A DNA stretch of 63,388 nucleotides, filler included, from Reticulomyxa filosa (Eukaryota > Protista > Foraminifera), in NCBI GenBank assembly GCA_000512085.1. It is 17 parts of 17 records of this genome, joined end to end, with 100 filler letters (N's around TTAATTAATTAA, not from the genome) between each part and the next. Parts side by side here need not be neighbours in the genome. Positions count along the whole stretch, not along the records: positions 48,073 to 50,813 come from ASPP01030539.1; 16 more parts are not named here. One strand, given 5' to 3'. Both the position numbers and the translations under genes were made by a program. Position 1 is the stretch's first letter. Every line of letters begins with the position of its first letter. Below, in pieces: positions 1 through 63,388 of the stretch. The notes under the pieces were generated by a model that saw only the letters and a program-made list of their open reading frames with translations, was not told the DNA's origin and made no database searches.

Positions 1-27217: not shown

Positions 27218-28240
27218 TCAAATATTGGAATAAGGCAAAAAAAAAAAAAAACAAACAAAAAAACGTACAAATTCGGCTTGTTCATTTTTGAGACGATACC
27301 CCAATTGCAAAGCTTGTTGAAACATGGATGACAAATAAGTTTGTTGGAAATGCGATACTGGCCCCATATGGACGGTGAACCGGGTTAAGCATTCCATGAT
27401 CGGAAATATGAATGTGCTTGCCTCCTCCATGTCAGCCCAGCGCTTCATTAACGGCGGTATCAATGCGTCCATTAATTTCGGATTGACGACAATATTTCTC
27501 TCCTTGTCTACTGCCCACAAATCGCACACAGAAGCAATGACATCCACCAATTGATGGAAATTCAGAGTCTGTTACACGGTATTGCACATTTAAGAGGAAA
27601 AAAAAAACCAGTTGGAAAGATAGTCCACTCAATTGCCGCAGTAAATTGCATTTGAACATACATACATTATATACATAAACATATATATGTATGTATATAT
27701 TATGTTATAAATATTATATAAATGCAAATAACTCTGTACAACTCTAGTCCTTTCACAAACGTGGTAACAATAGGCTGAACAAAATCGGATAAACGATTGT
27801 TGGTTTTTTGTAATTGAATAGCCAATTCTGCCAAGCCGCCACAAGCGCTTCGTTGCACTCGTTTCGATTTGTTGCCCATGCAAGCAAGCAGTCCCATGAG
27901 AGCGGGTTTAAAGAACTGCTTTCCCTACGTACACATACATGTATACACATATATGCATATTTATACATATCCAATATATGAAGAATGAACGAAAACAGCT
28001 TGAAAGATAACACAAGCAAACAAACAACAGACAACAGTGAGGAATCAGAACGAAACATCGAGAGTTTCAAACCAAAGAGCTATTCTGGAAATCACCCAGC
28101 AAGCAATGGATGCGACAAGGATATTTTCATCTTTCATTTGTTGCAATATGTAAGGTACCATTTTAGGCAATTGTGGAGTCACATGTTCATACCCATGTGC
28201 GCAAAGAGCACCTAATGTCAACAATCCAGCCTCCCTGTTC
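27218..28240 (-). CDS. Transportin-1 / karyopherin beta-2-like, internal exons
   Basis: LGALCAHGYEHVTPQLPKMVPYILQQMKDENILVASIACWVISR, KRVQRSACGGLA and LIPPLMKRW..IFPIMECL parallel TNPO1 HEAT repeats. Confidence 0.8.
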
Positions 28241-28461
28241 TATTGTTATATTTCGAGGAGTGTCAACATTTCAATCTTTTTTTTTTTTTTTTTTTGAGGA
28301 AAATAAAAAAAATGCATTCACAGATAAGACTGGGATACAAATAATGATCAAAAAAAAAAAANNNNNNNNNNNNNNNNNNNNNNNNNNNNNNNNNNNNNNN
28401 NNNNNTTAATTAATTAANNNNNNNNNNNNNNNNNNNNNNNNNNNNNNNNNNNNNNNNNNNN

Positions 28462-30105
28462 GTGGCATTTTAGGTGTTCAGTTTTTTTTGCAACATACTG
28501 TATAATGCTAAACTGATTGGTCGTTTCACCACTAATGAGGTTATAATATCCGTTGGAGTTTTGCATATTGGTATGTCGTAACCATGAAACTTGACAACTT
28601 TTTTTAAGCATTTTCAGAAAGTCCTCAATGAGTAGATATTTATAAAAAAAAAGATTAATTTTATAAGTTGCGTAGTTTTTGATAAAAATCAATTTTTTGT
28701 TAACAAAAGATTTTTTTTTTGCAGAATTTAATGTTATTTTCAAAGTTTGTGTATTGTGAAGGTATTATGGTTTTGACTACTCTTTACTTTGTCTCCACTC
28801 ATCATTGATTTTTTTGCCTTTTTTTGTACAATGCTAAACAAATTAAGTTATTCAAAAGCATTATAACTTTTTTTTTTTGTAGTAAGATTTTTTAGTGAAA
28901 ATTACCATTTTGTTATATCACCTTTTGCCTTGTATACTGCTTGTATTCGCTATGTCATTGATTTTATTAATGTTTCTTTGTCAATTTTTTCACCTAATTT
29001 AAATTGTTTACAAAGTTCTTCTTTTGATATAAATAGTCTATTTTTGTTTTTACTACAACACAGACTTTCGATTGTATTCAGAACTGTAGAATTTGTATGG
29101 AAATATAATACTTTGATAGCATTTTGTTCAAAACATTCTTTTAATGTAATTACTATTATCTTGCTGAAATATCCAATCTTCATTACCTTCTAAACACCAA
29201 TCAAATATTTTGAGCATTTCATATCATAGACTTTCTTTGTATATATCTGCATTGACACCTCCATCAATTTTACATGCATAGCCAGGTCCTAACACTACAA
29301 AGTAAGACACAAGATTATACTACCAACAATAAATTTTGATATTTTTATAATTGCATTTCGGTAAGAGGTGCTCCTGGTATTTTCCAAATATGACGTTTTC
29401 TATCACTACATCTTAAATTAATTTTGCTTTCATCAGAAAAAAACACTTTTTTCCAATCATCGAATGTCAATTCATTATACTTCTTTGCAAAATTAAGTAT
29501 TTATTTATTATTTTTTTTGTTAAAAAATGTTTTTTCTTCAAAGTAATAGCATACAATCTATTTTTTCTAAGCATTCTGTTTATTGTTGCACATGAAATTA
29601 AAGCAAAACATTATTTTTCCAGTTATCTTTTTGCTTCTTCAGCTTTAACACATTTGACAGTAATCATCCACCGTACAACAAGACAATGAATTCATTATGA
29701 TACTTTTAACGAACGCTATTTTCTTGGCTTCTTCTTAACAATTTTTTTAGACTTGGACGTAAGCTTCAATTTACACACATTCATGACTTACACAAAATTT
29801 TTTTGCAACTTTGCGTAAACTCCAGCAATACATCAACAGCTCAATAGCACGTACTTTGTTAAAATTCTCAATTCATTTCACAATTTTTTAAAAAATAAAA
29901 TAGTTAAATATTGAACTATACTGAGCTAAAAAAAAAAAGGACAAAATATTAAATAATTAGTAAATATGTAATAAAAAACCAAAATGATATTTAAAAAGTA
30001 CACGATTTGTAGATATTTTTTAAAAAAATTAGGTCTGAATATTGTTTTTTCATGTAGAAAATCAATCATCTCTATAAGGTGTCAACTTTACTTTGCATTT
30101 TACTG
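28462..30105 (-). mobile_element. Degenerate Tc1/mariner DNA transposon, copy A (one end lost at contig edge)
   Basis: Ends ...TTTGCATTTTACTG|TA. Minus-strand transposase remnants DDWKKVFFSDE, GSIIL..GPG, FEQNAIKVL..NSTVLNTIE. Homologous to 36481-37893. Confidence 0.85.
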
Positions 30106-31174
30106 TAATAATTTTGTTCTTTCTGTGCTGAACAGACAAGCAAATGCAAAAGTATGTAGTTTTCTTGTTATTAAAAATACAGAAATGTAAACTTCACATT
30201 GAAAAATATCAGAAATAAATCTAATGTCCAGTTGCTGACACAATTAACTTCAGCTATCAATCGTAAATGTCACCTTATGAAGGGTATCGATTTTTTCCAT
30301 GAAAAATAAAGATCTAAGCATATTTAAAAAATTTATACAAATCTTGTTTTTAAATTTTTTTTTATAATTGGATTTGTTCAGTTTTTTTATCCCTAAGATT
30401 TTTGGCTGCAATTTTAAAATTTGACTTTTCGAAATAGTTTAATTGCATTGGTTAAGAAGAAAAAGCTAACTTGGAATAGTTGTATTAGCGAGTCTTGAAT
30501 TTGTGGGTTTTTCTGCTGAAAGAGGTGCGCAAACTGTAATACGAAAGGTTTTCGCTCTTTTGAGCAAATTTAAAACAAAAGAGTAATGATTTAAATAAAA
30601 GAGAAAATAAACAACAAGATTCAACAAGTGAAAGAGGAAAGACAAGTCGTGAAAGTGAGTAGTGTGTTGTTAGAATAAAGGGTTCCAAAGTTCACTTGTA
30701 GTGCGAGAATCACTTATTACGACATCATGAGTACTACAAGTATTCACTTCCTATTTTAGATGCAAAAAAAACTGAGCAAGTAAATGCTACGCAAATATCT
30801 AAAACATGCGTTTAAAACATTTACTTCCTTAATCTTCCATCTATCTTTTATTTATTTGCAAAGAAATAAGAATACGCGTTTTTTTCCAGTTTTTGTATTT
30901 CCAATTTCGAAACTTCCAATTTTTTGTTAGAATGTATCCATATTTTTTGAATAGATCAAATCTTTTGTCCCTTATATATTTACATTTTTTATCTCGAGCC
31001 ATAAACAATTTCAATATAAATGTCATTTCCTCTTGGACTTTTTTTAGTAACAAATCCAATTATTTTAGTTTTTTCTGAAAAAATTTTTAGTGGAATGTTT
31101 TTTTTTTGACCAGTTGTAAAAAGTGCAGTACGTTCAACAAAAAAAAGGGGTACTCAAATTTTAAAAAAAAAGGA

Positions 31175-31380
31175 ATGGCTTGTTCTTACGTCTTACCACC
31201 AAAAATAAAAAGTGACTTGGAAAAATCCTCTCGTCTCTTTTCAGTACATACTCCCTTTTATCAAATAAAGGGGAATAGAAAGATAAATTGTTTGGACTGG
31301 AGCGTACCTGGAAATCATTTGGGAGTAGGGCTTTCTAGTGGAGTAATTGGAGTATGGCAAATTGATGATGAAAAAACAGT
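31175..31380 (+). CDS. WD40 protein first exon (THOC3/Tex1-like start)
   Basis: KINCLDWSVPGNHLGVGLSSGVIGVWQID. Truncated by intron and gap. Confidence 0.5.
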
Positions 31381-31515
31381 TACTTACAAAAAAAAAAGTT
31401 ATTAAAAAAAAAAAANNNNNNNNNNNNNNNNNNNNNNNNNNNNNNNNNNNNNNNNNNNNTTAATTAATTAANNNNNNNNNNNNNNNNNNNNNNNNNNNNN
31501 NNNNNNNNNNNNNNN

Positions 31516-32029
31516 TTGATAATAACAACGATAATAATAAAGATAATGACAATGACAAAGACAAAAGTCCACAAAAGTCACATCATAAAAAAGTGGTGAT
31601 CAATATGATCCCATACAACCCCACCGATGTAGGCACAAAACACGAGTTCAAATCGCCTTCCGACGAGGATCTGGACAAGTTTAGGGACATTGTTATGAGC
31701 TATGATTTATTTGTCACCGTTCGAAAGTCCACTACAAGTGGCCAAGACATCGACGGCGCTTGTGGACAGTTGGCACTCAAAGGCTCGGCCAAAAAAATCA
31801 AAGTAACGAGGTCCCTGAAATCGAAGATTTATTGGGCAATAAAAAACAGGCAGATGGCGTTGTATCGTCGAATAAGGATGCAAGCAACCAATCCAAAAGT
31901 GGTAACTCGTCATCAACAAAGTCATCGCAAAATGATACCTCTTTTGTTGTCGCACTTCTCTTTGTCATAGTTGTCACGCTTGCGGCCATTTTTTTAAATC
32001 AGCTTGGCTTCAAAATAGATCACACATAA
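31516..32029 (+). CDS. RlmN/Cfr-family radical SAM RNA methyltransferase C-terminus, probable frameshift at the A7 run 31791-31797
   Basis: INMIPYNP..VTVR..GQDIDGACGQLA (the methyl-carrying Cys motif). The shifted frame continues EIEDLL and a hydrophobic tail. Confidence 0.85.
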
Positions 32030-32591
32030 AAGTGATTGTCACACATTTCCATTATTATCAATTCCTCACATTTTTATAGCAAACATTCCATGTCTCTATT
32101 TTTCTAAATTTATTTTAGCTTTGGTTTATTTGAAAAACATGACAGTATTTCACTATATGCAAACTATCGCTTTTTTTTTGTGTACGCTCGGATCCTTTGA
32201 TTTGTTTCTTGCAAAGCAAAACTTAAAAAAAGTGCAAAGACTCGAGTATAATTTTGTTGATTCAATCACTGGTAAGATTTTTCACATTTATATTCCAGTT
32301 GTAAATTTTACATTACTTCTAAATTTATTGCATTCAAAGAAAAATTTTTACTTTACTAGCGAATTGAAGCGTAAACATACTTTTAACACGTGAATACTGG
32401 CACAAGTAATTTATAAGTACGCGCCATTTGGGCGTGTTTTCTGGAAACGTTGAACATTTTCGTAAATAGATAAGCAAACCCCTCGATTTCACCATAGGAG
32501 TAACTTCTTTATATAGTTCAGTTTGAGAAGAAAAGTAAGACTATTGGTTGGTTCGTCCAAAAAAAAAATATTTTGATCAGGGAAATATCCA

Positions 32592-33743
32592 ATGAAAAGA
32601 TTAAGCAGAGTGATAAATCACCTGCATCCACGTGGTGTATCGATGACGATGTCAACAAGTGCAAAGGAGAGTGAAACAGTGGTGATTCGAAATCAGAGTA
32701 GCAATAACAACTACTCGTTGATACTGAACCGTCCGAAGGCGCTGAACAGTCTGAACGTGGAGATGATAAACCAAATGACAGCATTTTACAAGTCTCTGGT
32801 GAGCACCAAGCAGCCATGTGTGGTAGTGGTGAAGGGTGCAGGCGACAAGGCATTTTGCGCAGGGGGCGATGTGCGAAGGCTGTACGACATGAAAGTGGTG
32901 GAAAATAAGAGCATCGAAGATATAATGTTATTCTTTAAGTTGGAATACGAATTGGATCATTTGATGGGAACACTCGGAACAAGTCACGCAGGGATTCATA
33001 ATGTGTGCATCTGGAACGGCATAGTAATGGGCGGGGGCGTGGGCATATCAGTGCACGGCAGATATCGCATTGCCACGGAGCACACATTGTTTGCAATGCC
33101 CGAGAGTGCCATTGGTTTTTATACGGATGTCGGCGGCGCACATTTCCTACCCCGTCTTGTCCCGAAAGGTCTTGGAATGTATTTGGCCTTGACCGGACAC
33201 CGTCTGAAAGGTAGTGATGTGTTGCACGCCGGAATCGCCACCCACTTTGTTCCGGAAAAGCGCTTGGCCGAAATGGAAAAACTGCTGTTGCAGACCAAAT
33301 ATCCAGAATCGGTTCCTTGCATTTTGAACGAGTTTGCTGTGCATCCGACCAAATTACCACCCTTCTCTTTGGTGTCGCATTTGGAACAGATTGAAAAACA
33401 CTTTTCTTTGGACTCGGCGGAAAAGATTGTGACTTCACTCAAGGCCGACGGCGAAAAGAGCGTCGACTCGTTTGCTCACCAAACGAGAATCACTTTGGAA
33501 AGTGTCAGTCCGACGTCTTTGAAAATCATCCATCGCGCTTTGACGGAGGGACAAAACAAGACACTGAAACAGGTCTTGGATATGGAATTGGCTATTGTCA
33601 CTCAATGCTTCAAATCCCATGATACCATCGAGGGAATTCGGGCTGTCTTGGTTGATAAAGACAAAAATGCCCGCTGGAATCCTTCTCAATTGTCACAAGT
33701 TGATAATTCCCTTATTGATAAGTATTTTAACATTACTAATTAA
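32592..33743 (+). CDS. HIBCH: 3-hydroxyisobutyryl-CoA hydrolase (crotonase family), intronless
   Basis: LNRPKALNSL, KAFCAGGDV, GIVMGGGVGIS, FAMPESAIG..DVG, YLALTG.RL, SPTSL, EGIRAVLVDKDKNARW. Confidence 0.93.
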   Translation: MKRLSRVINHLHPRGVSMTMSTSAKESETVVIRNQSSNNNYSLILNRPKALNSLNVEMINQMTAFYKSLVSTKQPCVVVVKGAGDKAFCAGGDVRRLYDMKVVENKSIEDIMLFFKLEYELDHLMGTLGTSHAGIHNVCIWNGIVMGGGVGISVHGRYRIATEHTLFAMPESAIGFYTDVGGAHFLPRLVPKGLGMYLALTGHRLKGSDVLHAGIATHFVPEKRLAEMEKLLLQTKYPESVPCILNEFAVHPTKLPPFSLVSHLEQIEKHFSLDSAEKIVTSLKADGEKSVDSFAHQTRITLESVSPTSLKIIHRALTEGQNKTLKQVLDMELAIVTQCFKSHDTIEGIRAVLVDKDKNARWNPSQLSQVDNSLIDKYFNITN

Positions 33744-34380
33744 ACTTAGCTTTTTTTCCCCCACATTACTGTCAATTTTTTTTTTTTTTTTTTGCTCCCT
33801 CCCATTCTTGCTCATTTAAGAACTTTGCAATGGATTAATCTTCCTCCTATGTTGTGAAGCAGGTGGATGTTATATTTTGTAGACCCAAATGCAACAAAAA
33901 AAAAATAATATGCACAATATTTGCAATTTTCAAATTCATGTTTCAAAACATTTTTTGATTTTTTTTTCCAAAGTTTTGCCGATGTCGTTAGTTATTTCAT
34001 TTGGAAGCAACAAAACAAACCCTTTTTGTTTTGCCAATTTTTATTTTTGTGTTTAAAAATTCATTCAAACACACAAAAACCCGAACAATGGACAAATTCC
34101 CTCGAAATCGTCTTTTTTGGAGTGTCTGTTTTCGGGAATTACAGAAAAAACTATTGTAATATTTTGTTTCAAGATCGATAAAACTACATTATCTGAAATT
34201 GCTATTCGAATTGGTTTGTTTGATATTGTTCGGATTGATCTTAAGCCGCACGAACGGAAAGACCAACGAGATTGGCAATATAACTAAAAACAAATTACAC
34301 CTTGACGATAATAATATAAAAATTCTTTTTTCTTTTGAAGGAAAAAATAATCGTGGAAGCAATCACATTGAATGTGAATT

Positions 34381-35600
34381 TCAAAATGGTCTCCACAGTC
34401 GAATGATTTCATCATTTGAAGATGAAACAATTGTATTTCCATCAGATGAAATGTCCAGTCCTGTAACTTTAGTAAAATGTCCTTCTAATGTTTGTATTTC
34501 CACTCCTAAATGTACATCCCATAATCGAATTGTCCAATCCCATGAACATGATACAATAGTTTGACCATCTGATGAAAATTTGACATCACTTATAAGATCT
34601 AAATGTCCTTTGAATTGTTTTAATTCATTTCCTGATGATACATCCCATAATCGAATTGTATTATCACGTGAACATGATACAATATAATAACCATTTGGAG
34701 AGAATTGTGATTTCATTACACGATCTAAATGACCTTTTAAAATATGTATTGTTTGACCAGATTTTACATTCCATATTCGAATTGTTGTATCATAAGAAGA
34801 TGATATAATTAATTGATTATCTGGTGAAAATCGTACATGTCTTATTCCTTTAGAATGTCCTTCAAATTTTTTAATTTCTTTTCCAGAATCTATATCCCAA
34901 AATCGAATAGTTTTATCCCATGATCCAGATATAATCATTTTTCCATTTAATGAAAATTGACCACTTGTTACACTATTTGAATGTCCTTCCAATTTTTTTA
35001 TTTCTTCTCCTGAATTAATATCCCATAATTGAATTATACCATCTCTTAAACATGACATAATAATATTACCATCTGGTGAAAATTGTACATCATAAATCCA
35101 AGATAACTTTCCTTTTAATATTTTAATTTGTTTTCCTAAGGTAATATCCCATATTTGAATTATACCATTTAAAGATGATGAAGCAATTTTAGTATCATCT
35201 GGTGAAAATTTCACACTCGTTAAATATTTTACATGACCTTGTAATACTTTTACTTGTTTAAAGTATCTAGCCTATGTTTTTTTTTTTTTAAAAAAAATTA
35301 CTTAATAATTAATTAAAAAAAAAAAAAAATAACAAATTTATATATATATATATATAAATACTTAACATATTGTATAATAATTTTGTTAAAATCATTAATC
35401 CATCCAGATCGAATTGATAATTTTCGAATCCAATTATCAACTATCAAACTTAATTTTTTTTCGCTCTGTTGAGTTTTTTGATCAAATTGATCTTACAAAA
35501 ATAAACAAATAATTTTTTAAAAAAAATTTGTAAATACCGAGTATAGTTTAGTTTCTTTATGTTCAGTTGAATCTGTAGCAGGAGCTACACAAATTCCCAT
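34381..35600 (-). CDS. WD40 repeat protein (exons about 35600-35538, 35465-35367, 35271-34381)
   Basis: MGICVAP.., IVDNWIRKLSIRSGWINDFNKIIIQY, RYFKQVKVLQGH, then about 7 WD40 repeats. Confidence 0.9.
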
Positions 35601-36480
35601 TTCAACTATAAGAAAGAAAAAGAATAAAGGATTTTTAGAGTTTTGATAATTTAAACAAAAATGATAGATTTCAAAAAATAAACCAGTTCCTTGTTTCTAA
35701 GTAGTTTTCTACTCCTTTTTTTAGTAAATATAATTTATGTCTTCAATTATCAATGACAATTGTATATTTGTATATAATCATATTTCATCTCTATTCTTTC
35801 ATAATAGTGCAAAATCTTGATGACAATACCAAATTGTGTTTGATCATGCAAAAAATGCTCAAGAAGATAAGCAATGTATATATCTATTTTTTTAATTTTA
35901 CATCATCTGATCAAAACATGTTTAAATTATCTTACAAATAACATTATTGTGAAGATTTAATTTGTATTAGTAAATAGGAACATTGTCATGAAGGAGCTTG
36001 TGCAATAATAGGCTGAAGTAATAATAATTTATTATTCATTACATATTGTCCAAATATTGATATATTTAATTTGGATACTTTTCAATATATTCTTCAAATT
36101 ACCTTATCAGTAGAATGGGTACAATATCCTTATTTTGCTCAAAGAAAAATAAAAATTAAATGTTATTATTTTGTTGGAAAATAGAATTATCAATTGAATA
36201 TAATGAAGATAATAATATATTTAAATTTGATAATGTATTATGTTTGTACAACAATGAGATCATCACATGTTTATGCTTATGAAAAGATAATGATGATGCT
36301 ATTTTATCAATACATATTAAAATAAACACAAATGAATGGATAAATAAAATAGCAGCAAATGAGAAACGATGAACAATAGAAAAAAAAGAAAGATAGTAAT
36401 TAGAATATGCAAAACTCAAATTTGAGAAAATATTAAAAATAAAAAAATGAAAGTTAAATTAATTGATTTGTTTTGTAATA

Positions 36481-37893
36481 CAGTAAAATGCAAAGTAAAG
36501 CTGACACATAAAACAGCATCTTATATAGATGATTGACCTTCTTCATGAAAACAACATACAGACATAATTTTTTAAAAAAATCTACAAATCGTGTAGCTTT
36601 TAAACATCATTTCGGTTTTTTATTATATTTTTCATAATTGTTTAAAAAATTTGAATATTTTATTGATTTTTGAGAAAAATTTTACAATCGTGAATGTGTC
36701 GTAACCATGAAATTTACCAACTTTTTAAAAAGCATTTTCAGAAAGTGCTAAATTTATATATTTTCAAAAAAAAAATAGTCTTCTGCGTTGCGTAGTTTTT
36801 GAGAAAACTCAATTTTTTGTTATCAAAAATATTTTTTTTTGCAGAATTTAATGTTATTTTCAAAATTTGTACAATGTTGATGCATGTAGTCTTTGACTAC
36901 TGTTTGCTTTGTCTTTATTTATCATTCTTTTTGCTTTTTTTTTGTCCAATGCCAAACAAGTCAAGCTAATTCAAAAGCATAAGAACTAAAAATTTTTTTG
37001 TAGTAAGATTGTTTCTAATAAAAATTACCATTTAGTTATATCACCTTTGCATTGTATAATGCTTGTATTTTATCTGACATTGATTTTGTTAAGTTTGTGC
37101 ATGTTTCTTTGTCAATTTTTTTCAATTATAATTCAAATTGTTTACAAAGTTCTTCTTTTGATCTGAATAGTCTATTTTTAAATATTTTTGTTTTTACTAT
37201 CCACCAGACTTTCGATTTTGTTCAGGTTTGGAGAATTTATAGTGAAATTCAATATTTTGATAGCATTTTGTTCAAACCATTCTTTTGCTGTAATTGCTGT
37301 TTGGCTAGTTGCATTATATTGATGAAATATCAAATCGTCATTATATACTAAACACCAATGAATGCTTTTTGAGCATTTCATCACCTAGAATTTTTTTGTA
37401 AATATATGTATTGACACATCAATTAATGTTGCATGCATAACCAAGTCATAACACTCCAAAATAAGACCACAAGATTATACTTCCAAAACTAATTTTTTAT
37501 GTTTTTATGATAAATGTCAGCTTCCATTTACGCACATATTCATGATTTACACTAAATTTTTTTGAACTTTAAACAAACTCCAGTCATAACGCAACAGTTC
37601 AACATCAAGTCTTTTGTTAAAATTCTAAATCATTTAGCAAATTTAAAAAAAAATTAAAAAACTCAAATATCGAACTACATTGATCTAAAAAAAAAAGAAA
37701 AGAAAACAAAGGATAAAATATTGAAATTATGAAAGTGTAATAAAAAACTAAGTTCAAAATGATTTTTAAAATTACACGATTTGTAGAATTTTTTTAAAAA
37801 ACAATTAAGTCTGAATGTTGTTTTTTCATGTAGAAAATCAATCATCTATATAAGGTTCCGCTTTATGTTTCAACTTTACTTTGCACTATACTA
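36481..37893 (-). mobile_element. Degenerate Tc1/mariner DNA transposon, copy B, both TIRs and TA target duplication present, internally deleted
   Basis: TA|CAGTAAAATGCAAAGTAAAG...CTTTACTTTGCACTATACTA|TA with imperfect TIRs of about 150 bp or more. Remnant FHQYNATSQTA..KEWFEQNAIKIL..NSPNLNKIE matches Tc1 QDNA..H..SPDLNPIE. Confidence 0.88.
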
Positions 37894-37895
37894 TA

Positions 37896-38050
37896 TTTAT
37901 AAAGATTGGATGGATTATCAGTATTTTAAATATATCACAGTATTTATTTTTTATTATTATTAAACAAATAATCATATTAAAAATAAAAATAACTGAAATA
38001 TTTCAAGCAATCAAAAGTTTTCAAAGGAGGCATTATCATATGCCGTAACA
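37896..38050 (+). pseudogene. Remnant of the WD40-family gene next to the transposon end
   Basis: IKIGWIISILNISQY, an intron-like gap, then LKYFKQSKVFKG (compare KYFKPLKVLQGH at about 45160). Confidence 0.5.
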
Positions 38051-38906
38051 TGTTTATTTATCGTCTTGATTTTGAAAGATATTTAATACGGGATTTAAAT
38101 ATGAGAATAAAAGTAGTTTATAAAAAATTGTAAACATAGCTGTCAAGTTCGAGTAGTTAATAGCAGAAATGTTTGATTTTCAAAGCTTTAAAGTTGTAAT
38201 GTAACACATTGCATATTATTTAAATCAATTAGAATTTTTATCAATAATTTTACTTGTGATGAAAGACATTATCAATCATTTTTAAAATATGGCATTAATT
38301 TTTACTCTTAAAAGTGGAAAAATTTTATATTTCAAACTATAACAATAAACAAAATTAATTTTTGCTTGCCATGAATGTTATCTTTTCGATACTCATTGTC
38401 AATATTTTCTTTGTAGCTGCTAGTGTCCATCGAAACAATCAATTACAAAAAAGAGGGCAAATTACTAAAAGATTTGCGACAATATATTTAAGAATTGTGA
38501 GAAGTGACAATTTTTTATCTATACCAGCACTATCTAAGAAAATTATTCCAACGACGCCAAATATTATGCATGAGTTACGCTATTGTTTCTTTTCATCTCC
38601 TTTTCAGTGAGACATTTTCGTGATTCTGTTCTCTTACGGTACACTTTTAATTTTTTTTAAGTAATGACACTCAAAATCGTTTAAAAGAAAAATATAACCG
38701 ATGTCCTTCTTTTATATTGTGTACACAATCTCCAACAAAAGAAAAGGCCGATCAATGAAACAAGTAACAACTGTTTCTCAATAAAAAACCTAAGTAAAGA
38801 TCTGCAAAAATTGTATTTGCTTTTTTTGTTTTTTTTTTGTTTTTTTCTGTTTTCAATCCAATGATTGCGCCGTTGAATTTATTAACAACCACAACACATC
38901 ACAATA

Positions 38907-39470
38907 TTATTTGGCGCTCATGACCCAAACATTAATAAAGGCCTTAATCTTTGGTTCTTCACAATCGATCACGACAAAGTTGTTTAATAGTGTAGTATTT
39001 GTGTCTTTAACATCTTTTCTTTTGATAGTCCATTTGGAGCTCTCAGGATTGCGTGTCTTGATGAAGAATGTCGAGTCAATATTATGACAGGCAATTCTCC
39101 GATAATGACACCAATAACCAAAGAGTTGTGCAACGCTTTTCTGGTCGATCGGATAGGGATGAGTGAAGCTAAAGAGTGGAGGATAGTCATAGCAATGCAG
39201 CAGAATGCGCCCTCGAGGTTTTTTCAACAATCGAAGTAGCACATCAACATAAGCCTGGCGCTCCGAAGGATTAATAATCGAAAGCGCATCTACGTCGTAT
39301 ACCAAGTCAATGGAATTCTCGCCCAAGTATTGCACCACCGTCTCGTCAAATATGCTGCCATTCACCAATGTCAAGTGCTGCGTCTCGTACACGGGTAGAC
39401 TGCGACGAGATTTCGGATCGTATGTAAAGTTATAACTATGATCCAGTGTGCAATACGCGATATTTTCTCG
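38907..39470 (-). CDS. Thiopurine S-methyltransferase (TPMT)-like, last exon
   Basis: LVNGSIFD..IDLVYDVDALSIINPSERQAYV..GRILL..YDY..PYPI..VAQLFG. Confidence 0.75.
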   Translation of the reverse strand, partial: RENIAYCTLDHSYNFTYDPKSRRSLPVYETQHLTLVNGSIFDETVVQYLGENSIDLVYDVDALSIINPSERQAYVDVLLRLLKKPRGRILLHCYDYPPLFSFTHPYPIDQKSVAQLFGYWCHYRRIACHNIDSTFFIKTRNPESSKWTIKRKDVKDTNTTLLNNFVVIDCEEPKIKAFINVWVMSAK

Positions 39471-39797
39471 ATACAAAAAGTGCTGCGTCACAATCAACCA
39501 TGCAAAAAAAAAAAAAAAAAACAAACATTATATAGTATATATACATATGTATATTTGCGTACATAGCGTACACGCACATACGCACATACNNNNNNNNNNN
39601 NNNNNNNNNNNNNNNNNNNNNNNNNNNNNNNNNTTAATTAATTAANNNNNNNNNNNNNNNNNNNNNNNNNNNNNNNNNNNNNNNNNNNNGAGTTTGTTTT
39701 TTTTTTTTCTTTGAGGAGGGAGAGGGGTATATTGCAAAAATTTTATACATATAAATAAATAAACAAACAAATAATAATAATAATAATAATATAAAAG

Positions 39798-40323
39798 GCA
39801 AAGGAATCAAATCTGCATGCATTGGCTTGCCAATGGATACTGCACAAAAAACGCCGAACGAAAATGCAGACTTCTCCATCCACCACAACATCAAGCGTCG
39901 AACCGTATTTGTATGTCTTTCTACTGGAAAGGCAAGTGTACCCGATCAAGTGGCACCTGTCGTTTTCAACACGACTACAAGATCATTCCTTGCGCGAAAT
40001 ATGCAGAAGAGGATTGCACCAATGCCAACTGTCCGCACAGTCACAACACAAACAGAGAACATTACTACGCATGGAAACAACGTTTTGAACAACAACAAAT
40101 TGCTTATCATCAGCTTCGTGATAAATACTCGGAAAAAAAGCTATTCCTTCAAAAAATTAGCCAACACGCTGAAAACGAAAGTCAAAGATTGAACGCCACA
40201 GATACGATCAATCCATTTTCACACAGTGTATTCGACACTGAAACTGAGATGAGTGGAAATGATCATTCTTCCATTGGTCCTTCCAATTCCCAACCTGATG
40301 CTTCAACCACGTTTTGTTTATGA
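39798..40323 (+). CDS. Tandem CCCH zinc-finger protein, last exon
   Basis: Three fingers: CMHWLANGYC..C..H, CMSFYWKGKC..C..H, CAKYAEEDC..C..H. Confidence 0.8.
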
Positions 40324-40914
40324 TGCACTTTTGTCCTACTTAAACATAGAAATATTTTTTAATTAAACCATTTCAAAAAAAAAAAAAGAATGATCGGAAA
40401 TCAACCTCAGGAAACCACTAAGGAAAATAACTTGGTTACATCATAATTCTATGTGGAGGGTATGCAATGAATTCACTGCTTCTCCATTTTCAAAAAAAAA
40501 TTCTTGTTTTTGTTGTTGTCTCTCTCTCACTCGTTCCAACCGCTTACACTAGTCGAAAATCAAAGTCGGTTGCGAATAAAAGTCACTCAATCAAATACTA
40601 AATAAATAAAAAGAAAGGAGTTTTTGTCCCTGTTCCAAACAGTATTCTTTTTTGTGCGTTCGTGCACGTACTAAAACCTACATGGGCCAAACATATTGCC
40701 ACAACCGTTTCCAGAGAGAGAAAAAAAATTGCATTGTCAATGTCTGCTTTGATGAAAGTTATGCGATTAAAAAAAAGTTAACACAAATTGTAAGAAGCAA
40801 AGGATAGTGAATCAGCAAAAATATTATTTCCTTTCTTTATATTTTTTTTTCTTTTTTTTTTGGTTCTAGTGCAAGTGTTATCAGACCCCCAAAAAAAAAA
40901 CCTTGCTAACAATA

Positions 40915-41930
40915 ATGTCAGCACGTAAATCAAAAAAGCCACAAAGAAGACGGAGCTCAGCATCTCCTCCGCGAAGAGAGACGTTAAGCAATCCAACAAT
41001 TCTTTCTCCGCTAGAGTACAGTGGCGTTCCTCTAGCGTCACTACAGCCTATGGTGATTCAAGGCGCCTTTCCTCATTGCCAACCATATATAGGCGAAGGG
41101 CCAACATCATATATGTGGACAGCAGGCAAGCCAACAGGGGCAATGTATATTTCTCCCACAAACCACTTTTATCCCGTTGCTTCGTTCAATGCATTAACGA
41201 TGCAGCCAATAAGCAGCCACCAAGCGTTCAAAAAAGGGAGTGAACGAGAAGCCAGTCAAAACTGGAACGAACATAAAAAGGAACACCATGAAAAAATTCA
41301 TTCCAAAAGCTCAGATGTGAGAACACAAAAAAAAAAGATTTCAAAACAACCCCATAAAGTTTAGCCTTTATTAAAAAAAAAAAAAAATGTACATATACAT
41401 ATACATAAACATTTCAATTGTGTTTTGTATACGTATGAAGGAAAGATACTTGGACAAGGGAAGGAGGAAATGTATGAAAAGGGAGGGATAAAAAAAAAAA
41501 AGAAACAAAAACAAAAACAAAAACAAAAAACAAAAACGCTTTTGTTTTGAAAAGAATGAGAAAGTAGCCGACGTTGACACAGAACACTTATCTCCAAGAG
41601 CAAAAAAAGGGAGAAAGGAGAACGGAGCGAACAATGGGAATGACAGCGCCAATGGAAAGGGATCCGAAAAAAACGAATCGAAAACCAGTGAGGCAATGAA
41701 AAGGGAAATTGAGAAATTGAGGACTGACTTGACAGAGATATCAAATAAATATAATGAAAGAATGTTAAAATACGATGAAGTAATGACCAAAAACCGCAAT
41801 TTGATGCAAGAGACAAAGCAATGGAAAAAGAATTATGCAAAGTTGCGTGAGCAATATTTCAACTACCAAGAACTTGTCATTAATACATACACACAAAAAT
41901 TCAATCAGCCGTTGACTTTCTTATCGCATT
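40915..41930 (+). CDS. Hypothetical protein with coiled coil, multi-exon, partial
   Basis: ATG 40915 ORF plus the heptad-rich ORF from 41696, separated by an A-rich intron. Confidence 0.45.
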
Positions 41931-42272
41931 GTCCTGAGTTTTGTATTTCAATTATTTATTTATTTATTTGCATCCCCCTTTTTTTTTTTTTTTTTTATTT
42001 TTATTTTTTTTTTTTTTTTTNNNNNNNNNNNNNNNNNNNNNNNNNNNNNNNNNNNNNNNNNNNNTTAATTAATTAANNNNNNNNNNNNNNNNNNNNNNNN
42101 NNNNNNNNNNNNNNNNNNNNTTTCTAGCAAACCCGGAGTTCTTGGTTCAACCTGAGAAGACTATATTATATCTCTTGTTTATTTTTACCTAAGCAAACAT
42201 GACCGCATCACCTGATGTTGTTAAGTCCTTTTCGCACTCTAAAAATGATGTCTTTGTTTTGAGTTTGGGTGT

Positions 42273-43128
42273 TTGGGGAAAAACGGACAGTTTCCAGCAC
42301 CGCCATTGCCATGGCCAAAAGACACACTGGCAAAAAAAGGCATCTCGGTGGAGACAATCGAATATCACTATGGCAAGCATCATTTGGGATATGTCCGCAA
42401 ATTGAACGGCATTGCGGCGACGGACCAAAAAGTGGCCAAGGCAACAATCGAAGAACTTATTTTGAACGCTGAGGTAAGCATTTTTCAACCATGCATTTTT
42501 TTTTTTCTTTTTTTAAGGAACAATATTGCCAATTAATAGGGTGGAGTGTTCAACTTAGCTGCTCAAATCTGGAACCATTCCTTTTATTGGGAGGGGTAAG
42601 TCAGTCGATGTCATATCTTTAGTAGGGGGGAGCGAGACGAGCTTTTTTTTTTTTTTTTTGAATGGTGAATGTTTTTGACGCAAATAGAATGTCCGCGGAA
42701 GGCGGTGGAAAACCCAGTGGAAAATTGGGAGACCAAATTGCCAAAGACTTTGGCTCTTTTGAAAAATTCAAGGAGCAATTTACTGCTTCCGCAACAAATC
42801 ACTTTGGCTCAGGATGGTATGGTATTTTGCGAATTCGAGTACTTCTTTTTTTTTGCAACTACTCAACCAAATAAAAAAAATTGATGTTTGTCAAATGTGT
42901 GTCTGTAGGGTCTGGCTGTCTTGGGATGACAAAAAAGGAGTGTTGGTAATCACTGAAGGCCATGATGCACAAAACCCATTGAAAAATCATTTAAAACCAA
43001 TCTTGACAATTGATGTCTGGGAACATGCTTATTACATTGACTACAAAAATGACAGACCAGCTTATATCAATGCCTGGTGGAATTGTGTTGATTGGAAAGT
43101 CGTTGAAAAGAGACTTGGTTCCAAATAA
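42273..43128 (+). CDS. sodB: Iron superoxide dismutase (three introns, start uncertain)
   Basis: [22 protein letters not shown] (Fe-type), [16 protein letters not shown]. First intron 42474-42539. Confidence 0.93.
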
Positions 43129-43786
43129 ATCACATATTTCAAACCAGAATACTTTTGTCAACTGACAAACTTTGAAGGCTTTTTTTCTCGGTTTCGATGT
43201 CTGGAGTACAACTCTTTTGTTGGATACTTTTTATTGACTAGCTTTTCGAAACATGGATTTGCCTTCTTTGCATGTTGATTATAAACTGGTAATAATTGCA
43301 GATAACGTGTTGATAAGAAAACATAGTCGGCTAAACATTCTTTCTTATCAAAGTTTTGTAAGCACATATTTTCAATTGCATGACATAAAACTTTAATAAA
43401 AAATGTCCTCATCATGAATATTTTAAAAGATAAAAAAATTGTTGGCAAAATTAAACAAAAGTGGACTCATTTACAAAATTGAAAAATAATTATGCGTCGC
43501 ATACCGTCTTACATATTATTTTGATTGTTCCTAAAAGATATGCATTGCTCAGGGAAGTTATATTTATTTGAATTATTGTCAAATGTGGACTGCGAGATAA
43601 AATCTACTTAGTTGATTTTCTTGCCATTTGTTCGATCATGGTTGTACTGTTATCCTATTTTTATAACAAAAGAAACGAGCTGATGATTACATAAAATCTG
43701 GACGTTTTACAATGATAAGTTTTTTTGAAAAGATTTTTTATTTTATTTTTTTTGGGATTTCGAAATACTTCTAATCAAAGAAGGAC

Positions 43787-46025
43787 ATGGGAAATCAACC
43801 GAAAAAGCAAAATGCGGATATGGATACTGAACTGTTCGAAGTCATGGCATCTTCTCCCATTGGAGCTCAGTGTGTGGTCCACAACTACGAAATTCTGACA
43901 TGTGGACCTCATTCGCATTGTTACTCTTATCATACACATAAAAATAAGTCCAAATTTGTTTGTTCTTTGCCATTCAACGTTCGCAATGATGAGTTTTCCA
44001 TATTAAAACGTGTAAATAAGAGCGATCCAAATGATATTACCTTGTTATATCTTGGTAAACCAGAAAATGAAGCAAAATATTTGCTTCAAATGCCGTATAA
44101 AAGCGTTTGGGACAGTGACAGTGACAGTGACAATGAAACTGGGTTACTCAATTATAATAAGTGGAAACCTGTTATGAAAGAAGAAAAGCAAACGCTTGAA
44201 ACTATCAGTGATGACGAGAGTTTTATTGGAGTACGTTCATTGATTGGTGGGAGTGATAACCATTTGCTATTTATTACTTATTGTCCAAATAATATCAGTG
44301 TGTTGGATTTAAATGCATTGCAATATGTATATCAAGGTACTTTGCCAATTGATACCAAGATAGCCTCTCATTGTTTTGTGCTCAAAAATTGGGATGAATC
44401 ATCCGTGGAGAAAAGGACTACTGAAATGCTGTTATTTTGTCAAGACAGTGGACTAGCAATTGAATATGATGAAATTAGCAAAATTCCCAAGTATCGCCGA
44501 TTAAGGGTTTGCCCAGAGGTTAGATCACTCATTCATTATGCCTATCTGTGTGTTAAAGATTATATCTTATTTTTTGGTGGATATGACGGTAACATGCATA
44601 CAAGAAAGATATACAGATATTCAATAAAAGAGGATACATGGATAAAATTTGATTGCAGCATGCCTTTTCCTTGTACTTCTTGCGTTGCATTATTGGATAG
44701 CGACGGCACATATTTGTACCTTCTTGGTGGCTCCACTGAGTCTAGGCATGTGAAGACGGAGGTGAAAAAATGGCTGAAAGATCAGCTCAATGAAAATGAA
44801 AAACAATGGGTTGTAAAAGAAAAAGAGATAAGGTCAATCGAAGAGACCAGGATGGAGCTGCAAAAAATGAAGCAAAAATTTGACATTAGAAACCTGAAAG
44901 CTAAGCTGTTGTTATTGTTTTGTGTTCAGTGATAATAAAAGTAGTGCAAAATATATATATTAAATTATATTGAAAAAAAAATACAAGACACATAAAGGGA
45001 TTAAATTGATAACTGAGTATTGGATTCGTTCAGTGTCTATTAGGATAGGCTGGATTGATGACTTTAGTTTCATTGTTTCACAGTATCTTCTGGTACATTT
45101 TCTTTTGTTTTATTGTAAATTTGCAACAATACATTCCCACAAAATCAAATTGACATAGGGAAAGTATTTCAAGCCATTGAAAGTACTCCAAGGGCACTCT
45201 GCCAGTGTAAATAGCATAACATTTTCACCAGATGGCACCAAACTGGTTTCGTCATCGGATGATTCAACAGTTCGCATTTGGGATGTTGCGTCTGGAACAA
45301 ATATTCAAGTTTTGAAAGGGCACTCGAATTCTGTTAATTGTGCACGATTTTCACCAGATGGAAAAATCATTGTGTCATGTTCAAGTGATGAGACAATTCG
45401 GTTATGGGATGTTGATTCAGGAGATGTGAAGGAGGTAATACATTATCCTTTTAGTATACAAAAAGTCCAATTTTGTCCAGACGGACAGAAAATTATATCA
45501 CGTTCAATAAGCGGAATAGTTCAAACGTGGGATTTGGTATCTAATCAAAAGATAACACTGAACATTAATGAAAGTTCTGATTTCCGACTTTCGCCTAATG
45601 GTCAATTGATTCTGTCCAATAACAGCAGCAAAATTACAATATTGAATCCGAAATCAGGTGATAAGCTGCACGAATTACGTGTATATACTTCTACATTGAG
45701 TGCACAATTTTCTGCAGATGGCAAAACCATGTTATGTTACTACCGTGATAAAATAATTCGCTTATATGATCTTGTTTTAGAGCGAGAAGTAAAAACATTA
45801 AAAGGGCATTCTGCTGATATAACAGATGTAAAGCTTTTGCAGGACTATCGGACTATCGTGTCATGTTCTGATGATAAAACAATTCGTCTGTGGGATTTGA
45901 AATATGCAATTGAAGTACAAAGGTTAATCGGACATTCTGAAGGTATAACAGAAATAGACGCTTCAGCAAGTGGTACTACGCTTGCTTCTTCTTCCCGTGA
46001 TAATACAATCCGGCTGTGGGGATAA
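43787..46025 (+). CDS. Kelch-like beta-propeller + coiled coil + WD40 protein (two introns)
   Basis: MGN start, ILFFGGY..W and LYLLGG Kelch motifs, linker YWIRSVSIRIGWIDDF..SQY, then about 7 WD40 repeats. Confidence 0.85.
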
Positions 46026-46479
46026 TCGGAAAAGCACATAAAAAATTGAAAAGAAAAAAAAAGTTACTTGTGAAAAATTAATCATCAATTTTGTGTATTT
46101 GTTTGTCAATTCTTTCGTGTGTTGAACAAGCTTAAAAAATTGGCACGTTATTGTTGTCTTCCTATATAATTTTTGTTAAGGGATCGTTGTAAATTTTGTA
46201 ATAAATTTCAATGAAACATGGTTTGTGAGTTTTCAACAATCCTGTACAGGAGAAATCATCATTACTGATTTTCTTGAGTGAGAAGTGATTAAATACACCC
46301 TACAGAGTCATTGAACTCAAGACCATTCCCTTGTACCATTCACAACAAAAAAAAAAACATTCTGAAACGCCAACAAACTAAAAAAAACTCGAATTACAAC
46401 CTTACCCAAACAATCGAGCAAAGCAACCAGACATTGACCAAAATTAAAAAGGAAAGCAAGTGGCAAAGCTTCACTGCTG

Positions 46480-47925
46480 TCAGATTTTCTTTTGCTTTAG
46501 CAAAGAACGAGAGCCAATTCTGCCAATGACAGCAGTGATATCATCTATGTTTCCCCCCAAAGCCAAATAAAGACAGGCAGAGCATAAAGGAGTGGATAAA
46601 TATGTGAATTGTATGCTGATATGACTGAGAGTGTAACAAAGCAATAACCCGTGTATCCAAAGCATTCATCTTGCCAAACGGCATTGGTTTCATTGACAAG
46701 TTTTTTTACCACAGTGTCTAAATTAATTTCCGGATCATCTCTTTGTGTTTTCAATTTAAATCCAACCAGTCCACAAACTTCATCATTTTCCAACATCGAC
46801 CAAATCCCATCAGAGGCCCAAACAACAAACAAGTCGCCAGGGGCTAAATCGTAGCATTTGATATCAGGCTGACTGATAACCCCGTATTGTGAAGCAAATC
46901 GGTCACCCAAGGACCGAGACAATGACGTAGTCACTTTTCTTTGTGGTCCTTCTTTTATGACAATTTCGATTCGAGCATGTCCATCCTCATCCATCTATGT
47001 ACATGCACGTCATATGTGTATATGCACTAAGATTATGTCCAATGTACAATCTCAAAAAAAAAAAAAAAAGTCAAAACGGAACTTGAATATTGGCACCGTG
47101 AAGCTTGAGCCTCTCAGCCTCGGTGGCATCAACAGGTTCATGATCTTTGGTCAATTGGACAGGTGCAACTTTACTAGTACGTGAAGGGACTTCGTCGGGA
47201 AGTCTTCCAAGCACAGTTCTGCTGTCGCCCAAATTGGCCAAGTACAGTTTATCTCCAACGCGGAGTCCACAAGTCAAAGTGGAGCCACTGAATTCGGTAT
47301 CAAAGGTGAGGACAGACTTTCTCCGACCGTAGTCTGTGCGTGGCGTCTTGCCAGGATGAAACACGTCTGGTTTCGGGATATCCAGAGATAGCAGTTTGGA
47401 CTTGCGATGTTGTTCGTAGTCTTCACGAATGACAACACTGGACACTTGCAATGGCGCCTCTTCAAACTCGCCACTGTTTGCGATGCGATTCATTGTCTCC
47501 GTTACCTGTGCGTCGTCCTCCTTCTCTTCCTCCCCTCCACTGTCGCTATCGTGATCCGTGTCCTCTTCCTCGTCGCCTTCGGCAATCGGCTTGATATTTA
47601 AGTCCAAGTCGTTCATGCGTTGCTTTTCGATCGCGCGGAGTCGCTCGCTGTCCCTTTGGTCCGACTCTTTCTCGGCCTGATGCAGCAGTTTGTACGCGAG
47701 CGTGCTGAAGGCCTTTTCTAAGGCCTTCTGTGGCTGGCGCAGCAGCATTTCCTGGTTCTCCTGCAGTAACAAAGGCAGCTTCCTCGCCACGTATTGCGAG
47801 ACCCTGTCCCCTTGCGGACCATGTCCATCCGCCACCCCAAACAGATGCAGGCATCCTTGCGGTCCAAATTCATTGTACACAAAGTACGAATCTTGGTTTA
47901 TCTTCGTCATTCCATTTTTCGTTCC
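46480..47925 (-). CDS. PP2C/PPM protein phosphatase, partial, multi-exon
   Basis: INQDS, FGVADGHG, SGSTL, LANLGDSR, LTKDHEP, LSRSLGD, WASDGIW, DDITAV. Confidence 0.92.
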
Positions 47926-48073
47926 TTTATATACATACATATATGTATATATGTATACGTATTTTATCCAGGNNNNNNNNNNNNNNNNNNNNNNNNNNNN
48001 NNNNNNNNNNNNNNNNTTAATTAATTAANNNNNNNNNNNNNNNNNNNNNNNNNNNNNNNNNNNNNNNNNNNNG

Positions 48074-48319
48074 CGCCTCTGGACCGAGGGTCCCGTCCTG
48101 GAAGTCGAGCACGGCATCCCCGCCCCGGTGCGCCAGGGCCTCGAAGCCCGCGGCCACACGCTCAAAATCATGCCGACCGTGGCCGGCGGCATGAACGCCA
48201 TCCAGTTCCACGACGACGGCACCCTGACCGGCGCCGCCTGCTGGCGCGCGGATGGCACGGCGGCGGCGCTGGGCGGTGGGCTTGCGCGTGCGGGGGTGAG
48301 GTTCGTGTTGCCGGGGTGA
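48074..48319 (+). CDS. ggt: Gamma-glutamyltransferase, C-terminus (5' truncated)
   Basis: RLWTEGPVLEVEHGI..LEARGH..GGMNAIQF..LTGAACWRADG, the GGT small-subunit end. Strong GC3 bias. Confidence 0.85.
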   Translation, partial: RLWTEGPVLEVEHGIPAPVRQGLEARGHTLKIMPTVAGGMNAIQFHDDGTLTGAACWRADGTAAALGGGLARAGVRFVLPG

Positions 48320-48393
48320 TTGCACTCGCCAGTTGCGTTACAATTGCCAATACAAGATGCAAGTCCGTTTCATTGCCTAGTCTGGAAGCCACG

Positions 48394-49548
48394 ATGTTGG
48401 AACTTGAACTACTTTCGATAGATGTCGATGATCGACTTCAGGCTATCTGCGTCACTGCTCGAACAACCTACAGGTGGTACCTCTCTGCGACTGAAGGTGC
48501 AGAGGACAATTTGTCCATTCAACGGAAGATCATTGGCGGAAGGAAGTCATACCAAACCCTTCGCGCTGACCTAGCTAGAGGGTGTGTTCTTCCTCCTATT
48601 GTACTGGCCACGAAAAACGTCTCGGTGCCGAACGAGGTTACGTACAAGAGCATCAAGACCCATCCCAAGCTCACTAGTTCGACTCGCGCAAAGCTCATGT
48701 CCGCCCTGGTCAAAGCAGGTCAGGCTGACTTCTACATTGTAGACGGCCTCCAACGAACCAATGCCCTTCGACAAGTCCGGCAGAGTCTCGACGAAGACGA
48801 ACAAGCCGAGTTCCTCGACAGGCCACTGCGGGTCGAGATTTGGCTCAATGTATCTTTCGGCGCTCTCGCTTATCGTATGCTCCTACTAAACGCTGGACAG
48901 CGACCCATGTCCATCGCGCACCAAGTTGAGGTCTTAAGCACTAAGCTCGCAGAAGACTTAAGCGACATCGAGGGAGCAGAGATCTTTACCAAGCGCGACT
49001 CAAGACGCCGAGTACAGGCAGGCCAGTTTGCTCTGGCGCGCGTTTCCCAAGCATTCCAAGCTTGGCTACAAGGGCAACCAACTCTCGACATTCGCAATAC
49101 AGTGATGGAGCAATTGCTGGCCGAGTCGGCGATAGAAACACTTGGTCAATCACTATCCGGGCCAATGAAACGAGTAGACAGAGATGAGTTTCACGACTTC
49201 TTCCGGTGGATAGTCGAACTCGATCACGCGATTGACGATGAGCATCGTGAGTTTCTTGGTAGCGAGACAGTCCTTCAGGGGATTGCAGCTGCATTTGGGA
49301 ACGTGACGAGGAATTCAGATCATAGATCCAAAGCCCGTAAGGCTTCGCAAAGACTTTTGGCACGCCAACAAAAGAAGGGGGACGCGCTAGGGATCGAACT
49401 GTTTGACCAACTAAGAGGAGGAATTGACGCGAAGCGTCAGAATGTTGGTGATGCCACCAGAGAAATGGTTTTTCGCGCATTCGAGGAGTATCTGCGAAGC
49501 GGCGGAAGCAAACCCATGGAAGAATGCTGGAAGTATGGCGCGCGGTAG
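48394..49548 (+). CDS. ParB/Srx-fold protein, DUF262/DndB(DGQHR)-like N-terminal domain plus unknown helical C-terminal domain (384 aa from ATG 48394)
   Basis: Ordered motifs IQR ... LPPIVL ... YIVDGLQRTNAL ... LLLNAGQRPMS match the QR / DGQxR / xxxN signature. GGAAG lies 5 nt upstream of the ATG. Confidence 0.8.
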   Translation: MLELELLSIDVDDRLQAICVTARTTYRWYLSATEGAEDNLSIQRKIIGGRKSYQTLRADLARGCVLPPIVLATKNVSVPNEVTYKSIKTHPKLTSSTRAKLMSALVKAGQADFYIVDGLQRTNALRQVRQSLDEDEQAEFLDRPLRVEIWLNVSFGALAYRMLLLNAGQRPMSIAHQVEVLSTKLAEDLSDIEGAEIFTKRDSRRRVQAGQFALARVSQAFQAWLQGQPTLDIRNTVMEQLLAESAIETLGQSLSGPMKRVDRDEFHDFFRWIVELDHAIDDEHREFLGSETVLQGIAAAFGNVTRNSDHRSKARKASQRLLARQQKKGDALGIELFDQLRGGIDAKRQNVGDATREMVFRAFEEYLRSGGSKPMEECWKYGAR

Positions 49549-49554
49549 ACGGAT

Positions 49555-50667
49555 ATGCCGTCCCCAATTCCAGGCAGGCTGGCCGCCCTCAGCCTGATTA
49601 CAGCACCCGGCGAGAATGAGAATAGTTCGAATCATTCGGCCGACGATCTCATTGAAGCCCTCTCAGCTGTTGCGACAGCCATTCGAGTCGAGTGGTCTGA
49701 AGAGCTATCTCAAGAAGTCCGGCGCTGGCTGGACAGCGAAAAGTCGCCTCGCATTACCGCATACCGAAGTCAGTCTCCGGTAGCCAGCTGGTCCGTCCAG
49801 TCGGTTACGTTGTCTGGGCGAGAGGTCGCCCGCATTCTGCGGACGCCGCTAGCTACCGAGGAAGCGCGAGTTCCGTCGGCCGGACAAGAAATCGTGGTGG
49901 GAGCGTTTTTGTTTTGCAAGGACGCAGCGTTTGTTGACCTTTCAATAGAACCGAACCAGATTCTAGTTCACTGGCTGCTGGCCGATGGGATAGGGCCTGA
50001 ACTAGAGGGTCTTGTTGTTGCGGCAGCTGGCGCGACAGGGCGCGATCAAATACGCCACCAAAACACCACCGCGCTTGCTCAACAAATTGAGCTCGGCGAA
50101 AAAATTTCCCGACGGCCATCCCACGAACTCGGCTTCCTGACAGAAGCGTATCGCTCCATATGGGCAGCAGGAGAAGTTCGATGGCAGTATCTAAGCGTCT
50201 ATAGGATTTTTGAGCATGCATGGCTGCGCACCATATTCGATGAGCTCAACAGGGACTTCATGCAGAGTCCAGACATAGCCCTGAAAAGCGCAAACGAAGC
50301 GCTGGCATCTGAAAGAGCGCAATTCGAAAAAGCTGTCGCAGCGCATGACGTTAGGGCTGAATTCGAAGAATTCAGGAAGAAATTCAAAGTGCTTTTAGCA
50401 ACAAATAGATTCTGTTGCGCCATCGATAAGCGAGTCAGCCCTGATAAGGCCAGCCATGCTAAGGGAGAAAAGCCGGATTCTGTGAAAGGAGAGGAGTGGC
50501 GAACGGGTGTACGCATTTGCTATCAGATTCGGTGCGCCATCGTACACGCAGGCGCAGCCGGGCCCTACTACGAGAACTTCAACGATGCTGACAGCGCTGT
50601 TGGTCAGCTACTCCCCAGTTTGGAATTCGCCATGCAGAAGTTTATAGGTATTGCTGTTAGCTCTTAG
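49555..50667 (+). CDS. HEPN-domain protein (putative RNase effector), ApeA/MAE_28990-like C-terminus, 370 aa
   Basis: YLSVYRIFE helix (about 50188-50214) and CYQIRCAIVHAG with Rx4H (50530-50547). Starts 6 nt after the upstream stop. Confidence 0.72.
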   Translation: MPSPIPGRLAALSLITAPGENENSSNHSADDLIEALSAVATAIRVEWSEELSQEVRRWLDSEKSPRITAYRSQSPVASWSVQSVTLSGREVARILRTPLATEEARVPSAGQEIVVGAFLFCKDAAFVDLSIEPNQILVHWLLADGIGPELEGLVVAAAGATGRDQIRHQNTTALAQQIELGEKISRRPSHELGFLTEAYRSIWAAGEVRWQYLSVYRIFEHAWLRTIFDELNRDFMQSPDIALKSANEALASERAQFEKAVAAHDVRAEFEEFRKKFKVLLATNRFCCAIDKRVSPDKASHAKGEKPDSVKGEEWRTGVRICYQIRCAIVHAGAAGPYYENFNDADSAVGQLLPSLEFAMQKFIGIAVSS

Positions 50668-50718
50668 CTCACTTCTTGAAGGTCCGTTTCCAGCGCTGGG
50701 CGGCGCGTCTCCTATCTT

Positions 50719-50811
50719 TCAATGAAACACCCGCCCTGAATCGATCACCAACGTCTGCCCGGTCGTGCTGTTGGTTCGGCACATCGTGACGACCTGGTCG
50801 GCGCAGTCGTC
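50719..50811 (-). CDS. Short-chain dehydrogenase/reductase, C-terminus (5' truncated)
   Basis: Read manually: DDCADQVVTMCRTNSTTGQTLVIDSGRVFH*, the SDR TGQxxxxDxG terminus. Confidence 0.75.
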   Translation of the reverse strand, partial: DDCADQVVTMCRTNSTTGQTLVIDSGRVFH

Positions 50812-50913
50812 CTNNNNNNNNNNNNNNNNNNNNNNNNNNNNNNNNNNNNNNNNNNNNTTAATTAATTAANNNNNNNNNNNNNNNNNNNNNNNNNNNNNNN
50901 NNNNNNNNNNNNN

Positions 50914-50951
<38 letters not shown>

Positions 50952-50953
<2 letters not shown>

Positions 50954-51721
50954 TACACAGTTGGAGTGATGTTGACAATGGTGTTGTTGACGATAACTGT
51001 ATGGGTATTTTGGTACAATCATACACCATTGCGATCCTCAATGTTTAGTCAGATTGAATGTGAGCTGAAAAATAAATATCTTACTCAAGTCTATGCCGCG
51101 GCAGGTGCTGTATATCAACCTCAGCCTTGCGTTCGCACACATAAATTGAATCCTTTTTGGTTTATTTCTTGGGTCATTTCTTGCGCGTCGGCTGTATCTG
51201 CGCAGTTGATTCTGTCTTGTCATGCGAAGAGCCGCTCCCGTCTGCAACGTGTCACGAGCAAGTTCTTAGATGAAATTAACTTGTCCAAGAAAAAATCTAC
51301 GACAGACTATGATGATGATGATAACAGTTTTGTTTGTTTAATTATGTACTGTGCAATTGACAAATTGATTTTTTTTTTTTTTTGGGGGGGGGGGGGTTAT
51401 ATAAAAAGTACTACTAATCCTACTAATCGAGACCCAGAAAATCGAAAAATTACCGAATTCGAACCGGAGGTTGAAATGCGTGTGACCAAATCGAAGCAAA
51501 ACGACAAACCTACTACTCCTGCCGATACTGCACCTTTGAACACCACACCTGCTGGACAAGGACCTGACAACACACAAGATACAGAACGCACTTCTACGCA
51601 CCCCAACTCCTTGGAAGTCAACACAAGTGGGGGACAGGAAAGTATTAGTCCCAAAGAAGCAGCTCCACAAGATCCAGAAGCGAACTCACCTCGATTTGAC
51701 GAATCTTCCAAAACTGATTGA
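50952..51721 (+). CDS. Membrane protein C-terminal part, hypothetical
   Basis: Two hydrophobic segments, an in-frame intron at about 51327-51408, polar tail. Confidence 0.5.
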
Positions 51722-52953
51722 AAAACGACCATGCAAAGTGCACAAATCAAAAAAAAAAAAAAATCAGAAACAAGGTTTCATTTGTTCTTGTCGTTTGGTT
51801 TTTTCTCACGAAAAAATAAAACGACTTTTTTTTACTATGTCGACAAGTAATGACATCTTGTAGCCTTTCAGGAAAATTGTATAGTGTTTGATAGTTGAAC
51901 AAGCAAACATAAAATTGGATTGGATTTTAACATACAGAAACTCTTTCGATTTTTTTTAAAAACAATGCTAATTCTCTGTAATAAAGCACCGGCCAGTTTT
52001 AGAGTAGTTGTAATCTTTGCACATTTTGTTTTTTTATGCTTCATACTTGTAATTTTTAAAGAATTAAGTAAAAAAAAAATGTTAATATGCTGGCTTTGAG
52101 ATTTGCGAAAATTCAACATTTAAAAAAAAAAATTTGGGATTTTGGCAACAAAAATTATGCACATTTGGACGTATAAACACTTCAAGTTTTTTCAAATTAC
52201 TATGATTGAATTATTTTGATTGATATAATCTTTTCAGCTTTATCATGATCCCATTTGTTTTTTCATTGATATATAAGCGTGCTTTCAGTCACGTTGTTTC
52301 TATGAATACGTACTGAAATACATACGTATGCCAACCGTCATCCATTAAACTGATCCTAACTAATCATTTTTTTTATCAACACAAAGCAAATAGTGAATGC
52401 AACAAATTATGATTACTATATAAAAGTCAAGAGGACCGAAACAACAAATTGTTCTGATATTACAAATTTTTTCATAAAGTCTCATTGTTTTAATTTTAAT
52501 TTTTTCGTACTATGAGCTCATATGTTCATTATTACGTTGGATATATTCGCTTGAATGAATTTATTGGGAATAAACTTTTTTCTGTTTGCAGGCGTTTTTT
52601 TACTAACAAAAATTTTTGATGAAAAAAGACTGTAAAGTACACTTCGATTGAAATATCTGCTTCAAGGATAGATTTCCACTTCTATTTGATTTCGATTTTA
52701 TTTAATTTTTTTATCATTATTTGTTGTTGAGGTTGTGTTGGTTTTATTTTATTGAATCTCAAATTATTTCTTAAAACTTTAAAATAATATTAACTTTTTA
52801 GACAAAGTACATGAAATAATTTTTTTTGTAAACGAATGAAATCATAATCTACAAATAAACAAAAATTGGAAGAGTATTTTCAAAGTTCACATTTTTGTGT
52901 ATTGGTAATATTTCCAACCTTAAAGTTATTGGAACATTACCAACGACAACGCA

Positions 52954-53518
52954 ATGAGTCGACGTTCTATGAGTCAAGATCTAACTCGAAAAAACCAAGA
53001 TCTAAGGAAAGCAACGGAAGGTTTGGCAAAATCGAAAAGAAAAGCAACGAACGTGGAAGACGAAAGGGAGAGAAGAGACAAAGCAGTAGAAGAAGAAGAA
53101 GGAGAAGAGAGCACAAAGTTGGAGATGAATATATTAGCAAAAAAATGGAGTTACGTGTTTGAAGATGAGATATTGCACCGAGATTCGTTTCATAATGACC
53201 ACAAAACCTCGTCATTTCGAGCGACATATGTTCTATCGAGGAACAATAAGGTCGACGTGTGTTCGGAGGGACATCTGACGGTGACAAACTACCTGTTGTT
53301 CTTCGAGCCGGATGACGACAACACATTGCCTGGGGGTAGTCACCACTTGATATTTCCACTGTCATATATTTGTCGACTGTCTGTGAAAGAGCGACCAAAG
53401 GTGTATCCGACGAAATCGACATCGACAGTGAATAAAGACAATGCGAGTATTGCCTCCGTTTCTACGAGCATTCTAAATACGACCTCCACTTCTTCTATCT
53501 CCACTTCCAGCTCCAATC

Positions 53519-53555
<37 letters not shown>

Positions 53556-55191
53556 CACCACGCCGGTGGACGTGTTTGAATTGGAGTTCACGACGCGAAG
53601 ATATCGTCCGGTGAAGTTTCAAGTCGACAAGTCCTTGCGCATCGAAGCTCTGATGGAGATGCTTCGAATGCTCATTTTCCCCAGCGAAGTCCATCTCACC
53701 TTTGCTTTCACGTATGCAAGACGACACCCTATCGGACACAAGTTCCTCGTCGACCGCGGGGACTCCAAAGAAAAGGAGAGTCCCGACGGCGAAGTTTGGA
53801 GTTGGAGTACGTATAACGTATACGAAGAGTTCAAACGAATGGGAGTCGATTACGAACGCGAAACGGAGTCACTACAAACTACTACAAATACAGGTACAAA
53901 TACAAATATTACTGGTGGCAGTCGCTATCGCTGCACAAAAGTGAACACAAACTACGAAATTTGCGATACGTACCCCCAGACATTATACGTACCTGCGGCG
54001 GTGATTGACGAAGATATCAAGCAAGTGGCTCTGTTCCGGAAGAAAGGACGTATACCGGCGATGACGTGGAAAGAGAGGCACTCGAACGTGGCAATGTTCC
54101 GTTGCAGCCAGCCGCAAGTCGGAGTGACGGGACAGCGCTCGAATGCAGACGAATGGATGATTGAGAAGATTGTCGAAGCGAACGACAGCGTGCGTGACAG
54201 CATTTTGTATGTAATGGACGCACGTCCCAAGTTGAACGCGCAGCTGAACAAGGCCAAAGGCGCAGGTTTTGAGAACGCGTCGTTTTATAAAAACATAATA
54301 ATCGATTTCTTAAACATTCCCAATATCCACGTCATGCGCAAGTCGAGACAGGCGTTGTCGCGCATTATTCACACTCCGAAACACAAGGATAAAGATTGGC
54401 TTGTGCAACTGGCCAATACGGAGTGGCTCCAGTATATACGTAAGCTACTGAAGGGTACGTACAAGATCGTGTCGGTGATCAAGACTCAACAATGCAGTGT
54501 CCTTTGTCATTGCAGCGATGGATGGGATCGCACCTCGCAGTTGTGCTGCTTGGCTCAGCTGTGCATGGACGGATACTATCGCACGCTCAAAGGGTTCATT
54601 GTACTCATCGAAAAAGACTGGCTCTATTTTGGCCACCAATTCGATACACGCATCGGCCATCGTCTGGACGATGCCAACGGGGACGACGAAAGGTCGCCCG
54701 TATTCGAACAGTTCATTGACTGCGTTTGGCAACTCACTCAACAATTTCCGACTCTGTTTCAGTTCACTCCAAACTTTTTGTTAGTGCTGCTCGACCACGT
54801 ATACTCGTGTCGCTTTGGCACGTTCCTCGGCAGCTGTCCCAAACAAAGGGAACAATGGTCGCTACATCAACACACTCTATCTCTGTGGACCTTCTTGCAA
54901 AACTCACATCACAGCGCCTCCTTCGTTAACTGCTTCTATCGTCCCAACACCTTTCGTCACACCATCTTTCCTTTGTACCACTCCAAGTCTATACGCTTCT
55001 GGAACGACTGCTATCTGCGACATTGTCCCGAACATATCATGCACATTGCACCAGAGTTTGCGCAAGACTCCTCGCAAGACAAACTCTTGCTGCAATTGAA
55101 ACTCGAACTCGAAGAGGCCAAAAAAGAAAATGCCTTGCTCTTGGCCAAAGTCAGAGCCAATGCACATGTCGTTGAACAGGATATGGATTGA
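52954..55191 (+). CDS. Myotubularin-family phosphoinositide 3-phosphatase (catalytically intact), intronless
   Basis: PH-GRAM-like GHLTVTNY, YEICDTYP, FRKKGRIP, DARP..NA..N, catalytic HCSDGWDRT, C-terminal coiled coil. Confidence 0.95.
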
Positions 55192-57184
55192 GTCTCTTTT
55201 TGTGTTTGACGGCCTTTATGCAACCGTTTCTACTACTGCTAACTGCTATTGCTGCTAAGTCCCCCAGTTTTCAAGCCTTTCACACTCTACACCCTTTTTT
55301 TTTGCTCTTCTTCACTTTGCGTTGTGTGTACAAGTCGTTTTTTTTTTATCTTTTGTAATGTCTACTTCAAAATTTTTGAGAAGCACTGCAAAATGCCACC
55401 ATTGTTCCACACTGGCTGACAGACAGGTGTGCAATTCGAGACATTGTAGGCGTCTTGTCTGTTGACAGGTGGAAAGATTGTTCTGAGCAAAAAATAGCTA
55501 CTCTGGGATAGCTAATAGTGTTGGACATTTTGTAGTATGTGAAACATCACACGATGACATCTCTTGAAAATCTAGTCTTAACAACAGAACAAGACAGATA
55601 AGTACGATACCCAAAATAAAACACACACTTCCGCATATCTAAAGTCATCAGATTCAAACGCAAATTTTTGATAATTTTTAGCTTTAACTATTTTAAACAA
55701 TATCAAACATTATTTATTTTCAACTCAATTTTACTTAGAAAGATCAACTTATTTTAAAGATATAATGACTTTTTCAAATTAAAAAAGCACGTCGGCCTCG
55801 TGATAAAACGAAAATGAAAAAAAAAGCAGAAAGCAAACATTTTTCACGGAAACTGAAACGAGCGCAATAAATAAACTTGCGTGGCAATTGATTTTTTTTA
55901 AAATATACTTACAACTATTAAGGAAATTCAAAGTCACATTTGGCATGTTTAAAGAAATTAAATGTGCAGTTAACCAGTACAAAGAACATTTTAATGCTTT
56001 TTTGATAATATAAGGAAACATTTAATTTAATCGTCTGCATTAACATCAATCGTTGTTATTTTTGGTTTTTTTTAAATATATTTTGAATTTTTCAATTATT
56101 ATGAATATGCAGTGGAAAGTGTATTCCAAAGATGAAATGTAGTACCTCCTGAAGAGATTGCGTCTGGCATCATACTAAAAAAAAATATCGCAATTATAGC
56201 TGCAATGAGACACTAATACGCATTTGTCTTTAATAGTGAAATTTAGCTTTTATTGTTGAACTTCATATTATTCGTTTGCTTCAATGATTGTAGTTATTTG
56301 TGTTCTGATTTGCTCTTGTGATATATCTACTTATTTATAATAATTTAGTAAATGCACTTCAGAAATATACCAAATGTTAATATTACATGATAATTTGTTT
56401 TTTTTTATGTAGTTTTTTTGGAACCCTAAGCTCGTTGTCAAATGATGTGTATTTGAATCTGACCCAGCAAAAAAAAGTAACTCTAGACCAATGAAAAAAA
56501 ATTATTCTTTTGGAATGAAAAGAAAAAACTATAAATTTAATCTTTTTAAAAATTCTGTCAGTTTGTCGTCAAACTGAAAGAAGTTCACTGGTCACTTAGT
56601 TTTCAAGTTTACACAATTGCTGAAAAAGTTTGGAAAAAAGAAAAAAAGATGCAAAATAACGGAGGAAATAATGACGAATTAGCAGCAGGCTTTTTCAATT
56701 GTAAATAAAAAAACACACTTGCACAACACAACAAACAAAAAAAAGATTGTAAAAAAATATATGCTTGATTGTTATGACACCCATTTGCACCATTTGTTCT
56801 ACGTCAAATATACTTTCTGTAAATCTCCATTTTAATTTTTTCATGCATCAATCTTTTTTCTTGTTCCCACCGGTGCAATGCTTTTTTTTTTTATAAAAAT
56901 TTTTTTTATGGTTCATTTTGTTTGCATTGATATGTTTTAGAAGCAACAGACAAACAAAAAAAAACAAACATAACAAATAAATAAATTAAATAATAGATGA
57001 AAGTCGTAGAAGTAGAGTGGTAAAGAGGGGAAGGCCGTTTTTCGCTGATGATACATTGCTGCCTGTCAAGAGATATAGAGTTTAGTTTTCTTCCCAATTA
57101 ATTTTATTAATTTATTTCAGTGATATGTATAATAATAATAACAATACAATTTATATTATAAATAATTGATTGACTAACCACAGA

Positions 57185-58210
57185 TGAATAATGGACAAGC
57201 GGGCCATCATCAACATGGAGTGGGAAATCAACCACAACAGCAAGCCCAACAAATTCAACAAGCGCAGCAAATCCCACAACTCCAATAACAGCAAATACAA
57301 CAAGCACAGCAGGTGCAAGCACTACCCCAAGCACATCAACAACAGCAAATACAACAAGCACAGCATGTGCAAGCGCCACCTCAAGTCCAGCAAGGCCAGC
57401 ACAAGTACAACCACTAGTGCAACAAGAGCCACCTCAAACCCAACAAGTACCACTCCAAGTCCAGCATGCGTCAGCACAAATACAGCAACTAGCCCATTAA
57501 ATGCCACCACAAATCCAGCAAGCACCAGCACAAGTACAATTACTAGTGCAGCATGTGCCACTACAAACGCAGCCACAAGTGCAGCTACAAGCATTAGCAC
57601 AAGTGCAAGGTCAAATACCGTCGCACGTGCAAGAAAATGCCGAACTGACAGAAGATAGCGAGCAAACCCAAGAAGAAAAAGAAGAAGAAAAGATCCACCA
57701 AGCGCAAGAAGTGAATCCACGAAGCCAACAACGACGAACGACGATGAAAAGGGGCATTAGCGAAATGAATAAAGGCAATGTCTCACAAGATAGTGGGCCA
57801 GCCCCAAAACGTCAAAGAGTTAATTTTCTCTTGTAATATACATATACAAATATCAAATCACATTACATACATGATGAATAAAACTTAACTGAATGAAATT
57901 GAAAATAAAAATAGTTTGCGCAAGTATTTACAAATTTGCACATGCGTATTGGCAGATTGAAGAAGAAAAGCGACAACCAGAGCAGCAAGCAGATCAACAG
58001 CACTCAGACAAAATGCAAGAGCAACAAGTACAATCAGAACAGCAAGACCAGAAACAAGATAAGCAACAACCGGAACAGGAGTTCGTAAACAAATTTCACA
58101 AATTCATGATATAGATTGTAAAAAATTATAAAACCACTGAAGAAATGTGGCGAGAAGAAGACCGCAAAGAAAAGCTGGCAGAACAAAAAGCAAAAGAGAG
58201 ATCGGAGAAA
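57185..58210 (+). pseudogene. Gln-rich low-complexity coding remnant with internal repeats
   Basis: QQIQQAQ repeats, an in-frame TAA within the Gln run and frame shifts. AACAGCAAATACAACAAGCACAGCA occurs twice. Confidence 0.4.
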
Positions 58211-58849
58211 ATGTTCAAGGACTTGATGCGTGAATATTCAGGAAAACATAGTATTTTTTTAAAGTTCTGAGCTTGCGGATGGTATTAGATGATTGCATCA
58301 TTGAAGACATTTGATTGATTGCATTATAATTTGTTGGATAAATAATTGATTGATAAATAGATAGTTCAATTGCGCAGGATGTCGATATCACAATGTAATC
58401 TATATTTGATGTTTTTATTTGTATAAACAACAAAAAAAAAAGGAGTTGATAACACAAACATATAATGTTGTGTTTATTTGTATTTTTGTGTATTGTGTGT
58501 GTTATATGCTAGGTGATAGAACGCGCAAAAAAGGAAAGTAATTTGAACTGGCCACCAAATGAAAGATAAAATTTAAGTTTTTTTCTTTGTTTCATTTTTA
58601 TAAGGTTATTATTATAATATATACTGGTACTACCTATATGTATGTTGTGTGCAAGGTGCTACTGTTCTTACTCACTCATTTCATATTTAATTAATCTTCG
58701 TCCTAAAGAAAAAAGATTAATTTGATATGATAAAGTTGTCCAAGCAATCCACCATCCAGACAAATTAATTTTAGCTTCCACAAGTAAGGCTACGATGTTT
58801 AATAAATTAATAAATAATATCGAGTTTATGCATCTACTAAATTCAATAT

Positions 58850-59160
58850 ATCTCAATTCAATCCAACTTAATCCAGCTCAATATAGTTTGGCCCAGCTTA
58901 ATTCATTTCACCTAGATCATCCAGTTCAGTTCAATTTAATCCATGCCAACTCGATCCACTTCGGTCCAATTCACCCCTGCCATATTCAATCTAATTCGAC
59001 CCATTTATCTATATATATTTCGATTTAATTTAATTTAATCAAATCTAATTCAGTTCACCCCTTCCATTTCGATTTAATATAATTTGTCTTGGCCCATACA
59101 ATTTAGTTCAATTTCTTTCAATACAATACGATTCGACTTGGCTGGTTGAATTTAATTTAA
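58850..59160. repeat. Degenerate pentamer repeat (consensus about AATTC)
   Basis: 5-nt periodicity: aattc aatcc aactt aatcc agctc ... agttc agttc aattt aatcc. Confidence 0.6.
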
Positions 59161-59329
59161 TGGACAGNNNNNNNNNNNNNNNNNNNNNNNNNNNNNNNNN
59201 NNNNNNNNNNNTTAATTAATTAANNNNNNNNNNNNNNNNNNNNNNNNNNNNNNNNNNNNNNNNNNNNCCCCCATCAAAGCAAAAAGGTCGTTTACGGAAT
59301 AGTTTTTTTTGAGTTATTTAAGGTAGGTA

Positions 59330-60410
59330 TAAAACAAATGCGACACTTAACACTGCGGCCAAATGGAAATATGCCAACAAATATTGGCTTCTATCATTAG
59401 GATCTTTTATTTTTGCTTTTTCGCGTGGTTTGTTAGGATCTTCTCCAGTGGTGTTTGTTGGGGGATATTCATATGATTCAACGAATTTATTAAAATAGTG
59501 TATTGATTTAAGAAAGAGCTCATTAATTTTGGCATACTTTTTCTCTTCACTCGCTTTTTTTGGTTTTTTTCTGCCAACGCATCCAACTAAATTTGTCGTA
59601 TATGATGTATACGTGTATACATAGTTTTTTTTTTCTCTAATTAATAGTATCCCAAAATCTTATGATTTTCTTATCATTAAAAAAAATAAGCAAACAAACA
59701 AAACTTTGAGATTTGCCATAATTCGATATGCTTGCGCAATTTCATAGTCTAATTCTTGCACAATATCTAGATAAGCTTGTGGACTCAATTGTTCTTCAAC
59801 TGTACTTAGCATATTGATTCGTCGTTTGTGCATTTTGCATTTGTTGCTGTTATTGTTTTCGAAATATGCCAAATAGTCATACATTTGGCTCATTTTTTGT
59901 GTAATCTTGACGTGGTCAGTGACATAGCCATCGAGCACATAATGATGCAATGCACTGGACAAGTGCTTTAATCCTATGCAATGAACAGTCCAATCAAAAA
60001 AAAAAAAAAAAAAAAAAAATAAAGAATGGAAGAATGAACCTGGAACAAACAATTCCTTGGCCTCTTCGAAAGTCGAAGCTAAGGACATTTCAGGTGGTTT
60101 GGGCAAAGTGGAAGATTTGGCGGAGTTGTGAAGAGATAAAAAGCGATCCAAATTTTCAAAGGGGACGACGGTGTTATCCACTTGCAGATTTTTGTCCAAA
60201 ATCATTAGTTTTTTGGGATTGTCGATCCATTCTTCCACGCTGTCACTCTTCTCCGGTTTTTTTTCCTCCACCTTTTCCTCATTTTCCAGTTTGTTCATGA
60301 CCTCGTATGATTGTTTCAACAGTTCCAAATACAAAATGCCCCACGTTTTGGCGATATCCGCTTCCAATTGCAAATCTTCTTCATCGTCCTTATTGCTAAA
60401 CAAACAAAAT

Positions 60411-60442
<32 letters not shown>

Positions 60443-60902
60443 TTTAAAAAAAAAAAAAGTTGAAACATAACAATTGAGGTGCGACAGCACAAGAAGCTTC
60501 CAAACAAAGAATAGCCTGTCTAAATTTGCGATGCTCAATAAAGTACGAAGACAACTCAATCGCATTCTTTGTCCATTGACGGCGATCCAACTGCGGCAGC
60601 ATGTCTTCTCGGAGTTGCCGTTCCAACGTTCGGAAGCAATACCAAGCCGACTTCTCTTTGTTGCCGATCGTGGTCCACAACTGCGCGAAATAAAATAACG
60701 TCTGCGTATATTCAAACTCAAACGCCGACTCCTTCTCTTTCATCTCCAACTCCGGCTTTTCCGTCTTTTTGCTCTTTTGCTCCAAATACTCGGCGTACAA
60801 TTGCTCCGCTTGGTCCAAGTACTTCTTCGCCGCACTTGGATCGCCGCGGTCTGCCCACATTATCCCCAGCCAATTCAATGATCGAATCAAATAGTATCGC
60901 AT
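59330..60902 (-). CDS. KIFBP: KIF-binding protein (KBP/KIFBP) C-terminal domain, multi-exon
   Basis: LGIMWADR, YTQTLFYFAQ..KSAWYCFRTLERQL, W..NAIELSSYF, ADIAKTWG, YVLDGYVTDHV, CKMHKRRI. Confidence 0.88.
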
Positions 60903-60905
60903 CTA

Positions 60906-60922
60906 ATTATTTATAATTATTA

Positions 60923-60986
<64 letters not shown>

Positions 60987-61050
60987 GTTATTATTATTAT
61001 CATTGTTATTATCATTATTATCATTGTTATCATTATTGTCATTATTATCA
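60906..61050. repeat. (ATT)n microsatellite. Similar tracts at 4530-4569, 6545-6600, 25401-25426 and 53520-53553.
   Basis: Direct reading. Confidence 0.9.
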
Positions 61051-61067
61051 TGCTTATTGAACACAAC

Positions 61068-61852
61068 ATCCTTTGGCCATGGCATTGATATCCCACTCGA
61101 GCGCAGCGAGTAGAACCCTTCGTTGTCTTTGTTATCAATAGATGCCTCGTGGATATCGTTGTCCATGGGCTTGTCCACAGACGTAACTCCCATCACATTG
61201 TCGATGCCGTCTCTGCTCTGTTTCATCTGCACGTGCGTGTGCATGTGCATATGCATGCTGGTCTTCAGCTGCGTCACCAGCCGCGTCAACTCGTCGATTT
61301 GGTCTTTGTACGACTGCTCTTTGATCAAACTTTGGTGTATGGCTTGCCGACACTCCAACCAAAGGTCGCGCAGCTTTAAGTATTTCTTGTGCAAGTCTGT
61401 CAATTTCTGCAGTATTCGGAAACCACTCAATTTTTTTACTATTTGTTCTGCTCGGATTAACAGTCCATAGTTTTCACCTTTTTCGCATTTGAAATATTGG
61501 ATTTGATGAAGTACTTTCCCGTTTTCTTCTTCGTACTTCATGCTGCCATCCATTGTACCATTTTCTTTTTTTTTTTTGGATTTGTTCGAACTATGTACAT
61601 ATGTGCCAATGTATGCGTTTTCGCAAAAATCGATGCTTCCTAACTCGGCTCAGTCAACTCGATCCCCGCCCATAGTTCTGACAAATCAATTGACTTGTCG
61701 CTTGCGTTCGACCTGTTCCGTGGCCCTAAGTATCTTATTGCACCCACAAACTTTCCTGCTACCACAACATCACCATGATGCAATGTGCGTAACAATTCTT
61801 GTTTACTTTCCAAACCGGTCATTACGTTGGCTGAATGTGGGTTCACAAACAT
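61068..61852 (-). CDS. CAP-Gly domain + coiled-coil exons
   Basis: GDVVV..GAIRYLG..WAGIELTEP, intron about 61644-61565, KNGTMDGS..YFKC..YGLL. Confidence 0.8.
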
Positions 61853-62859
61853 CCAAGATTCGCTTTTTTTCTCCCTCCTAAAAGTTTACTTTTGTCGTTG
61901 CTGGTCGTTGACTAAGAACACGACGCTCTAAGAAACAACGCAGTATATCAGTAATATGAAGATACTAGGTAGTTATTGTCTCAAGTGTCGATTCAATCTT
62001 ATGCATGTAGGAGTAACACGTATAGTATAATTTACATACTGCTTACTCCATTTTTGTCTTTTTTTTTTTAATATGATGTTTTTAAAAAAGTTTTAATAAT
62101 AATAAACTTTGTATTAAGAATGTGTCTCAAAAGCAGGCATTACCATTAGTGCTCAAAAAAAGACAGTTTTTTTTATCTAGGATGCAGACCTCCAACTTCC
62201 AGTCTTTAGCAAAGTTGTTAGGCACAACACTAAGCCCTTTAAGAGAAAAAATTGAACTTTGTTGTTTATCATTGATTTTTATTTTTTGGGAACAAAGATA
62301 GGATAAAAAAAGATGGAGGTAAATCCTGCATTAGATGAATTAGCAAAAATAAGAAATCTGGGTACTCAAAAGAAGCAAGAAATGACAGAGTTGTTAATGC
62401 AAGCGAAAGTGTTGCTGGAAGCTCGAAAAGCGAAGAAGAAACAAAGACAAAGAATGAATTGAAAGCAAGACGAGATGTGGTTCAATTGCGGAAGTATGTA
62501 GCACAGTGTTGTGAGACGTTGCAGCAATTTGTGGATTTCTGTAAAATCAATGAGCGAGCCGGCCACAATGCATCTTCAGCACTGAAGCATAAGCAGGTGG
62601 GTAGGTTGTGATCGCAACATCAATCAAAAAAAATAAAAATAAAAATAAAAATAAAAAATAAAAATAAAAAAAACATAAAAAACATAGTATGTTCTCCGTT
62701 TCGAAGAAATTGACGCAGGTGCTCCTGTAAGTTATTTATGAAATAATAAAAATAATAATGAATAATAAATAAATAAATACATAAATAATAAATAAATAAA
62801 AATAGGGCGAAGACACAAACAAATGGCTGGACAATGAATATGACATCTACCTTGGACTC

Positions 62860-63263
62860 TTGAAGGAGCGCGACGAAAAGATAAAAGCGCTGCGCAATTT
62901 GGAAGAACAGATAGCATCATGGTTCGCATGCGACGTGTTGGCGTACAAAGAGCAGTTGGCGAAAAGCAACAATCCCTCGTCTGGCGGAGGGGAGAGCAAG
63001 ACGACAGAGCCGATTGTACGTCCCAATTTGAATGGGTACTGGGAAGAGCGCGAGGCCTTGAAGAAGGCGTTGCGCAAATTGGAGACCATGTGTGCGAGCA
63101 AAGAGTTTTTCCTGCAAAAGGGAAAGAAGCTCAAAGAAAAGAACATGATTGTAGCGTTGGCTTTGTTGTCGGCGAGTGAAGCGGAGAAAGTGCAGCAGAT
63201 GTATGATGACAGAGTGATGGAAGAATTTACCAAAGAGGTGAATGATATGGTTATTGGACAAAA
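62860..63263 (+). CDS. Hypothetical coiled-coil protein exon
   Basis: Higher-GC charged ORF between AT-rich intron-like tracts. Confidence 0.4.
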
Positions 63264-63388
63264 ATTAGTTAATATTAAATATTCGATTATTATTTATTAT
63301 AATCGAATAATATAAATGACCATATATAAATGAATATATATATATGTATATATTATATTTGTTTATTATTATTACAATTGCAATGTAC

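What the first reader, a model, noticed from the sequence alone, without database searches (positions are those of the whole stretch)
48394..50667. Candidate novel two-gene defence system: ParB/DUF262-like (DGLQR) protein + HEPN RNase
Seen: two co-oriented ORFs 6 nt apart fill almost the whole gap between two convergent housekeeping genes. GC is clearly lower than the flanks (by-eye sampling about 50-55% versus about 70%). ORF1 has QR, LPPIVL, DGLQR and LNAGQRPMS. ORF2 has YRxxE and RCAIVH. Known: QR/DGQxR/N motifs define the ParB/Srx-fold nucleotide-binding domain of DUF262 (GmrS, SspE) and DndB. HEPN Rx4H domains are metal-independent RNases that often act as abortive-infection or toxin effectors (ApeA, RloC, Cas13). 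ParB-HEPN neighbourhoods have been noted computationally. Inference: a compact sensor-effector module in which ORF1 senses nucleotide or DNA state, or holds the toxin inactive, and ORF2 cleaves RNA on phage infection. Both borders are visible, and there is no methyltransferase, dnd/ssp gene, HNH or ATPase, so it appears to be a stand-alone pair. I cannot match it to a named system.
Basis: partly seen in the sequence, partly recalled or inferred. Interest (0 to 1): 0.9.

Follow-up and report, generated by a model that had tools for sequence, protein, structure and literature searches.

The report
Dazbog phage-defence pair in a hotspot
The two genes are a divergent copy of Dazbog, an already named two-gene anti-phage system, sitting on a stray bacterial fragment at a chromosomal spot where related bacteria swap defence-type genes in and out; its second protein is predicted to be an RNA-cutting HEPN enzyme, which would supply the system's still unexplained killing step.

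Summary
The ORFs, motifs, 6-nt gap and low GC are real. The pair is not new. ORF1 matches PADLOC DzbA over its full length (E 9e-93) and ORF2 matches DzbB (E 7e-11, residues 200-365): this is Dazbog, a tested abortive-infection system triggered by a phage cytosine methylase. All 50 homologous loci with enough downstream DNA carry a DzbB homolog next to DzbA. The pair lies on a 2,741-bp bacterial contig inside a concatenated, AT-rich, eukaryote-looking assembly; a wastewater contig reproduces it end to end.

Three additions:
(2) The original study could not transform a dzbB deletion, so DzbA alone may be toxic. This goes against 'ORF1 antitoxin, ORF2 toxin'.
(3) The ggt-SDR gap is a variable cargo site: 12 of 19 close relatives hold unrelated low-GC cargo, 6 with defence-type family hits, and 5 are empty.

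The scan has found Dazbog twice before on other DNA.

The parts
48073..50813 (.). Whole bacterial contig (2,741 bp, 55% GC) inside a concatenated AT-rich assembly; a contaminant or associated alphaproteobacterium
   Evidence: N-spacer joiners and GC of all contigs; flanks 93-96% identical to the closest genomes of one genus drawn from the class of G003; one wastewater contig spans it with 50 differences and no gap
48074..48319 (+). 3' end of gamma-glutamyltranspeptidase gene (host gene, left border of the cargo site)
   Evidence: Pfam G_glu_transpept E 0.004 on the fragment; 96% aa identity to the end of the 561-aa ggt in L065
48394..49548 (+). dzbA: Dazbog DUF262-like ParB/sulfiredoxin-fold protein, 384 aa (Q43-R44, D117-G-L-Q-R121, N166-A-G-Q169), with a helical C-terminal half
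49555..50667 (+). dzbB: Dazbog second protein, 370 aa; poorly conserved alpha/beta N-terminal half (about 1-184) and a predicted HEPN domain (about 185-366) with invariant R217, E220, E253, Y323, R326, H331
   Evidence: PADLOC DzbB E 7e-11 over 200-365, 13 of 13 A1 members hit DzbB, best 7e-57; conservation in 40 rows; structural and language-model neighbours
50719..50813 (-). 3' end of short-chain dehydrogenase gene (host gene, right border of the cargo site)
   Evidence: 94% nt identity to the SDR end in L065; adh_short E 3e-54 on the L065 gene

Best explanation
This is a Dazbog (dzbA-dzbB) anti-phage operon inserted between ggt and an SDR gene, and it likely works by abortive infection: DzbA would sense phage-methylated DNA through its ParB/DUF262 nucleotide-binding domain and would switch on DzbB, predicted to be a HEPN RNase that would cut host RNA and halt the infected cell. 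Shown here: family membership, gene pairing, the insertion site, and conservation of both putative active sites. Shown in print for the Bacillus mycoides member only: abortive phenotype, triggering by the phage SPR cytosine methylase, and need for the DUF262 gene. Inferred: the HEPN fold (about 85%), DzbB RNase activity (about 70%), DzbB as the effector, direct DzbA-DzbB contact, and the same trigger in this lineage (28% identity to a B. cereus DzbA over 229 aa). To fit the untransformable dzbB deletion, DzbB must also restrain DzbA in uninfected cells, for example by holding it in a complex that limits nucleotide turnover or DNA binding. Membership in Dazbog: about 95%. The confidence given is for the whole mechanism.
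For: PADLOC DzbA and DzbB are the only hits at E<=1 among 5,027 models. 50 of 50 loci with at least 1.1 kb downstream have a DzbB homolog directly after dzbA, and 4 of 4 plasmid loci opened, including a Bacillus cereus one. R-x4-H is invariant in 40 of 40 rows and present in all 4 plasmid DzbB; the B. cereus motif aligns in register with R326-H331 (hhalign probability 72, E 3e-5). 13 of the top 15 VIA rows are HEPN-fold; the 11 minimal-domain and Csm6 rows begin at residues 185-194, AbiA at 156 and one Csm6 at 39, and all end at 365-370. Atlas neighbours of residues 185-370 are MauJ clusters (0.94 and 0.93; MauJ on 29% and 52% of members) and HEPN_Apea (0.84). Weak Pfam hits: MauJ in 6 of 13 members, best 1e-5, HEPN_Apea E 0.004 and RiboL-PSP-HEPN E 0.07 in plasmid homologs. 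DGLQR, QR and NAGQ are kept in at least 98% of 122 DzbA rows. Stokar-Avihail et al. (10.1101/2022.08.27.505566, passages) report the abortive phenotype and methylase trigger. 13 of 38 loci have restriction-modification or defence-type neighbours (no background control).
Confidence: 0.55

Rival explanations
1. Inverted toxin-antitoxin pair. DzbA is both sensor and toxin: a ParB-fold NTPase that drains nucleotides or collapses the nucleoid once it meets methylated DNA. DzbB is the antitoxin, acting by binding DzbA or by using its HEPN site to cut the operon's own RNA.
For: The dzbB deletion was untransformable, while loss of the DUF262 gene was viable and abolished defence. A ParB-fold ATPase toxin, ToxB, has been described (10.64898/2026.05.05.722872, abstract only). 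DzbA is far more conserved than DzbB (52 invariant columns of 417 in 122 rows, against 7 of 560 in 40 rows; 14 synonymous to 2 non-synonymous against 4 to 8 in the wastewater strain).
Against: A binding-only antitoxin would not need R326 and H331 in 40 of 40 rows and 4 of 4 distant plasmid homologs. The first gene of toxin-antitoxin dyads is usually the antitoxin (PMC3710099). The transformation failure is one line in a figure legend. One locus, L006, has a broken dzbB, but its dzbA also looks frameshifted (322 aa), so it does not decide the matter.
Confidence: 0.25
2. Dazbog-family pair with a different trigger or target in this proteobacterial lineage, for example another DNA modification, a phage protein or a small nucleotide bound by the variable N-terminal half of DzbB, as in ApeA.
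For: The DzbB profile matches only residues 200-365 of ORF2. The N-terminal half is about 23-32% conserved per column, carries 6 of the 8 listed amino-acid changes up to residue 189, and has weak Atlas leads to ApeA_NTD1 clusters (0.80, 0.78; chance level). ApeA is switched on by deoxydinucleotides bound between its N-terminal and HEPN domains (10.64898/2026.01.26.701840, passages). Homologs coexist with host C5 methylases.
Against: DzbA matches the family over its whole length at 310 bits. Other DUF262 systems sense modified DNA. Nothing tested here shows a different trigger.
Confidence: 0.15
3. The R-x4-H helix is structural rather than catalytic, and DzbB is a non-enzymatic partner with another killing route.
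For: Low structural scores and no Foldseek hit; MtlR and substrate-binding HEPN domains, some of which lack the motif, are among the best matches.
Against: Both catalytic-type residues are invariant while the rest of the protein is about 25% conserved; inactive HEPN families tend to lose the motif.
Confidence: 0.05

Closest known systems
Dazbog (DzbA + DzbB; Millman et al. 2022; trigger: Stokar-Avihail et al. 2022)
   Same: Two genes in the same order, of similar sizes (profiles 393 and 341 positions); DUF262-like first gene; full-length DzbA match; DzbB match in the conserved C-terminal half; stand-alone operon.
   Different: Divergent lineage: 28% identity to a B. cereus plasmid DzbA over 229 aa; the N-terminal half of ORF2 does not match the DzbB profile; alphaproteobacterial host. 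Defence, trigger and toxicity are untested for this copy. I did not hold the tested B. mycoides GOE9 sequence.
PD-T4-2 (Vassallo et al. 2022)
   Same: A multi-gene anti-phage system listed with both DUF262 and HEPN (PMC10952713; 10.1101/2024.10.26.620412).
   Different: Neither ORF hits a PD-T4-2 model in PADLOC at E<=1; its HEPN is listed under PF18735, which P0002 does not match.
GmrSD / BrxU / SspE (DUF262 + DUF1524 HNH)
   Same: ParB/Srx-fold domain with a DGQQR-type motif; BrxU and SspE are among the structural matches of ORF1.
   Different: No HNH/DUF1524 domain in either ORF; two genes; abortive rather than direct DNA restriction in the tested Dazbog.
ApeA / MauJ-like HEPN proteins
   Same: Variable N-terminal region plus C-terminal R-x4-H HEPN; nearest named Atlas clusters and weak Pfam hits.
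   Different: ApeA is a single-gene system, and its members found here are about 450-600 aa; no significant sequence link from the DzbB profile; DzbB always comes with DzbA in the loci examined.
ParB-HEPN neighbourhoods of Anantharaman et al. 2013 (MAE_28990, RiboL-PSP-HEPN, Saro_3948)
   Same: HEPN gene in an operon with, or fused to, a ParB-like gene (PMC3710099).
   Different: MAE_28990 operons include a DNA methylase, absent here; no Pfam hit of P0002 to these families.

Membership tests
Dazbog | First gene matches the DzbA profile over most of its length | tested here: met
   E 9.4e-93, 309.6 bits, profile 2-387 of 393; PADLOC's own system-calling thresholds were not run
Dazbog | Adjacent second gene matches DzbB | tested here: met
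   E 7e-11 over profile 196-335 of 341; 13 of 13 relatives hit, best 7e-57; G002's relative covers profile 31-337; N-terminal half of ORF2 unmatched
Dazbog | Two-gene operon, dzbA then dzbB, conserved pairing | tested here: met
   6-nt gap; 50 of 50 informative loci, 8 of 58 dropped for short downstream DNA
Dazbog | DUF262 / ParB-Srx domain in the first protein | tested here: met
Dazbog | Protects against phage by abortive infection, triggered by a phage cytosine methylase | not testable with these tools
   Reported for the B. mycoides GOE9 system; needs experiments for this copy
HEPN RNase superfamily | Conserved Rx4-6H motif in a helical domain | tested here: met
   R326 and H331 in 40 of 40 rows, at the end of predicted helix 314-330; present in 4 of 4 plasmid homologs
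HEPN RNase superfamily | HEPN helical fold | tested here: inconclusive
HEPN RNase superfamily | Polar residue after the Arg and an upstream Ex3[KR] acidic motif (typical, not universal) | tested here: inconclusive
   Cys follows the Arg in 38 of 40 rows, Asn in 2 of 40 and in 3 of 4 plasmid homologs; E220 is invariant but in YRxxE, not Ex3[KR]
HEPN RNase superfamily | Dimer with composite active site; RNase activity | not testable with these tools
PD-T4-2 | Match to PD-T4-2 profiles | tested here: not met
   Only DzbA and DzbB hit at E<=1 in PADLOC 2.0.0
GmrSD / BrxU / SspE | DUF1524 HNH nuclease joined to DUF262 | tested here: not met
   No such Pfam hit at E<=0.1 in any member of A1 or A2

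The most novel reading that the evidence does not exclude
Dazbog is a mutually restraining pair, unlike plain sensor-effector or toxin-antitoxin systems: a ParB-fold NTPase that is itself toxic when unpartnered, and a HEPN RNase of a so far unnamed family that both silences it and executes abortive infection when phage-methylated DNA appears. The ggt-SDR gap is an integrase-free defence hotspot whose orphan cargo (L111, L114, L115, L116, L118) includes undescribed systems.
Probability: 0.3. Interest if true: 0.55.

Novelty: new member of a known kind. Interest (0 to 1): 0.22.

Why it matters
As a system it is known, so discovery value is low. It matters modestly because the reviews I read still list the Dazbog mechanism as unresolved. 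A predicted HEPN site in DzbB gives two residues (R326, H331) whose mutation, together with DGLQR mutants, would decide which protein kills and why the dzbB deletion could not be made. The ggt-SDR site offers a short list of candidate defence genes from one alphaproteobacterial genus. The finding also flags bacterial contamination in the source assembly.

Tried and rejected
Sequence searches of solved structures with P0001, P0002, A1, A2 and A4 gave nothing significant. Foldseek found no match at E<=0.001 for either model in PDB or for ORF2 in BFVD. NCBIfam gave only sub-threshold hits, DpdB E 0.064 among them. No phage record matched DzbA. An attempt to link DzbB to ApeA or MauJ by profile failed; too few reference sequences were found. 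No whole genome is held for the window. The first guess of a host in the family of G002 was rejected (best E 1e-4). No sigma-70-like promoter was found, and the 6 terminator-like sites (shuffles 2.7 +/- 1.5) are not convincing. No RNA holder was listed. Rejected: novel system; eukaryotic gene or transfer into the eukaryote (own contig between joiners, bacterial flanks, same arrangement in wastewater contigs); chimeric assembly; PD-T4-2 or GmrSD membership. Literature: 'Dazbog' gave 14 papers; 'DzbA' or 'DzbB' gave one relevant paper; 'DUF262'+'HEPN' 8; 'Dazbog'+'HEPN' 2, and in neither do the HEPN passages list Dazbog. Figures, bioRxiv supplements and the journal version of Millman et al. could not be seen and may annotate DzbB.

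Full report
Observation. GC is 52-54% with third-position GC 0.53-0.54, against 73.6% and 0.90 for the upstream ggt fragment; the downstream SDR fragment is 60% over 95 bp. The window is a chain of 17 contigs joined by N44-TTAATTAATTAA-N44; 16 are 25-38% GC and look eukaryotic by eye, and the finding fills the one 55% GC contig, 48073-50813.

The contig is real bacterial DNA. Its ggt end is 96% identical in protein to genome G573, found among 401 genomes of the class of G003, whose record is a Sphingopyxis (placing that in Alphaproteobacteria is from recall). Twenty runs of 11 studies hold part of the stretch, mostly wastewater or sludge by their record. Of 4 runs laid, one has a 3,562-bp contig spanning it with 50 differences and no gap, and another has a 2,501-bp contig crossing both borders. 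Of the 40 differences shown (26 more not shown), 28 fall in the ORFs: 14 synonymous and 2 non-synonymous in ORF1, 4 and 8 in ORF2.

Identity. Against 5,027 PADLOC models, ORF1 hits only DzbA (E 9.4e-93, nearly the whole profile) and ORF2 only DzbB (E 7e-11, residues 200-365). Searches with ORF1 gave 12 genome loci and 46 metagenome loci. Eight of these 58 have under 1.1 kb downstream and were dropped; 3 of the 8 still show a partial hit. Of the other 50, 48 hit the A1 profile directly downstream, 47 hit P0002 alone, and L054 and L055 hit PADLOC DzbB: 50 of 50. Ten of these are exact duplicates, leaving 37 distinct full-length A1 hits plus L054, L055 and L006; L006 is broken by a frameshift and a transposase-like ORF (label by eye). 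Of 13 plasmid records with a match I opened 4, and all 4 carry DzbA followed by DzbB. ORF1 has 446 relatives at E<=1e-10. After removing 11 near-duplicate loci, 38 had a neighbour to scan; 13 have restriction-modification or defence-type neighbours. No background control was run.

What is in print. Millman et al. (10.1101/2022.05.11.491447; section 10 and term searches): the held text never names Dazbog, DUF262 or HEPN, as figures are not held, but a legend says the dzbB deletion could not be transformed, 'possibly due to toxicity'. Stokar-Avihail et al. (10.1101/2022.08.27.505566; passages): the B. mycoides GOE9 system is abortive, becomes toxic with the SPR cytosine methylase, escapers lose CCGG methylation, and the first gene carries DUF262. 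PMC10952713 (passages): mutation or deletion of the DUF262 gene abolished defence; PD-T4-2 is listed under both DUF262 and HEPN, Dazbog only under DUF262. 10.1101/2024.10.26.620412 (passages) lists 18 HEPN systems without Dazbog. PMC12409349 and PMC12926258 (passages) call the mechanism unclear. PMC3710099 (passages) defines the Rx4-6H motif and notes ParB-HEPN operons. Also seen as passages: PMC12065111, 10.1101/2024.01.29.577857, 10.64898/2026.01.26.701840, PMC13223576, PMC12839542, 10.1101/2022.05.12.491691; abstract and outline only: 10.64898/2026.05.05.722872. No supplements were read; they may annotate DzbB.

The site. In G573 the ggt and SDR stops are 167 bp apart, with flanks 94% identical to the window's. 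From 114 genomes of that genus I fetched 20 intervals chosen for having both flank hits close on one contig; 2 were dropped because the genes are arranged differently. With G573 that gives 19: 5 empty (162-174 bp with a palindromic repeat), 2 with housekeeping cargo (RND efflux, dehydroquinase) and 12 with low-GC cargo of 0.4-4.3 kb. Six of the 12 have defence-type family hits: Panacea antitoxin; adenine methylase plus DndB-like protein; UvrD plus DarT plus ADP-ribosylglycohydrolase; NACHT; CAP12-type TIR (PDC-S35); a PDC-S15 fragment. DzbA was found in 0 of 114 genomes (positive control 3 of 3). Wastewater contigs show other sequences leaving the same ggt end. The site is therefore a variable cargo site enriched in defence-type genes, and Dazbog is one rare passenger. 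The sample of 19 is not random.

Mechanism. Best reading: DzbA senses phage-methylated DNA or methylase action through its nucleotide-binding ParB fold and activates the DzbB HEPN RNase, arresting the cell; DzbB also restrains DzbA beforehand. Shown here: identity, pairing, conserved sites, insertion site. Shown elsewhere for one Bacillus member: abortive defence and trigger. Inferred: everything about DzbB chemistry, the direction of control, and physical contact. The main rival inverts the roles, with DzbA as toxin and DzbB as antitoxin, and draws on the untransformable dzbB deletion and the ToxB precedent. Homologs next to host C5 methylases (L022, L023, L080, L081) show the trigger must be more specific than any 5mC.

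Verdict. A new member of a known system. Two earlier findings of this scan also resolved to Dazbog; they are AI notes and are not used as support. The usable additions are the predicted HEPN site of DzbB, the conflict with the dzbB deletion result, and the ggt-SDR cargo site.

Noticed in passing
window 48073-50813 against the rest of the window: The window is 17 contigs joined by N44-TTAATTAATTAA-N44; this one is bacterial (55% GC) among 25-38% GC, eukaryote-looking contigs, so the source assembly carries bacterial contamination.
   Followed up: yes
L109-L126 and L065 (ggt-SDR gap in the genus of G573): Variable cargo site: 5 empty, 2 housekeeping, 12 low-GC cargo of 19, with 6 defence-type family hits; no integrase among the cargo ORFs scanned.
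   Followed up: partly
L111:438-4185 (G711): Three-gene cassette at the same site: D12-class adenine methylase, a 508-aa DndB/DpdB-like protein with DGQHR, and a 447-aa protein with no Pfam or PADLOC hit. It resembles the ParB + methylase + HEPN operons of PMC3710099; untested.
   Followed up: partly
L112:517-4288 (G710): UvrD-like helicase, DarT-like ADP-ribosyltransferase and ADP-ribosylglycohydrolase in one operon: a DarTG-like pair with an added helicase.
   Followed up: partly
L114:521-2211, L115:355-2356, L116:352-1272, L118:471-1070, L122:367-642: Orphan low-GC ORFs at the same site with no Pfam or PADLOC hit; L115 (327 aa) and L118 (199 aa) carry R-N-x3-H motifs by eye. Candidate defence genes.
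   Followed up: no
L065:1747-1913; L123-L126: Empty alleles hold one of two different palindromic repeats of about 165 bp (REP-like by recall), which the cargo appears to replace; they may mark the recombination site.
   Followed up: no
L022, L023, L080, L081: Dazbog homologs lie beside the host's own C5 cytosine methylase (with Vsr, MvaI/BcnI or NgoPII), although the published trigger is a cytosine methylase.
   Followed up: no
L006:5728-7900: Decaying copy: dzbA frame ends at 322 aa and dzbB is frameshifted and interrupted by a transposase-like ORF (label by eye).
   Followed up: partly
window 49555-50667: ORF2 differs from the wastewater strain mostly by amino-acid changes (8 of 12 listed, 6 up to residue 189), unlike ORF1 (2 of 16); small numbers, but consistent with relaxed or diversifying selection on the DzbB N-terminal half.
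   Followed up: partly
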